Below are positions 1-64,000 of a stretch of 64,000 bases of DNA, piece by piece. The number at the start of each line of letters is the position of its first letter. Within the stretch, counting starts at the first letter, position 1. Under the pieces are notes generated by a model, which saw only the letters and a program-made list of their open reading frames with translations, was not told the DNA's origin and did not search any database. Origin of the DNA: an uncultured Myxococcales bacterium. GTDB taxonomy: Bacteria; Myxococcota_A; UBA9042; DTJE01. The stretch spans positions 968 to 64,967 of the forward strand of contig CAIOFV010000098.1 in NCBI GenBank assembly GCA_903857665.1. The letters run 5' to 3'. The translations under genes and the position numbers were made by a program.

Positions 1-651
1 CGCGCAGCGGTCCGCCAGCGGGCAGATGGAGCAGTGGGGCGACGTGGGCCGGCAGACGCGCTGGCCGAAGGTCACCAGGAGGGCATTGATCGGCTTCCAG
101 TGCTCGGGCGGCAGGACCTGGCGCAACCGGGCCTCGGTGGCCAGCGGATCCCTCGTCGCGATCCAGCCCAGCCGGTTCGGGATGCGATGGACGTGGGTAT
201 CGACGCACAGCCCGGGCAGGTCGAAGCCTTCCGTCATCACCAGGTTCGCCGTCTTGCGGCCGACGCCGCCGAAGGTCAGCAGCACGTCGATGTCCGCGGG
301 CACGACGCCCCCGAATTCGTCGATCAGCCGCTGCGACAGGGCCTTCAGGCGCGCGGCCTTCGTCGGGTAGAAGTTCACGGGACGGATGGCGGCGGCGATG
401 GCGCCCACGTCCATCGCGGCCAGTGTCGCCGGAGTGTCGGCCAGCGCGAACAGGCGTTCGGCGGCGACCTCGGTCACCGGGTCCTGGGTCCGGAGGCTGA
501 GGATCGTCGCGACCAGCACGCGGAAGGGGTCGTGGCGCTCCCCGGCCACCTTCGTCACCGACGGCGGCTCGAACCCCTGCCGCCAGGCCTCCAGCGTCGC
601 GACGAGGTGGTCCCAGGCGGCTCGGCCCGGGTCGCAGGGGGGGCGGGTCAC
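1..651 (-). CDS. nth: Endonuclease III (HhH-GPD DNA glycosylase, 4Fe-4S); 3' end runs off the window
   Basis: Missing from the ORF track; manual translation gives DPFRVLVATILSLRTQD, GVGRKTANLV (catalytic Lys), CVDTHVHRIPNRLGW and CRPTSPHCSICPLADRC. The GTG start overlaps the trxB stop (GTGA). Confidence 0.92.
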   Translation of the reverse strand, partial: MTRPPCDPGRAAWDHLVATLEAWRQGFEPPSVTKVAGERHDPFRVLVATILSLRTQDPVTEVAAERLFALADTPATLAAMDVGAIAAAIRPVNFYPTKAARLKALSQRLIDEFGGVVPADIDVLLTFGGVGRKTANLVMTEGFDLPGLCVDTHVHRIPNRLGWIATRDPLATEARLRQVLPPEHWKPINALLVTFGQRVCRPTSPHCSICPLADRCA

Positions 652-1574
652 AGCGAATGCTCCTCGAGGTACTTCTCGACGTCGATGGCGGCGGCGCACC
701 CGGTCCCGGCCGCCGTGATCGCCTGGCGGTAGCGCGTGTCGACCACGTCGCCGCACGCGAACACGCCGTGGACGCTCGTTTCCGTGTGGCGCTTCGTGAC
801 GACGTACCCGACGGGGTCCAGATCGACGTGTCCCCGGACGACCTCGGTGTTGGGCTTGTGGCCGATGCCCAGGAACAACCCCTGGACCGGCAGGGTCGAT
901 GTGTCGCCGGTCACGGTGTCCTTCAGCCGCAGGCCGACCACCTCGTGGCCCGTTTCGGTCAGGACCTCATCGACGGTCGCGTTCCAGCGGAAGGCGATCT
1001 TCGGGTTTTCGAACGCCCGGTCCTGCATCGCCTTCGACCCGCGCAGCTTGTCGCGCCGGTGGATCACGGTGACCTTCGTGGCGAAGCGCGTCAGGAACGT
1101 CTCCTCTTCCAGCGCCGTGTCCCCGCCGCCCACGACCGCCAGTTCCTTCCCCTTGAAGAAGAAGCCGTCGCACGTCGCGCACGCGGAAACCCCGTGGCCG
1201 ATCAGGCGCTGCTCGGACGGCAGGCCCAGGTACTGGGCCGACGCGCCCGTGGCCAGGATCACCGACGCGGCCTCGACCCATTCGGCCTCATCGACCTGCA
1301 CGCGGAACGGCCTCCGGCTGAAGTCCACCTGGGAGGCCGTCGCGAACACGGTCTCGGCGCCGAAGCGCTGGGCCTGTTCGCGCATCTTGTCCATCAATTC
1401 CGGGCCCTGGATGCCTTCCGGGAAGCCGGGGAAATTCTCGATGTCGGTGGTCTGGGTCAACTGGCCGCCCGGCTGGATGCCTTCGAGGACCAGGGGCGCC
1501 AGGTTGGCGCGCGCCGTGTAGATGGCCGCCGTAAGCCCGGCCGGGCCCGAGCCGATGATCACCACGTTCCGCAT
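648..1574 (-). CDS. trxB: Thioredoxin-disulfide reductase
   Basis: GSGPAG FAD motif, CATCDG redox centre, GGGDTA NADPH motif, YRQAITAAG. Confidence 0.97.
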   Translation of the reverse strand: MRNVVIIGSGPAGLTAAIYTARANLAPLVLEGIQPGGQLTQTTDIENFPGFPEGIQGPELMDKMREQAQRFGAETVFATASQVDFSRRPFRVQVDEAEWVEAASVILATGASAQYLGLPSEQRLIGHGVSACATCDGFFFKGKELAVVGGGDTALEEETFLTRFATKVTVIHRRDKLRGSKAMQDRAFENPKIAFRWNATVDEVLTETGHEVVGLRLKDTVTGDTSTLPVQGLFLGIGHKPNTEVVRGHVDLDPVGYVVTKRHTETSVHGVFACGDVVDTRYRQAITAAGTGCAAAIDVEKYLEEHSL

Positions 1575-1684
1575 GGAGCCTCCTCGTCACGCTCGGCCGG
1601 ACACGCAGATCCGCGAACCCCGTCGCGGGCGCCGGCATCGCGATACTGTATGCATGCGGGCCGCTTGTGCAAGCCTCGCCCGCC

Positions 1685-1713
1685 TTGACAATCGTGCCCC
1701 CGGGGACCAGACT
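1685..1713 (+). promoter_or_regulatory. Putative sigma70 promoter of thiSGE
   Basis: TTGACA-17 nt-CAGACT, about 50 nt upstream of the thiS ATG. Confidence 0.5.
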
Positions 1714-1764
1714 GCCGGCACCAGGCAGGGCGCGGCGGGCCGCGCTGCGACGGGGTTTTCCGCG

Positions 1765-1965
1765 ATGAGGATCCGGGTCAACGGCGTCGAACGCGAGGTC
1801 CCCGAAGCGACCACCGTCCGGGACTTGCTGGCCGGCCTTGGACTGCCTCCGGGACCGGTGGCGGTCGAGGTCAACCGGGACATCGTCCCGCGGACGCGAC
1901 ACGCCGAGCACGTTCTGGGCGAGGGCGATCGGGTCGAGGTCGTGACCCTGGTCGGGGGAGGATGA
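1765..1965 (+). CDS. thiS: Sulfur carrier protein ThiS
   Basis: 66 aa, MRIRVNG...[12 protein letters not shown]...[10 protein letters not shown] with C-terminal diglycine; directly upstream of thiG. Confidence 0.95.
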
Positions 1966-2756
1966 AGGTGGAAGCGCGGGCAGGCACGGATCGGCCCCTG
2001 GTCCTCGACGGGCGCGAATTTCGCTCGCGCCTCATCGTGGGCACGGGCAAGTACCCGGATTTCGCGACCATGAACGCGGCGCTGATCGAGTCGGGCGCCG
2101 AGATCGTGACCGTGGCCCTGCGGCGCGTGGACCTGTCCCAACGGGGCGAGGGGTCGTTCTTCGCGTCGATCCCGGCGGGCATGACGATCCTGCCCAACAC
2201 GGCGGCCTGCTACACGGCCGAGGACGCGGTCCGAACCTGCCGGCTGGCGAGGGAACTGGGCCTCGGGCCGATGGTGAAACTGGAGGTCATCGGGGATCCG
2301 AAGACCCTGCTGCCCGACGTCGCAGGGCTTCTTGAAGCCGCGAAGGTGCTGGTGGCCGAAGGGTTCGTGGTCCTGCCGTACACCAACGACGACCCGATCA
2401 CGGCGAAGCGCCTCGAAGAGGTCGGTTGCGCCGCGGTGATGCCGCTGGCCGCGCCGATCGGTTCGGGCCTGGGCATCCGGAACCCCCACAACATCCGCCT
2501 GATCATCGAGCAGGCGAAGGTGCCCGTGCTGGTGGATGCCGGCGTGGGGACCGCCTCGGACGCAGCCGTGGCGATGGAACTGGGCTGCGACGGCATCCTG
2601 ATGAACACCGCGATCGCCGGCGCCGGCGACCCGGTTTCGATGGCCCGGGCGATGCGCCTGGCCGTCGAGGCGGGACGGCTGGCCCACCTGGCGGGCCGGA
2701 TCCCACGCAAGGCCTACGCCAACGCCTCCAGCCCGACCTCCGACCTCATCGAGTAG
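1962..2756 (+). CDS. thiG: Thiazole synthase
   Basis: [46 protein letters not shown]; ATGA overlap with thiS. Confidence 0.97.
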
Positions 2757-2767
2757 GCGCGTCGCCC

Positions 2768-3412
2768 ATGCCCCACCCGGCCCCACGCCTCTACGTGATC
2801 AGCGACCGGCGGCTCGCGGGCGGCATCGCCGGGATGCTGGATTCCCTGTGCCGCATCGCCGCCGTGCTGGCTCCCGGAACCCTGGCCGTGCAGGTCCGCG
2901 AAAAGGACCTGGCGCCGCGGGACATCGTCGCCCTGGCGCGATCGATGGTGGGATGCCTGGCTCCCTGGGGCGTCCCGGTCCTGGTCAACGACCGGTTCGA
3001 CCTGGCGAAGGCATCGGGAGCCGCGGGCGTGCACCTGTCCTCCTCGGGACTGGACCCGGTGGAGGTCCGCAAGGCGTACGGCGGGATCGTGTCGGTATCG
3101 ACGCACTCGGCCGCCGAATTGTCCCGCCTGCATCCCGCGAACGTTGATTTCGCAGTGTTCGGCCCGATCTTCGACACCCCCTCGAAACGCCCGCATGGAC
3201 CGCCCCTGGGCGTCGAAGCCCTGTGTCATGCCGTGCGCGTTTCGGGCGTGCCCGTGGTGGCCCTCGGCGGCATCCGCCTGGGCAACGTGGGCCTCCTGTC
3301 CGGATCGGGCGCGGCGGGCATCGCGACGATCTCGGCCGTCCTGGCGGCCCCGGACCCTGCCGAGGCTGCGTGCCGAATGGCGGACGCGGCAGTCGCGGCG
3401 CGAAGCCATTGA
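2768..3412 (+). CDS. thiE: Thiamine phosphate synthase (ThiE/TenI family)
   Basis: QVREKD, VNDRFD, GVHL, STHS, GPIFDTPSK, ALGGI; start reassigned to ATG 2768. Confidence 0.85.
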   Translation: MPHPAPRLYVISDRRLAGGIAGMLDSLCRIAAVLAPGTLAVQVREKDLAPRDIVALARSMVGCLAPWGVPVLVNDRFDLAKASGAAGVHLSSSGLDPVEVRKAYGGIVSVSTHSAAELSRLHPANVDFAVFGPIFDTPSKRPHGPPLGVEALCHAVRVSGVPVVALGGIRLGNVGLLSGSGAAGIATISAVLAAPDPAEAACRMADAAVAARSH

Positions 3413-3440
3413 CGTGTTGCTGCGGAATCCAGGGAGGGGA

Positions 3441-3950
3441 TCAGAGGTTCGTCGGAACGCTCAACTCGCCGTCGCCGCCGGCGTACTCGATGCGGTTCCG
3501 ACCGGCGGTCTTGGCCCGCAGCACCGCGTTGCGCGCCGCGTCGATCAACGAATCGATCTGGGCTTCGTCGGACGGCACGCCCCGTGACACGCCGATGCTG
3601 ACCGTCACGCGCACCTGCCGCCCCTTCCAGTCGAAGACGTGGTCGCCGATGATGCGGCGCAGCTTTTCGGCCATCACGACCGAGCCGAAGGCATTCTTGT
3701 CGACCGAAAGGACGATGTAGTCCTCCCGATCCCAGCGTCCGACGACGTCGATGGAACGGGTCTGGTGCCGGATCAACTGGGCGATCTCGTCGAGGACGAA
3801 ATCCCCGGCTTCCTTGCCGAGCTTGGCGTTGATCATGCCCATCCCGTCCACATTGATCAGCAGGATGGACAAATGGGCCTCGAAACGACGGGCGCGCTCG
3901 GCCTCGGCCCCGATGCCGTCCCGCACGCCGAGCCCTTCCTCGCGAGCCAT
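3441..3950 (-). CDS. Stand-alone degenerate GGDEF-domain protein (probable c-di-GMP receptor)
   Basis: GGDEF-fold signatures (INAKLGKEAGDFVL, VTVSIGVS, AKTAGRN) but the A-site reads DREDY; RxxD I-site (RSID) retained; RBS GGGAGG before ATG 3950. Confidence 0.85.
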   Translation of the reverse strand: MAREEGLGVRDGIGAEAERARRFEAHLSILLINVDGMGMINAKLGKEAGDFVLDEIAQLIRHQTRSIDVVGRWDREDYIVLSVDKNAFGSVVMAEKLRRIIGDHVFDWKGRQVRVTVSIGVSRGVPSDEAQIDSLIDAARNAVLRAKTAGRNRIEYAGGDGELSVPTNL

Positions 3951-3977
3951 GATCCCTCCCCGACGATCGACCAAAGG

Positions 3978-4006
3978 ATGGTACCGCTCCCCTCCCGGCG
4001 TTGCAA
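3978..4006 (-). promoter_or_regulatory. Putative sigma70 promoter of the GGDEF gene
   Basis: Minus strand TTGCAA-17 nt-TACCAT. Confidence 0.5.
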
Positions 4007-4066
4007 TCAACCCCGGTTTCAATGGAGGCGGCGCTGGAAAGGGGGCGAACGTGCAGACGGAACCGG

Positions 4067-5113
4067 TCAGTACCCCGCGAGCATGTCCACCGGGGCGCCG
4101 ACCTCGAACTCGCGATTGGTGTAGTCGATGATGCCGAGCGACGTGGACTCGCCGGCCTCGATGACCAGGATTTCCCCGTAGATTTCTGGCGGGAAATCGC
4201 CGCGTTTCGAGGCCTTCGGGTTGAATTTCGGCACGCCGTCACCCTTTTCGCGGACCACGAAGCGATTGCCCGCCTGGACGCCGTCGGCCGTGCCCCGATC
4301 GATGATTACATAGTGGAACTCGCCCAGGTAGGGCACGTCGTCGAAGGTCATCACCACGGTGCCCGCCACCGCGCTGGCGTTCTTGACGGGCGGGACCATC
4401 CGCTGCAGGGGTGCGAACGGCGCAACCCGGTCCCCTCGTTCGATTTCCTCGAAGGAGGTCAGCAGGACCGACTTGTTCAGTTTGGCGTCGGTCGCGGTGA
4501 CCTTCGCCACACCGAGGTACTTCACCTGGTACCCCATCTTCTTGTGGGTGACGGGGTGCTTGACCTTGCCGACCGTCCGGTAGATCAGGAAGAGGTCGCC
4601 CGGCTTGATGCGCCGCTGGGTTTCGAACCGGATGTACGCCTCGTCGTGGTCGCTCAGCCAGATCTTTTCTTCCCGGGAGTTCTGCAGGACGCCCGACCCC
4701 TTGAATTCGTCCTCGGTGACGAAGCCCACGCGGCGACCCAGCGCCAGTTCGGTCCGCGGGCCCGCCGAGTAGCGCGACTCGGTGACCTGGTAGCCCTCCT
4801 GCTTCTTCGCGGCCTGCGGCTGCGGCGGCACCAGGAAGACCTGGTCGCCCGGGAAGATCCAGTTCGGGTTCGTGATCTGCGGGTTGAACGACCAGAGCGT
4901 CGGCCAGTAGTCGGGATCGCTGAAGAAGCGATCCGCGATGTCCCAGAGGGTGTCCCCCTCCTCGGCGATGTAGACGTTCATCTCGCCGGCGCTGCCGCCG
5001 CTGACCTGGATCTCCTGGGCGGAGGCCACCGCGGGGAACGCCGCAGCCGCGAGGGTCACGGCCAGGATGGCCAGGGCCCGAAGGGGCGTCCGCAAGAGGG
5101 TCGCTCCGCTCAT
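4067..5113 (-). CDS. Secreted LysM peptidoglycan-binding protein
   Basis: Signal peptide (AVASA-Q), LysM GDTLWDIADRFFSDPDYWPTLWSFNPQITNPNWIFPGD, beta-rich C-terminal region; RBS GGAGGACGAGG. Confidence 0.88.
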   Translation of the reverse strand: MSGATLLRTPLRALAILAVTLAAAAFPAVASAQEIQVSGGSAGEMNVYIAEEGDTLWDIADRFFSDPDYWPTLWSFNPQITNPNWIFPGDQVFLVPPQPQAAKKQEGYQVTESRYSAGPRTELALGRRVGFVTEDEFKGSGVLQNSREEKIWLSDHDEAYIRFETQRRIKPGDLFLIYRTVGKVKHPVTHKKMGYQVKYLGVAKVTATDAKLNKSVLLTSFEEIERGDRVAPFAPLQRMVPPVKNASAVAGTVVMTFDDVPYLGEFHYVIIDRGTADGVQAGNRFVVREKGDGVPKFNPKASKRGDFPPEIYGEILVIEAGESTSLGIIDYTNREFEVGAPVDMLAGY

Positions 5114-5160
5114 CCTCGTCCTCCCGGGCCGGCGCAGGGGCGCCCCGGCCGCACACAGGG

Positions 5161-6159
5161 TCACGGCATCTCGCCCAGAAGCCGCATGGCGACGGCCGCC
5201 GCGGGGCTGTCCGGGAACGTCAACATGACGGAATCGTACATCCGCCTGGCCTCGTCGGGCTGCTGCATCCGCAGCGCGCACATGCCCACCTTGACCATCG
5301 CGTCGGGAACCTTGTTGCCGTCGGGGTGTTCGGTGACCACCCGCATGAATTCACGCCGGGCGCTTTCCCAGTCCTTGCGGTCGTAGAAGCATTCGCCGAC
5401 CCAGTACTGGGCGTTGTCCGCGTAGGGATGCTTCGGATAGGCCTTCGCGAAGGCCCTGAACGCAGCCAGCGCCTCGTCCAGGCGCCCCTGCTGGTACGAT
5501 TCGTAGGCCGCCCGGTAGGCGGCGAGAGGAGCGGCGTCCTCCGAGGGATCCGCCAGGCGCGCGCCGTCCTTCGGCACCGGGCGAATGCCGGCCGTCCGGA
5601 CCGACGACCGGCTGTATCCCTTCCCGGAAGGCTTCGAAGAGGTCACCCGCCCCTCGTCGTCGAGGGACGAATAGACGTCGCCCATGTCGTCCGGGTTTCC
5701 CACCTCGCGGCGTTCCCGGGCGGAACGGGGCGACGGGGCATCGTCAGCGTCGTCCTCCCCGGACTCGGCCGCATTGTCGGCCGCGGTCGGGGTCATGCGG
5801 ACCATCGGGAGGGGCGGAAGGCTGGGCGTGCGGATCGTCACGGCACCGGATTGAAAATCGGGCTTCTGCGTCGTCGGAACCGCCCCTGAAGCCGTCCCAG
5901 GAGCCGCGGCCGGGGGCGCCAGGACCGGGGGGGCGCCGACCCGCGACACGGCCAGGCGCTGGGTATCCACCTGGTCCTGCAGCAGGAGAAGGGAGTCCTC
6001 CAGGCCGGCGGTGCGCTGGCGTTGCGTGGCGTTCGCGTGGTCCAGTTCGGCCAGTCGCGCCTTCAAGCCGTCGATCTCGGTGCGCAGTTCGGCGACCTGG
6101 CCGTTGCACCCGGCCAACCCCACCGCCCATGTCACCGCCACGACGACCCCGAAACGCAT
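5161..6159 (-). CDS. Tol-Pal YbgF/CpoB-like lipoprotein (coiled coil + disordered linker + TPR)
   Basis: Lipobox LAGC, N-terminal coiled coil, C-terminal YADNAQYWVGECFY...NKVPDAMVKVG TPRs typical of YbgF. Confidence 0.85.
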   Translation of the reverse strand: MRFGVVVAVTWAVGLAGCNGQVAELRTEIDGLKARLAELDHANATQRQRTAGLEDSLLLLQDQVDTQRLAVSRVGAPPVLAPPAAAPGTASGAVPTTQKPDFQSGAVTIRTPSLPPLPMVRMTPTAADNAAESGEDDADDAPSPRSARERREVGNPDDMGDVYSSLDDEGRVTSSKPSGKGYSRSSVRTAGIRPVPKDGARLADPSEDAAPLAAYRAAYESYQQGRLDEALAAFRAFAKAYPKHPYADNAQYWVGECFYDRKDWESARREFMRVVTEHPDGNKVPDAMVKVGMCALRMQQPDEARRMYDSVMLTFPDSPAAAVAMRLLGEMP

Positions 6160-6189
6160 GCAACGCCCCGCACGGACGAATCTCGGACG

Positions 6190-6219
6190 ATTGTAGGCCC
6201 ACACCCGGACGTGGGACAA
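6190..6219 (-). promoter_or_regulatory. Putative promoter of the ybgF-like/lysM unit
   Basis: Minus strand TTGTCC-18 nt-TACAAT. Confidence 0.45.
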
Positions 6220-6330
6220 GAATACGCACCGCCCGGCCAATCCGCGATGGCCGGATCGGACCGACCGGGCCGGGGGTGAAGGTTTCCGTACGCCGACCGA
6301 CACCTGCACGGATAGGGAGGGGGGACGGGA

Positions 6331-6360
6331 TTGACATCTCCCGTGCGCGCGGCGTACATT
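6331..6360 (+). promoter_or_regulatory. Putative promoter of pal
   Basis: TTGACA-18 nt-TACATT; strong RBS GAGGGAGG before ATG 6419. Confidence 0.5.
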
Positions 6361-6418
6361 CGGGACGCGCTGGAAAAGCAAATCGACTCCGGCAACGGGT
6401 CTTGAGAGGGAGGAACTC

Positions 6419-7216
6419 ATGCGCTTCGGAAAGATGACCGTCCTTGCTGGCCTGGGGATCTTCGCCGCCTTCGCCTTCGCGGCCTGCGGCCCGAAGTACC
6501 CGAACTGCGACGAGGACAAGAACTGCAAGGATCACAACCAGTTCTGTGTCGACAAGATGTGTCGCGACTGCGCGGTCGATGCGCACTGCAAGGCCAAGGG
6601 CCCCTGCGCGTTCTGCGGCAGCGACTATACCTGCCAGGCCCCGACCGGCCTGCTGGGTGACTGCTGCGTGTCCGACGCGAACTGCAAGGACGGCGGCAAG
6701 TGCTGGAAGCTGCCGGGCGCCGATCGCGGCAACTGCGCCAAGTGCCTCCAGGCGGGCGACTGCGGCGCGAACTTCAAGTGCGTCCAGGGCGCGTGCGTGC
6801 CGGAAGCCGAGTGCGGCGCCGACAAGCCCTGCGCCGCCGGCCAGCGCTGCGACGGTGGCAAGTGCGTCGCCGACGTCTGCGCGTTGAACTCGATCTACTT
6901 CGACTTCGACGAATCGGCGATCCGGGCGGACGCCCGCGACACGCTGAACCAGGATTGGCAGTGCATCCAGAAGCGCAAGCTGGGCCCGAAGGAGGTCGTG
7001 TCGATCGAAGGCAACTGCGACGAGCGCGGCGCCGACGAGTACAACATGGCCCTGGGCACCCGGCGCGCCGAGGCGGCCAAGAAGTTCCTGCTGAACCTGG
7101 GCCTGAAGAAGGGCAACGCGAAGACCATTTCCTATGGCGAGGAGCGCCCGGTCTGCAACGACCAGAGCGAGTCCTGCTGGTCGCGCAACCGCCGCACGGA
7201 CATCAAGATCCCGTGA
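6419..7216 (+). CDS. pal: Peptidoglycan-associated lipoprotein (OmpA/Pal domain) with Cys-rich N-terminal repeats
   Basis: Lipobox FAAC; IYFDFDES, IEGNCDERG..EYNMALG.RRA, SYGEERP, NRR; about 23 Cys between the lipid anchor and the OmpA domain. Confidence 0.88.
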   Translation: MRFGKMTVLAGLGIFAAFAFAACGPKYPNCDEDKNCKDHNQFCVDKMCRDCAVDAHCKAKGPCAFCGSDYTCQAPTGLLGDCCVSDANCKDGGKCWKLPGADRGNCAKCLQAGDCGANFKCVQGACVPEAECGADKPCAAGQRCDGGKCVADVCALNSIYFDFDESAIRADARDTLNQDWQCIQKRKLGPKEVVSIEGNCDERGADEYNMALGTRRAEAAKKFLLNLGLKKGNAKTISYGEERPVCNDQSESCWSRNRRTDIKIP

Positions 7217-7250
7217 CGGCCTCCCCTGCCGCCCCACCATCGGTGATGCC

Positions 7251-8054
7251 ATGAACGCACGCAACTGGCTGTCTATCCTCGCCTTGGCGCCGCTCCTGGC
7301 GGCATCGACCGGGTGCGTGACGATCTGGAAGTTCAACGACACGGTCGCGACGCTGGAAACCCGGGTCAAGACGCTGGAGCAGCAGAAGGAGGAGATGGCC
7401 TCCGTCCAGCAGCAGGACCGGACCCGCATGGAAACCGTCCGCAAGGAACTGGACGACGCCACGGATGCCCTGCGCAAGGGTGGCGCCAACCTGGGCGCCG
7501 ACGTGGACGCCCTGAAGCAGGACGTCGCCCGCCTGAAGGGCGTGGACGAGGAGCACGCCTGGGCGCAGGGCAAGTCCCAGGAGGACATCGAGGCGATCAA
7601 GAAGGCGCTGGATTCGTTGGGCGCGCCGATCGTTCCCATCCCGGCGAACATCGGCCAGGACCGCGAGGCCCTGCTGACCGCGGCTCGCGAGGCCGTCGCG
7701 AAGGGGGATGGCTCCCAGGCGCGAGGCCTGTTGCGGCGATTCCTGGAAACATTCCCGGACGAACCGCGGGCCGGCGAGGCGCAGTACCTGGTCGGCGAGT
7801 CGTTCTTCAAGGAAGGCAAGTGGGGCCAAGCCGTCAAGGAGTTCCAGCGCGTCTACGACCGCTACAAGGATGTGAAGGCCGCGCCGGTGGGCAAGGCCCT
7901 GCTGCGCATCGCCGACTGCCTCCTGAAGCAGGGGGACTGCAAGAAGGCCGCGGGCGTCTACCAGTTCCTGGCCGACCTGCAGAAGAAGACCCCGGAAGCC
8001 GACCAGGCCAGGACCGGCTACAAAAAGCTCAAGAAGACCTGCAAGGGCCTGTAG
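7251..8054 (+). CDS. CpoB/YbgF-like TPR lipoprotein
   Basis: Lipobox STGC, coiled coil, TPRs (EAQYLVGESFFKEGKW...KALLRIADC); directly downstream of pal. Confidence 0.8.
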   Translation: MNARNWLSILALAPLLAASTGCVTIWKFNDTVATLETRVKTLEQQKEEMASVQQQDRTRMETVRKELDDATDALRKGGANLGADVDALKQDVARLKGVDEEHAWAQGKSQEDIEAIKKALDSLGAPIVPIPANIGQDREALLTAAREAVAKGDGSQARGLLRRFLETFPDEPRAGEAQYLVGESFFKEGKWGQAVKEFQRVYDRYKDVKAAPVGKALLRIADCLLKQGDCKKAAGVYQFLADLQKKTPEADQARTGYKKLKKTCKGL

Positions 8055-8093
8055 GGCCCCGTTTCACCCGCACCGCCGACGATGCTGGAAGCG

Positions 8094-8648
8094 TTACGGG
8101 CCCGTCCGATCCGGGTCGTACTTGAACAGCGGCCCCTGGACCGTTTCCTTCAATTCCCGCCCGAAGCGCCGACGCCAGTCCTCCTCGAACAGCACCTGCT
8201 TGAGGAACCCGCGCAGCCACTGGACGGATTCGATGTTCCACCGCTGCAGCAGGTCCGGCGGGCGATAGCGCAGGGCCCTCAGCTCGGCCATCTGCAGTTC
8301 GGCGTCGCGGTCCCGGATTTCCACGACCTCCAGCGGCAGAGCGTCCTCCACCACGCGCTCCGCCCGCTGAGTGTTGCGCAGAAAGAACTGGGGGACCTTC
8401 TGCTCCATCTGGGAATCCATCCCGGGCGGCCGCTCCGCCATGCGCTGGACCCACGTCCGCACCCGGATCGTGCCCGTGCGCCGCAGCACCGCCCGGGCGG
8501 CGACGTACAGGGGACGATCCTCCATCGAGGAAGGGCCGACGAACCGCTCGGCGCCGATGGGCGCGGTCCATCGGGCAGCGATACGGCGCGACAGCCGTTC
8601 GACCGCCAGTTCCAGAGGAGGGGATTCCGGGGGCGTCCTGGGCCGCAT
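8094..8648 (-). CDS. Hypothetical protein, last gene of the Ycf46 operon
   Basis: ATG overlaps the DUF2997 stop (TGATG); RBS GGGAAGAAG; helical, charged sequence. Confidence 0.65.
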   Translation of the reverse strand: MRPRTPPESPPLELAVERLSRRIAARWTAPIGAERFVGPSSMEDRPLYVAARAVLRRTGTIRVRTWVQRMAERPPGMDSQMEQKVPQFFLRNTQRAERVVEDALPLEVVEIRDRDAELQMAELRALRYRPPDLLQRWNIESVQWLRGFLKQVLFEEDWRRRFGRELKETVQGPLFKYDPDRTGP

Positions 8649-8857
8649 CACTTCTTCCCGACGCGGACGTGCTCGTGCTCGGGGACGATCTCCTGGACCT
8701 CCTCCTGGTAGAACTCGGAGGTGTTCTGGGTGGACAGCGTCTGGCCCAGTTCTTCCAGGAATTTCGTGATGTCCTGGCACTTCCTGCCCTTGACCCCCTT
8801 CACCTCGAAGAACAGGGTGCCGTCGGGCCGTATCTGGATGTCGATCTCGTGGGCCAT
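8648..8857 (-). CDS. DUF2997-family small protein
   Basis: 69 aa, IQIRPDG..FEVKGVKGRKCQDITKFLEELG...TSEFYQ, matching the DUF2997 pattern; RBS AGGAG. Confidence 0.85.
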   Translation of the reverse strand: MAHEIDIQIRPDGTLFFEVKGVKGRKCQDITKFLEELGQTLSTQNTSEFYQEEVQEIVPEHEHVRVGKK

Positions 8858-8889
8858 CCCGGACTCCTGAAAAGGCGTCTGCGCCCGTT

Positions 8890-9288
8890 CTAGAACTTGC
8901 GCACCCGGATGTGGATCGACTGGTCGGCCGCGGTCTCCTCCACGGCGAGGGTGTATCCGCGTTTCTGCAGTTCCTGCTTGACCTTGGTCTGGGCGTAGCG
9001 CTGGGTGAGGCGCTGGACGAACTCGGCCTCGGTGACCCCGCGGGTCGTTTCCACGCCCCACCAGTCGGCGATGAACTGCACGCCTTTCGGGCCGACGCGC
9101 ACGCCGATGTCGTAGGTCCGGCTGGCGTGAATCACCATGTCGGCCTCGGCCTTCTGCCCCTGGTAGCCTTTCACGCTCAGCTTCTGGCCCTCTTCCGCCT
9201 GCGTCACGCGGTACCCGAGGGCCTTGAGCACCTCGGCGAGGCAGACGACGTCGTTGATCTTCGTCTGGACGGTCGTGAAATGGGACAC
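8890..9288 (-). CDS. DUF1257 / Ycf35-like protein
   Basis: MSHFTTVQTKI...L..LGY...YDIG...IADWWG...LTQRYA...GY, the characteristic DUF1257 pattern. Confidence 0.88.
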   Translation of the reverse strand: MSHFTTVQTKINDVVCLAEVLKALGYRVTQAEEGQKLSVKGYQGQKAEADMVIHASRTYDIGVRVGPKGVQFIADWWGVETTRGVTEAEFVQRLTQRYAQTKVKQELQKRGYTLAVEETAADQSIHIRVRKF

Positions 9289-9306
9289 GGCGTTCCCCTC
9301 CGGCGG

Positions 9307-10872
9307 TCAGATCTCCAGGCGGGACACGGGGATCTCGGGCGCCTGGTCCGCGACCGGCGACGCCCGGCGCGCCCGGCCACCGGCCCAGTCCCGCATCCCG
9401 TCGATCTTCTCCTTCATGGTGAACGCCAGCGGCACCATCTCGCCGACGCTGCGAAGGAGGCCCTCGGTGGCCAGGTCCGCCCCCCGGTCGAAGGCGTCGT
9501 ACAGCGCGCTCACGACCGACTGCTCGATTTCGGCGCCGCTGAATGCCTGCGTGCGGGACACGATCTCGCGGAGGTCGAAAGCCGATACGTCGCGCGCCAC
9601 GCGGCTGCGCCGGTTCAGCTTTTCGACCTGGATGCGGAAGATGTCCGCCCGCTCGTCCGGGGTCGGCAGGTCCACGAAGAAGATCTCGTCGAAGCGGCCC
9701 TTCCGCAACAGTTCGGGCGGCAGCAGCGACACGTCGTTCGCGGTGGCGATGACGAACACGGGCGTGGTCTTTTCCTGCAGCCAGGTGATGAAGGACGCGA
9801 ACACGCGGGCCGAGGTGCCCCCGTCGGTCTCGCCCGACGAACGCGTGCCCGAAAAGCCCTTCTCGATTTCGTCCAGCCACAGGATCGACGGCGCGACCGC
9901 CTCGGCCGTCCGGATGGCGCGGCGGATGTTTTCCTCGGACGAACCGACCAGCGAACTGAACACCTTGCCCACGTCCAGGCGCAGCAGCGGCATCTGCCAG
10001 AGGCCCGAAACGGCCTTGGCGGTCAGGGACTTGCCGCAGCCCGGCACGCCGATCATCAGGATGCCCTTGGGGATGGGAAGCCCGAAGTCCCGGGCCTCCT
10101 GCGTGAAGGCCGCCTGGCGTTTCTTCAGCCAGTCCTTCAGGATTTCCAGGCCGCCGACGTCGCTCCATTGCGCGTCGGTTTCGAAGAATTCCAGGATTCC
10201 CGACTTGCGGATGATGTGCTTCTTTTCCCCCAGGATGGTCGCGATGTCGAAGTCCTTCTTGCGGACCAGCGCCTTCGACAGCACGTAGGAGATCTCGCTT
10301 TCCGTCAGGCCCAGCGCCGCATCGACGATGCGCTTCCTCTGTGTGGGATCCTTCAGCATCGCGATGCCCGGCCGCGCGGACATCGGCACGCTGGCCAGCG
10401 TGCGCTCGACCACGGTTTCGATCTCCTCGGCCGTCGGCAGGTCGAAGTCCACGATCGCCATGTCCTTTTCGAGTTCCAGCGGCGCCTTCAGGACGGCCGA
10501 CAGCAGGACCAGGTGCTTCTTGTAGCGCGCGCTGTTGGCGAACGATCGGCACAGGTCCCGCAGGCGACGGACGATGGTCGGGTCGGTAAGGTAGGGGTGG
10601 AAGTCCCGCAGCACGAAGATCGCGTGATCCTCGAAGCCCTCCACGCTTTCCAGGGCCTTGATCGGGTCCTTGACGTCCTTGGAAAGGGTGTTTCCCTCCT
10701 CCCGGAATCCTTCGGTGATCGACCAGGTGACCAGTTTCCGGCCCCGGTCGCGCCCGATCTCGCGCAGGCGGCCCTCGACGCGGTCCTCTTCGGGGGACAC
10801 CACGTAGATCAACGGATAGGCGGCCTTGATGAGGTCCGTGATTTCCTGGGTGCTGGACACGTCGGTTCGCAT
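9307..10872 (-). CDS. Ycf46-type AAA+ ATPase
   Basis: Degenerate N-terminal AAA (EEDR, DFHPYL) plus active AAA: VGGLEILKDWL, GVPGCGKS, LDEIEK, ATAN, PPELLRKGRFDEIFFVDLP. Confidence 0.93.
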   Translation of the reverse strand: MRTDVSSTQEITDLIKAAYPLIYVVSPEEDRVEGRLREIGRDRGRKLVTWSITEGFREEGNTLSKDVKDPIKALESVEGFEDHAIFVLRDFHPYLTDPTIVRRLRDLCRSFANSARYKKHLVLLSAVLKAPLELEKDMAIVDFDLPTAEEIETVVERTLASVPMSARPGIAMLKDPTQRKRIVDAALGLTESEISYVLSKALVRKKDFDIATILGEKKHIIRKSGILEFFETDAQWSDVGGLEILKDWLKKRQAAFTQEARDFGLPIPKGILMIGVPGCGKSLTAKAVSGLWQMPLLRLDVGKVFSSLVGSSEENIRRAIRTAEAVAPSILWLDEIEKGFSGTRSSGETDGGTSARVFASFITWLQEKTTPVFVIATANDVSLLPPELLRKGRFDEIFFVDLPTPDERADIFRIQVEKLNRRSRVARDVSAFDLREIVSRTQAFSGAEIEQSVVSALYDAFDRGADLATEGLLRSVGEMVPLAFTMKEKIDGMRDWAGGRARRASPVADQAPEIPVSRLEI

Positions 10873-10903
10873 GCGTACGTCCTTGCGTTCAGGGGTCGGC
10901 CGG

Positions 10904-12802
10904 TCAGGGCGCAGGCTGCCACAGGCGCCGGCCTGCAGCCCAGGCGACTCGGAACGCGTCGAGGTCCTCGCCGATCATGCGACGGACGTCCCGGACGGAT
11001 TCTGCCAGTTCGCCGGGGGACGTGCCGCCCAGAGCCGCATTCACCCCTTCGGGAACCTCGGCCCCGCTGTTCAGCGCCTCCAGCACCGACACCACGTCCT
11101 TCAGCGTCGCCTGCAGGACCACCAGCCCGTCGGCCAGGGTCGCCAGGGCATCATCGACGCGGGACAACGTTTCGGCCAGTTCCGGGGCCGTGGAACTGGT
11201 TTTCGACTCCGGCACTTCGGCCGGGCGACGGGAAAGCTCCGATTGCAGTTCGTCCACGCGGGCCGACAGGTTCTGCGCCCTTTCCACCGCGGCCGCAGCA
11301 TCGGCGGCCAGGCGGGCCCGCTGCTCGGGCAGGTCCGCGATCTCGCCACGCAGGGAATCCAGGTCCGCCGCCAGCGAGCGGACCGTCGCCTCCAGCGTTT
11401 CGGCTTCCCGTGCCTTGGCCCGGTACTCCGGATGGTCCGAAATATCCTCGCGCTCGCTGCGACGCGCCCGGGCGGCCTCCTCCAGCCCCTGGATCCGCAC
11501 CGCCAGTTCGTCGCGCTCGGCGGTCAGCACCTTCATTTCGGCATGCAGGCTGGCCGTGTTCGTCCGCTGATCGTCCAGTTCGCGGTTCTTCCGATGGTAG
11601 TCCTCCAGCAGGCGCGTCTTTTCCTGTTCCAGATCCGCGATTCCGACGCCCAGCCGGACCTTGCGCAACTCGTCTTCCTTCCTTTCGACGTCGCGTCGCA
11701 GGGACGCGATGAGGTTGCGGTTCTCGTCGATCACCGCCTCGAGGTTGCGGGACTTCCGTTCCAGTTCCTGCTGGCGCCCAGTATCCGTATGGCAGTATTC
11801 CTGCAGGCGCTCGTTTTCCTCGCGGATGGCCTTCAGATCGTATTCGCGGCCGTCCAGCTCCCGACGCAGGCGCTCGATTTCGCGATCCCGCTCGGTCAAC
11901 TTGACCTTGAGGTTGCCGATCTCCTCCGCATGCTGACCGGTGCGACCACGGATCGATTCGACATGGGCGGTCAGCGAGACGACCTTCTCCCGCAGTTCCG
12001 CGGATTCGATTTCGCGGTCGGACCCTTCCGAACGCACGCTATCGACCTGCGCCTGGAGGTGCGACACCTGGTCGCGCATGTCCAGGTACTTCGAGTGCAT
12101 GCCTTCCAGGCTGGACGTGGCGACCGTGGCCCGGGACTCCGCCTCCTTGAGCCGGCGCTCGCCGTCGGCCATCAGGCCCTTGAGGTGGCGGATCTCCTCC
12201 TCGCGTTCGGCCAGCGTGCCGGACATCGCGTCGATGCGGGCCTTTGCCGGCGCGGCGTCGGGGGAAGCCCCGGGACTGCGGGCCGGTGGCACAGGCACCG
12301 CGGGCGTCGCGGCGGTCCCGGGCTGACGGGGCGCGACGATCACCGGCGGCACCGCCGCGAGGGTCGGCCGGATCACCGCGTCCAAAGACGCCGCCGGGGG
12401 AGCGTTCACCCGCTGCGGATCCGAAGCCGGCTGCGACGGCAGTTCGTGTTCGATCATCGTCCGACCGTCGGAATCGGCGGATGGCGCCGGAACGTGGACC
12501 CGCCTCGACTCCAGGACGAAGCGGACCTGGACCTCGCCCAGCAGGATCACGTCGCCGTCGGCCAGGGGCTCGGCGCCCGTCACCTTGCGGTCGTTCAGGA
12601 ACGACCCGTTGACGCTGCCGAGGTCCGTGTACACGAACCGCCCGGCCTCCAGGGCGATGCGACCGTGGTTCCGACCGACCGAATGGTTGGGGATCACGCA
12701 CTGGCTGGAGGGGCTGCGGCCGATCACCGCGCCCGCGGAGGTCTCGGGAATCTCGAAACGCCGGGGACGCCCTTCGGCGTCGATGAATTCGATACGCGCC
12801 AT
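10904..12802 (-). CDS. FHA-domain protein with Pro/Ala linker and long coiled coil
   Basis: FHA IGRS...SVGRNHGRI...DLGSVNGSFLN, followed by about 350 aa of E/R/L-rich heptad sequence; start reassigned to ATG 12802. Confidence 0.85.
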   Translation of the reverse strand: MARIEFIDAEGRPRRFEIPETSAGAVIGRSPSSQCVIPNHSVGRNHGRIALEAGRFVYTDLGSVNGSFLNDRKVTGAEPLADGDVILLGEVQVRFVLESRRVHVPAPSADSDGRTMIEHELPSQPASDPQRVNAPPAASLDAVIRPTLAAVPPVIVAPRQPGTAATPAVPVPPARSPGASPDAAPAKARIDAMSGTLAEREEEIRHLKGLMADGERRLKEAESRATVATSSLEGMHSKYLDMRDQVSHLQAQVDSVRSEGSDREIESAELREKVVSLTAHVESIRGRTGQHAEEIGNLKVKLTERDREIERLRRELDGREYDLKAIREENERLQEYCHTDTGRQQELERKSRNLEAVIDENRNLIASLRRDVERKEDELRKVRLGVGIADLEQEKTRLLEDYHRKNRELDDQRTNTASLHAEMKVLTAERDELAVRIQGLEEAARARRSEREDISDHPEYRAKAREAETLEATVRSLAADLDSLRGEIADLPEQRARLAADAAAAVERAQNLSARVDELQSELSRRPAEVPESKTSSTAPELAETLSRVDDALATLADGLVVLQATLKDVVSVLEALNSGAEVPEGVNAALGGTSPGELAESVRDVRRMIGEDLDAFRVAWAAGRRLWQPAP

Positions 12803-12898
12803 GGTCCGGTATGATACCAGACTCGATGGGCTCCTCCAACGACGGAGGGCCGGAGGGATCCGGACGACGAGGACGGTCGCCGGGCCCGGGGAGAACGG

Positions 12899-13768
12899 GT
12901 GGGCAGAGTCGGACAAGACGAGGCCAGGCAAGGCCGTCCGGCCCGGGATCGCGGCCTGGCGAGGCGATTGGCCCCGGCCGCGCTGGCCAGCCTGGCGTTC
13001 CACGGGCTGCTGGCGCTGGCGCTGCTGGCCTTCGGGGCGGATCCATCGAGCCGGCGGTTCGCGGATGCCCATGTGCCGCTGCGGATGGTCGAGCGGCCCG
13101 GTCCGGCGGGTTCGACGACCGCCGCACGGGTCGATGGGGATCCGCCCCGGGCCGTCCTCCCGCAGGAGGCGCCGGTGGCGGCACATCGACGCCCCCCGGA
13201 ACATCGACCGGACGGAACGCCGGGGCGGGTCGATGAACCGGAGGCCGCCCGGGGAACGCCTTCCGCCTCGCAGGACGCCGACCCGCGACTCGCCGCCCCT
13301 GTCCCGGCCTCCGAGGCCGACGCGAACCCAGGTCCCGCCGGGGCCGCTTCGGTCGGAACAGGCAGCGGCGACGGATCCGGGGCGTCGATCGCCGAAACAG
13401 GGGCCGGGGCCGGGCTCGCGACGCCGGACGGCGCCGGAACCGGGATCGGCCGCCCGGCGGCAACCCGTCCCGAGGGCCTGACCGACGGGAAGATGCGCTA
13501 TGCCCTCGAGGTGCGCCGTCGCCTGGTCGATGCCCGCCGGTACCCCGAACGGGCCCGGAAATCCGATCAGGCCGGGACCGTTGTCCTCCGACTCCGCGTC
13601 GATGCCGATGGTCATCTGGCCGCCACCTCCGTCGAGGCCCCGTCGGACTGGCCGGACCTGGACCGGGCGGCGCTGGCGGCCGCCGATCGACTGGGCAGCC
13701 TTCCGCCCCCTCCGGGAGGGCCCATCGAGGTCCTGGTCCCCGTCCGGTTCAGCCTGGGTCCGCCGTGA
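12899..13768 (+). CDS. TonB-family energy transducer (TonB C-terminal domain)
   Basis: N-terminal TM with S-xxx-H (ASLAFHGLL), Pro/Gly-rich linker, YPERARK..G.V.LR..VDADG...S...LDRAAL...VPVRF. Confidence 0.8.
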   Translation: MGRVGQDEARQGRPARDRGLARRLAPAALASLAFHGLLALALLAFGADPSSRRFADAHVPLRMVERPGPAGSTTAARVDGDPPRAVLPQEAPVAAHRRPPEHRPDGTPGRVDEPEAARGTPSASQDADPRLAAPVPASEADANPGPAGAASVGTGSGDGSGASIAETGAGAGLATPDGAGTGIGRPAATRPEGLTDGKMRYALEVRRRLVDARRYPERARKSDQAGTVVLRLRVDADGHLAATSVEAPSDWPDLDRAALAAADRLGSLPPPPGGPIEVLVPVRFSLGPP

Positions 13769-14939
13769 CGTGCAGCGAGGGCCCGGATCCGGCTGCGGCG
13801 TCCCGGTCCGCAGCACCGGGGATCCACCCGCGCTTCAGCCGGTAGTAGAAGGTCGAACGGGGCAGGCCGCTTTCGGCGATCTGGCGGCGGCGGTCCGGTC
13901 GTGCCACCCCGCCGTCCGCAACGCCGTTCGAGGGCGTCAGCGCGAGGCGACCCACCGCGATGGCCTCCCGGACCGCGTCGGCCTGCAACGGGCCGTCGCC
14001 GGACAGGGCTTCGGCCCGTCGCAACACGTTCCGCAACTCCCGCACGTTCCCCGGCCAGGAGTACGAAGCCAGCACCTCGATCGCCGCGGGCGCAAGCCCT
14101 TCCTGCGCTGCCGCGCCCCGGCACAGCCGCCTGGCGATTGCCGGCAGATCCTCCGGACGCTCCCGGATCGGCGGGATCCGGATCACGAAGCAGGCAAGCC
14201 GCTGCAGGAGATCCAGCCGCAAGGTTCCCCGGGCCACGGCCATCGCGGGGTCCTGGTGCGTCGCCGCGACCACCCTCGCGTGGTGCGCGACCGGACGATT
14301 CGTGCCGAGTCGCGTCACCGCGCCGTCCTCGACGGCTCGCAGCAGTTTGGCCTGCACCGACAAGGGTGCCTCGGCCACCTCGTCCAGGAACAGCGTGCCG
14401 CCGGACGCGGACTCGAAGGCGCCGGCGCGGGGCGCCGAGGCCCCGGTGAACGCCCCCCGCATCCAGCCGAACAGTTCGGCCTCGGCCAGGTCCCGCGGAA
14501 CCGCCGCCAGGTTCAGCGCCACGAACGGCCGATCACCGCACCCGAGGTCGTGGACCGCACGGGCCAGCAGGTCCTTGCCGGTTCCCGATTCCCCCAGGAT
14601 CAATACCGGGTCCGGCGTGGCGGCCGAGCACGCCGCCAGGTGGAACGCCCGGACCAGGGCTTCGGAGGCGCCGACCAGCGTCGGCCCGAGCGATGCCTCG
14701 ATTCCCTCCGGCGCGACGCGGGCTGCCAGGCACGAGGTGCGCCGACCGGCGACGGACGACACCCGACCGGGTTCCAGCCGTCCCTCCCCGGGACCGCCCG
14801 GGCCTGACAGGCGGACGGCACCCTCGACCCACCGCGCCCGAACGCCGTGCCCCCAGGGAACCGGTTTCGCCTCCGGTCCCACGACCAGGCAACGGACACG
14901 ATGGCCTTCCACGGTCACCAGCAGGCAGATCGGGCGCAT
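13749..14939 (-). CDS. Sigma54-dependent transcriptional activator
   Basis: GESGTGKD, ELFG..RGAFTGA, GGTLFLDEV, WPGNVRELRN, C-terminal HTH (GLPRSTFYYRL). Confidence 0.9.
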   Translation of the reverse strand: MRPICLLVTVEGHRVRCLVVGPEAKPVPWGHGVRARWVEGAVRLSGPGGPGEGRLEPGRVSSVAGRRTSCLAARVAPEGIEASLGPTLVGASEALVRAFHLAACSAATPDPVLILGESGTGKDLLARAVHDLGCGDRPFVALNLAAVPRDLAEAELFGWMRGAFTGASAPRAGAFESASGGTLFLDEVAEAPLSVQAKLLRAVEDGAVTRLGTNRPVAHHARVVAATHQDPAMAVARGTLRLDLLQRLACFVIRIPPIRERPEDLPAIARRLCRGAAAQEGLAPAAIEVLASYSWPGNVRELRNVLRRAEALSGDGPLQADAVREAIAVGRLALTPSNGVADGGVARPDRRRQIAESGLPRSTFYYRLKRGWIPGAADRDAAAGSGPSLHVTADPG

Positions 14940-15026
14940 GCTCCCCTCCTCGCGGACGAACGGGATATCGCAGGAGGGGCCACGGACGTTTCACCGGGCC
15001 TGGCCTGCCCTTCCAGGCCTCGCGCC

Positions 15027-15055
15027 TTGCCTCGGTAGGAGCGGTCTGGTACTGT
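15027..15055 (+). promoter_or_regulatory. Putative promoter of the tat operon
   Basis: TTGCCT-17 nt-TACTGT with a TG extension. Confidence 0.45.
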
Positions 15056-15084
15056 GCTTGCCGGTATTGACCCCGGGAGGGGTG

Positions 15085-15465
15085 ATGTTCGGTGTAGGCT
15101 GGACCGAGATCCTGGTCATCCTCGTTGTGGCCCTGCTGGTGCTGGGTCCCAACAAGCTTCCCGAAATCGCCAAGGGACTGGGCAAAGGCATCCGGGATTT
15201 TCGCAAGGCCATGAACAGCCTCGAAGATGATCCGACTCCGCCTCCTCCGGCCGCCTGGTCGACCCCGACGACGCCGCCCGCCGCCGCCCAGCCCGCGCCC
15301 CCGCCAGCAGCGATCGCGCCGCCAGCGGCACCGCCTGCTTCGCCGGCTGCCCCTCCCGTCGCAAGCGAACCTGCCGCGCCCCCTCCCCGGTGGCCGACCC
15401 CGCTGACTCCGCCGCCCCCCGAGCCCCCGACCGAGCGGACCGAATCGGGAAAGTCTCCGGCGTAA
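15085..15465 (+). CDS. tatB: Twin-arginine translocase TatA/TatB family subunit
   Basis: MFGVGWTEILVILVVALLVLGPNKLPEIAKGLGKGIRDFRKA plus Pro-rich tail; RBS GGGAGG. TatA versus TatB is not certain. Confidence 0.85.
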   Translation: MFGVGWTEILVILVVALLVLGPNKLPEIAKGLGKGIRDFRKAMNSLEDDPTPPPPAAWSTPTTPPAAAQPAPPPAAIAPPAAPPASPAAPPVASEPAAPPPRWPTPLTPPPPEPPTERTESGKSPA

Positions 15466-15474
15466 GGCACGGCC

Positions 15475-17013
15475 ATGAATGACCGTCCCATGGCCTTCAC
15501 GGAACACCTCGGCGAACTGCGCGACCGCCTGTTGAAATCCGTCGTCGCGATCACCGTGGCGTTCTTCGTCGCCTATGCCTACCACGAGGAGCTGTTCCGC
15601 TTCCTCGCGGCGCCGATCATCGAGGGGCTTCGCGCCCACGGTGTCTACAAGTTGCAGGCCCTGCAGGTCACCGAGGCCATCGTCGTGTACCTGGAAGCGT
15701 CCATGGTGGGCGCGGTGGTGCTGGCGGTACCGTACGTCTTCTACCAGATCTGGGCGTTCATCGCCCCGGGCCTGAAGGAACGCGAGCGCGGCGCGGTCCT
15801 CCCGGTCGTGGGGCTCATTTCCGCATTCTTCCTGCTGGGCGTGGCGTTCTGCTACTACGTGTTCCTGCCGATGGTGGTGGACTTCCTGGTGGATTTCACC
15901 GTTGGGACCGGCGATATCGCGCTGCTGCCCACCGTCGAAAAGACGTTCAGCCTGACGGCGACCTTCCTGCTGATCTTCGGGCTGGTCTTCGAAATGCCCC
16001 TGATCATGTTCTTCGTGTCCGCAGTGGGCCTCGTCAGTTCGACGGCCTTCCTGAAGTTCTCGCGGTACTTCATCGTCGTCGCCTTCATCGTCGGCGCGAT
16101 CTTCACGCCCCCGGACCCTCTGTCCCAGTTGCTGATGGCCGTCCCGCTGTGCGCGCTGTATTTCGTGGGCGTCGCATTCGCCTGGGCGGGGGGTGCGCTG
16201 CGCCGCTCCGGCGAGCGCGGGCTGGCCAAGGCCGTAGTCGTGGGCGTGTTCCTGCTCTTCGCCATGGCCGTGGCCCTGGCGGGGTGGCTGTGGAACCGCC
16301 CGACCGACCGTCCGTCGTCCCGCGCGGCGGTGACCGCGGGCGCGACGTTCGCGGCTCGGGCCGACCCGGCCTCCCGCCTGGGGCGGGCCATCGCCGAAAG
16401 ACGGACCGCCGCAATGGAGCTGGATGCAAAGGGGTGGGTGCTTTCGGCGGGCCCCGATGGGATCGCGTGGGCCGCGATGGAACCCCAGTCGGCCTGCCCG
16501 GGCGACGACCTGCCGTCCTGGTACCTGCCCACGACCCTTCCGTCCCGTTGCCTGGTGAACGGCGCCGCGCCCGGCGACGCCAAGGTGGACGAGGCGTTCG
16601 CGGTGCTCGACGATCGGGATCGCCCGGTGTCGGGAGCGGCCCTGCCGGATTGCCTGGCCTTGCTGGGCCCCGCGGGGCTGCCGACGGGCGCCGGCATGAC
16701 GTTCCGCGCCGAGGAAGGCCCGGCCGGCCTGGCCACCGTCACGTTGCGCTTCGAGGGGGACGCAGGTGCCCGGGCGGCCCTGACCGACTGGGTGGCGCGC
16801 TCGCGAGAGCGCCTTTCGCCCGGCCGGGGCGTGTCGGGCCTCGAAGAGTCGCTGCTGGGTTCGGTGCTGGCGTGGTCCGAGGGCGACCTCGACATCGCCA
16901 TGGAAGAAGACGCCACCGTGGTATCGATCACGACGACCCCGGCCCGGGCGGCCCGGATGGTGGCTCGGCTTGCCCTGGGCGGCGCTGCGGCCTGCGGGCC
17001 GAAAGGACCGTGA
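15475..17013 (+). CDS. tatC: TatC with an extra TM helix and a ~240 aa C-terminal extension
   Basis: MAFTEHLGELRDRL, YQIWAFIAPGL..ER, FGLVFEMP, IFTPPDPLSQLLMAVP; 512 aa against the usual ~250. Confidence 0.9.
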   Translation: MNDRPMAFTEHLGELRDRLLKSVVAITVAFFVAYAYHEELFRFLAAPIIEGLRAHGVYKLQALQVTEAIVVYLEASMVGAVVLAVPYVFYQIWAFIAPGLKERERGAVLPVVGLISAFFLLGVAFCYYVFLPMVVDFLVDFTVGTGDIALLPTVEKTFSLTATFLLIFGLVFEMPLIMFFVSAVGLVSSTAFLKFSRYFIVVAFIVGAIFTPPDPLSQLLMAVPLCALYFVGVAFAWAGGALRRSGERGLAKAVVVGVFLLFAMAVALAGWLWNRPTDRPSSRAAVTAGATFAARADPASRLGRAIAERRTAAMELDAKGWVLSAGPDGIAWAAMEPQSACPGDDLPSWYLPTTLPSRCLVNGAAPGDAKVDEAFAVLDDRDRPVSGAALPDCLALLGPAGLPTGAGMTFRAEEGPAGLATVTLRFEGDAGARAALTDWVARSRERLSPGRGVSGLEESLLGSVLAWSEGDLDIAMEEDATVVSITTTPARAARMVARLALGGAAACGPKGP

Positions 17014-17021
17014 GGCACGCC

Positions 17022-17678
17022 ATGCTGGCCGACGTCTACCGTGTCCTCTTCGCGCAGCGAGGCCACCAGGGCTGGTGGCCCGGCGAAACCGCCTTCGAGA
17101 TGGCCGTCGGCGCCGTGCTGACCCAGAACACCTCCTGGACCAACGTCGAACGGGCGATCGCGAACCTCAAGGCCGCGAGCGCCCTGGAGGCACGGGCCCT
17201 GCTCGATCTGCCCATCGACGAACTCGCCGCCCTGCTGAGGCCGGCCGGGTATTTCAACGTCAAGGCCCGACGACTGAGGGCCCTGGCGGCCTTCCTGATC
17301 GACCGGGCCGACGGCGATCCGACGCGGCTCCCTGCGGGTGACCCGACCCGCCTGCGCCAGGATCTGCTGGCCGTTCCCGGCGTGGGCCGCGAAACCGCCG
17401 ACTCGATCCTGCTGTACGCGGTCGGCGTTCCCACCTTCGTCATCGACGCCTACACGCGCCGACTGTTCGGTCGCCTCGGCCTGCTGGACCCCGAGGCCGA
17501 CTACGACGACCTGCGGGCGGCCTTCGAGGCCGTGCTCCCTCGCGACCCCGGCCTGTTCAACGATTTCCACGCGCAGATCGTGGCCCATGCCAAGGACACC
17601 TGCCGCCCCCGTCCCCTCTGCCCCGAATGCCCCTTCGCGAACTGGTGCCCGACGGCGCCGCGGGAGGGAGGATCATGA
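17022..17678 (+). CDS. Endonuclease III-related HhH-GPD protein (COG2231-like)
   Basis: GWWPGET.FE..VGAVLTQNTSW.NV, GVGRETADSILLYA, FVIDAYTRR, C-terminal CRPRPLCPECPFANWC. Confidence 0.88.
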   Translation: MLADVYRVLFAQRGHQGWWPGETAFEMAVGAVLTQNTSWTNVERAIANLKAASALEARALLDLPIDELAALLRPAGYFNVKARRLRALAAFLIDRADGDPTRLPAGDPTRLRQDLLAVPGVGRETADSILLYAVGVPTFVIDAYTRRLFGRLGLLDPEADYDDLRAAFEAVLPRDPGLFNDFHAQIVAHAKDTCRPRPLCPECPFANWCPTAPREGGS

Positions 17679-18562
17679 CGTCGCGCGCCGCCGGGGTGCT
17701 CGCCCGCCTGCTGGACCTCGTTCTGCCGGGAACCGGCATGCTGTGGGCGGGACACCGCAACGAGGGCTGGAACGCCATTCTGGCCTGGGCGTTCCTGCCG
17801 TCCCTGATGGCGACTTCGGTGGTCCTGCTGGACCTGGATCCTCGCCGGGCCGTGGTCGCGCTGTGCGTCGTGTATACGGCGATGCAGGGCCTGCTCTGGC
17901 TGACGCCCCTCGGAACCGTGCAGGCGCCACGCGCGTCACGGGCGGTCGCCGGCGCCCTGTTGTACGTGGTCCTGCTGGGCCTGGCGACCCTGTCGATGTC
18001 CCGTTCCGTGACCCTCGTGACCGTCCCCGACCACGGCCAGTGGCCGGGGTTGCTGCCCGGGGAACACGTGATGGTGCGCCTCGAGGACTACTCCGAGTCG
18101 CCTCCCGACGTCGGCGAACTGGTGGCCGCCAGGACCGCGAAGGGTGTCCTCCTGGCCCGGGTCGTGGCGGGCGCCGATGACAGGCTCGAGGTTTCAGGCC
18201 CGACCCTCCGCCTCAACGGCGCCGAGGTGGCCGCGGACGACCTGGGGGATCTGAGCCTGGCCGGGTCGGAGGCCGATTCCGCCGAGGCGAGGAACCTGCG
18301 AACCTGGCGGGAACGGTGCGGCGGCCACAGCCACATCGTGTTCTTCGCCCGGGGAGTGACGATGGCCCCCGTGAAGGTCGATGTTCCGGAGGGCCAGGTG
18401 TTCCTGCTCGCCGACAACCGATCGACCGCGCAGGCTTCGGACTCCAGGGATCGGGGCACGGTCGATGTCCGGGACCTGGTGGGGCGCGCCGAAATGGTCC
18501 TGTGGTCTCCCGGGCCCGGCCTCATGCCGCGCTGGGATCGGATCGGCGCCCGCTGGCCGTGA
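17675..18562 (+). CDS. Signal peptidase I (S26) homolog lacking the catalytic Ser/Lys; about 4 N-terminal TM helices
   Basis: Box E (VPEGQVFLLADNR...SDSR) and GRAEMVLWS...RWDRIG retained; box B reads VPDHGQWPGL and box D reads LARVVAG. Confidence 0.78.
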   Translation: MTSRAAGVLARLLDLVLPGTGMLWAGHRNEGWNAILAWAFLPSLMATSVVLLDLDPRRAVVALCVVYTAMQGLLWLTPLGTVQAPRASRAVAGALLYVVLLGLATLSMSRSVTLVTVPDHGQWPGLLPGEHVMVRLEDYSESPPDVGELVAARTAKGVLLARVVAGADDRLEVSGPTLRLNGAEVAADDLGDLSLAGSEADSAEARNLRTWRERCGGHSHIVFFARGVTMAPVKVDVPEGQVFLLADNRSTAQASDSRDRGTVDVRDLVGRAEMVLWSPGPGLMPRWDRIGARWP

Positions 18563-18635
18563 CCCGGACGTCGCGGTTGCGCGACGCCTTCGAATCGCTA
18601 CAATCCCGAAAGCCTCGGTTGCCGGAGAAGTCACG

Positions 18636-19373
18636 ATGGTCACCTGCGCAACACGCATCGCCCTGGTGCTTGCCCTGTCGCTTGCCGTGGCGTGCGGGAA
18701 ATCCAGGTCGTCCTCCGACGCGGGACCCGACGCCATCGCCGACACCCCCCTTGCCGAAATCGACTACGGGACCGAGGACGCTCCCGCCACGGATTCCGAA
18801 CTGCCGGCCGATGCGCTGGAGGATGGGACCTCCGACGCCCAGCCCTGCACGGCCGTCACCAGCGAATACGGCTTCCGCGACAACTGCGACGGCACGGTGA
18901 TCGACACCAAGACCGGCTGGGTCTGGGAAAAGTCCTTCCAGCAGGTGACCACGCTGCCGGAAGCGCAGAAGGCGTGCTCCGATGCCCGCACAGCGGGGAA
19001 GAACGACTGGCGCGTTCCGACCATCGACGAACTGCGCAGCCTGATCCTGGGCTGCCCCGCCTCAGCGCCCACGGGCGCCTGCCCGGTCCACGCCCTGGCG
19101 AACTGCACCGACGAAACGTGCCGCAACGCCACTTGCGACGGCTGCGGAAACGGCCAGGGCCCCGTCACGAATCCCCTGAAGCCTGCGTCGCACTGCTACA
19201 TGGACGCCTCCTTCGAGTGGTATTGCAACCTGTTCTGGTCCGGAACCCAGGTGAAGGCAAAGGTCACTGGCGACAAGCGGTCGTGGTACGTGACGTTCTA
19301 TGATGCACGCATCGACGTCCCCCCGACCATGCCGACCAGTTCGTCGGGCCTGCGTTGTGTCCGGGGACCGTGA
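18636..19373 (+). CDS. DUF1566 (Lcl C-terminal domain) Cys-rich lipoprotein
   Basis: Lipobox AVAC; RDNCDGTVIDTKTGWVWEK...DWRVPTIDELRSL...FWSGT...LRCVRG; own promoter TTGCGC-16-TACAAT (18577-18604). Confidence 0.85.
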   Translation: MVTCATRIALVLALSLAVACGKSRSSSDAGPDAIADTPLAEIDYGTEDAPATDSELPADALEDGTSDAQPCTAVTSEYGFRDNCDGTVIDTKTGWVWEKSFQQVTTLPEAQKACSDARTAGKNDWRVPTIDELRSLILGCPASAPTGACPVHALANCTDETCRNATCDGCGNGQGPVTNPLKPASHCYMDASFEWYCNLFWSGTQVKAKVTGDKRSWYVTFYDARIDVPPTMPTSSSGLRCVRGP

Positions 19374-19432
19374 ACCCGGCGGGCATCGACTCCTGCCGGG
19401 GTGACCTGCCGACTGCCGTGTGAATCAAGCCT

Positions 19433-21478
19433 CTACGCCTTGCCCCTCAGCCACGCCTCGGCCAGCAGCAGCAGCAGCCCGACCAGGAACGGAGGCAGCA
19501 GCGGCAGGCGGCGCGTGGTCGCAGCGGCCCCGGCATCGGGCCCGGACGCTGGCGTGCGCACCAGCACCGCGGGTGGCCCTCCCCCGTGACGCAGAACGCT
19601 TTCCTCGGGGTCCGGGTTCACCACGAACGCCTCCGACCTGACCGGTTCGGGTCGTCCCTTCCGGAAGAAGTCCACGATGTAGATGCCCGGCACCGCGGTC
19701 TTTTCAAACGCCGCCGAACCGGTCAGCGTCAGGGGGGTTCCCGACGGCGGACGCACGATGGCGCCGTCGGCATCGGGGGGGAACTCGACGAAACGCGGTT
19801 CCCCCACCCGCACCGCCCCCGCGGGCCTCTGCCCACCCGCGATCCGGAGGTAGGAGAAGGCCTTTCGAACGAAGGGGGCGAAGGCCGGCAGCAGCGGCAG
19901 ATCGGTCCAGTCCCGATCCAGGCTCGACAGCCAGGTCAGGACCGTCCCCCGGCCCACGCGACGCTCGACCAGCAGGGGCACGCCTCCTTCCAGGGACGCC
20001 ACCACCGATGAACCGACGCGCCACCCGTTTTCCAGCAGCAGCAGGTGCCCGACGTGAGCCTCGGTCAACAGGTCCGCGACACCGGCGACGGCCGGATGCG
20101 AAGCGTCCACACGGGCCAGGGACTTCCCGGCGGACGCGGCCGGGTTCCCGAGGTCCAGCACCGATCGCACCGGCGCCGGCAACAGGACGCCGAGGGTTGC
20201 GCTCCAGGCCTCCGGGTCGGCGTTGGACCCCGCCGCCAGGAACAGCCCCCCGCCGGACGCCACGAAGTCGGCCAGCGCACGGGCGCGATCCGGCGACAGC
20301 GTCCCCGGGTTCAACAGTCCGACCGTGCCCACGGCGGCCAGGTGCAGCGGCGACAGTTCGTCGTCCCGGACGGTGGTCACCACGAACCCCGGGTCGTCGT
20401 TCGACCGCAGGGACAAGGCTCGCGACACGAAATAGGCCCCGCTCTCGCCGTTCCTGCGGGACGGGTCCCCATCCACCAGCAGCACCGCGTCGCGGTCCTG
20501 GGGAGCGAGGGAGAACCAGCGGACGTCATCGTCGGCGAGATCGTCGGGAGGCAGGCGGGCCTCGCCCACGCGCACCCCTTCCGGGACCTCCAGAAGGAAC
20601 TCCTCGTCGCATCGACCCCCGGAGGGGCACTCGACGCGCCGCGCGGCGGCCGTCGCGCCGGCACGCACGGACAGAACCTCGCTCATCGGCTCGGCGGCCC
20701 CGTTCGCGACGACGACGCGAACGCGGACATGCCCCGGGGACAGGTCGGGCGCAGGCGTCGCGGAAACGTCCACGACGGCCCGATTGTGCAGCGGGCCCGT
20801 CGGGGCCACGTCCACGGGGACGACCTCGATGCCGGCGAGTTCCTCGGCCGAAGGGAGGCCTGCCACCGGGTTCTCGTGAAAATCCGAGATGACGACGACC
20901 CGCCGATCCCGCTGCGGGCTCCCCCGGACACGAGCCAAGGCCGCCCTGACTGCACCGCCCAGGTCGGTCCCGGCCCGCGAGGCCGACAACCCCTCCACGT
21001 ACCGGACGGCCCGCGCCGCATCCCAGCCGGACGCATCGTCCGGAACCACGATCGCCGGCCTTGTGGCCCGGACCACGAACACCACGGATTCCGCCGGCAG
21101 TTCCTTCAGGGCCCGCAACGCGGTCTCGCGACCGCGATCCCACGACGTCCCTCCGTCGCCTGCCAGCCGCATCGACATCGAATCGTCCAGCACGATCGCG
21201 GCAGCGATCGGGCGCTCGCCGGCTCCCCCGGCAGCCGGCACGTTCAGGTAGGGGCGCGCGAACAGGAGGGCGATCCCCGCGACGATGAGCGCCCGCAACG
21301 TCAGCAGGACCACGTGCACCAGCCGCAGGCGCCGGGTCTCGCCCTTGCCGTGCAGCACGAGGTGCATGACGGCGTCCAGGGGCACGACCGGGGCGGTACG
21401 TCGGAGGTACCAGTGCAGCAGCAGCGGCACCGCCACACCCAGCAGACCCAGCAGAAGCCACGGCGACTCGAACCCCAC
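19433..21478 (-). CDS. BatA-domain / VWA membrane protein
   Basis: N-terminal BatA double TM (F.SPW.L.GL...PLLLH...LR.L......FARP), MIDAS LDDSMSM...ISD, C-terminal TM (LLLAEAWL). Confidence 0.85.
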   Translation of the reverse strand: MGFESPWLLLGLLGVAVPLLLHWYLRRTAPVVPLDAVMHLVLHGKGETRRLRLVHVVLLTLRALIVAGIALLFARPYLNVPAAGGAGERPIAAAIVLDDSMSMRLAGDGGTSWDRGRETALRALKELPAESVVFVVRATRPAIVVPDDASGWDAARAVRYVEGLSASRAGTDLGGAVRAALARVRGSPQRDRRVVVISDFHENPVAGLPSAEELAGIEVVPVDVAPTGPLHNRAVVDVSATPAPDLSPGHVRVRVVVANGAAEPMSEVLSVRAGATAAARRVECPSGGRCDEEFLLEVPEGVRVGEARLPPDDLADDDVRWFSLAPQDRDAVLLVDGDPSRRNGESGAYFVSRALSLRSNDDPGFVVTTVRDDELSPLHLAAVGTVGLLNPGTLSPDRARALADFVASGGGLFLAAGSNADPEAWSATLGVLLPAPVRSVLDLGNPAASAGKSLARVDASHPAVAGVADLLTEAHVGHLLLLENGWRVGSSVVASLEGGVPLLVERRVGRGTVLTWLSSLDRDWTDLPLLPAFAPFVRKAFSYLRIAGGQRPAGAVRVGEPRFVEFPPDADGAIVRPPSGTPLTLTGSAAFEKTAVPGIYIVDFFRKGRPEPVRSEAFVVNPDPEESVLRHGGGPPAVLVRTPASGPDAGAAATTRRLPLLPPFLVGLLLLLAEAWLRGKA

Positions 21479-21487
21479 GCCCCGCTC

Positions 21488-22396
21488 CTAGATGGTCCGC
21501 CGACGCCGGCCGGCCTCCACCGAATGGATGATTCCCGCCACCTCGACATGGGGGGTCTGCAGCATCGGCACCGGGCAATAGAACACCCTGGCATCGTGGC
21601 ACGCCGAGCGCACGGCGACTACGAACGCCTCGACCGCCTGGAGGTACTTCCGCCTCAGCGCGCGGGCGTCCAGAAGCGCGGTTTCGCCGGTCTCCTCGCT
21701 GCGGAAGACCACGGCCCCCTGGAACGGGAAGGTCCGCTCGTCCTGGGAAAGGATGTGCAGCAGCATCACCGCGTGGCCCCGGGACGCCAGCATCCCCAGG
21801 GTGTCCACCACCGGCACGAAGTCGGTCAGCAGATCGCTGGCCAGCACCACCACGCCCTTTCGCCGGGCCCGGCCCAGCACCTCCTGCATCGCCGAGTGGA
21901 GGACCGTCGCACCCGCCGGTCGGGTTCCCGAAAGGACGCCCAGGATTTCCGACAGGTGCGACGGAACGCTGCGGGCGGCGCACGAGCGCTGGCGAAGGGC
22001 CGACGCGATGGTCACCCCCACCTCGTCCCCCTGGCGCAGCAGCACGTAGGCCAGCCCGGCCAGGATCGACGCCGCGTGCAGGTATTTTCCCCCCGGCAGC
22101 GGGGATGCCATGGACCCGGAGGCGTCCAGCACCAGGTGCGCCGTCAGGTTCGTTTCGTCGAGGTAGCGCCGCACGTACAGTTTGTCCGTGCGGGCGAACA
22201 CCTTCCAGTCGATTCCGCGCGGGTCGTCCCCGAAGGCATAGCCCTTCAGGTCCGAAAATTCGAGGCTCTGGCCCAGGTGCGACGAGGCATGAACGCCCGA
22301 AACGCGCCCCTCGGCCGCGATCCCCGGCCGAAACTGGAGCCCGCCCAGGGCCGTGCGGGCCTCCTCGGGGAGCAGGCGCGAGCCGCCGTCACCCAT
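21488..22396 (-). CDS. DUF58 family VWA protein
   Basis: G.H.S...G.SLEFSD...Y..GDDPRGIDWKVFARTDKLYVRRY, LDASGSM. Confidence 0.92.
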   Translation of the reverse strand: MGDGGSRLLPEEARTALGGLQFRPGIAAEGRVSGVHASSHLGQSLEFSDLKGYAFGDDPRGIDWKVFARTDKLYVRRYLDETNLTAHLVLDASGSMASPLPGGKYLHAASILAGLAYVLLRQGDEVGVTIASALRQRSCAARSVPSHLSEILGVLSGTRPAGATVLHSAMQEVLGRARRKGVVVLASDLLTDFVPVVDTLGMLASRGHAVMLLHILSQDERTFPFQGAVVFRSEETGETALLDARALRRKYLQAVEAFVVAVRSACHDARVFYCPVPMLQTPHVEVAGIIHSVEAGRRRRTI

Positions 22397-22403
22397 GGCG
22401 GGA

Positions 22404-23408
<1,005 letters not shown>

Positions 23409-23410
23409 GA

Positions 23411-24943
23411 TCACCTCCAAGCGCCCGCCAGGCGCTGCTCCCGCTCGGCGAGGTCGGCCCGTCCCGTGGCGCCGTACACCCTCGCCAGGGCCTCGTGGGT
23501 ATCGGGATCCCACGGGTCCGTCCGTACCGCGATGCGCAGCGGCGCCTCCGCCGCTGCGAACTGTCCCGATCGCGCCAGGGCCCGACCGCGCTGGAGGGCC
23601 ACGTACGCGAATTCTTCCTCGTCGATCCCGGCCGCGTCCAGCGTGGATTCGGCGGACTGAGGATCCCCGGCGTCCACCAGCGCTGCGGCGAGCCTCGCCA
23701 CGATTTCCGGGTGGGGGGGCTGCGACGCACCCAGCACGATCCGGTACTTTTCCGCCGCGGCGCCCGGACGCCCCGACAGCCGCAACAGGTCGCCCAGCCG
23801 GAACTGCGCCGCCGCGTCGGGGGCCATTTCGGGCAGCGGATCGCCGGCCGTCTCCATCAGCAGCGTGCCTCGTGCCCTGGCGCCGGAGGCCTCCCCCGGC
23901 ATGCCGTCGCGGACCAGGGAACCGATCCAGTCGGACCGCAATTCTTCCAGCGTGTGCCCTGTCGCCCGCAGCACCGCTACGGCCTCGTCGCCCGCGTTCA
24001 ATTCGTCCAGCAGGCGCGGCAGGATCTGCGGCCCCTGGACCTTCGCGAGCCACGTCACGAACGACGCCAGTTCGGCAAACGCCAGCGCGGTGTCCTCGGG
24101 CCGCTGCATCCGGGACAGCGACGCCCCGAAGGACGAAAACGGAAGCAGTCGCCCCCGGACCACCGCGTCGGCCAGCAACTGCTGCAACGTGCGGTGGACC
24201 TGGCCCAGCGGCGCGCCGCGCCACGTCAACTCCAGGGCCTTGGCGGTCCCCTCCTGCAGCCACAGCGGCACGCGGTCGCCGGCCCGGATCGTCAGAAAAT
24301 AGTGGACCAGTTCGTGCGCCACGGTATCTGCGTAGGGATACCCGCGGGGCATTCGCGACGGCGACACCAGCGCGATGCGGTTGAAGGCGCAGGTGGCCAC
24401 GGCGCCCGAGGCATCCAGTTGGGCCCTCGAAAGCCCGGTCACGGCCGAAAGATCCTCGAACGTGGGCAGCAGCAGGATCCGGACGGGCGTGGGCACCGTC
24501 ATCGCCAGGCGCCGCGCCAGGTCGTCGAACGCCGCGTCGGCCGCTTCCATCAGGTAGGGCAGGACCGCCTCGTCGGGGCCCGGTCGGTAGGCCACCTCGA
24601 ACCGTCCGCTGGGCGACATGGCCATCGCGAGATCCTTGGTGGCGTCCCGGGTGCCCTTCGCGACGGCTCGGAGGCGCGAAGCATCCGGGCCGGTCCCCCT
24701 GGACAAGGTATCCTCGGCCCGGGCCGGCTCGCCCTCCAGCAGCAGCAGCGTCCCCCACAGAAGGGGCAGATCGCGCCGGGGGACGCCGTCCAGCCCCTTC
24801 AGAAGCATCGCGCGCGCGCCACGAACGTCCCACGCCGACAGGGCGGCAGCCAACCGGGAACCGTCGTTGGCGCGGGTCATGGGGCTCGACAAGAGGACGC
24901 CAAGGAAGGCCAGCAGCGCGATGCGGGGGGTCCGGGGGCTCAT
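23411..24943 (-). CDS. Secreted peptidase MA-like zinc metalloprotease with TPRs
   Basis: Signal peptide; HELVH...PLWLQEG gluzincin motif; C-terminal TPR-like helices. Confidence 0.78.
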   Translation of the reverse strand: MSPRTPRIALLAFLGVLLSSPMTRANDGSRLAAALSAWDVRGARAMLLKGLDGVPRRDLPLLWGTLLLLEGEPARAEDTLSRGTGPDASRLRAVAKGTRDATKDLAMAMSPSGRFEVAYRPGPDEAVLPYLMEAADAAFDDLARRLAMTVPTPVRILLLPTFEDLSAVTGLSRAQLDASGAVATCAFNRIALVSPSRMPRGYPYADTVAHELVHYFLTIRAGDRVPLWLQEGTAKALELTWRGAPLGQVHRTLQQLLADAVVRGRLLPFSSFGASLSRMQRPEDTALAFAELASFVTWLAKVQGPQILPRLLDELNAGDEAVAVLRATGHTLEELRSDWIGSLVRDGMPGEASGARARGTLLMETAGDPLPEMAPDAAAQFRLGDLLRLSGRPGAAAEKYRIVLGASQPPHPEIVARLAAALVDAGDPQSAESTLDAAGIDEEEFAYVALQRGRALARSGQFAAAEAPLRIAVRTDPWDPDTHEALARVYGATGRADLAEREQRLAGAWR

Positions 24944-25029
24944 CACGGCGCTCACTCTGAAGCCAATCGGCCTGGATTGCAAGCGAGGTCGCTATGCTAC
25001 AATTCGCCAGGCTGCCTGTCGAGGGACCC

Positions 25030-25683
25030 TTGGGACCCCGAGCCCCCACCAAGAGGAACGCGGATCGATCGAAGGGCCGCTCCCGGCCGGACGCGAAGGA
25101 TCCGACGGGGCTGGACGAGACCCTGCGGCAGCGGTACGCCCGCTTCGGCACGGCCCTGCTGTCGGACGACTCCCCGCGGCGCATGGACCCGACCCTGCGG
25201 ACCGAAATGGAAACGATCACCGGCGCGGACCTGTCGGAGGTCCGCATCCACACCGGCGGCGAGGCCCGCCAGATGGCGTCGTCGATGGGCGCGCGGGCCT
25301 TCGCGTCCGGGCCTTCCGACGTGTTCTTCGCGCGGGACCAGTTCAACCCTTCGACGCCGCAAGGCAAGTCCTTGCTGGCCCACGAGTTGACCCACGTCGC
25401 CGAGGGCGAAAGCGGGCTGGCGACCGAACCGCGACTGCCCGAACGCGACGAACTGGAGGTGCGGGCCCGCCGCGTCGAGGAGATGGTCCTCGCAAAGGAG
25501 CAGGCACCGCCGGCCGAGCCCAAGAAGGAACCGGTGGCGCTGGATCTGCTCGGCGGCCAGGTCGCGGCTCCGTCGGGCGCCGCCAAGGCGGTCCAGGTCG
25601 ACAAGGCGGCACTGGAAGAAAAGGTCTGGAAGCTGCTGGATCGCGAAATGAAGCGCCAGCGCGAGCGGACCGGGCAATCCTGA
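25030..25683 (+). CDS. DUF4157 (eCIS core domain) protein
   Basis: ME...GADLSEVRIHT...GARAFA.G.DVFF...F.P....G..LLAHELTHV. Start uncertain: ATG 24994 lies inside the TGCTACAAT -10, so TTG 25030 after GAGGGA is preferred. Confidence 0.82.
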   Translation: MGPRAPTKRNADRSKGRSRPDAKDPTGLDETLRQRYARFGTALLSDDSPRRMDPTLRTEMETITGADLSEVRIHTGGEARQMASSMGARAFASGPSDVFFARDQFNPSTPQGKSLLAHELTHVAEGESGLATEPRLPERDELEVRARRVEEMVLAKEQAPPAEPKKEPVALDLLGGQVAAPSGAAKAVQVDKAALEEKVWKLLDREMKRQRERTGQS

Positions 25684-25750
25684 ACGCCGCATTGCGCCGC
25701 GACTGCCCAGTTGCTATCTTGTGCCGCGACTTTGCGAGGCCACCGCCCCG

Positions 25751-27367
25751 ATGCTGAAGTTCCTGCTGTTTCTTGGCGGCCTGATCTTCTTCCACGAACT
25801 GGGCCACTTCCTCGCGGCACGACTGGTGGGCGTGACGGTGCTGCGGTTCTCGGTCGGGTTCGGGCCGAAACTCCTGGGGTTCAAGCGCGGCGTCACCGAG
25901 TACTGGCTGTCCGCCGTTCCGCTGGGCGGGTACGTCAAGTTCTTCGGTGACGACCCCGAAAACCCGCCCCCCGGCGAGGATGCGAAAAGGGGCTTCCTGA
26001 CCACCGACCTGTGGCGCAAGACGCTGATCGTCATCGCGGGCCCTTTGTTCAACCTGGTCCTGCCGCTGCTGATCTTCCTCCCGATGCACGCGCTGGAGCC
26101 GACCCTGCTGCCGTCGGTCATCGGGACCGTCGCCGTGGACGAGCCGGCCTGGAAGGCGGGCATCCGCCCGGGTGACCGCGTGACGGGCGTGGGCGACCGC
26201 GACATCACGTACTGGTGGGAACTGGTGGACGCCGTTTCCGCCTCGCCGGGCCAGCCGATCGAAATGCGCATCGATCGCGACGGCACCCCGAAGGCCCTGA
26301 CGGTCACACCCAAGGTGGTGGCGCTGGCGGGGTTCAAGGAACTGGGCCTGGAAAGCACGGTGGGACGCATCGAGGTTGCGCCCGAGCGGACCCTGCCGCT
26401 GGTGGTGGTCGCGAAGGGCAGCCCTGCGGAGGCCGCGGGCCTGAAGGATTTCGACGCGGTGCTGGCCGTGGACGGTCGCGATGCGCGCTCCTATGACGAC
26501 GTCGCCGCCGCGCTGGAGGCCGCCGGCGATCGGGCGGTCCGGTTGACCGTCGCGGCCACGAAGCCCGACGACTCCCGGCCCGAGGAATCGCGGCAGATCA
26601 CCCTGGGTCCCCTGGGCGCGGGCGTGCCTGCCGGGGTCCGCGAAGGCGCCCTGCAACTGGCGGCCGTCGAAGCGGGCACGCCGGCTGACCGCGCGGGCCT
26701 GAAGGCGGGCGACCGCATCGTGTCGATGGACGGCGCGACCTTCTCGGACTGGGCCTTCCTGGTCCAGGCCCTCGCGCGGGACCCGTCGCTGTCGCGCCGC
26801 CTGGAAATCGACCGGGACGGGACCGCCCTCGAAGTGACCCTGTCCCTCGCGAACCCCGCCTGGGAACCGGGCGCGGCCGTCCCGAAATATGTCCCCACCG
26901 GCGCGTCGTGCCGTCGCGCGGCCGTGGAGCCCGAGGCCATCCCGAACAACGATCGCCTGCGCTACGCCTGGCACCGGTCCTTCGACCGGACCCGCGAAAT
27001 CATGGTCGTCACCGCCGCGGGCATCGCCGGCCTGCTGACCGGCAAGGTGTCGGTCCGCGAGATGGGCGGCCCCATCATGATCTACGACATCGCGTCCTCG
27101 TCCCGCGGCGTCGAGGACTTCCTCGGGAGGCTGGCATGGCTGTCGATGAGCCTGGGCCTCCTGAACCTTCTGCCGATCCCGGTGCTGGATGGCGGCCACC
27201 TGCTGATCTTCGGGATCGAGGTCGTCCGGCGGCGGCCCGTCGGGCTTCGGGGGCGCCAGATCGCGTCGTGGTTCGGCCTCGCGTTCCTGCTGGCCCTCAT
27301 GGTCGTGGTGTTCGCCAACGATATCGAACGGAAATGGGGTGTCCTGTCGCGGTTCTCCGGGCAGTAG
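25751..27367 (+). CDS. rseP: RIP metalloprotease RseP (M50) with multiple PDZ domains
   Basis: HELGH, FSVGFGP, PLGGYVKF, AGPLFN, NLLPIPVLDGGH; three PDZ-like PA..AG...GD segments. Confidence 0.94.
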   Translation: MLKFLLFLGGLIFFHELGHFLAARLVGVTVLRFSVGFGPKLLGFKRGVTEYWLSAVPLGGYVKFFGDDPENPPPGEDAKRGFLTTDLWRKTLIVIAGPLFNLVLPLLIFLPMHALEPTLLPSVIGTVAVDEPAWKAGIRPGDRVTGVGDRDITYWWELVDAVSASPGQPIEMRIDRDGTPKALTVTPKVVALAGFKELGLESTVGRIEVAPERTLPLVVVAKGSPAEAAGLKDFDAVLAVDGRDARSYDDVAAALEAAGDRAVRLTVAATKPDDSRPEESRQITLGPLGAGVPAGVREGALQLAAVEAGTPADRAGLKAGDRIVSMDGATFSDWAFLVQALARDPSLSRRLEIDRDGTALEVTLSLANPAWEPGAAVPKYVPTGASCRRAAVEPEAIPNNDRLRYAWHRSFDRTREIMVVTAAGIAGLLTGKVSVREMGGPIMIYDIASSSRGVEDFLGRLAWLSMSLGLLNLLPIPVLDGGHLLIFGIEVVRRRPVGLRGRQIASWFGLAFLLALMVVVFANDIERKWGVLSRFSGQ

Positions 27368-27419
27368 CCCGGCTGCATCGCGCCGCGCCGACAAGGCCCG
27401 GCGACCAGGGAGCATCGGA

Positions 27420-28160
27420 ATGAAGGCGGTCGAAAGGGCCCATCCGGTCGTGCTGGCGTGCGACACATCGACCACGGTGGGTTCCGTCGCCCTCGTCGAG
27501 GGTGATCGTGTGACCGCCGAACTGGTCCTGCAGTCCCCCGGCAGCACCAGCCGACGCCTGGTGGGCGACGTGCGCGATCTTCTGGCGGCCCGCGGCCTGG
27601 CGCCCTCGGACCTCGATCTCCTGGTGGCTTCCACCGGCCCCGGTTCGTTCACCGGCGTGCGGATCACGCTGGCCGCCATGAAGGGACTGGCCTTTGCCCT
27701 CGACAAGCCCCTCGTCGGCGTCCCGTCGCTGGACGCCCTGGCCAGGCCCCTGCTGGGTCGCGGCGCGGCGATCCTGGCCGCCCTGGACGCCCGGCGCTCC
27801 GAGGTCTACGCCGCCGGGTATGCGCCCGATGGCACGCCTGTCGTCGCCCCCGCGGCCCTCTCGCCGCAGGCGGCAGCCGAGGCGTTGCGGGTCGCGTGCC
27901 CCGACCTGCCGATCCTGGGGGTCGGCGAGGGCATCCTGGCCTATCGCGACGTGCTGGTCGGCATCCTCGGGGATCGCCTGCAGATCGCCGCGGCCCCGGA
28001 GCACTCGATCCGGGCGTCGGTGCTGGTGCAGATCGCCCTGGAACGCCACCTGGCGCCGACGGACGTCGCCGCCATCGAACCGCAGTACCTGCGACGGTCG
28101 GAGGCCGAGGTCAAGAAGACGCTGGCCGACGCGGAGCGGTTGCAGGCCGGCCCCGCCTGA
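27420..28160 (+). CDS. tsaB: tRNA t6A biosynthesis protein TsaB
   Basis: LACDTST, GPGSFTGVRI, LDARRSEVY, EPQYLRRSEAE. Confidence 0.93.
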   Translation: MKAVERAHPVVLACDTSTTVGSVALVEGDRVTAELVLQSPGSTSRRLVGDVRDLLAARGLAPSDLDLLVASTGPGSFTGVRITLAAMKGLAFALDKPLVGVPSLDALARPLLGRGAAILAALDARRSEVYAAGYAPDGTPVVAPAALSPQAAAEALRVACPDLPILGVGEGILAYRDVLVGILGDRLQIAAAPEHSIRASVLVQIALERHLAPTDVAAIEPQYLRRSEAEVKKTLADAERLQAGPA

Positions 28161-28299
28161 CGCCCCCGCACGCCCTCTCCTTCCCCGCCCTCCCGATTCG
28201 GTATCCGGACCGCTCTTCTCCAGTTCTGATGCGCACGCGCCTTTCTCTGTCCCTTTTTCCCGCGCCCTTGATATCCTCCGCGCCGACAGGAGGTGCCTC

Positions 28300-30072
28300 G
28301 TGGACGGGCAACCCGCGAATCTTCCCCAGGTGGCGTCCCGATTTGCCGAGCCCGAGTTCTACGCGGCGCTCGGGCTGAAGTGCGGGATCGAGATGCACCG
28401 GCAGGTCTTCACGACCCACAAGCTGTTCTGCCGGTGCCCCGTCAAGCCGTACAGCGATGAATTCCATGCCGAAATCCTGCGCCACATGCGCCCGACGCTG
28501 TCGGAGTTGGGCGAATACGACCCGACGGCGCTGATGGAATTCAAGACGAAGAAGGAAATCGTCTACCGCCTGAACCGCGAAACGGTCTGCACCTACGAAA
28601 TGGACGACGCGCCGCCGTTCGGCCTCAACCGCGAGGCTCTGGACCGCGCGCTGGTCATCGGCATGATGCTGAACCTGAACCTCGTCGATGAGATCCACAT
28701 CGCCCGCAAGCAGTACCTGGACGGGTCGATCCCGACGGGGTTCCAGCGGACCTGCATCATCGGCATCAACGGCTGGATGAAGGTCGATGGCCGGCGCATC
28801 GGCATCCACCAACTGGGCCTGGAGGAGGACGCCTGCCGCGAGGCCTCGGACCACGGCCACCGGCGCACCTACATCACGGACCGCCTGTCGATCCCGCTGA
28901 TCGAAATCGTCACGGAAGCCGAGATGCACACGCCCGAGGACGCGGCGCGGGTTGGCAACGCCATCCGGCGCCTGTGCCACCTGTCGGGCCAGGTCCGCAC
29001 CGGCCACGGCCGCGCCCGCCAGGACGTGAACGTGTCGATCACCGGCGGCGATCGCGTCGAAATCAAGGGCGTGTCCAGCCTGCGGCAGCTGCCCGCCCTG
29101 GTCCACTTCGAGGCGCTGCGCCAGAAGGCGCTGCTGGACATCCAGGACGCCGCACGGTCCCGCGGCATCACGGCAAGCCACTTCGACACCGAGTTGGACG
29201 TCACGGCGCAGGCGAAAAGGTATCCCCACCCGGCCTTCCGGCTGCCCTGGGGGGGCGGCATCGTGGCCCGGGCCATCGTGCTGCGGAACTGTTCGGGCCT
29301 GCTGTCCTTCCCGACGGCGCCGAACCGCACGTTCGGCAACGAGATCTCGGATCGCATCAAGGTGATCGCCTGCATCGATCGCAAGCCGAACATGGCGCAC
29401 TCCGACTGCCCGCAATCGTTCACGCTGGGGGCGCTGTTCGACGAGGTGCGGCGCACCACGAAGACCGGCGCCAAGGACGCGATCGTCATCGTCGCCGGGC
29501 CGGCCGCGGACGTGACCACCGCGATGGGCGAGGTGCACATCCGCATGCGCGAGGCGCTGACCTGCGTGCCGCGCGAAACGCGCAAGTCCCTGCCGGACGG
29601 CTCGACGCTGTTCGAGCGCATGCTGCCGGGGCCTGACCGCATGTACCCGGACACGGACCTGCCGCCCATCGTGCTGGACGAGGACCGCTTCGCCCGGGCG
29701 CGCGGCAAGCAGCCCGAACCGCTGTGGGAAAAGGAGGAACGCTACAGCGCGATCGGCCTGTCGACTGTGCAGGTGGGCCGCCTGTTCACGGAAGACCAGT
29801 TCGCGACATTCGAGGCGGTCAACGGCCGCGTGTGCCTGAAACCCACCGTGCTGGCGTACCTGCTGCTGGACTGGGTGCCGTTCCTGAGGAGGCTGGGTCG
29901 CGACGTGACGGGCCTGACCGCGGAACGCTACGTCGAACTGTTCGACGGCACGAACGGGGAACCCCTGGACCAGAAGGCCGCCGCGGCACGGGTGGCTGGT
30001 GCCGTGGGCCACGCGCCGCATTTCCTGACCAAGCCCGATCCCCGGGCCGCGGAGCGGAGGGTGCAGGCATGA
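28300..30072 (+). CDS. gatE: Glu-tRNA(Gln) amidotransferase subunit E (archaeal-type GatE)
   Basis: GLKCGIEMHRQ..KLFCRCP, RPTLSELGEYD..A..E, RKQYLDGSIPTGFQRT, LEEDACR, DRLSIPLIEI, RQDVNVSI.GG.RVEIKGV, AspRS-like insert (HSD), RMYPDTDLPP; RBS AGGAGG before GTG 28300. Confidence 0.9.
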   Translation: MDGQPANLPQVASRFAEPEFYAALGLKCGIEMHRQVFTTHKLFCRCPVKPYSDEFHAEILRHMRPTLSELGEYDPTALMEFKTKKEIVYRLNRETVCTYEMDDAPPFGLNREALDRALVIGMMLNLNLVDEIHIARKQYLDGSIPTGFQRTCIIGINGWMKVDGRRIGIHQLGLEEDACREASDHGHRRTYITDRLSIPLIEIVTEAEMHTPEDAARVGNAIRRLCHLSGQVRTGHGRARQDVNVSITGGDRVEIKGVSSLRQLPALVHFEALRQKALLDIQDAARSRGITASHFDTELDVTAQAKRYPHPAFRLPWGGGIVARAIVLRNCSGLLSFPTAPNRTFGNEISDRIKVIACIDRKPNMAHSDCPQSFTLGALFDEVRRTTKTGAKDAIVIVAGPAADVTTAMGEVHIRMREALTCVPRETRKSLPDGSTLFERMLPGPDRMYPDTDLPPIVLDEDRFARARGKQPEPLWEKEERYSAIGLSTVQVGRLFTEDQFATFEAVNGRVCLKPTVLAYLLLDWVPFLRRLGRDVTGLTAERYVELFDGTNGEPLDQKAAAARVAGAVGHAPHFLTKPDPRAAERRVQA

Positions 30073-31463
30073 GCGTCAACGCGAGCGACCGCTTCAAGGG
30101 ATACCGGGGCGCCGGCCTGGAACTTCTGCAGCGCCTGGACGTGGGCGTCTGGGAGGAGATCGACGTCACGACGACGCGCGGGGAGTACCAGGGAATCCTG
30201 TTGCCCCGCAGCGAAACCGCCGGCGACCGGCACATCGTGCTGAAGCTGGATACCGGCTACAACATCGGCATCGCGGCCGACACCGTGACGTCGTTCGTCA
30301 GCCGCGGGCGCCGGGAAGCGCACTACCAGATCCCCGAACGGGAGTTCCCGTACGACCCGGTGAAGCCCACGGTGAAGCTGCTGGGCACCGGCGGCACCAT
30401 CGCGTCGCGGCTGGACTACCGGACCGGCGCGGTCATCCCGGCCTTCTCCCCGGGCGAACTGTACGGGTCGGTGCCGGAACTGGCGGACATCTGCAACATC
30501 AAGACCGAAAAGTTGTACGCGGTGTTCAGCGAGAACATGGGCCCGGAGCAGTACATCGGCCTGGCCACCGCGGTCGCGCGGTCGATCGAGGAAGGGGCCG
30601 ACGGCATCGTCATCGGGCACGGCACGGACACGATGCACCACACGGCGGCCATCCTGTCGTTCATGGTCCAGGATCCGCCCGTCCCGATCGTGATGGTCGG
30701 CAGCCAGCGGTCGTCCGACCGGCCGTCCTCCGACGCCGCGCTGAACCTGATGCACGCCACGCGCACGGCGGGCCACAGCGACATCGCCGAGGTGATGGTC
30801 TGCATGTTCGGGCCCACGTCGGACCAGTACGGCCTGCTGCACCGCGGCACCCGCGTCCGCAAGATGCATTCGTCGTTCCGCTCCACGTTCCGGACCATCG
30901 GCGACATCCCGGTCGCGACGGTTTCACGCGAAGCCGTGAAGCCCCTGCGCGAGGACTACCGACACCGCGACCCGACCCGCAAGGTCAAGCTGGACGCGGT
31001 CTACGACGACCGGGCGACCATCCTGTACTACTACCCCGGCATGAAGCCCGACCTGATCGACGGCCTGGTGGCGAACGGCTACCGCGGCATCATCATCGCA
31101 GGCACCGGCCTGGGCCACGTGAACAAGCCGCTGTACCCCGCCATCAAGCGCGCCATCGCGAAGGGCGTGCACATCTTCATGACGGTGCAGACGCTGTGGG
31201 GCTACACGCAGATGTACGTGTACGACACCGGGCGCGACCTGATGGAAATGGGGATCGTCCCGGCGGGGAACATGCTGCCCGAGGTGGCTTTCATGAAGCT
31301 GGGCTGGGCGCTGGCCCACTCGGACGACCGCGAGGAGATCCAGCGCATCATGCTGACGTCGGTGGCCGGCGAGATCACCGAGCGCGAACCGCCCGATTCC
31401 TACCTCGTGCTGCAGGGCGGCCTGCCCGAGGTCGAGGCCTTCATGAAGTCGCACCGGATGTGA
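30069..31463 (+). CDS. gatD: Glu-tRNA(Gln) amidotransferase subunit D (archaeal-type GatD)
   Basis: GatD N-domain (GILLPR...IVLKLDTGYNIG) plus asparaginase core GTGGTIASRLDYRTG, HGTDT, GSQRSSDRPSSD, RKMHS, GTGLGHV, MLPEVAFMKL; ATGA overlap with gatE. Confidence 0.92.
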   Translation: MSVNASDRFKGYRGAGLELLQRLDVGVWEEIDVTTTRGEYQGILLPRSETAGDRHIVLKLDTGYNIGIAADTVTSFVSRGRREAHYQIPEREFPYDPVKPTVKLLGTGGTIASRLDYRTGAVIPAFSPGELYGSVPELADICNIKTEKLYAVFSENMGPEQYIGLATAVARSIEEGADGIVIGHGTDTMHHTAAILSFMVQDPPVPIVMVGSQRSSDRPSSDAALNLMHATRTAGHSDIAEVMVCMFGPTSDQYGLLHRGTRVRKMHSSFRSTFRTIGDIPVATVSREAVKPLREDYRHRDPTRKVKLDAVYDDRATILYYYPGMKPDLIDGLVANGYRGIIIAGTGLGHVNKPLYPAIKRAIAKGVHIFMTVQTLWGYTQMYVYDTGRDLMEMGIVPAGNMLPEVAFMKLGWALAHSDDREEIQRIMLTSVAGEITEREPPDSYLVLQGGLPEVEAFMKSHRM

Positions 31464-31508
31464 TCGCCGGGTTCGGGGGCGGGAGCATCGACGTCCCGGG
31501 GATCGGGT

Positions 31509-32384
31509 TCAGCGGACCCCGGCGGTCGCCAGGGCGGCTTCGAGGGCTTCGCGGGTCGCCCGGCCGGCCTTCAGCAGCGGCAGGCGGACGTCGTCACGGC
31601 ACATCCCCAGCAGCGCGGCCGCAGCCTTCACGGGCGCCGGGCTGGCCTCCAGGAACAGCGCGTTGTACAGGTCCATGAGGCTGCGATCGACCTCCGCGGC
31701 TTGAGCCGCGCGCCCGGCCTTCCAGGCCTCCCACATCTCGACCATCGGCCGCGCGGCGACGTTCGATGCAACCGAAATGACCCCCTGGGCGCCCACCGCA
31801 AAGGACGGCAGGGCGAGGGCATCGTCGCCCGACAGGACCAGGAAGCCCGCCGGCACCGACGCGACGATGTCGCGCACCGGGCCTACGCTGCCCGACGCCT
31901 CCTTGACCCCGACGATGCCCGGGAGGGTCGCCAGGCACGCGACGGTCTTCGGCAGCAGGTTCACGCCGGTCCGGGACGGCACGTTGTACAGCACCACAGG
32001 CAGCCCGCCCTCGGCAGCGACGCCGCGGTAGTGCTCGATCATGCCTTCCTGCTGGGGGCGGTTGTAGTAGGGCGTCACGACCAGGGCGCCGTCCACCCCA
32101 AGGTCCCGCGCCCGCTGCGTTTCGGCGATTGTGGTGCGCGTGCAGTTCGTGCCGGTGCCGGCCAGCACCGGGATGCGTCCCGCCACGACCTCGACGACCG
32201 TGCGGATGACGGCGTCACGCTCCTCGTGGGTCATCGTCGCCGGCTCGCCGGTCGTGCCGCAGGCGACCACGCCATGGATGCCGGCCGCGATCTGCCCGGT
32301 GACCAGTTCCGCCAGCGCGTCCAGGTCCACCCGGTCCCCGTCGAACGGCGTGATCAAGGCCGTAACAATGCCCGCCAGTTTCAC
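31509..32384 (-). CDS. dapA: 4-hydroxy-tetrahydrodipicolinate synthase
   Basis: TALITPF, GTTGE, VTPYYNRP, LYNVPSRTG, GVKEASG, LSGDD; GTG start overlaps the upstream stop. Confidence 0.95.
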   Translation of the reverse strand: MKLAGIVTALITPFDGDRVDLDALAELVTGQIAAGIHGVVACGTTGEPATMTHEERDAVIRTVVEVVAGRIPVLAGTGTNCTRTTIAETQRARDLGVDGALVVTPYYNRPQQEGMIEHYRGVAAEGGLPVVLYNVPSRTGVNLLPKTVACLATLPGIVGVKEASGSVGPVRDIVASVPAGFLVLSGDDALALPSFAVGAQGVISVASNVAARPMVEMWEAWKAGRAAQAAEVDRSLMDLYNALFLEASPAPVKAAAALLGMCRDDVRLPLLKAGRATREALEAALATAGVR

Positions 32385-32941
32385 GGCTTCCTCCGCTTGG
32401 CGCATGCCTTCGTCCCATCCTCGATGGCCTTTCGAACCTCCAGCACCTGCTCGTGCTCCAGCGCATCGGCCAGGAAACTGCACGCCCGGACCTCGCCCGT
32501 TTCGCCCAGGGCGCGACCGGCGCCGGAACGCAGGATCGGATCGGGATTCGTCAGCCAGGGCAGCAGGTCGTCCACGGCCGCTTCCCGGGCCACCAGGGCC
32601 AGCGAAATCATCATCGCGGCCCGCAGCGACGACGGCTCCTCCCGGTTCGGGATCATGGACGCCAGCACCGCGCGCGAGCGTTCACCGGGGTATCCGCTGA
32701 GGGCCTTCGCCGCCCGGAAGCGCAGGTCGTCTTCGACCTTGCGGGCGACAAGGAGATCGACCAGCACGCGATCGACGTCTGCGCCGGCCACGGCCAGGTC
32801 GGCCGGCGTCGGCCGGGCCTTGCTGCGCAGGATCCGGATCACGTCCTCGACCTTCATCTGGCTGGCCGGACGTGCCGATGCCCCCCCCGCAAGGCCCACC
32901 ACCACGAGTACGGTCAGCAGGCATGCGAGGAGCCGTGTCAT
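32381..32941 (-). CDS. Secreted HEAT-repeat protein
   Basis: Signal peptide, repeated LR..A..AL helices; coupled to ffh (ATGA) and dapA (GTGA). Confidence 0.7.
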   Translation of the reverse strand: MTRLLACLLTVLVVVGLAGGASARPASQMKVEDVIRILRSKARPTPADLAVAGADVDRVLVDLLVARKVEDDLRFRAAKALSGYPGERSRAVLASMIPNREEPSSLRAAMMISLALVAREAAVDDLLPWLTNPDPILRSGAGRALGETGEVRACSFLADALEHEQVLEVRKAIEDGTKACAKRRKP

Positions 32942-34476
32942 TTCTTCTTCCGCCCCTTCTGGCGCTGCTTGCGGGCCGCCTTTTCCTTCTTGCGGCGGCG
33001 ATCCTTTTCGGCCTGCGACAGGCGGGGAACGCCGTAGCCCGGGCCCCAGCCGCCCGAAGGCCCTTCCTGGCCGGGCATCAGGTCCGACACGTCCTCGCCA
33101 CGGGACTTCGCGAGGTCCAGGGCCTCCTTGAAGCCCGGCAGCCGCGACAGCAGGGACGGCTGCTTGCCGACCCGCTTCATCACTTCCCGCATCGTGTCGA
33201 AGCGCGTCAGGAGGTCCTTGACCTCGGGCACCTTCCGCCCGGAGCCGCGCGCGATGCGCTTCATGCGGCTGTCGCTGATGATTTCGGGCTTCCGGCGCTC
33301 CTCCGGGGTCATCGAGTGGATCATCGACTCGATGCGCCCCAGGACCTTTTCGTCCACCGCGGCGCCTTCCGGCACCATGTCGTGGAAGAAGGGCAGCTTT
33401 TCCAGCGTGTCCCGCAGCGACCCCATCTTCTGGATCGCCCGGATCTGCTCGAGGAACTGGACCAGGTTGAAGTTGCCCTTCAACAGCTGGATCGCGTCCT
33501 CTTCGGCCTTTTCCTGGTCGACGACCTTCTCGAAGTCCTTGACCAGGCCGACCACGTCGCCGAAGCCCAGGATGCGGCTGGCGATGCCTTCGGGGCGGAA
33601 GGGTTCGATCTTGCTGAGGTCTTCGCCCATGCCGACGAAGACGATGGGCTTGCCGGTGACGGCGCGGACGGACAGCGCGGCGCCGCCACGGGCGTCGCCG
33701 TCCATCTTGGTCATCACCACGCCGGTCAGGGACAGGCGCTTGTCGAATTCCGACGCCATGCGGACGGCGTCCTGGCCGATCATGGCGTCCACGACCAGGA
33801 AGATGTTCTTCGGGTTCGTGCGCGCCTTGATCTGCGACAGTTCCTCCATGAGGGGCTCGTCGATGGCCAGGCGGCCGGCGGTGTCGAAGATGACCAGGTC
33901 GCGCTTTTCCGCGATGGCCTGCTTCATGGCCTCGGCGCAGAGATCTGGCGGCTGCAGCCCGGGGCGGTGGAAGACCGGGATGCCCAGGCGCTCGCCCAGC
34001 ACCTTCAACTGGTCCACGGCGGCGGGGCGGTAGATGTCGGCGGCGACCAGCATCGGCCGGTGCTTGCCTTCCTTCATCAGGCCGGCGATCTTGGCCGACG
34101 TGGTGGTCTTTCCGGTACCGTGCAAGCCGACCATCATCACGGCGGTGACCCGCCCGGCCGGCTCGAACTCGATCTGCCGCTCGCCGTCGCCCATCAACGC
34201 GATCAACTGGTCGTGGCACAGCTTGACGAAGTGCTCGGCGGGCGTGACCTGGACCTTCTTGTGGTCGGTCTTGGCCTGCAGGCGAACGACCTCGCCCACG
34301 GCCTGCGTCTTCACGTGCTCCAGGAAGGCGTTGACGACGGGCAGCGCGACGTCGGCTTCCAGCAGCGACACGCGGATGTCCCGCAGGGCCTCCTCGATCG
34401 CAGCTTCTGTGATGACCGCCTTCCCGGAGAGGCGGGCCCGGGCATTCCTGAATCCCTTCGTGAGGATCTCGAACAT
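32938..34476 (-). CDS. ffh: Signal recognition particle protein Ffh
   Basis: LLEADV, G.GKTT, DIYRPAA, DTAGR, TKMDGDARGGA, M-domain SMTPEER..P....SR..RIARGSG. Confidence 0.96.
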   Translation of the reverse strand: MFEILTKGFRNARARLSGKAVITEAAIEEALRDIRVSLLEADVALPVVNAFLEHVKTQAVGEVVRLQAKTDHKKVQVTPAEHFVKLCHDQLIALMGDGERQIEFEPAGRVTAVMMVGLHGTGKTTTSAKIAGLMKEGKHRPMLVAADIYRPAAVDQLKVLGERLGIPVFHRPGLQPPDLCAEAMKQAIAEKRDLVIFDTAGRLAIDEPLMEELSQIKARTNPKNIFLVVDAMIGQDAVRMASEFDKRLSLTGVVMTKMDGDARGGAALSVRAVTGKPIVFVGMGEDLSKIEPFRPEGIASRILGFGDVVGLVKDFEKVVDQEKAEEDAIQLLKGNFNLVQFLEQIRAIQKMGSLRDTLEKLPFFHDMVPEGAAVDEKVLGRIESMIHSMTPEERRKPEIISDSRMKRIARGSGRKVPEVKDLLTRFDTMREVMKRVGKQPSLLSRLPGFKEALDLAKSRGEDVSDLMPGQEGPSGGWGPGYGVPRLSQAEKDRRRKKEKAARKQRQKGRKKK

Positions 34477-34514
34477 CGCCGTCGTCGCTCCGCAAAGAAG
34501 AATCCCGGCGTAGG

Positions 34515-34543
34515 CTTATACGGGAGAGGGGCCTTCCAGTCAA
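34515..34543 (-). promoter_or_regulatory. Putative promoter of the ffh operon
   Basis: Minus strand TTGACT-17 nt-TATAAG. Confidence 0.55.
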
Positions 34544-34627
34544 GGCTCGCTGGCCGCAGCGCACCCCGGCCGAAGCCGGCGGCCATCCCCCGGGATTCCA
34601 CCCCCCGGAACCCTCGCCGCCCGCGTT

Positions 34628-34656
34628 TTGACATTGCCCCGGACGCACCGGATAAT
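34628..34656 (+). promoter_or_regulatory. Putative promoter of the GT-C-like gene pair
   Basis: TTGACA-17 nt-GATAAT. Confidence 0.6.
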
Positions 34657-34677
34657 CGGCCGAAGGACGGAATTCTG

Positions 34678-36417
34678 ATGGCAATCCTGACCGAAGGCGA
34701 CCCCGCCGGTCTTCAAACCAACGGCCCGCATCCCGCCCCGACGACGACGCCCGGGCGCGCCATCGCGCTGGCGATCGGCGTCGTCGGGTCCCTCTGGCTC
34801 ACCGTCTTCCCCTACTCGGCGGCGCTGAACAATCCGAACGAGCGCACCCGGGTACTGCAGGCACGGGCGATCGTCGATTCCGGGACCCTCGCGGTCGGGA
34901 CCGCCGAACCCGGGGGCGGGGGGCTGGTCTACCGGGACATCTACGGCCGCACCGGGCCGGGGCCTTTCGTCAACGACATATCGGTCCGCTGCCAGGACCC
35001 GGCCGCCCCGATCCCGTGCGCCGGCCTGCTGTACCCGGCCAAGGCCCCCGGCACCGCGCTGCTGGGAGTGCCCGCGCTGGCGCTGGCGCGCTGGGTCGGG
35101 TACGTCGATGACGGCCCCGACGGCGAGGCACGCGCCACCTGGATCCTCCGCCTGGCGGTGATGGCGTTCACGCTGGCGGGCCTGGTCGCGCTCGGAATGC
35201 TCCTCTGGCGGGCCGATGTCCGTCCACCGATCATCGCGGGCACGATCGTCGCCGCCGGGCTCGGTTCCAGCGTCTTCCCCTACGGCGTGTCGTTCGTGGG
35301 CCACGCGGCGGCGGGCGCGGCGCTGCTCCTCGGGGTCCTGGCCCTGGTGCTGGCGGGCGATGGGCCCGCGTCCCGCTCGCGTACGGCATTCGCGATTCTG
35401 GGAGGGCTCCTCACGGGGTCGGCAGTCCTCTTCGAGTACCACGCCCTGCCCGCGGCGTTCGCGGTGGGCGTCTGGACGCTGGTGTCGCCCGCCCGTCGTC
35501 GGCTCCTGCCCGGCTTCATCGTCGGCGGCCTGATCGCCGGGATGGCCTTCGGCTGGCTGCACAACGCGATGTTCGGCAGCCCCTGGGCGACCGGCCACAC
35601 CACGCTGGTCAGCGCCCACAACCGCGCCAGCCAGGAACTGGGCTTCCTGGGGATCGATGGGCTCCATGCCGGCGCCCTCCTGGCGCTGCTTTTCGACCCG
35701 TACCTCGGCCTCGGGCCGGACATGCCCTGGTTGCTGGTGGCCGGCCTGGGAGGCCTGCCGCTGCTGGCCCGTTCCCGGCTGGGACGGCTTCCCCCGGGGG
35801 CCTCGCGCACTGTCTGCGCGGCCGCCGTTCTATACGTCCTCTTCGTTTCGTCCCTCGGCAAGTTCCGCATGATGAACGGGTGGTCCTTCGGCCCCCGGTA
35901 TTTCGTCCCCGCGATGCTCCCGATGGCCCTCGCCGCAGGCGTGTTCTGGGACAGGGTGTCCCTGCGGCGGCCCTGGCTGGGCGCGGTGATCGGCGCCCTG
36001 GTCGTGCATTCCGTCGTCGTGATGGTCGCGCTATCGATCGCCTACCCCAGCCCTCCCGCCGACATCCTGAACCCGTTCGGCGAACTGGCGGTGCCGCTGC
36101 TCCTCGAAGGCTACGGGGTCCGGACGATCGGCCTCGGCCTGGGCAGCGGCTGGTGGCTGCCGACCGGTCTCCTGGGGCTGGGGGCGCTGGCGATCGTCGC
36201 ATGGGCTGCCGCGTCCGGGACACGGAAGCCCGCGAAGGCGGCGCTGGCCCTCGTCCTCGGGATCACGCTGGCGGCGGGCTACGCCTCCTGGCGGCCGAGC
36301 CCCAGGCCCGACACGGCGAACGAGCTTGAATTCATGCGATCCACGGTGGAAGGGGCTGGCCCGACCGGGAACGGCAGCTTCTTCGGGCCGAATCCCCAGG
36401 AAGTCCCCCTGAAATGA
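34678..36417 (+). CDS. Polytopic membrane protein, GT-C glycosyltransferase-like
   Basis: About 12 TM segments; NPNE motif after TM1, YPAKAPG, EY, WSFGPRYFVP. Confidence 0.6.
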   Translation: MAILTEGDPAGLQTNGPHPAPTTTPGRAIALAIGVVGSLWLTVFPYSAALNNPNERTRVLQARAIVDSGTLAVGTAEPGGGGLVYRDIYGRTGPGPFVNDISVRCQDPAAPIPCAGLLYPAKAPGTALLGVPALALARWVGYVDDGPDGEARATWILRLAVMAFTLAGLVALGMLLWRADVRPPIIAGTIVAAGLGSSVFPYGVSFVGHAAAGAALLLGVLALVLAGDGPASRSRTAFAILGGLLTGSAVLFEYHALPAAFAVGVWTLVSPARRRLLPGFIVGGLIAGMAFGWLHNAMFGSPWATGHTTLVSAHNRASQELGFLGIDGLHAGALLALLFDPYLGLGPDMPWLLVAGLGGLPLLARSRLGRLPPGASRTVCAAAVLYVLFVSSLGKFRMMNGWSFGPRYFVPAMLPMALAAGVFWDRVSLRRPWLGAVIGALVVHSVVVMVALSIAYPSPPADILNPFGELAVPLLLEGYGVRTIGLGLGSGWWLPTGLLGLGALAIVAWAAASGTRKPAKAALALVLGITLAAGYASWRPSPRPDTANELEFMRSTVEGAGPTGNGSFFGPNPQEVPLK

Positions 36418-36472
36418 AGTTCGTCGCCGGGGGCGATCGTGTACGCTGCGGCGCGCCCGGACGGAGGTCCCC

Positions 36473-38089
36473 ATGGATGCGACGACGAATCTCGCCGAAC
36501 AGGCGGGCCTGCCCCCCGCGAGCGCGACCCGCCCCCCGGCATCCACCGTTGACCGCCGCTGGGACGTGCTGGCCGGTATCGTGCTGGTAGCCGCCCTTGC
36601 ATTTCGGCTCGGCCACGTCGCCGAGGCCCGCTTCGCCGGCGACGAGGCCTTCCAGTTCACGGTCGCCAGCCGGGTGGCCGCGCTCCAGATGTTCCCCGTC
36701 ACCGGAACTGCCATCACCGGCGCCGTCGAGGCCTCGATTCCCGGAGGGATGTACTACCTCCTGAATGCCATTCCGCTGTTCTTCACGGACCGCGCCGAGG
36801 GTCCCATGGTGTTCACGTCCCTGCTGAACCTGCTGGCGCTGGCCTTCGGCTACTGGCTGCTCCGGCGCGAGTACGGGAGGCCCGCCGCGCTGGTCGCGCT
36901 GCTGGTGGCCGTCTTCAACCCCTTCCACGTCTTCCATTCCGACCGCCAGTGGAATCCCAACCTCATGGTCCCCTTCAGTTTCGCCTGGATGTACGCGATG
37001 ACCCGGATCGTGCGGGACCAGGGCCGCTGGTCCTGGTTCTGGCTCCCCGTGCTGCTGGCGATCCTCCTGCAGTTGCACCTGTCGGCGACGCTGGTCGTCG
37101 CGCTGACCGGGGTGGCGCTGGCCGTGGCACGGCCCCGGGCGATCGCGTGGAAACACCTCGCCGGCGGCGGCGCGGCCGCGGTCGCCCTCTACCTCCCGTA
37201 CGTGGTCTGGGACGCGCAGCAGGGATTTGTCGCCACGAAGGCGCTGCTGGCCAACCTGTCCGGGACCACGGCACCGGTGGCCGAGGCCCTGCGCGCGGCG
37301 TATTACATGGTCCTGTATCCCGCTGGCGACTTCACGTACGTCGTCGCGAAGGGGAACTTCTTCCCGATGACCGAGTGGGAGTTCCTGGGTGGCGACGGCG
37401 CCCGGATCTACGCGGACTTCCTGGGCCTGCCTGGGATCGCGGGATGGTGCCTGGCCGGCGGCATCGTCGCCGGGATCCTGGCGTCCCTGGTCGCCATGCT
37501 CGGCCTTCTGGTCGCCACGGCCCGGCGCCTCTTCCGGGGCCTCCGCCCCGCCATCGCGGCCGACCCCCTCGCGATGCTGGCCGCCATCAACCTTCCCCTG
37601 GTCCTGGCCGTGTTCTGGGGGCGCAAGCCCTTCTATCCCCATTTCACGATTGTCGTGTTCCCGCTGGCCCTGGTGCCTATCGCCTGGGCGGTGTCGCGCC
37701 TGAAGCCAGGCCGTGCCGTGATCGCGGCCGTGGGGACGGCGATTGCCCTGGCGGCCGTCCAGGGCGTGCTGACGTCCCGCTGGTACGCCCAGGACGAAAG
37801 CCTGACCAGCGTCCCGGTCCAGCGCGAGGCCGCGCGGGTCATCCTCGACGACTCGAGCGGCGCGCCGATGGCCTTCCAATGCGCACTGCCCCGGTCCCGC
37901 TGCAACAGCTATCCGATGCACATCCTGGCCCGCCAGGAAATGCGACGCGACTTCGTGGAACACGACCGCGCCGACCTCACCTATTCGCTGGTGCTCCCCG
38001 GCGAGGCCAACGCGGTCGGTGCCACCCGCGTCTGGGACCTCGGGCCGGACTGGCTGGTCCGGCGGGACAAGGCATCAGGATCCCGCTGA
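36473..38089 (+). CDS. ArnT/PMT (GT39/83)-like membrane glycosyltransferase
   Basis: DE motif after TM1 (GDEA), PGGMYY, FNPFHVFHS..QWNP, QLH, many TMs. Confidence 0.68.
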   Translation: MDATTNLAEQAGLPPASATRPPASTVDRRWDVLAGIVLVAALAFRLGHVAEARFAGDEAFQFTVASRVAALQMFPVTGTAITGAVEASIPGGMYYLLNAIPLFFTDRAEGPMVFTSLLNLLALAFGYWLLRREYGRPAALVALLVAVFNPFHVFHSDRQWNPNLMVPFSFAWMYAMTRIVRDQGRWSWFWLPVLLAILLQLHLSATLVVALTGVALAVARPRAIAWKHLAGGGAAAVALYLPYVVWDAQQGFVATKALLANLSGTTAPVAEALRAAYYMVLYPAGDFTYVVAKGNFFPMTEWEFLGGDGARIYADFLGLPGIAGWCLAGGIVAGILASLVAMLGLLVATARRLFRGLRPAIAADPLAMLAAINLPLVLAVFWGRKPFYPHFTIVVFPLALVPIAWAVSRLKPGRAVIAAVGTAIALAAVQGVLTSRWYAQDESLTSVPVQREAARVILDDSSGAPMAFQCALPRSRCNSYPMHILARQEMRRDFVEHDRADLTYSLVLPGEANAVGATRVWDLGPDWLVRRDKASGSR

Positions 38090-38244
38090 AAACGGCGCCT
38101 CCCGATCATTCCAGCCTCAACATGTCGATTGTCCCCTTTCCTTTCGCGATGCGATGGATAGCATTCGGCCCGAAGACCCAGACCCGAGTGATGGAGCCGG
38201 TCGCGCAGGCGACGGCATCTCGTCTTGCTCCAACAGGTTGGCTC

Positions 38245-39189
38245 ATGCAGTCACACGGCACCCGCAGAAGCATCCCGGACGAGCATCTGATCGAGGACCT
38301 GCGCCGCGTCGCCGGGCACCAGGGGACGGGTTCGCTGACGATGCGCTCCTATTCGCAGAACGGCGGGGTTTTCCACCCATCGACGTTCATCCGCCGGTTC
38401 GGGACCTGGTCGAAGGCGCTGGTCCGGGCGGGCTTGGCGGTCGTGCACTTCAATTCCGGGATCGATGCCGCCGTGGCGCTGGCCGACATGAAGTGCGTCG
38501 CCGTCCGGCTGGGCCGGACGACCCTGACGCAAGCGGAGTATCGCCGGCACGGGACGTGGGGTCGGGAGCCGTTCATCCGGCACTTCGGCTCCTGGATGGC
38601 GGCGCTGAAGGCCGCCGATCTCGGGCCGTCACGCACGTGGAACCTGTCCGACGAGGATCTGTTCCGCAACATCGAACGGTTGTGGCGCACCCTCGGGCGG
38701 CAACCCTATTACGGCGAGCTCGAAAAGCCCTTCTCGGCCTACGTGGCCGGGACCTATGAATACCGCTTCGGGACGTGGCGAAAGGCGCTGGACGCCTTCG
38801 TGGCCTTCATGGGAAGCCCTCCTTCGAACTGGACTGACGACGACGAGCGTTCGCCCGATGTCGGCGCGACCGCGACCGGGAAGAGGCCCCCGTGGACCAT
38901 CGACTGGCGCATGCGCTTCCAGGTGATGCGACGCGACGACTTCCGGTGCCTCCAGTGCGGGGCCTCCCCGACGCCGGGCGAGGAACTCGGGGTGGAACAC
39001 GTTCCCGGCAACAACGGGGCAACGGATCCCGTTCCCGCCGATTTCCGGACGCTGTGTCGGAGGTGTCAGGCGAAACAGCAGCCTCGACCGTTCGTCCGGT
39101 TCGGCGCCCGGGATCGCCGAAAGGCCGCGGACGCCGACAAGGCCCCGGGGGTCATTCGACCACTTCCAGCACCTGCGGGGCCGCGCTGA
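38245..39189 (+). CDS. Protein with three homing-endonuclease-associated repeats and a degenerate C-terminal HNH domain
   Basis: Repeats end RFGTWSKAL / HFGSWMAAL / RFGTWRKAL; then RFQVMRRDDFRCLQCG...EH...TLCRRCQ; start uncertain (38122, 38191 or 38245). Confidence 0.78.
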   Translation: MQSHGTRRSIPDEHLIEDLRRVAGHQGTGSLTMRSYSQNGGVFHPSTFIRRFGTWSKALVRAGLAVVHFNSGIDAAVALADMKCVAVRLGRTTLTQAEYRRHGTWGREPFIRHFGSWMAALKAADLGPSRTWNLSDEDLFRNIERLWRTLGRQPYYGELEKPFSAYVAGTYEYRFGTWRKALDAFVAFMGSPPSNWTDDDERSPDVGATATGKRPPWTIDWRMRFQVMRRDDFRCLQCGASPTPGEELGVEHVPGNNGATDPVPADFRTLCRRCQAKQQPRPFVRFGARDRRKAADADKAPGVIRPLPAPAGPR

Positions 39190-40456
39190 CCCGACCGCCG
39201 CCGATGACAAAGGCATCGCGCACCAGCGCCTCGGCCTCGGGCACCTTCGACGCGTCGTTGAACAGGATCGTCGCGAGAGGTTCCCCGGCCTTCACCTCGG
39301 CCCCGAGGCGCGCCCGCATCCGCAGCCCCACCGCAGGGTCGATGCGATCCTCCTTCCGTTGCCTCCCGCCGCCCAGGACCAGCGCTGCCAGCCCGACCTG
39401 CTCGCAGTCGATGGCCTGGACGTTGCCCGTCCGCGGCGCCTCCACGTCCCGCGAGGCCCTCGCAACGGGCAGGAGCCCGGGATCGTCCACCGCCCGCGCG
39501 TCGCCCCCCTGGAATGCGACCATCCGCCGGAAAACTTCCAGCCCGGACCCGTCGGCGATCGCCGCCCGGATTCGCGCCTCGCCGCCGTCCTGGGACGCAG
39601 CGGCGCCCCCCAGGGCCAGCATCCGCCCGCCCAGGGTCACGACCAGCCCGACGGTGTCCGCCGGACCTTCCCCGCGCAGCACCTCGATCGACTCCTCGAT
39701 TTCCAGCGCGTTCCCCACGGCCCAGCCGATGGGTTCGTTCATGTCGGTGAGGTAGGCCACCGTCTGCACGCCCGACCGGTTGCCCAGGCCCACCAGCGCG
39801 TGCGCCAGGGCCCGGGCCCGCTCCCGGGTCTTCATGAACGCCCCGGACCCGACCTTCACGTCCAGCACCAGCCCCGAAATCCCTTCGGCCAGCTTCTTGC
39901 TGAGGATCGACGCGGCGATCAGCGGGATCGATTCGACGGTGCCCGTCACGTCCCGCAAGGCGTACATGCGTTTGTCCGCCGGGACGATCGACTCGGTCTG
40001 GCCGATCATGCAGGTGCCGATCGTCGCCACCCCCTCGATGAACCGGGCCGGCGACAGGTCCGTCCGGAAGCCCGGGATCGATTCCAGTTTGTCCAGCGTG
40101 CCGCCCGTGTGGCCCAGGCCGCGGCCCGAGATCATCGGCACCTTCACGCCGCACGCGGCGACCAGCGGCGCCAGCGGGATGGAGATCTTGTCGCCGACCC
40201 CGCCGGTGGAGTGCTTGTCGACCTTTCGGCCGGGGAGGCGCGACAGGTCGAACACGTCGCCCGAATGCAGCATCGCCTGGGTCCAGGCGACCAGTTCCGC
40301 GTCGGTCAGCCCCCGGAAGAACACGGCCATCAGCAGCGCCGCCGCCTGGTAGTCCGGGACCTCCCCGCTGACGATGCCCGAGATGACCTCGCGGATCGTC
40401 GCCGGATCCAGTTCGGCCCCGTCGCGCTTGCGCCGGATCACTTCCGCCATGTGCAT
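39152..40456 (-). CDS. pdp: Thymidine / pyrimidine-nucleoside phosphorylase
   Basis: DKHSTGGVGDK, MISGRGLGHTGGTLDKLESIPG, YALRDVT, SILSKKLAEG. Confidence 0.95.
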   Translation of the reverse strand: MHMAEVIRRKRDGAELDPATIREVISGIVSGEVPDYQAAALLMAVFFRGLTDAELVAWTQAMLHSGDVFDLSRLPGRKVDKHSTGGVGDKISIPLAPLVAACGVKVPMISGRGLGHTGGTLDKLESIPGFRTDLSPARFIEGVATIGTCMIGQTESIVPADKRMYALRDVTGTVESIPLIAASILSKKLAEGISGLVLDVKVGSGAFMKTRERARALAHALVGLGNRSGVQTVAYLTDMNEPIGWAVGNALEIEESIEVLRGEGPADTVGLVVTLGGRMLALGGAAASQDGGEARIRAAIADGSGLEVFRRMVAFQGGDARAVDDPGLLPVARASRDVEAPRTGNVQAIDCEQVGLAALVLGGGRQRKEDRIDPAVGLRMRARLGAEVKAGEPLATILFNDASKVPEAEALVRDAFVIGGGRVSAAPQVLEVVE

Positions 40457-40496
40457 CGCGCGTCTCCTCAATCCCGGAACGATGGCCCGGAGGGGA

Positions 40497-41165
40497 TCAT
40501 GCGGGCCCGGGGCGATCGGCAACGGCGCGCGCCAGCAGGATGACGCGGCCTTCCTTCACCACGACCGAAAACGACACGTCGGGAACGCCCAGCTTCTGGG
40601 CCTGGGCCAGGCGCTGCTTGTCGAGGCCGGCCCTGAAGGCCGACTCGGTGATGCCCTCGTTCGCGAGGCCCAGGGAGGACCGGGCCGAGATGTAGTCGAT
40701 GTAAAGGCGCTTGAGCGGGTCGTCCGGTTCGGGCGCGGGCGCGGCCGCGCGAGCCGGAGTCGCCCGCACCGACGGCGTAGGTGGCGGCGAAGACTGCGTC
40801 GCCGGCAAGCCCTCATCCTCATCCACCGGTTGGGCCTCCCGGGGGGTGCTGCTGGCATACCCGGCGTCGCGCCGCATGGACTCCCGGGTGATCCTGCCTT
40901 CCTCCAACTCGCGCATGATCCGGTCCCAGTGCACCGCCAGCGTCCGGTACCGCTGCAGCAGGGCCTGGAACCTGAACTTGTGGACCGCGCGGCGTGCGTC
41001 GTTCAGGGCGCTCACGCGGATGAACCGCTCCAACTGGTCGCGCTCGAACAGCGGGGGCAGCTTCTCCAGGCCCAGGAAGAAGCCCTGGTATTTGACGCGC
41101 ATCTTTTCGATGCGGATCGCCAGGTCGGCGAGGTCGTTGTCCAGTTCCTTGTCGGTGACCGCCAC
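40497..41165 (-). CDS. MXAN_5187 C-terminal-domain-like myxobacterial protein
   Basis: Y..FF.GLEK.PP...W.R..RE.EEG N-terminal region and LY..Y..AR...V.FSVVVKEGRVILLA C-terminus. Confidence 0.7.
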   Translation of the reverse strand: MAVTDKELDNDLADLAIRIEKMRVKYQGFFLGLEKLPPLFERDQLERFIRVSALNDARRAVHKFRFQALLQRYRTLAVHWDRIMRELEEGRITRESMRRDAGYASSTPREAQPVDEDEGLPATQSSPPPTPSVRATPARAAAPAPEPDDPLKRLYIDYISARSSLGLANEGITESAFRAGLDKQRLAQAQKLGVPDVSFSVVVKEGRVILLARAVADRPGPA

Positions 41166-41169
41166 GGGT

Positions 41170-42483
41170 TCACCCCTTCGATGCGCCCCTGCGCAGGTGC
41201 TCTGCCAGGTCCGCCAATGCCACGGACGCCTGCTCGCCCGTCGACAGGTCCTTCACCGCGACCCGCCCTTCCGCCGCTTCCGCGTCGCCCAGCAGCAGCG
41301 CGAACCGCGCCCCGCGACGCACCGCGTACTCGATCTGCTTCTTCAGGCGCGCGGCAGGCTCGGGCGCAGACTCGGCCCGCAGGCCCGCCCGGCGCAGGTC
41401 CGCCACCACGCGCACTCCGGCCGCCAGCAGCGGTTCCCCCAGGATGCACAGCACGGCCTGCGGGCCGGTCGCGCCGGTGGGGGCGCAACCCAGTTCAGCC
41501 AGTGCCGCGAACAACCGGTCCACGCCGATGCTGATCCCGACGCAGGGAATCGCCGGCACGCCGTAGGTTTCCAGCAGCGTGTCGTACCGCCCACCGCTCA
41601 TCACCGAACCGACCGACGGCAGGTCCAGCAGCGTGGTTTCGTACACTGTGCCCGTGTAGTAGTCCAGGCCGCGGGCGATGCGGAGGTCCAGCCCGACCCG
41701 GTCGCCGTGCCCCATGGCCTCCAGGACGCGCATCACGGTCCGCAGGTGCGCCACGCCCGGGGAGGCGTCGGGATGCGCCACGACACGATCCAGCGCCGCC
41801 TCGTCTCGCCCGTCGCCCAGCAGGCCCAGCAGCCGATCCGCGCGATCCGGCCCCACGCCATCCAGCCCGGCCAGGATTTCCCGCACCGCGTCGCGCCCGA
41901 TTTTTTCCAGCTTGTCGATGGTCCGCAGGACCTCGGCCTGGGCCTTCGGATCGGCCACGTCGGCTTCGGCCAGCAGCGCGTTCAGTACGCCGCGGTGGCC
42001 CACCCGCACCATGAACCGCGTAAGCCCCAGGCCCTCCAGTGCCAGGATGCCCGCGGCGATGCAATCGGCATCGGACAGCGGCGAGGCCGATCCCACGATG
42101 TCGGCATCGTACTGCATGAACTCGCGAAAACGCCCGTGGGCGGGCTTTTCGGCACGCCACACGGTCCCGGCCTGGTACCGCTTGAACGGCTTGGGGAGGT
42201 CCCGGTACTGCGCCACGACGCGCGCCAGCGGCACGGTCAGATCGTATCGCAACGCCACCTTGCGGCCGCCGTTGTCCTCGAACCGGTACAGCAGTTTTTC
42301 GCCCTCGTCGCCGTACTTGCCCAGCAGGACGTCGGCATACTCGATGGCGGGCGTCGATAGCGGCGCGAAGCCGCACGCCTCGAAGGCCCGCGTGATCGCG
42401 TCCAGCATGGTCTGCCGACCCGCCTGCTCGGCCGGCAGGAAATCCCGGAACCCCTTCAACAGCCTCGGCTCGACCACTGCCAC
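41170..42483 (-). CDS. hisS: Histidine--tRNA ligase
   Basis: KGFRDFLP, LRYDLTVPLAR, WRAEKP..GRFREFMQ.D, ARGLDYYTG, GGRYD. Confidence 0.96.
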   Translation of the reverse strand: MAVVEPRLLKGFRDFLPAEQAGRQTMLDAITRAFEACGFAPLSTPAIEYADVLLGKYGDEGEKLLYRFEDNGGRKVALRYDLTVPLARVVAQYRDLPKPFKRYQAGTVWRAEKPAHGRFREFMQYDADIVGSASPLSDADCIAAGILALEGLGLTRFMVRVGHRGVLNALLAEADVADPKAQAEVLRTIDKLEKIGRDAVREILAGLDGVGPDRADRLLGLLGDGRDEAALDRVVAHPDASPGVAHLRTVMRVLEAMGHGDRVGLDLRIARGLDYYTGTVYETTLLDLPSVGSVMSGGRYDTLLETYGVPAIPCVGISIGVDRLFAALAELGCAPTGATGPQAVLCILGEPLLAAGVRVVADLRRAGLRAESAPEPAARLKKQIEYAVRRGARFALLLGDAEAAEGRVAVKDLSTGEQASVALADLAEHLRRGASKG

Positions 42484-42625
42484 TGCGTCCCTTCCCCCGA
42501 AACATCGACGGCAGGGATTCTACCACGGCGTCTTGGGCGAAGTCGGACAGGCGCTCGATGGGCACATGGCCACTCCGGCTCCCGCGGCTTGCAGGCGCCC
42601 GGGTTTCAGGTGTAGAACGCCCTTC

Positions 42626-43504
42626 ATGAGGCTGATCCGGACGAATTCGACGTTGCCGCTCCTGGCCACAGCGGCCTGCCTTGCCTGCGCCACGCCTCCG
42701 TCCCCCGCACGAACGACGCCGCGCGGGCCGACCCTGGCGGGCCTGAAGGTCGAATTCGTGTCGGCCGACGAGGGAAGCGCGCCCGAGGACTGCCCGGCCG
42801 CGACGGGCATCGGCTTCGCGCTGCTGGCCGGCCTGGACCTGGACGCCGCGGCCAGGCCGGTGCTGGAGGTGGCGATCGGGTGCGAGTCCGGCCCGCCCTC
42901 CGACGAGCCCGGGACCGTGACCGTGTCGGTCGAGGTGTCCCTGGACCTGGCCACGTCCGGCCACCCGGACGAGTCCTACGATGGCGCGGGGATGGCAACC
43001 TGTACCGGGTGCGGCGGCGGAAAGGCGCCGGGGGCGCTGGCGATGACCGTGGCACGGGCGGTCCGGGAGGCGCTGGACCTGGCCCTGGGGCAGGCCCGGG
43101 TGGCGCTGCTGCCGGACGACGCTGTAACGGCAATCCTCGCGTCCCCGGACGGCGACGCCCGATCGGTGCTGCTGGCCGCCCTGGAGGAGGCCGCGATGCG
43201 CCGGCTGCGCGCGGCCCTCGAACCGGCGGCGCGCCTGCTGGATTCGGACGACGACGACGTCGCGTTGCGCGCGGTGGGCGTACTGTCCCGGTTGCAGGAA
43301 CCGGGGGCGCTGAAGGCGCTGGGCAAGGCGGCGCTGACGAAGCGGTCGGAGGTGCCGTTCGCGGCACTGCGAGCCATGGCCGACATCGACGGCCCCGAGG
43401 CGCGACGCGCGCTGGAGCTGGTGGCGGGACAAGCGACCGACCCGATCCTGGCCCGGGAGGCCAACGAACTGCTCCACGAAATCACCGACGGCGGCAGCGA
43501 GTAG
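42626..43504 (+). CDS. HEAT-repeat lipoprotein
   Basis: Lipobox CLAC, C-terminal HEAT repeats (DVALRAVGVL, ALRAMADI). Confidence 0.68.
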   Translation: MRLIRTNSTLPLLATAACLACATPPSPARTTPRGPTLAGLKVEFVSADEGSAPEDCPAATGIGFALLAGLDLDAAARPVLEVAIGCESGPPSDEPGTVTVSVEVSLDLATSGHPDESYDGAGMATCTGCGGGKAPGALAMTVARAVREALDLALGQARVALLPDDAVTAILASPDGDARSVLLAALEEAAMRRLRAALEPAARLLDSDDDDVALRAVGVLSRLQEPGALKALGKAALTKRSEVPFAALRAMADIDGPEARRALELVAGQATDPILAREANELLHEITDGGSE

Positions 43505-43585
43505 CGTCATCCGGCCCCGAAACCTTGATCCCCGGCCCGAAGCGATCGATCCTTCAACGACCTTGACGCCCGGAGCACTCCCATC

Positions 43586-44974
43586 GTGCAGTCGAGTCCC
43601 CTGGACCTCCGTGCTCCCCTTCGCGTCCACATGCTCGGCATCGGCGGCGTGGGCGTCAGTGCCGTGGCGCGCCTCCTGCTGCAGCGCGGGTTCCCGGTGT
43701 CGGGATCCGACGTCCGCGAATCCTCGATCACCCTGGCCCTGCGGACCGAGGGCGCGACGGTGACCATCGGCCACTCGCCGGCGAACCTGGCCGGGGCCGA
43801 ACTGGTCGTCGTGTCCACGGCGATCCCGGAAACGAATCCCGAACTGATCGCGGCGCGCCAGGCCGGCTTGCCCGTGGTGCACCGCTCCGAGGTGCTGGGC
43901 GGCCTGATGGTCGGCCGGCGGGCGATTGGCGTGACCGGCACCAACGGCAAGGGATCGGTGTCCTCCCTTGTGGCGTTCCTGCTGGACCGGGCCGGCCTGC
44001 AGCCTTCCTTCGCCATCGGCGCGATGCTGCTGGATTTCGGCACCAACGCCCGGGAGGCCGCGGGCCGGCACCTCGTGTGCGAGCTGGACGAATCGGACGG
44101 TTCTTTCGAAAACACGTGGCCCGACCGCCTGGTCATCAACAACCTGGAAGCCGACCACCTGAACTACTACAAGGACCTGGAAGGCCTGCTGCGGCACTTC
44201 GCGGCCTACCTGGCGTCGCCGGGCTCGCCCCGGCTGCTGCACATCTTCGGCGACGATTCCAACTGCCTCGACGTGCTGCGGCGGGCCGGCCGGACCGCGA
44301 TCACGTTCGGGCGCGACGCGGCGTGCGACTACCGGGTCACGGCGCTGGCGCTGGAGGGCTTCGGTTCCCGGTTCTCGCTGGCGGGGCCGCGAGGCGACCT
44401 GGGCGAGTTCGTGCTGAACCTGCCGGGCGAGTACAACGCGATGAACGCCGTGGCGGCCCTCTCCGTGGCCCTCGAGGAGGGCGCGGGCGTCGAGGCCTGC
44501 CGGACGGCGCTGCCGACGTTCAAGGGCCTGGAAAACCGCTTCACGCTGATCCGGGCCGGGCGGCACCTGGTGGTCAAGGACTACATCTCGCACCCCGCGG
44601 GCATCCGCAGCGTGCTGGCCGGGGCGAAGGCCTTCGCGCCGGCGCGGGTGGTGGCGGTCTTCAAGCCCTATCGCTTCACGATGATCCACTACCTCGGGGA
44701 CGAGTACGGGACCGCGTTCGCGGACGCGGGCCTGACGCTGGTCACCGAACTGTACACGGCCGGCGAGGTGCCGATCCCCGGGGTGGACGCCCCCTGGCTG
44801 GTCGAAAAGATCCGGGCGCACGGCTCCGAGGTCCAGTTCGTGCCCGCGATGGGGGACCTCCTGACGGTGCTGCGCGACCGGGTGGTCAGCGACGACACGG
44901 TGATCTTCTTCGGCGGCGACGACCTGTTCGCGCTGGCCGATTCGTTCGCGGCCGAGTTGCAGGGCCGGTCGTAG
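43586..44974 (+). CDS. murC: UDP-N-acetylmuramate--amino acid ligase MurC (atypical motifs)
   Basis: GIGGVGVSAVA, VSGSD, VVSTAI..NPE, ELDESD, DHLNYY; P-loop GTNGKGS and C-terminal KDYISHP/FKPYRFT are divergent. Confidence 0.85.
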   Translation: MQSSPLDLRAPLRVHMLGIGGVGVSAVARLLLQRGFPVSGSDVRESSITLALRTEGATVTIGHSPANLAGAELVVVSTAIPETNPELIAARQAGLPVVHRSEVLGGLMVGRRAIGVTGTNGKGSVSSLVAFLLDRAGLQPSFAIGAMLLDFGTNAREAAGRHLVCELDESDGSFENTWPDRLVINNLEADHLNYYKDLEGLLRHFAAYLASPGSPRLLHIFGDDSNCLDVLRRAGRTAITFGRDAACDYRVTALALEGFGSRFSLAGPRGDLGEFVLNLPGEYNAMNAVAALSVALEEGAGVEACRTALPTFKGLENRFTLIRAGRHLVVKDYISHPAGIRSVLAGAKAFAPARVVAVFKPYRFTMIHYLGDEYGTAFADAGLTLVTELYTAGEVPIPGVDAPWLVEKIRAHGSEVQFVPAMGDLLTVLRDRVVSDDTVIFFGGDDLFALADSFAAELQGRS

Positions 44975-44999
44975 GCCCCCGCGAACATCGGGAGGAACC

Positions 45000-46358
45000 A
45001 TGCGGATCGAAGGCGCCTCGTTCAGCGTGCTGGGCATGGGCAAGAGCGGCATCGCGGCCGCGAACCTCCTGGCCCGCCAGGGCGGTGACGTGCTGCTGTC
45101 CGACGGCGCGGACACGGAGGACCTGCGGCGCAGGGCCGAAACCCTGGTCGATTTCCGCGTGCAGACCGTGTTCGGGAAGGAAACGGTGCGGTCGGGTGAC
45201 GTGGCGGTGCTGTCGCCCGGCATCGCGCCAGCGGCCCAGGCCTTCCGGGACGCCCATCGCCTGGCCTCCGAGGTCATCGGGGAGGTCGAACTGTTCTACC
45301 GCCTGTTCCCGGGGCGGATCCTCGCCATCACCGGCACGGACGGCAAGAGCACCACGACGACGCTGGCGGCGCACCTGCTGAACGCTGCCGGCATCCCGGC
45401 CCACGCGGCCGGCAACCTCGGGAATCCCGTGTGCGACCTGGTCGGCGTGGTCGATGACAACGACGTGGTGGTGGCCGAGGTGTCCTGCTACCAGTTGCTG
45501 ACGACCGTCCGGTTCCGACCCCAGGTGGCGCTGGTCACCAACCTGGCCGAGGACCACCTGGAGCACCACGGCTCCTGGGCCGCCTACGTGGCGGCCAAGG
45601 CGCGCGTGATCGAGCGGCAGGCCCACGGCGACACGTTCGTCCGCAACCTGGACGACGGGTTCCTGTCGAACTGGCTGCGACCGGGCGACCCGTGGGTCCG
45701 CGACAACGGCCAGCACGTGCTGGACGTGTCGCGCTCGGGTCCCGTGGCCGACGGCGCCTTCCTGCTGGACGGCGGCCTGCACCTGGCGCGGGATGGCCGC
45801 GAGACGCGCGTCGCCGATCGGTCGGAGTTCCCCCTGCCGGGCGAGCACAACACCGAAAACGTGCTGCTGGCCCTGGCAGCCACCAGCGCCCTCGGGGCGG
45901 ACGCCGAGGGCCTCGCCCGGGGACTCGCGTCGTACCGGGGCCTCCCGCATCGCATCGAACGGATCCGCACGCTGGACGGGGTCACGTTCTTCAACGACTC
46001 GAAGGCGACGAACCCGCATGCCGCGATCACGGGACTCCGGGCGTTCGATCGGCGCGTGGTGCTGATCGCCGGCGGCTACGAAAAGGGGCTGCCGCTGTCG
46101 GACCTCGCGATCGAAATCGAGCGGCGCTGCAGTGCGCTGGTGCTGACGGGCGACTGCGCGGACCGGATGAAGCGGGAGTTCCCGCGCGGGGTCCCCTCGG
46201 AGGTCGTGGACGACCTGGAGGCCGCCGTGATCCGGGCCTGGGAACTGGCCCGGCCCGAGGGCATCGTGCTGTTCTCGCCCGCCGCGTCCTCCTTCGACCG
46301 CTACACGTCGTTCGAGCAGCGCGGGGATCATTTCCGCACGATCGTCGAAGCTCTCTAG
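45000..46358 (+). CDS. murD: UDP-N-acetylmuramoyl-L-alanine--D-glutamate ligase
   Basis: GMGKSG, SPGI, ITGTDGKSTTT, EVSCYQL, NDSKATN, SPAASSFD...FEQRG. Confidence 0.93.
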   Translation: MRIEGASFSVLGMGKSGIAAANLLARQGGDVLLSDGADTEDLRRRAETLVDFRVQTVFGKETVRSGDVAVLSPGIAPAAQAFRDAHRLASEVIGEVELFYRLFPGRILAITGTDGKSTTTTLAAHLLNAAGIPAHAAGNLGNPVCDLVGVVDDNDVVVAEVSCYQLLTTVRFRPQVALVTNLAEDHLEHHGSWAAYVAAKARVIERQAHGDTFVRNLDDGFLSNWLRPGDPWVRDNGQHVLDVSRSGPVADGAFLLDGGLHLARDGRETRVADRSEFPLPGEHNTENVLLALAATSALGADAEGLARGLASYRGLPHRIERIRTLDGVTFFNDSKATNPHAAITGLRAFDRRVVLIAGGYEKGLPLSDLAIEIERRCSALVLTGDCADRMKREFPRGVPSEVVDDLEAAVIRAWELARPEGIVLFSPAASSFDRYTSFEQRGDHFRTIVEAL

Positions 46359-46388
46359 AAGGCCGGCCAGCCCCGGGCCACGCCAGGG

Positions 46389-47540
46389 TCACCAGCCCAC
46401 CGTCAGCACGTAGGTCTCGGCGGCCGAAAAGCTCCCGGAAGCGCCGAACACCTTGATGTACGTGACCCTCGAACCCGACGCGCCATTCTTCCACGTCAAG
46501 GACTCGTCCACGCCGACGTCGTTGTCGCCTGCGGCCAGCAGCGAACCGCCGGAATCATAGATCCGCAGGTCGTAGTTGCGGTCGGCCGGGACATCGAGCT
46601 TCGCCGACAACGTCCTGCCGGCCGGGACGGCAGCCTTGAACCAGTCCACGTCGCTTTCCGTGCCGATCATGCCCGACAGCGAGCCGGGCTGGGAGATCAC
46701 GTTCGAGGCGCTCCCGCGACTGTTGTTCGATTCGTGTTCCGTCGCGTCAGCGGTCGCCGCAGGGGGCGTGACCGGGGGCGTCGCAGGGGCGGTCGCGTCG
46801 CCCGTGACGTGCCGGGACAGGAAGTCCGCGAACGCGTCGATGCGGGTGTTCGCGCCCTCCCGGACGCATGTCTGGTCCCCGTATGACGTGACCGCGATCA
46901 GGGTCGGCACCCCGTCCGCGTACTGGAACGTAGGTCCGCCCGAATCGCCCTGGCACGTCCCGGCCTTCCCGTCGCCGTAATAGATGAAATCGGCGTCCTG
47001 GCCGGTGATCACCTGGTCGACCCAGCGACGCGACCCTTCCCCATCCTGGTACTGCGCGTTGGTGACGCCGTAGCCGACCATCCGGACCGTGCGGCCCACG
47101 AGGTCAGGAAGCCGGGCCGACTGCCACGCGACCGGGGCGACGGGCGCGTCCTGGCCCAGCGTCACGTAGGCCACGTCGTTCATCGGGGCGCCGTCGGGCG
47201 CGAGGTAGAAGTCCGGGTGCGCCTCCCACGCGACGACCGGAACGCTGGTTCCGGGCCCTCCGACCGTCGTGCCGAAGAACACGCGGACGTCCCCGGCGGA
47301 AAGACCCGATTCCCGCACACAGTGGCCGGCGGTGAAGACCGTCCGCGACGATACCAGCGTGCCGCTGCAGAACTCGGAACCCTGCGTGGTCAAGGCCACC
47401 ACCGCGGTGTCCGTCCTGTCCGCGGAGCCGTTGATGATCCGCGGTACCAGCGGGCCGAGGCCCGTCGATGACGACCCGGACCGACACGAGGCAACCAGAA
47501 GGCACGTGAACCCGAGCACGAACGCAAGACGCCGGGACAT
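46389..47540 (-). CDS. Trypsin-like (S1) serine protease lipoprotein with C-terminal PPC-like domain
   Basis: RIING activation site, CSGTL..TAGHC, ND, CQGDSGGP, then TEHESNNS...DVDWFK...NYDL. Confidence 0.9.
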   Translation of the reverse strand: MSRRLAFVLGFTCLLVASCRSGSSSTGLGPLVPRIINGSADRTDTAVVALTTQGSEFCSGTLVSSRTVFTAGHCVRESGLSAGDVRVFFGTTVGGPGTSVPVVAWEAHPDFYLAPDGAPMNDVAYVTLGQDAPVAPVAWQSARLPDLVGRTVRMVGYGVTNAQYQDGEGSRRWVDQVITGQDADFIYYGDGKAGTCQGDSGGPTFQYADGVPTLIAVTSYGDQTCVREGANTRIDAFADFLSRHVTGDATAPATPPVTPPAATADATEHESNNSRGSASNVISQPGSLSGMIGTESDVDWFKAAVPAGRTLSAKLDVPADRNYDLRIYDSGGSLLAAGDNDVGVDESLTWKNGASGSRVTYIKVFGASGSFSAAETYVLTVGW

Positions 47541-47631
47541 GGGCAACCTCCTTCGAGTGGGCCGGCCTTCCACGAGGCCGGCCGGGATGAGGCTGCTATC
47601 GGAATCGGGGTCGGAGTGTTCCACGCAGGGT

Positions 47632-48408
47632 TCAGAGGTCGTCGAGGATGTTCCGGCGACGGCGTTCGTCGCGACTGGGTCCCCGATCGGCGTGCCGGGG
47701 GAGCGCCTCGTCGGCGTCCTTGGCCGCGATGACGCTGTCCGGGACGAACCACGGATCCACCGCGTCCCGCGGTGACGCCTCGGACAGGGCCAGGTCCGGA
47801 GCCGCAGGAAGGGCCTCCTGCGAACCCTGCGGCACCACGGGGGCCGGCGTCGGCGGGGGAACCGGCCCCTCGGGCGGGGCATCGTCCCGCAGGCGGGTCA
47901 CTCCCGATGCGAACGCCTCCCAGGCATCGCGATCGGCCTCGGACAGCGGCGCGACGGGCGGCGCGGAAGGCGGTCGTTGGCCGTGGGTGGAGGCCTGCGC
48001 AGGCTCGGGCACAGGTTCCCGCTCGGACCGCGCCATGATCCGGTCGAACCCCTCGCAGTGCAGCACCACGGCGCCCGCGTGCTCGCTGGGCCTACGCACG
48101 CCATGGTCGTCCGACACCACCACGCACTCGCCTCGCCGCTCCCTCGCCAGGCGCACGATGATCGGGTCCGCCTTCTCGTCCGCGCCCGAGAACAGCACCC
48201 GGATGCCGGGGTGGGCGTGGCGCGCGGGCATGCTGCGCACCACCGAGGACCCGTCGAACACGACGATCACCTGGTGCCCCCGCACCTGGGCGTACCGGGA
48301 CAGCCGCCCCAGCAGCGCCTCCCGCAACGCCTCCAGGCGGTCCGGCCGCAGCACGGACAGGGCCCCGATGACGTTGTAGCCATCGACGATCAGCACCCGC
48401 CGGGACAT
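47632..48408 (-). CDS. YacP/Rae1-like NYN-domain RNase
   Basis: LIVDGYNV, VVFDG, VLFS...ADP.I, VVSDD; low-complexity C-terminal extension. Confidence 0.85.
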   Translation of the reverse strand: MSRRVLIVDGYNVIGALSVLRPDRLEALREALLGRLSRYAQVRGHQVIVVFDGSSVVRSMPARHAHPGIRVLFSGADEKADPIIVRLARERRGECVVVSDDHGVRRPSEHAGAVVLHCEGFDRIMARSEREPVPEPAQASTHGQRPPSAPPVAPLSEADRDAWEAFASGVTRLRDDAPPEGPVPPPTPAPVVPQGSQEALPAAPDLALSEASPRDAVDPWFVPDSVIAAKDADEALPRHADRGPSRDERRRRNILDDL

Positions 48409-48432
48409 CGATCCCCTTCCCCGTTCGGCCCC

Positions 48433-49866
48433 TCAGCCCCCTTCGCGATCGCCACCCTTGCGCGACCGCCACCACTCCAGACGCTCCTTGATCGTCTTTT
48501 CGTACCCGGCGCCGGCAGGCTCATAGAAGCGCCGGTCCTGCAACACCTTCGGCAGGTACTCGGCATCGACGAACGCCCCGTCGTAGTCGTGCGGGTAGGC
48601 GTAGCCCTGGCCGTAGCCCAGCGCGGCCATGCCCTTCGCGGGGGCGTTGCGCAGGTGCAGGGGCACCTCCAGGCTGCCCATCTCGTGGACCACCTTCTTC
48701 GCCGCCTTCAACGCCATGTAGGCCGCGTTGGACTTGGGCGCCGTGGCGAGGTACGTCGCGGCCTGGGCCATCGGGATCTCGGCCTCGGGCAGGCCCAGGA
48801 ACTCGAAGGCGTCCTTGGCCGCCACCGCCACCTGCAGCGCCCGCGGGTCCGCGTTGCCGATGTCCTCGGCCGCGAAGATGATCATCCTGCGGCACACGAA
48901 GGACGGGTCCTCGCCGCCTTCCAGCATGCGGACCATCCAGTAGATCGCCGCGTCCGGGCTGGACCCGCGCAGGCTCTTGATGAACGCCGAGATGACGTTG
49001 TAGTGCTCCTCGTAGGCCCGATCGTAGCGCAGCGTGGGCCCCGCCTTGACCGCCTCCAGGACGGCCTCGTCCACCGCGGGCAACCGCTTGCGGGCTGCGT
49101 GGTCCACCGCGGCCTCCAGCAGGTTCAGCATGCGCCGACCGTCGCCGTCGGCGGCCCGGGCCATCACCGACAGCACCTCGTCGGGAACCGCCACCCCGCG
49201 CGTCGCCAGGCCCCGCTCCGCGTCCGTGAGCGCCCGCCGCCCGACGGCCACCAGCGCCTCGACGCCCAGCGGCAGCAACCGCACCACGCGGCACCGCGAC
49301 AGCAGCGGCGACGTCACCTCGAAGAACGGGTTTTCTGTGGTGGCGCCCACCATCGTGATGGTGCCGTTCTCGACGTGCGGCAGGAAGGCGTCCTGCTGGG
49401 CCTTGTTGAAGCGGTGGATTTCGTCCACGAACAGCAGCGTCTTCCGGCCCTCGCGCGCCCACAGCGCCTGGGCCTCGGCCACCATTTCGCGCACCTCCCT
49501 CACGCCGGAAAGGACCGCGGAAAAGGGCACGAACCGCGACTTCGTGTGGCCTGCGATGACCCGTGCCAGCGACGTCTTGCCGCACCCAGGGGGACCCCAC
49601 AGGATCAGCGAGGGCAGCGCGTCGGCCTCGATGGCCTCCCGCAGGAACCCCGCGGCCCCGAGGGCCTCGTCCTGGCCCACCAGCTCGTCCAGCGACGACG
49701 GGCGAACGCGCTCGGCCAGGGGCTCGCGGCCGGGTCCCGAGGCCCGCGACCGCGTGTCGGGCCGGCCCCCCGCATCGCGCGCAAATCCGGCGTCGTCCCG
49801 GTTCTCCCCAGCGTGCTTCCCGTCGCCCGCCGGGGCGCCATCGAAGAGATCATCCTGGTCCGGCAT
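48433..49866 (-). CDS. rarA: Replication-associated recombination protein A (RarA/MgsA)
   Basis: PLAERVRP, WGPPGCGKT, DEIHRFNKAQQD, GATTENP, SAFIKSLRGS, EDIGNADP, VPLHLRNAP. Confidence 0.95.
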   Translation of the reverse strand: MPDQDDLFDGAPAGDGKHAGENRDDAGFARDAGGRPDTRSRASGPGREPLAERVRPSSLDELVGQDEALGAAGFLREAIEADALPSLILWGPPGCGKTSLARVIAGHTKSRFVPFSAVLSGVREVREMVAEAQALWAREGRKTLLFVDEIHRFNKAQQDAFLPHVENGTITMVGATTENPFFEVTSPLLSRCRVVRLLPLGVEALVAVGRRALTDAERGLATRGVAVPDEVLSVMARAADGDGRRMLNLLEAAVDHAARKRLPAVDEAVLEAVKAGPTLRYDRAYEEHYNVISAFIKSLRGSSPDAAIYWMVRMLEGGEDPSFVCRRMIIFAAEDIGNADPRALQVAVAAKDAFEFLGLPEAEIPMAQAATYLATAPKSNAAYMALKAAKKVVHEMGSLEVPLHLRNAPAKGMAALGYGQGYAYPHDYDGAFVDAEYLPKVLQDRRFYEPAGAGYEKTIKERLEWWRSRKGGDREGG

Positions 49867-49878
49867 TCCCCGTCCCCT

Positions 49879-51437
<1,559 letters not shown>

Positions 51438-51474
51438 ACCGGCCCCCCCCCAACCCCCGACCTCACGGACAGGA

Positions 51475-51527
51475 AGCCTGTCGGGAAATGGGGCCCATCG
51501 CTAGGAAACGCATGTGCCCGACAGGCT
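51475..51527. terminator. Stem-loop between convergent guaB and rrf2 (possible bidirectional terminator or RNA stabiliser)
   Basis: AGCCTGTCGGG (51475-51485) is the exact reverse complement of CCCGACAGGCT (51517-51527); no U-tract. Confidence 0.35.
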
Positions 51528-51592
51528 CTCAGGGCGTGGCGATGCGTCCCGCTGCAGGTGGCCTGGATGTCGGGGGGGAGGCGTCCGCGGGG

Positions 51593-52060
51593 TCAGACGG
51601 CGGCGGCGGCCGGGCGGCGCTTCTTGCTCTTCAGGCGATCCGGAAGCGGGAACGGGAGGCCTTCGGGCAGGATCTCTTCCAGCGTGTGGCGGTTCAGCAC
51701 GTCCAGGATGGCGTCCTGCATCTCCTGCCAGACGTTGTGGACCTTGCAGTGCTCGGAGAACTTGCATTCCGTCGGGTACATCAGGCAGACGTTGACCGAC
51801 AGGGGGCCTTCCATGGCAAGGAAGACGTCGGCCATCTTGACCTGGCTGGCGGGGCGTCCCAACCGGTAGCCGCCGGTCTTGCCGCACGCCGAGTGCACGA
51901 GGCCCGCCTGGGTCAGGTGCTGCATCACCTTCGCCAGGAACTGGACCGGCATCTCCTCGGCCTGGGCGATCTCCTGGATCGAGAACCACCGTTCTTCCTT
52001 GCGGGCGGCCAGAAAGCGAAGCGCGCGATACGCGTACTCGGTTGCTCGGGTCAATCTCAT
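51593..52060 (-). CDS. Rrf2 family transcriptional regulator (three-Cys, Fe-S type)
   Basis: TEYAYRAL, EIA....P..FL.K....L...GLV.S..G..GGY.L, CLMYPTECKFSEHC. Confidence 0.92.
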   Translation of the reverse strand: MRLTRATEYAYRALRFLAARKEERWFSIQEIAQAEEMPVQFLAKVMQHLTQAGLVHSACGKTGGYRLGRPASQVKMADVFLAMEGPLSVNVCLMYPTECKFSEHCKVHNVWQEMQDAILDVLNRHTLEEILPEGLPFPLPDRLKSKKRRPAAAAV

Positions 52061-52089
52061 CGGAATCCTCCCGATTCAGGTGCTGCCGG

Positions 52090-52161
52090 ACCATAACGGT
52101 TTCCCCGGAAGGGGTCAACCGACCTGGAAGTCGCCATACCCTTATTGACGCGCTACGTCAA
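52090..52161 (-). promoter_or_regulatory. Tandem putative promoters of rrf2 with an overlapping inverted repeat
   Basis: Minus strand TTGACC-17-TATGGT (52118-52090) and TTGACG-17-TATGGC (52161-52133); palindrome TTGACG-N5-CGTCAA at 52145-52161. Confidence 0.5.
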
Positions 52162-52253
52162 ATCCGTTCGCTCCCTGGATGTTCAAACGTCGGGGTAGGC
52201 GCCGGATGGCACCCGCGGGCCGGATCGGCTATACCTGCCGGCCGGAGGCCCGC

Positions 52254-54176
52254 ATGGGTTACGACGTCGTGGTGGTCGGGGGCGGTCACGCCGGGGTGGA
52301 AGCCGCCCTGGCCGCGGCCCGCCTGGGCGTCCGCGTGGCGCTGGTCACGCAGGACGTCGCCGCCCTGGGTCGGATGTCCTGCAACCCGTCGGTCGGCGGG
52401 ATCGGCAAGGGACACCTGGTCAAGGAGGTCGATGCGCTGGGCGGCGAGATGGGTCGCGCCGCCGACGCCGTGACGATCCACGCCCGGGTCCTGAACACCC
52501 AGAAGGGCCCGGCCGTCCGGGCCACGCGGGTCCAGTGCGATCGAACCCTGTACAACCAGCGCATGGTCCGCGCGGTGCGTGGGACGGACGGGATCACCCC
52601 GATCGAGTCGGAGGCACGCGGCCTGGTGATCCGGGACGGGACGGTCCGGGCCGTCCTCCTTGCCGACGGCCGGGAGGTCGATACCCGGACGGTGGTCCTG
52701 ACCTGCGGCACCTTCCTGGACGCGGTGCTGCACTTCGGCGACGACACGGTCCCCGGAGGCCGAATCCACGAAGCGCCCTCCCGCGGGCTGTCCGACGCCC
52801 TCCGCGCCCTCGGCCTGCCGGTGGGCCGCCTGAAGACCGGCACGCCGCCGCGCCTCCTGGCATCCAGCCTCGACCTCGACGCGACCACGCCCCAGGAGTC
52901 CGACCCGTCCGCCGTACCGTTCAGCCTCTGGCCCGACGGGACGCCGCCGCTGCCCCACCGGGCCTGCCACATCACGTGGACGGACGACGCCTGCCATGCC
53001 GTGATCCGCGCGAACCTGCACCGGGCACCGCTCTTCAGCGGTCGCATCCAGGGCCGTGGCCCGCGCTACTGCCCGTCCCTGGAAGACAAGGTCGTGCGCT
53101 TCGCCCATCACGACCGGCACCAGGTCTTCCTGGAACCCGAAGGCCTCGACAGCCCCGAGGTGTACCCGAACGGCCTGTCCACCAGCCTCCCCCTGGACGT
53201 CCAGGAGGCCTTCGTACGCGCCATCCCGGGACTCCGGAACGCCGTGATCACGCAACCGGGCTACGCGGTCGAATACGACTTCGTGGACCCTCGGGAGGTC
53301 GATACCTCCCTGCGCTGCCACCGCGTGTCGGGGCTATACCTGGCCGGACAGATCCTCGGGACCACCGGGTACGAGGAGGCCGCCGCGCTGGGACTGCTGG
53401 CGGGCGCGAACGCCGCCTTCGCCGCGCGCGGGGACCCACCCTTCCTCCTGTCCCGCGCGGACGGCTATCTCGGCGTGATGGCGGACGATCTGACCACCCG
53501 CGGGGTCACCGAACCCTACCGGATGTTCACGTCGCGGGCCGAGTTCCGGCTGAGCCTGCGCGAGGACAACGCCCACGACCGGTTGTCCCCTCTGGCCGCC
53601 CGATGCGGCCTGCTGGAACCCGCCCGCGCCCGGGACGCGGAGGCACGCACCGACCGCATCGACCGGGCCGATGCGTCGCTGTCCCGCACGCGCGTACGGC
53701 CCGCCGACCTGCCGACAGGCACCCCGACGCCACCGGATGGCCTGACCCTCCGCGACTGGCTTCGGCGGCCGGGGACCGCCCCGTCGGACCTCGTGCCCCA
53801 CGACCCGACCGGCTCGCTGGCGGCACTGGCGGCGGACGAACTGACGGCGCTGGCGATCCGCGTCCGGTACGAAGGCTACATCGCGCGGGAAAAGGCGGAG
53901 GTGGAGCGCTTCCGAGCCTTCGACAGCCTGCCGTTGCCCCCCGGGCTGGACTTCGGGGCCCTGCCGGCCCTGTCCCTCGAGGTTCGCGAGCGCCTGACCC
54001 GCGCCCGTCCGGCCACGCTGGGCGCCGCCAGCCGCCTGGAAGGCGTCACGCCTGCGGCGGTGTCGGCCCTGCTGCTGCGCGTGAAGGGAAGGTCGGCGGG
54101 GCGTCAGGGTGCGGGGGAGGAAACCGCGGGCGCAGTCGCCGGCGGCGTTCTGCCGGACGGTGCCCCCGAGGACTGA
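52254..54176 (+). CDS. mnmG: tRNA U34 carboxymethylaminomethyl modification enzyme MnmG (GidA)
   Basis: [69 protein letters not shown]. Confidence 0.96.
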
Positions 54177-56785
54177 CCCTTCGGGGCGGCCTCGCCATCG
54201 GGACCGCCGGCCGCCGGAGGCTCCTTCGGCAACTCGCGCGGCATGCCTTCCGGGACCAGCACCGATGCATCGACTGACGGATAGGCGAACACGCCATCTT
54301 CCGGGTACCAGAACAGCGGCAGGTAGGGCGACGCCGCCTGCACCTGCGCCTCGTCCAGCACCTTCATCTCCTTCCACAGGCGCACCAGGATGCCGTGCAT
54401 CCGGTCGACCCACCACTTGCTGAACTGGCGCTTTTCGTACACGCCGTAGGCATACGAGGGCGCCGGCTTGGTGGCCATCAGGAACGCGCCTTCCAGGGGG
54501 GTCAACTCCTCCACCGGACGGTTGAAGTAGGCCAGTGCCGCGGCCTTGATCCCGTAGATGCGCTTCCCGTACTCGATGCAGTTCAGGTACAGTTCGAGGA
54601 TCCGCTCCTTGGTCAGGCGGCGCTCCATCTGCCAGACGATGATGGCCTCTTCCAGCTTCCGCGACAGCGTCTTTTCCCGCGACAGGAACAGGTTCTTCAC
54701 CAGTTGCTGGCTGATCGTGCTGCCGCCGTACACGTACCAGCCCTTGTCCAGGTTCAGCACGATGGCCCGCTTGATCAGGCCCAGTTTGAATCCCTCGTGC
54801 TGGAAGAACCCCATGTCCTCGGTCGCCAGCGCCGCCTGCCAGACCGGCTCCGGGATCTTGTCGAGAGCGACGTAGGACGGCGTGCCGGGCCCGACCGGGA
54901 TCGCTGGCGCATCCTCCTCCTCGTCCGCCGGGATGACGTGCACGAACGGCTCGTCCAGGGCCGGAAGGTTCGCGTGGCGCCCCAGCGTCCGGGCCTCGCA
55001 CGCCTCGAAGTCCCCGTCCACGGACAGGCTGGCGCCCTTGACGACCGTCTTGTTGTTGTCCGGCCCGCCGGTCTTCACCTCCAGGCCGTTCATGTCCACC
55101 GACAGGCGGATTTCGAACTCCATGGAACCCTGGAAGGCCATCCCCTCCAGGCGCGGCACCATGACCAGCGGGATGGCCGACGCGATCCACTGGCAGGGCT
55201 GCCGCGGGATCGTGAAGCGCACCGATACGCGCGGCTTCGCGTGGAACCCCTCGATGCCCAACTCGGCCGAGAAGGTCGCCCGCCCAACGGTCAGCGGATC
55301 GACCACCAGGCGGGCCGTCTGTTTCTCCAGGTCCACGTCGCCGCGGAGGATGGCCGAAAAGGCCAGGTCGGTCACCGGGACCAGGCAGATCTTGGTCCAG
55401 AAGTACGCCAGCCCGGACCCCGAAAGCCGCCCCGAGGCGGTGAACTTCGTCCCGTCGCCGTCGAGCGACAGGTCCAGGTCCACGTCGGCGCCCGGCCACG
55501 GCAGAACGTGCGGGTCGATCAGGCTCAGGGCCTGCACGGCCATCGGCCCGGAAAGCCGCAACGCGCCGCCCTTCAGAAGGTCTCCGGGACCCAGGCGGGC
55601 CTCGGCCCCGAACCGCGACGCGGCGCCGGCACCCAGGGCCGTCCCTCCCGACACCCGGGCCAGCAGGGTGCCGGCGGGATCCCGGTTCAGGTCGATGGAC
55701 ACGCCCTCCAGCACCAGCGCCGACCAGGCCCCGCGCGACGGCGTCAGACGCGCCCGCGCCCCCCGGATCGCCACCGACTGCAGGGCATCCCGCAAGACAC
55801 GGGTCCCCGCCGCCGCGGCCAGCAGCGCGGCATCGACCTCGATCCGGACCTCGCTGGCCGCCACCGGGCCCGCAGCCGGGAACCACCGGGCCACCGCCGC
55901 CGGCAGCAGGGCAGTGGCGTCCTCGGATCGGAGGTTCTTCAAGGTCACCCGAAGGCGCCCGGTCTTGCGATCCAGGTCCACGCCCGCGCCCTCGACGGTC
56001 GCCGCCAGGGGCGCCCGCGCCCCCAGGAGGCGCGTCCACTCGATCGGCGCGTCCGACTCGAGGCTCGCGTATGCGATCCGCGTCGCGTCATAGGTGGCCA
56101 CGCCGTGGATCGACGTCGGCGCCACCCCAAGCCCTTCGGCGGTCGCCGAAAGGTCCGCTTCCAGGGCACCATCGCCGTGGCGCGCGTCGAGGCGCAGGCC
56201 CGTCAGGCGACCTGTCGGCACGGGGTCCTTCCCCTGCAGGAACAGCACGGTGCCCGCCGTCACCTCGACCTCGGGCAGCGCGGTCGCGCCACCGCCTCCT
56301 CCGCCGGGACCACGACGTGCCCGCCAGCGCTGGAACCCGTCGGCCAGATCCTTCAGATCGGTGGGCGTGGCACCGTCGAGCCGGATCGCCAGCGTCGGTC
56401 GCTCCAGCACGACCCGGTCCGGCGAGGGCTTGCCCCGGAGGATGTCCCATGGCGAAAAGCCCAGTCGAAGCACCGGGATGACCAGCGTATCCGGGCCGCC
56501 GTCGAACCCGGGCAGGCGCAGGTCGGTCAGGACGATTTCCTCGGTGATCCCGGCGGATAGGCCGCCGATGGTGATCTTTCGGCCCAGGGCCTCTGACAGC
56601 GGGGCGAGGTGGGAATCCAGCTCGGCCCGGGCGACGTCGAGGACCAGCGGGCGGATCGCCAGGAAGGCGACGACGGCCAGAACGACCGCAGCGCCCATCG
56701 CGATCCCGCAGATCCACATCCACCTCGGCACCCGGGACCGTCGCCCGGGCGTCGGGGATGCCGCGCCCCCCATGGTCGCCCCCAT
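54104..56785 (-). CDS. Large monofunctional peptidoglycan glycosyltransferase (GT51) with long AsmA-like N-terminal region
   Basis: C-terminal [42 protein letters not shown]; N-terminal TM plus about 600 aa of beta-rich sequence; no transpeptidase domain. Confidence 0.85.
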
Positions 56786-56881
56786 CCTCGGCCCCCTTGG
56801 GGCGGGCCGGGAAAAGACGGGCGGATCCTAGCACGTTACCGAGGGTGGAAAAGGGCCGTACCCCCGAAGGGCGCCACGACG

Positions 56882-57805
56882 TCAGCGGGAATCCTGGGAG
56901 ACGCGGCTGTCGGGCGGCACGCCATGGGTCAGCCAGACGTTTCCGCCGATCGTCGAGCCGCGGCCGATGGTGATGCGGCCCAGCACGGTGGCCCCCGAAT
57001 AGATGATGACGTCGTCCTCGACCACGGGATGTCGCGGGATGCCCTTCATGGGGTGACCCTCGTCGTCCAGCGGGAACGACTTCGCGCCCAGGGTCACCCC
57101 CTGGTAGATGCGGACGTTGTTCCCGATCACGCAGGTCTCGCCGACGACGACGCCGGTGCCGTGATCGACGAAGAACCGTTCGCCGATGGACGCCCCGGGA
57201 TGGATGTCGATCCCGGTCAGCGAATGGGCGTGCTCGGTGATGATGCGCGGGATCAACGGCACGCCCAGCAGGTGCAACTGGTGCGCGATCCGCTGGAACG
57301 TGACCGCCAGGATGCCCGGGTAGCAGAAGATCGTTTCGTCGGGACCGGTCGCCGCCGGATCGCCCTCGTAGGCGGCCTGGACGTCGGTCGCCAGCAGGCG
57401 CCGCACCTCCGGCAACCTCCCGATGAAGGCCGCCGTGACGTCGCGAGCACGCGCCTCGCAGGGGGCGCAGTCGCCCGGGACGGCACACCCGGTGAAGCAC
57501 AGCCCGCGCTTGACCTGTTCACGCAGGACCCTTGCCACCCGGTCCAGCGTGGCGACCATCTGGAACCGCAGGCTGTCGCGGCCGATGTCCGGTTCGCCCA
57601 CGTACCCGGGGAACAGCACGGATCGCAGGTCCTCGACCGCTTCCACCAGGGCGGCGCGCGACGGCAGCACCCGGTGGGCGTCCCCGTTGGAACTCTCCCG
57701 CGTCAGGCCGTCGTGGGCCTCGCACAAGGCGTCCGCCACCTGGTCCAGGGTCAGGGCTGGCGCGCACGCGCCCGGGGCCGCGGTTCCTTTCAGGTCGTCG
57801 ATCAT
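56882..57805 (-). CDS. cysE: Serine O-acetyltransferase (EpsC-type)
   Basis: DVQAAYEGDPAA, YPG, HSLTGIDIHPGA, DHGTGVVVGET, YQGVTLGA, RHP, GGNVW. Confidence 0.92.
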   Translation of the reverse strand: MIDDLKGTAAPGACAPALTLDQVADALCEAHDGLTRESSNGDAHRVLPSRAALVEAVEDLRSVLFPGYVGEPDIGRDSLRFQMVATLDRVARVLREQVKRGLCFTGCAVPGDCAPCEARARDVTAAFIGRLPEVRRLLATDVQAAYEGDPAATGPDETIFCYPGILAVTFQRIAHQLHLLGVPLIPRIITEHAHSLTGIDIHPGASIGERFFVDHGTGVVVGETCVIGNNVRIYQGVTLGAKSFPLDDEGHPMKGIPRHPVVEDDVIIYSGATVLGRITIGRGSTIGGNVWLTHGVPPDSRVSQDSR

Positions 57806-57984
57806 CGTCCCCCCCGAGGGTGGCTCATCCGGCGCCCATGCCGGACACATTATTCTACCCCGGCGCGCTCCCCCGTGCGACAGCGCGGCCCGGGACCGCG
57901 CGCCGGCCCGGGAATCCGGGGTGCGGGCAGGGTCCTCCGTCGCGATGCTGGCCGCTCCAGGCCGCCGGATGGTATCCTCCCCCC

Positions 57985-60123
57985 ATGAAACGCCGCATCA
58001 ACGTCGCGTTCCTGTGGCACATGCACCAACCGCCCTACGAGGAGCCGCGCTCGGGCCTCTTCCTGCTCCCGTGGACCTACCTTCACGGCACCAAGGACTA
58101 CTACGACATGGGCGAGGTGGCCGGGCGGCACCCGAAGATGCGGATGAACGTGAACTTCACGCCCAGCCTGCTCGAGGGCCTGGCGCGATACGCCGAAGGC
58201 GGCCCGGTTCCGGACCTGACCCTCCAGGCCATGACGAAGGACCCGGCGCTGCTGACGTCGGCGGATCGGGAGTTCCTGCTGCGGACCTGCTTCGGCGTGA
58301 ACCAGTCCACCATGATCACCCGCTTCCCCCGGTACGGCGAACTGTTCGACCTGATGCACGGAACGCCGATCGAGGGGCCGGCGATCGACCGGTTCACCCC
58401 CCGCGACTTCCTGGACCTCACGGTCCTGTACCTGCTGGTGTGGTGCGGCCCGACCCTGCAGCAGGACCCGCGCATCCAGGAAATCGCCGCCAGGGGGAGC
58501 GATTTCACCGCGGCCGACCGGGGCACGCTGCTGGCCGTGGGCCGCGAGTTCCTGGGCCGGATCGTGCCGTTGTACCGTGACCTGTGGGCCTCCGGGCAGA
58601 TCGAGATGTCCACGACGCCGTTCAACCACCCGATCCTCCCACTGCTGTGCACGACCCACGCGGCGGTCGAGGCCGACCCATCGACCCGGCTTCCCTGGGC
58701 CCGCGTCGAGGCCCCGGAAGAGGCGGAGCGGCAGGTGGACGAGGGGCTCACGTACTTCGAGCGCACCTTCGGCCGCCGGCCCGCGGGAATGTGGCCCGCG
58801 GAAGGCGCCGTGTCCGAGCCCGCGGTCCGCATCCTGGGATCGCGCGGGGTGCGCTGGATATGCACCGACGAGGAAATCCTGCGTCGTTCGCTGGGCGGAT
58901 CCATGACCCTCGCCGAGCGCATGCGCCCGCACCGGTTCGCCGGGGTGTCGATCTTCTTCCGCGACCACTTCCTGTCGGACCAGATCGGTTTCGTGTACAG
59001 CCGCTGGCCGCGCGAAAAGGCGGTCAAGGCGTTCATGCAGGAACTGCGGCACCGCGCCGAGGCGAGCGAGGACGACCGTTCGATCGTGGTCGTGGCCCTC
59101 GACGGCGAAAACGCCTGGGAGCACTACCCGGATGGCGGATATCCCTTCCTGGACGCTCTGTACGACGCCGTTTCCCGGTCGGACTTCGCCGTCCCCGTGA
59201 CCTTCAGCGAGTACCTCGACCGGCATGGGCCCGGCGAGCCGATGGACATGCTGGCGACGGGGTCCTGGATCGACGGCAACCTGAACACGTGGATCGGCGA
59301 CCCGGTCAAGAACCGCGCGTGGTCCTTCCTGGCCGAGGCGCTCGAGGTGGCCCGCGACGTGTCGGCCCTGGCCCCGGAAAAGCGCGACCTCGTCCGTCGA
59401 CTGCTGATGCGCGCCGAGGCCTCGGACTGGTTCTGGTGGTTCGGCGCGGGCCACTCTTCGATCCACGAACGCGAGTTCGACTACCTGTTCCGACAGAACC
59501 TGCAGATGATCTACCAGGAATTGGGCCTGACCGCGCCCGAACACCTCGGCCGCCCCGTCGCCCCGGACCATTCGCCCGTTCCCGTCGTGCCGCCCACGGC
59601 CCGCATCTCGCCGGCCATCACCGGGTACCGGGACAGCTACTACAAATGGGTTGGGGCAGGTTCCTGCGCCTTCCAGCAGGGGTCCATCCATCGTCTCCAG
59701 CCCCTCGTGGCCGGCGTCCGCTTCGGCTTCGACGACCGGTGTTTCTACCTGCGGGTCGATGGGTTCAAGTCCATGGCCGAACTGATGAACCTCGGCGACT
59801 GGCTCACCATCGACGTATCGCGCCCCGATCCCCTGACGTTCCTGGTGCGCCGCGAAAACGGTGGCCTGACCGTCGAGACGCGCGACAAGGACGGCACGAC
59901 GACCGCCCTGCCCGAGGCCCGCGCCGCCGTGGGCGAAGTGCTCGAGGTTTCGCTGCCCCTGGGTGTCTTCCGCCCCTGGCGCGAATCCCGGGCGGCGTTT
60001 GCCATCGAGTTCCACCTTGTGCTAGGAAGTGCCGAACTTTCGGACGAACGCTTCCCCTGGGACGCCGTCATCGACGTGACGTGCGACCCCATGGGGATCG
60101 AACGGTCGAACTGGTTCGTGTGA
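57985..60123 (+). CDS. Glycoside hydrolase family 57 (amylopullulanase-like)
   Basis: WHMHQPPY, NFTPSL, HPILPLL, GMWPAEG (nucleophile), LDGENAWE (acid/base), AEASDWFWW. Confidence 0.92.
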   Translation: MKRRINVAFLWHMHQPPYEEPRSGLFLLPWTYLHGTKDYYDMGEVAGRHPKMRMNVNFTPSLLEGLARYAEGGPVPDLTLQAMTKDPALLTSADREFLLRTCFGVNQSTMITRFPRYGELFDLMHGTPIEGPAIDRFTPRDFLDLTVLYLLVWCGPTLQQDPRIQEIAARGSDFTAADRGTLLAVGREFLGRIVPLYRDLWASGQIEMSTTPFNHPILPLLCTTHAAVEADPSTRLPWARVEAPEEAERQVDEGLTYFERTFGRRPAGMWPAEGAVSEPAVRILGSRGVRWICTDEEILRRSLGGSMTLAERMRPHRFAGVSIFFRDHFLSDQIGFVYSRWPREKAVKAFMQELRHRAEASEDDRSIVVVALDGENAWEHYPDGGYPFLDALYDAVSRSDFAVPVTFSEYLDRHGPGEPMDMLATGSWIDGNLNTWIGDPVKNRAWSFLAEALEVARDVSALAPEKRDLVRRLLMRAEASDWFWWFGAGHSSIHEREFDYLFRQNLQMIYQELGLTAPEHLGRPVAPDHSPVPVVPPTARISPAITGYRDSYYKWVGAGSCAFQQGSIHRLQPLVAGVRFGFDDRCFYLRVDGFKSMAELMNLGDWLTIDVSRPDPLTFLVRRENGGLTVETRDKDGTTTALPEARAAVGEVLEVSLPLGVFRPWRESRAAFAIEFHLVLGSAELSDERFPWDAVIDVTCDPMGIERSNWFV

Positions 60124-60139
60124 CCTGCTGGAGGTCCGG

Positions 60140-61174
60140 ATGCCCGAGCTCCGCCATGACCCCGTGCAACGACGCTGGGTCATCATTTCCACGGAGCGCG
60201 CCAGCCGACCGCAGGAGTTCGCCGTCGAACGCGGCCAGGGCGCGACCGACCGCGACACCTGCCCCTTCTGCCCCGGCCACGAGGAAGCGACGCCGCCTCA
60301 GATCGGCGCCTTCGCCGATCCGGACAACCCGTCGGCGTGGAAGGTCCGGGTCGTCGCGAACAAGTTCCCGGCCCTGCGCATCGAGGGCGACCTCGAACGT
60401 GCCGCGGTGGGACAGTACGACCGCATGAACGGCGTGGGCGCCCACGAGGTCATCGTGGAAACGCCGCACCACGACAAGGACCTGGCCGACCTCCCGGTCG
60501 AGGACGTCGCGGCCGTGCTGCGCATGTATCGCGAACGCATCATCGACCTCCAGCGCGACATGCGGTTCCGCTACATCCTGATCTTCCGCAACCGCGGCGC
60601 CGCGGCTGGCGCATCCCTGGAGCACCCGCATTCCCAGTTGATTGCCACGCCGATCACGCCGCGGACGGTATCGGTGGAACTGCAGAGCGCCCGCGAGCAC
60701 TACGCGCTGAAGGAACGATGCATCTTCTGCGACATCATCGCGCAGGAACTTGGCAACCAGTCCCGTATCGTCGCGAAGGACGCGGATTACGTGACCTGGT
60801 GCCCCTATGCGTCACGGTTCCCGTTCGAAATGTGCGTCGCCCCGCTGCGCCATGACGCGGACTACGCCTCGCTGGACGACGGCCGCCTGTTCAGCCTGGC
60901 CCGCCACCTGCGCGAGGTCATCCGTCGCATGAAGGCGAGCCTGAACGACCCGCCGTACAACTTCCTGCTGCACACCGCGCCGTCCTACCACCTGCTGAAC
61001 CGGCGCCCCGGCTACTGGTCCACGATCGAAATGGACTGGCACTGGCACATCGAAATCCTGCCGCGCCTGGTCAAGACGGCCGGTTTCGAGTGGGGCAGCG
61101 GTTTCTACATCAACCCGACCCCGCCCGAGGACGCCGCGCGATTCCTGCGCGAGGTGCGTTTTCCGGCCGACTGA
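60140..61174 (+). CDS. galT: Galactose-1-phosphate uridylyltransferase (HIT family)
   Basis: ELRHDP...W....ER..RP, CPFC, NKFPAL, GASLEHPHSQ, HWHIEILPR, AGFEWGSG. Confidence 0.92.
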   Translation: MPELRHDPVQRRWVIISTERASRPQEFAVERGQGATDRDTCPFCPGHEEATPPQIGAFADPDNPSAWKVRVVANKFPALRIEGDLERAAVGQYDRMNGVGAHEVIVETPHHDKDLADLPVEDVAAVLRMYRERIIDLQRDMRFRYILIFRNRGAAAGASLEHPHSQLIATPITPRTVSVELQSAREHYALKERCIFCDIIAQELGNQSRIVAKDADYVTWCPYASRFPFEMCVAPLRHDADYASLDDGRLFSLARHLREVIRRMKASLNDPPYNFLLHTAPSYHLLNRRPGYWSTIEMDWHWHIEILPRLVKTAGFEWGSGFYINPTPPEDAARFLREVRFPAD

Positions 61175-61213
61175 GTTGGCCGGATCGGCAGGACCGGCAA
61201 CGCGCACTGCCAA

Positions 61214-61324
61214 CCGCTTCCGGAAGGGGATCCGTGGAAGTGCTGTGCGGCGGCGGCGTTCCTTACGGCAGTGCGGACTTCCCGCTTCCGGAAGTTTGAC
61301 GCAGACCCCTCGTTCGATTACCCT
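61214..61324 (+). promoter_or_regulatory. Promoter with duplicated palindromic operator-like sites
   Basis: CCGCTTCCGGAAG at 61214-61226 and 61282-61294; TTGACG (61296)-17 nt-TACCCT (61319-61324). Confidence 0.55.
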
Positions 61325-61330
61325 AACCCC

Positions 61331-61630
61331 ATGATCCGAGCCATGGTTTACCGGCTCAGACCCGACGTCGTGCACCGCTCCCTGGACGACGAGCATTTCA
61401 TGCTCTCGGCCGACAGCGCGTTCCACGTCGTTTCGGACCCGGTAGGAGCCTTCGTCCTCGACCTCCTCCGGGAGCGCCCCGGCCGGTCGGCGGACGAAAT
61501 CGTGCGGGCCGTGCGCGATGAGTTCGCCGCGGACCAGTCGCACGACGTGGAAGCCGACCTGAGGGCGTTCCTGGATTCGCTGGTATCGCGAGACATCCTG
61601 GAAGCCGTTGTGCTGGAGGGAGAATCATGA
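61331..61630 (+). CDS. PqqD / RiPP-recognition-element family protein
   Basis: About 95 aa, YRLRPDVVHRSLDDE..ML......H....VGAFVLDLL......EIV..V..EF......VEADLRAFLDSL..RDIL; start 61331 or 61343. Confidence 0.82.
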   Translation: MIRAMVYRLRPDVVHRSLDDEHFMLSADSAFHVVSDPVGAFVLDLLRERPGRSADEIVRAVRDEFAADQSHDVEADLRAFLDSLVSRDILEAVVLEGES

Positions 61631-64000
61631 GCCGCAATTCAACAAACCTTCTCGTGGCCCTGATCCTGGCGGCCCTGTCCGCGTGCGCCGGGGGCGGCAC
61701 CGTGGGATTCTCCGGAGAGATCGAAACGCCCGATGCGCTGGACGCTGACACCGGCGCCGACGTCGCGGACGGCGCCGACGTCGCGGACCTCGACCTGCCC
61801 GATGCCGACGCGCCCGACGTCGATGTCATTGCGACGCCCGTGCTCTCCATGGTCTTCCAGACCGCCTCGGGCCCCAAGGGGCAGGGCACGGACACCGTCT
61901 CCCTCGGGAAGGCCGACGAGCCCGCCACTTACGTGGCCAGCGCCGGCTTCCAGATGGACATCGTCGTCACGACGAAGAACCTTGAAAACGGCGACGACGT
62001 CCGCCTGTTCGTGGCGGGAAACCTGGTGTCAACGGTCAAGGCCGTCGTCACGGCCGGCGATGGGACCGCGTCCTTCACCAACGTGACGCTGACCCACAAC
62101 CCGACCGGCTACGAGGTCCGGGCCGAGGCGACCAACAGCCAGCAGCAGACGGGCCAGGTGACCAAGACGGTCAAGGTGGACATCGGGACCTGCGGCGTCG
62201 GCCTGACGCCGACCAACGCGGCATGCGTGCTGGCCGACGCGGATCCGGTCAAGGCCGGCTTCCAGGTCAATTTCACCGTCACGAACCCCGATCGCACCTG
62301 CACGACGGCCCGCATCAAGGTCACGGTGAACGGTACCACCACCACGACGAGCCCGGTCGCCCTGGACTCGTCCGGCGCCGCCTCGATCCCGGTGACGCTG
62401 CTGGACCACGTCGATGGCGTGGACGGCGTGACCGTACAGGTGGCTGCCGAGGTGTCGGACACGGCCGCCGCGGTCCGGACTGCGGTCACCGCGGACCTGG
62501 CGTACACGCTCGACCTGGTGGATCCGACGATCGCCATCACCCAGCCCGCCAAGGCCTTCCTGACCCTGCAGGACGACAAGGACGGCGACCCCTCGAACGG
62601 CCTGACGTTCGACGCGGCGGGCACGGCCACCGGCACGAAGGCAGGCAGCGCGGTCGCCGTCACCCTGGACGGAGCTGAGGTCGGGTCCCCGGTGCCGAAC
62701 GCCGGCGGCCTCTGGAGCGTTCCGGACCTTTCGGTGACGACGGACGGCGGCCACACCGTGGTGGCGACCGGCCAGGACGCCTGCGGGCGGACGGGCCGCG
62801 CCGAGTTCACCTTCCAGGCAAGTGTCACCCAGGCGGCCCTGGCGATCATGGCCCCCAGCGCAGGATCCGTGCTGCTGGCGAAGAACGACGGGAACCCGGC
62901 CACCCCGCTGGTGTACGAAACGAACGTGGTCGTGCACGGGGAATCGGTCGAGGCCGGCACCCAGTTGATCGTCCGCTGCCGCGAAGACCGTCTGGGCACT
63001 CCCGAGCTGGCCGTCGGCAGCCTCACGGTCACCACGCCCGCGGCAGACGGCATCTACACGATCCCGGTGTCGCTGTCCGTGGCTGCGATGACCAGCAAGG
63101 TGATCTGCCGCGTGCTGGACAACGCCGCCAACCCCTCCGTTTCCGGCAACGTCGCGTTCAGCGTGGGCCTGCCCGCGCCCGAACTGCGCATCCTGCAGCC
63201 GGTGGCCGGCGCCCTGGTCAACAAGACCAGCCTGAACGTCGTCCTCGCGGCCTCGAACCTGAATGCGGTGGTACCCGTCATCCGGGTGCTGGACGCCGGC
63301 GGCGCCGAGGCCCTGTCGTTCACCCCCGCCAGTTCGATCAAGAACGGCGGCCTGGTCGTCGTCGTGCCGCTGCTGGTGGGTGGACAGCCCCTGGCGGACG
63401 GCACCTGGACCCTCGACGTCCAGGCGACCGACGCCTTCGGGAACCTGGCCTCCGACAACTCGACCAGTGTCACGCAGGCCGCGTTCACTCTGGACACCGT
63501 GGCACCCGAGGTGGCGATCACCACGCCCACCACCGAAACGCTGGACCCGGGAACGAACGCGAGCGATGCCGACCAGGATCCGATCGCCCCCGGATACCAG
63601 ACCACCGTGGTCGTCGCGGTCGTTTCCGACGGCGGAGCCGGGACCAAGGTCTGCCTGACCGTCAACGGCGACAAGGCATGCAAGACCCTCATCGACGGGG
63701 ACACCGCAGCGACGTTCGTAGGTGTGACACTGATCCCGGGCGCCAACGACCTGTCCGCCGTGGCAAGCGACGCCGGGGGCAACGTCGGCGCGACGGTCGG
63801 CCGGACGGTCGCCCTGGTCCTGCCGGGTCCCCGGGTCCGGGTCTCCACGCCCGACAGGAACGGCCCCCTGGCCGCCCTGCCGTTCAGCCTCGTGGTGAAG
63901 GTCACCGACGTGGCGGGCGCGGTCCAGGCGGCGGCGCCGGTCACGGTCTCGGTGGACGGCACGGACACCTTCAGCGACGTGACGGACTCCACCGGCACCG
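61627..64000 (+). CDS. Giant surface lipoprotein with bacterial Ig-like repeats (runs off the window)
   Basis: Missing from the ORF track because it has no stop. Open for more than 790 codons; lipobox LSAC, Asp-rich linker, T/V/A/G-rich Ig-like units (LADGTWTLDVQATDAFGN, LDTVAPEVAITTP); ATGA overlap with the PqqD gene. Confidence 0.88.
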   Translation, partial: MSRNSTNLLVALILAALSACAGGGTVGFSGEIETPDALDADTGADVADGADVADLDLPDADAPDVDVIATPVLSMVFQTASGPKGQGTDTVSLGKADEPATYVASAGFQMDIVVTTKNLENGDDVRLFVAGNLVSTVKAVVTAGDGTASFTNVTLTHNPTGYEVRAEATNSQQQTGQVTKTVKVDIGTCGVGLTPTNAACVLADADPVKAGFQVNFTVTNPDRTCTTARIKVTVNGTTTTTSPVALDSSGAASIPVTLLDHVDGVDGVTVQVAAEVSDTAAAVRTAVTADLAYTLDLVDPTIAITQPAKAFLTLQDDKDGDPSNGLTFDAAGTATGTKAGSAVAVTLDGAEVGSPVPNAGGLWSVPDLSVTTDGGHTVVATGQDACGRTGRAEFTFQASVTQAALAIMAPSAGSVLLAKNDGNPATPLVYETNVVVHGESVEAGTQLIVRCREDRLGTPELAVGSLTVTTPAADGIYTIPVSLSVAAMTSKVICRVLDNAANPSVSGNVAFSVGLPAPELRILQPVAGALVNKTSLNVVLAASNLNAVVPVIRVLDAGGAEALSFTPASSIKNGGLVVVVPLLVGGQPLADGTWTLDVQATDAFGNLASDNSTSVTQAAFTLDTVAPEVAITTPTTETLDPGTNASDADQDPIAPGYQTTVVVAVVSDGGAGTKVCLTVNGDKACKTLIDGDTAATFVGVTLIPGANDLSAVASDAGGNVGATVGRTVALVLPGPRVRVSTPDRNGPLAALPFSLVVKVTDVAGAVQAAAPVTVSVDGTDTFSDVTDSTGT
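61753..61788 (+). repeat. Perfect 18-bp tandem duplication encoding GADVAD x2
   Basis: GGCGCCGACGTCGCGGAC twice in the acidic linker of the giant lipoprotein. Confidence 0.8.

Follow-up and report, generated by a model that had tools for sequence, protein, structure and literature searches.

Tail-less GatDE beside glutaminyl-tRNA synthetase in a freshwater bacterium

A freshwater bacterium, part of whose genome is the 64,000-nucleotide stretch analysed here (the whole of which is called the window), is confirmed to have a two-gene gatE-gatD operon. As bacterial GatDE the pair is unexceptional, its only peculiarity being that GatE has lost its C-terminal tail. By analogy with the archaeal enzyme, and at a little better than even odds (about 0.55), it is probably a working tRNA-dependent amidotransferase which provides an accessory Glu-tRNA(Gln) route beside GlnRS and fills the slot of GatCAB.

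Why should one such operon matter? Reviews, up to one of 2022, regard GatDE as now confined to archaea, and this is a basis for reasoning about LUCA and about co-evolution of GatDE and archaeal tRNA(Gln) (PMC9499178). That archaea-only premise is contradicted by a bacterial clade whose members coexist with GlnRS and AsnRS and alternate with GatCAB between sister families. GatDE also appears able to work, or at least to persist under selection, without a tail thought necessary for tRNA binding, and the purpose of tRNA-dependent amidotransferases in bacteria already holding direct synthetases is now a testable question.

The gene pair

The operon comprises the following.

28288..28293, + strand: ribosome-binding site AGGAGG, read from the sequence, with the GTG start of gatE 6 nt downstream
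28300..30072, + strand: gatE, kinase/amidotransferase subunit of GatDE, tail-less form, 590 aa, GTG start (TIGR00134, GatB_N, AF2 model)
30069..31463, + strand: gatD, asparaginase-type ammonia-producing subunit, 464 aa, ATG start (TIGR02153, GatD_N, Asparaginase, Asparaginase_C)

The start of gatD and the stop of gatE share an ATGA overlap in the sequence. In profile searches the gatE product is over the cut-off of TIGR00134 gatE_arch (384.3 bits, cut-off 319.55) and narrowly under that of NF003107 (453.2 bits, cut-off 456), and GatB models give it 65–140 bits against cut-offs of 315–680, the best being 139.7 against 338. The gatD product exceeds the cut-offs of both TIGR02153 gatD_arch (495.4 bits, cut-off 324) and NF003217 (501.4 bits, cut-off 310). 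Pfam finds GatB_N (169 bits) in the former and, in the latter, GatD_N (54 bits) followed by Asparaginase (187) and Asparaginase_C (116). The identification as GatDE that the first-pass annotation had proposed, in place of GatB with AnsA, therefore holds, and the motifs on which it had leaned are present in both translations: SELGEYD, DGSIPTGFQRT, LEEDA, RQDVNVSI, VEIKGV and RMYPDTD in GatE, and GTGGTIAS, GHGTDTM and RKMH in GatD, where we take GTGGTIAS and GHGTDTM to be the asparaginase catalytic threonine motifs. Invariant columns among 67 aligned bacterial GatE include E31, H33, the DGSIPTGFQRT block, E175/E176, N244 and K256, of which the single residues are presumably catalytic (metal/ATP site). 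Within the genus dN/dS is 0.17–0.22 for GatE and 0.06–0.11 for GatD, and the catalytic parts of the tail-less GatE are still under purifying selection.

The AF2 model of GatE (pLDDT 84.5) aligns with Methanothermobacter thermautotrophicus GatE, 2d6f_D, at Z 35.0 over 510 residues and with that of Pyrococcus abyssi, 1zq1_C, at Z 32.1, against Z 25–28.5 for GatB chains. One further feature comes from structural alignment of the model.

29173..29568, + strand: AspRS-like insertion domain of GatE, residues about 292–423

These residues of the model match bacterial AspRS insertion domains at Z 12.1 over 117–118 residues (rmsd 2.4–2.6), so that in the predicted structure the insertion which separates GatE from GatB is kept.

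Is the pair at home on this chromosome? Its neighbours are as follows.

25721..27367, + strand: rseP-like site-2 protease, Pfam Peptidase_M50 and PDZ, upstream context
27339..28160, + strand: tsaB-like gene (TsaD-family domain), Pfam TsaD 74.3 bits, directly upstream, start codon uncertain
31509..32483, − strand: dapA, Pfam DHDPS 308 bits, convergent with gatD
32938..34476, − strand: ffh (bacterial SRP54), Pfam SRP54_N, SRP54 and SRP_SPB

The label tsaB is an interpretation of a 273-aa TsaD-family protein. Pfam and GC agree with the earlier description of a setting between bacterial rseP-tsaB and dapA-ffh in a shared high-GC style: GC is 0.66–0.70 in gatE-gatD and 0.67–0.73 in its surroundings, so there is no compositional island, and codon style is the same as that of the flanks. 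An archaeal fragment fused to bacterial DNA in assembly or binning has a negligible probability, as no evidence for it was found and, besides composition and codon style, the order rseP-tsaB-gatE recurs in 8 other assemblies of the family and gatD-dapA-ffh in 5, while Logan contigs span each of the two junctions in freshwater/lake runs from other studies (Logan X6 coverage 27323-28556, 30526-31653 and 31425-31653). The pair is thus resident and no chimera. A promoter/terminator scan of 27900-31700 found none, and the window has no tRNA gene. Among 60 related loci none has a tRNA(Gln) gene and one has tRNA(Glu) just upstream, and no third gene constantly accompanies gatED, as the commonest families, ORFs overlapping gatE or gatD excepted, recur in at most 10 of 95 loci.

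The lost tail of GatE

The part of GatE where the pair departs from expectation is the following.

29680..30069, + strand: C-terminal helical region of GatE, residues about 461–590, with the distal YqeY-like tail (about 60 residues) absent

After RMYPDTD there are 144 residues in the window GatE and 128–145 across its family, against 181–219 in other complete bacterial GatE and 200–224 in canonical Thermoplasmatota GatE. Its profile match ends at position 525 of 622, the alignment of the model ends at residue 568, which is residue 538 of the 619-residue 2d6f GatE, and a Pfam search found PF02637 (GatB_Yqey) neither in GatE nor anywhere in the host genome. The loss is common to the whole family clade (14 sequences). 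As the tail is missing and the helical part ahead of it retained, this is a tail-less variant and no typical member, and the earlier description of the operon as intact stands for both reading frames, which are over cut-off, but not for GatE as a whole, which is without the archaeal-type C-terminal tail. What might the loss entail? The YqeY-like extension of GatB/GatE touches the tRNA D-loop (PMC2330236), and since the tail is described as taking part in tRNA binding in GatB/GatE, the tail-less form may bind tRNA poorly or differently.

Over the last 90 residues of GatE dN/dS is 0.39–0.80, against 0.17–0.33 for the whole gene. Relaxed selection on the tail remnant as a peculiarity of the family was nevertheless rejected, as the core-to-C-terminus identity ratio is the same in long-tailed pairs (0.59–0.81 against 0.56–0.82; 12 pairs, 3 of them long-form controls). 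Supply of the missing tail by GlnRS was also rejected, the C-terminal domain of host GlnRS being PF01588 tRNA_bind with no YqeY domain. Free-standing YqeY genes are common in bacteria; this genome has one, and nothing links it to gatE as a supplier of the tail in trans.

The host inventory

A profile search of the genome found a full GlnRS (699.6 bits), AsnRS (478 bits), four AsnB-type hits, of which three are full-length and exceed the cut-off, and one GluRS and one AspRS gene, both bacterial. In this 93% complete assembly there is no GatB besides GatE itself, and the best GatA hit, at 226 bits, stays below the cut-off of 481; for this one genome gatCAB might lie on the missing DNA, and GatB is absent in 10 of 11 family relatives too. 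As GlnRS is in the same genome, GatDE is not the sole path to Gln-tRNA(Gln), and with GlnRS, AsnRS and AsnB all present the host on paper requires no amidotransferase. The proposal that GatDE is the host's route to Gln-tRNA(Gln) is accordingly not supported: a full GlnRS is there, as GlnRS is in 170 of 201 genomes of the phylum.

It had also been pointed out that either the tRNA or the enzyme should have adapted. Both tRNA(Gln) genes of the host, CUG and UUG, have the bacterial U1-A72, and so it is the enzyme that must have done so; tRNA(Glu) and tRNA(Asp) both have G1-C72, and a tRNA(Asn) gene is not in the 93% complete assembly. Can anything be read from GluRS? In the Thermus thermophilus enzyme, changing Arg358 to Gln gives a non-discriminating enzyme (PMC2978374), and host GluRS has Arg at that position. 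However, Arg is also there in 11 of 11 readable GluRS from phylum genomes that have GatCAB and lack GlnRS (GluRS could not be read in 2 of the 13 controls or in 12 other rows). Such genomes must mischarge tRNA(Gln), so the position is uninformative on GluRS discrimination, and this Arg was dropped as a sign of a discriminating enzyme. In E. coli the toxicity of a non-discriminating GluRS is classically offset by co-expression of an amidotransferase.

Among 38 genomes sampled from the class, 14 have GatE alone, 17 have GatB alone, 3 have the two together and 4 lack them both. With exactly one amidotransferase type in 31 of the 34 that have any, GatDE would seem to stand in for GatCAB; in the phylum both are kept in 14 of 32. 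AsnRS is in 76 of 80 genomes. A special GatE-GlnRS link was rejected, since in the phylum sample GlnRS is present in 29 of 33 genomes with GatE and in 141 of 168 without it; it adjoins gatE in two genomes only. More widely, GatE has GlnRS and/or GatB for company in 80 of the 82 bacterial genomes with GatE that were checked.

The bacterial clade and its origin

Relatives are encoded on at least 593 genome stretches, the best 80 nearly all bacterial, and have already been named GatE by NCBI and JGI. In 71 of 80 related loci, from many phyla, gatD is at the same locus as gatE, and the window GatD shares 63–75% identity with its counterparts in other bacterial phyla. In the tree bacterial GatE form a single clade (53 rows, SH-aLRT 98), set among divergent GatE copies from genuine Thermoplasmatota contigs, and the window's family is a clade of its own within the tree (14 rows, support 100), whose long stem measures 0.57 changes per column. 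With Thermoplasmatota as the only archaeal sequences included, the tree is consistent with an old archaeal origin, and to that extent agrees with the horizontal acquisition suggested in the first-pass annotation. The rarity that this had implied gives way to a large, many-phylum clade already labelled in databases. Its caveat, that a well-characterised bacterial clade might exist, is half borne out, in that a large annotated clade does exist, but no paper describing bacterial GatDE was found in the literature searched, which was mostly without subscription journals.

What the pair may do

If the chemistry is that of archaeal GatDE, GatD would release ammonia from glutamine or asparagine, and GatE would phosphorylate the side-chain carboxyl of glutamate on tRNA(Gln) and then amidate it to glutamine. 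In the host this would be an accessory path next to GlnRS, and in the lineage GatDE would occupy the slot held by GatCAB in sister families. As the D-loop-reaching tail is lost, the choice of tRNA would have to be made by the acceptor end, where U1-A72 of tRNA(Gln) would be told from G1-C72 of tRNA(Glu) and tRNA(Asp). It is a good deal more speculative, and rather improbable, that the family's GatDE replaced GatCAB as the sole tRNA-dependent amidotransferase and shed its D-loop-reading tail, bacterial GatDE being kept beside GlnRS and AsnRS for tRNA-dependent synthesis of amide amino acids or for clearing mischarged tRNA. To our knowledge textbooks give GatDE no such role.

Once GatCAB and the tail that reads the D-loop were both gone, might the substrate have changed or widened, with GatDE amidating Asp-tRNA(Asn), alone or together with Glu-tRNA(Gln), and so taking over the tRNA-dependent asparagine synthesis of GatCAB? 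The near mutual exclusion of the two enzymes in the class and the presence of GlnRS and AsnRS in nearly all genomes would suit this. Bacteria with GlnRS, AsnRS and GatCAB (Bdellovibrio, Thermus, Deinococcus) are reported to use GatCAB for asparagine (PMC4206432), and for an enzyme reading U1-A72 the bacterial tRNA(Asn) has that pair also (PMC2330236). It is unlikely, however, as the substrate of archaeal GatDE is specifically Glu-tRNA(Gln) (PMC2330236), the four AsnB-type genes make tRNA-dependent asparagine unneeded on paper, 3 genomes of the class and the 14 of the phylum keep both enzymes, and no sequence change is shown to alter the amino-acid pocket. Another reading, that the GatDE core now acts on a substrate outside translation (for instance Glu-tRNA off the ribosome, or a carboxylate that is not on tRNA) and for that dropped its contact with the tRNA elbow, draws on the redundancy with direct routes (GlnRS, AsnRS, AsnB), on the loss of the tail along that long stem, and on the conservation of GatD across phyla, a hint that its role is important also where there is GlnRS. 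It is doubtful all the same: no conserved third gene travels with gatED, the cradle for the CCA end and catalysis is retained together with the AspRS-like insertion, and the overlap with GlnRS is as great in long-tailed relatives, so that redundancy and loss of the tail do not go together.

Is the operon simply on its way out after a takeover by GlnRS, with truncation of the tail the first sign? The truncation itself and the faster evolution of the last 90 residues invite the thought, but decay is disfavoured and very improbable, as neither frame is broken in any of the 12 family genomes sampled (GatE identity 54–89%), dN/dS of gatE and gatD is well below 1, and in long-tailed pairs too conservation is lower at the C-terminus than in the core, to the same degree. 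An accessory Glu-tRNA(Gln) amidotransferase beside GlnRS is the reading we prefer.

Comparison with known systems

Archaeal GatDE (M. thermautotrophicus 2D6F, P. abyssi 1ZQ1) has the same two subunits, its GatD the same domain order (GatD_N and two asparaginase domains), and its GatE shares the cradle, the AspRS-like insertion and the helical domain with that of the window; the window GatE is 34–37% identical to the solved archaeal GatE, with sequence E-values of 6e-82 (2D6F) and 5e-86 (1ZQ1). The differences are that the host is bacterial, that the distal YqeY-like tail, some 60 residues at the C-terminus, is missing from the window GatE, that host tRNA(Gln) has U1-A72 against the archaeal A1-U72, and that the host has GlnRS, whereas none is reported in any archaeon (PMC9499178).

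GatCAB has the same inventory slot in the class, genomes holding the one or the other, and GatB shares the catalytic cradle and helical domain with GatE. However, its ammonia subunit is the amidase GatA and not an asparaginase-type GatD, it has GatC, for which GatDE has no counterpart, and GatB is without the AspRS-like insertion, GatB models falling far under cut-off on the window GatE. A third relative is the long-tailed bacterial GatDE of MAGs labelled Myxococcota, Krumholzibacteriota, Aminicenantes, Phycisphaerae, Ignavibacteria, Fermentibacteria, Calditrichota and others, with which the window pair shares one clade, the gatE-gatD order, the GatD identity given above and, in 45 of 50 genomes, company with GlnRS; unlike the window's family, these GatE keep their 181–219 residues after RMYPDTD, some with a recognisable Pfam GatB_Yqey.

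A resident bacterial gatE-gatD operon

The gatE-gatD pair is a genuine, resident and selected operon of a large bacterial GatDE clade. Its genes are:

28300-30072, plus strand: gatE, 590 amino acids, GTG start with AGGAGG six bases before it
30069-31463, plus strand: gatD, 464 amino acids, ATG start inside the ATGA overlap with gatE

The first-pass annotation had recognised a GatDE operon in a bacterial setting, and this is confirmed by the NCBIfam and Pfam matches, the ATGA overlap and the neighbouring genes for RseP, a TsaB-like protein, DapA and Ffh. With TIGR00134 (GatE) the gatE product reaches 384.3 bits (cut-off 319.55) and with NF003107 453.2 (cut-off 456), and the gatD product reaches 495.4 (cut-off 324) with TIGR02153 (GatD); GatB models fall far below their own cut-offs with the gatE product. 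Pfam places GatB_N in GatE, and GatD_N with both asparaginase domains in GatD. GC content is no different between operon and flanks. Just 5′ of rseP lies a 229-amino-acid ORF (24994-25683, plus strand) with a Pfam eCIS_core match of 89.6 bits, and at 19433-22396, minus strand, a BatA/VWA-domain protein adjoins a DUF58 protein, the arrangement of aerotolerance (bat) operons.

Could the placement be an artefact? It is not. Logan contigs from lake/freshwater metagenomes (four runs, three studies; the best-matching runs may include the window's source sample, and runs X5 and X6 are from other studies) span the operon region, single contigs bridging the tsaB-gatE junction (27323-28556), the gatE/gatD overlap (29968-30566) and the gatD-dapA junction (30526-31653 and 31425-31653), and chimeric assembly is not borne out. 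Within the window's family the rseP and tsaB ORF families lie 5′ of gatE in eight other assemblies, and those of dapA and ffh 3′ of gatD in five. Comparison of 95 loci revealed no conserved third gene beside the pair. A glutamine synthetase gene (Gln-synt_N and Gln-synt_C) is immediately 5′ of gatE in six of the 95 (L017, L019, L022, L047, L061 and L082; e.g., L022:4516-5940), and two genomes of the phylum have gatE directly beside the GlnRS gene, the two being divergent in one (G011:C180:3522-7449) and on the same strand in the other (G165:C8:414316-418775). tRNA genes almost never adjoin gatE-gatD: a scan of 60 loci gave a single gene for tRNA(Glu) and none for tRNA(Gln), namely a tRNA-Glu(CUC) ~200 bases 5′ of gatE in one MAG (L050:5723-5799).

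Spread and origin

As bacterial GatDE the operon is ordinary. Among 8000 GatE relatives scored in a protein search, the closest are of 560–590 amino acids, the named ones being from MAGs labelled Myxococcota or Deltaproteobacteria; the next-closest, of 635–655 amino acids and 52–56% identity, are labelled Krumholzibacteriota, Terriglobales and Zixibacteria, and GatE is already the source name on many of them. With one genome per species scanned, at least 593 confirmed genome stretches have GatE relatives, and 78 of the best 80 of these carry a bacterial label, in many phyla. GatE is over cut-off in 33 of 201 sampled genomes of the window's phylum, with 12 of 12 in its family. That a well-characterised bacterial clade would lower the novelty had been foreseen, and a large, database-named clade does exist; a publication on it was not found in the full-text literature, most subscription journals lying outside that scope. 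What makes the window's GatDE a modest new variant is the loss of its tail in a family that lacks GatCAB.

Where did bacterial GatDE come from? In a rapid maximum-likelihood analysis of 73 GatE sequences (LG+G4, SH-aLRT only), with ten canonical Thermoplasmatota GatE as assumed root, all 53 bacterial rows group together in a single clade (support 98), and nearest to it are divergent copies from Thermoplasmatota genomes. Two such genomes, G258 (L109, L114) and G280 (L115, L116), have two GatE genes each, one canonical and one divergent; the divergent copy is the nearer of the two to the bacterial clade and lacks an adjacent gatD. Both divergent copies checked sit on truly archaeal contigs, one beside aIF-2, ribosomal protein S3ae and TYW1 and the other beside glycerol-1-phosphate dehydrogenase. 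This tree, which samples one archaeal phylum and has an assumed root, fits the old archaeal acquisition proposed at first reading, a transfer into Bacteria whose donor and direction are tentative. Beside the bacterial clade is also G229 (L061), a MAG labelled Thermoplasmatales with a bacterial-type gatE locus and an archaeal-type GluRS. Its GlnRS of 743 bits (G229:C16:8878-10452) may point to a bin of mixed origin or else to a GlnRS-bearing archaeon, which would to our knowledge be unprecedented.

Redundancy on paper

Does this bacterium need GatDE at all? Judged by gene content it would be redundant, because every aminoacyl-tRNA can be made directly.

Aminoacyl-tRNA inventory of the window's genome (assembly of 5.04 Mb, 173 contigs, 93% complete)
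GlnRS: present, 699.6 bits; G000:C165:22141-23736 (locus L006:1024-3222), minus strand
AsnRS: present, 478 bits
AsnB-type: four hits, of which three are full-length and exceed the cut-off
GluRS: one, bacterial type
AspRS: one, bacterial type

The suggestion that GatDE provides the route to Gln-tRNA(Gln) is not supported, as a GlnRS is present. In this 93% complete assembly no GatB was found besides GatE itself, and the best GatA hit, at 226 bits, stays below the cut-off of 481. Both tRNA(Gln) genes have U1-A72, with G73 in the CUG and A73 in the UUG isoacceptor; in tRNA(Glu) and tRNA(Asp) the pair is G1-C72. ARAGORN finds 53 tRNA genes, including tRNA-SeC(TCA) and an odd tRNA-Cys(ACA), with tRNA(Asn), tRNA(Ile) and tRNA(Trp) absent from the assembly. 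The GlnRS has a C-terminal PF01588 tRNA_bind domain (Trbp111/EMAP-like; open-frame residues 635–730), and such an extension may be widespread in the phylum, since many GlnRS open frames there are of 730–850 amino acids. A different appended domain, YqeY, is described on Deinococcus GlnRS (PMC1865053).

The apparent redundancy holds for the whole bacterial clade. Of the phylum-sample genomes with GatE, leaving out the window's own, 28 of 32 have GlnRS and 14 have GatB, which is present in all four that lack GlnRS. For the 50 checked of 80 diverse-locus genomes the counts are 45 and 21, and neither was found only in two bacterial MAGs of unknown completeness and in the one archaeon. AsnRS was found in 76 of the 80 genomes examined for it. 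GlnRS occurs in 170 of 201 phylum-sample genomes, and the idea that it is specially tied to GatDE was rejected (29 of 33 with GatE versus 141 of 168 without).

Amidotransferases in 38 genomes of the window's class, its own counted
GatE only: 14
GatB only: 17
Both: 3
Neither: 4

Exactly one kind is present in 31 of the 34 class genomes having any; as these genomes are mutually related, the count describes a pattern but does not amount to a statistical test. It suggests that GatDE here does what GatCAB does in sister families bearing GlnRS and AsnRS.

The missing tail

GatE residues between the conserved RMYPDTD motif and the stop codon
Window: 144
11 family relatives: 128–145
Two MAGs labelled Anaeromyxobacteraceae: 139 and 142
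All other complete bacterial GatE: 181–219 (omitting three short values from ORFs running off contig ends)
Canonical Thermoplasmatota: 200–224

The NCBIfam match of the window's GatE stops at profile position 525 of 622, and a GatB_Yqey domain was found neither in it nor anywhere in its genome. Its AlphaFold model (pLDDT 84.5, pTM 0.84) aligns over 510 residues with M. thermautotrophicus GatE, 2d6f_D (Z 35.0, rmsd 5.5), residues 19–568 matching 1–538 of 619, and with GatB chains only to about GatB residue 396–403. The helical domain is thus kept, and the distal YqeY-like part is gone. There is no hidden tail exon, as gatD begins at the gatE stop. In the 73-sequence tree the 14 tail-less GatE group in a single clade (support 100) whose stem is long (0.57 changes per column) and whose sister is the long-tailed GatE of a Myxococcales MAG; the tree thus points to a single loss at the base of the window's family.

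Function and rival readings

What is being selected? Within the genus dN/dS is 0.17–0.22 for gatE and 0.06–0.11 for gatD, catalytic-core columns are invariant in 67 aligned bacterial GatE, and across bacterial phyla GatD is 63–75% identical and collinear over its full length. The last 90 GatE residues evolve faster than the rest (0.39–0.80), which might be taken for an operon in decay; however, because long-tailed pairs show an equal core-to-C-terminus gap it is not so read, and decay is very improbable.

By analogy we favour, with a probability of about 0.55, an accessory Glu-tRNA(Gln) amidotransferase that would work beside GlnRS, replace GatCAB and choose tRNA by its acceptor end. The chemistry would be that of archaeal GatDE, and the place filled would be that of GatCAB. 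According to a review (PMC2330236), the C-terminal extension of GatB/GatE interacts with the tRNA D-loop, and both GatDE and GatCAB reject tRNA(Glu) via D-loop features; because the D-loop-reading tail is lost, the tail-less GatE would have to select at the acceptor end. A widened or changed substrate is kept as a rival because tRNA-dependent asparagine synthesis has been proposed for GatCAB in bacteria with GlnRS and AsnRS (PMC4206432), and it is a doubtful one; that GatDE has been repurposed in some other way also seems unlikely.

Comparison with known systems

Set beside the 619-residue archaeal GatE 2d6f_D, the window's GatE lacks about 60 distal YqeY-like residues. Among its GatE-bearing relatives, three genomes with GatB and no GlnRS, G005 (L173/L174), G036 (L168/L169) and G048 (L166/L167), have two GluRS each, and G114, the fourth without GlnRS, has one. 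The Arg358 signature, tried as a mark of discriminating GluRS, was uninformative in the window's phylum. The second GluRS of the three genomes has Glu at the T. thermophilus Arg358 position, and recalls the tRNA(Gln)-specific GluRS2 described for Helicobacter pylori (PMC2978374).
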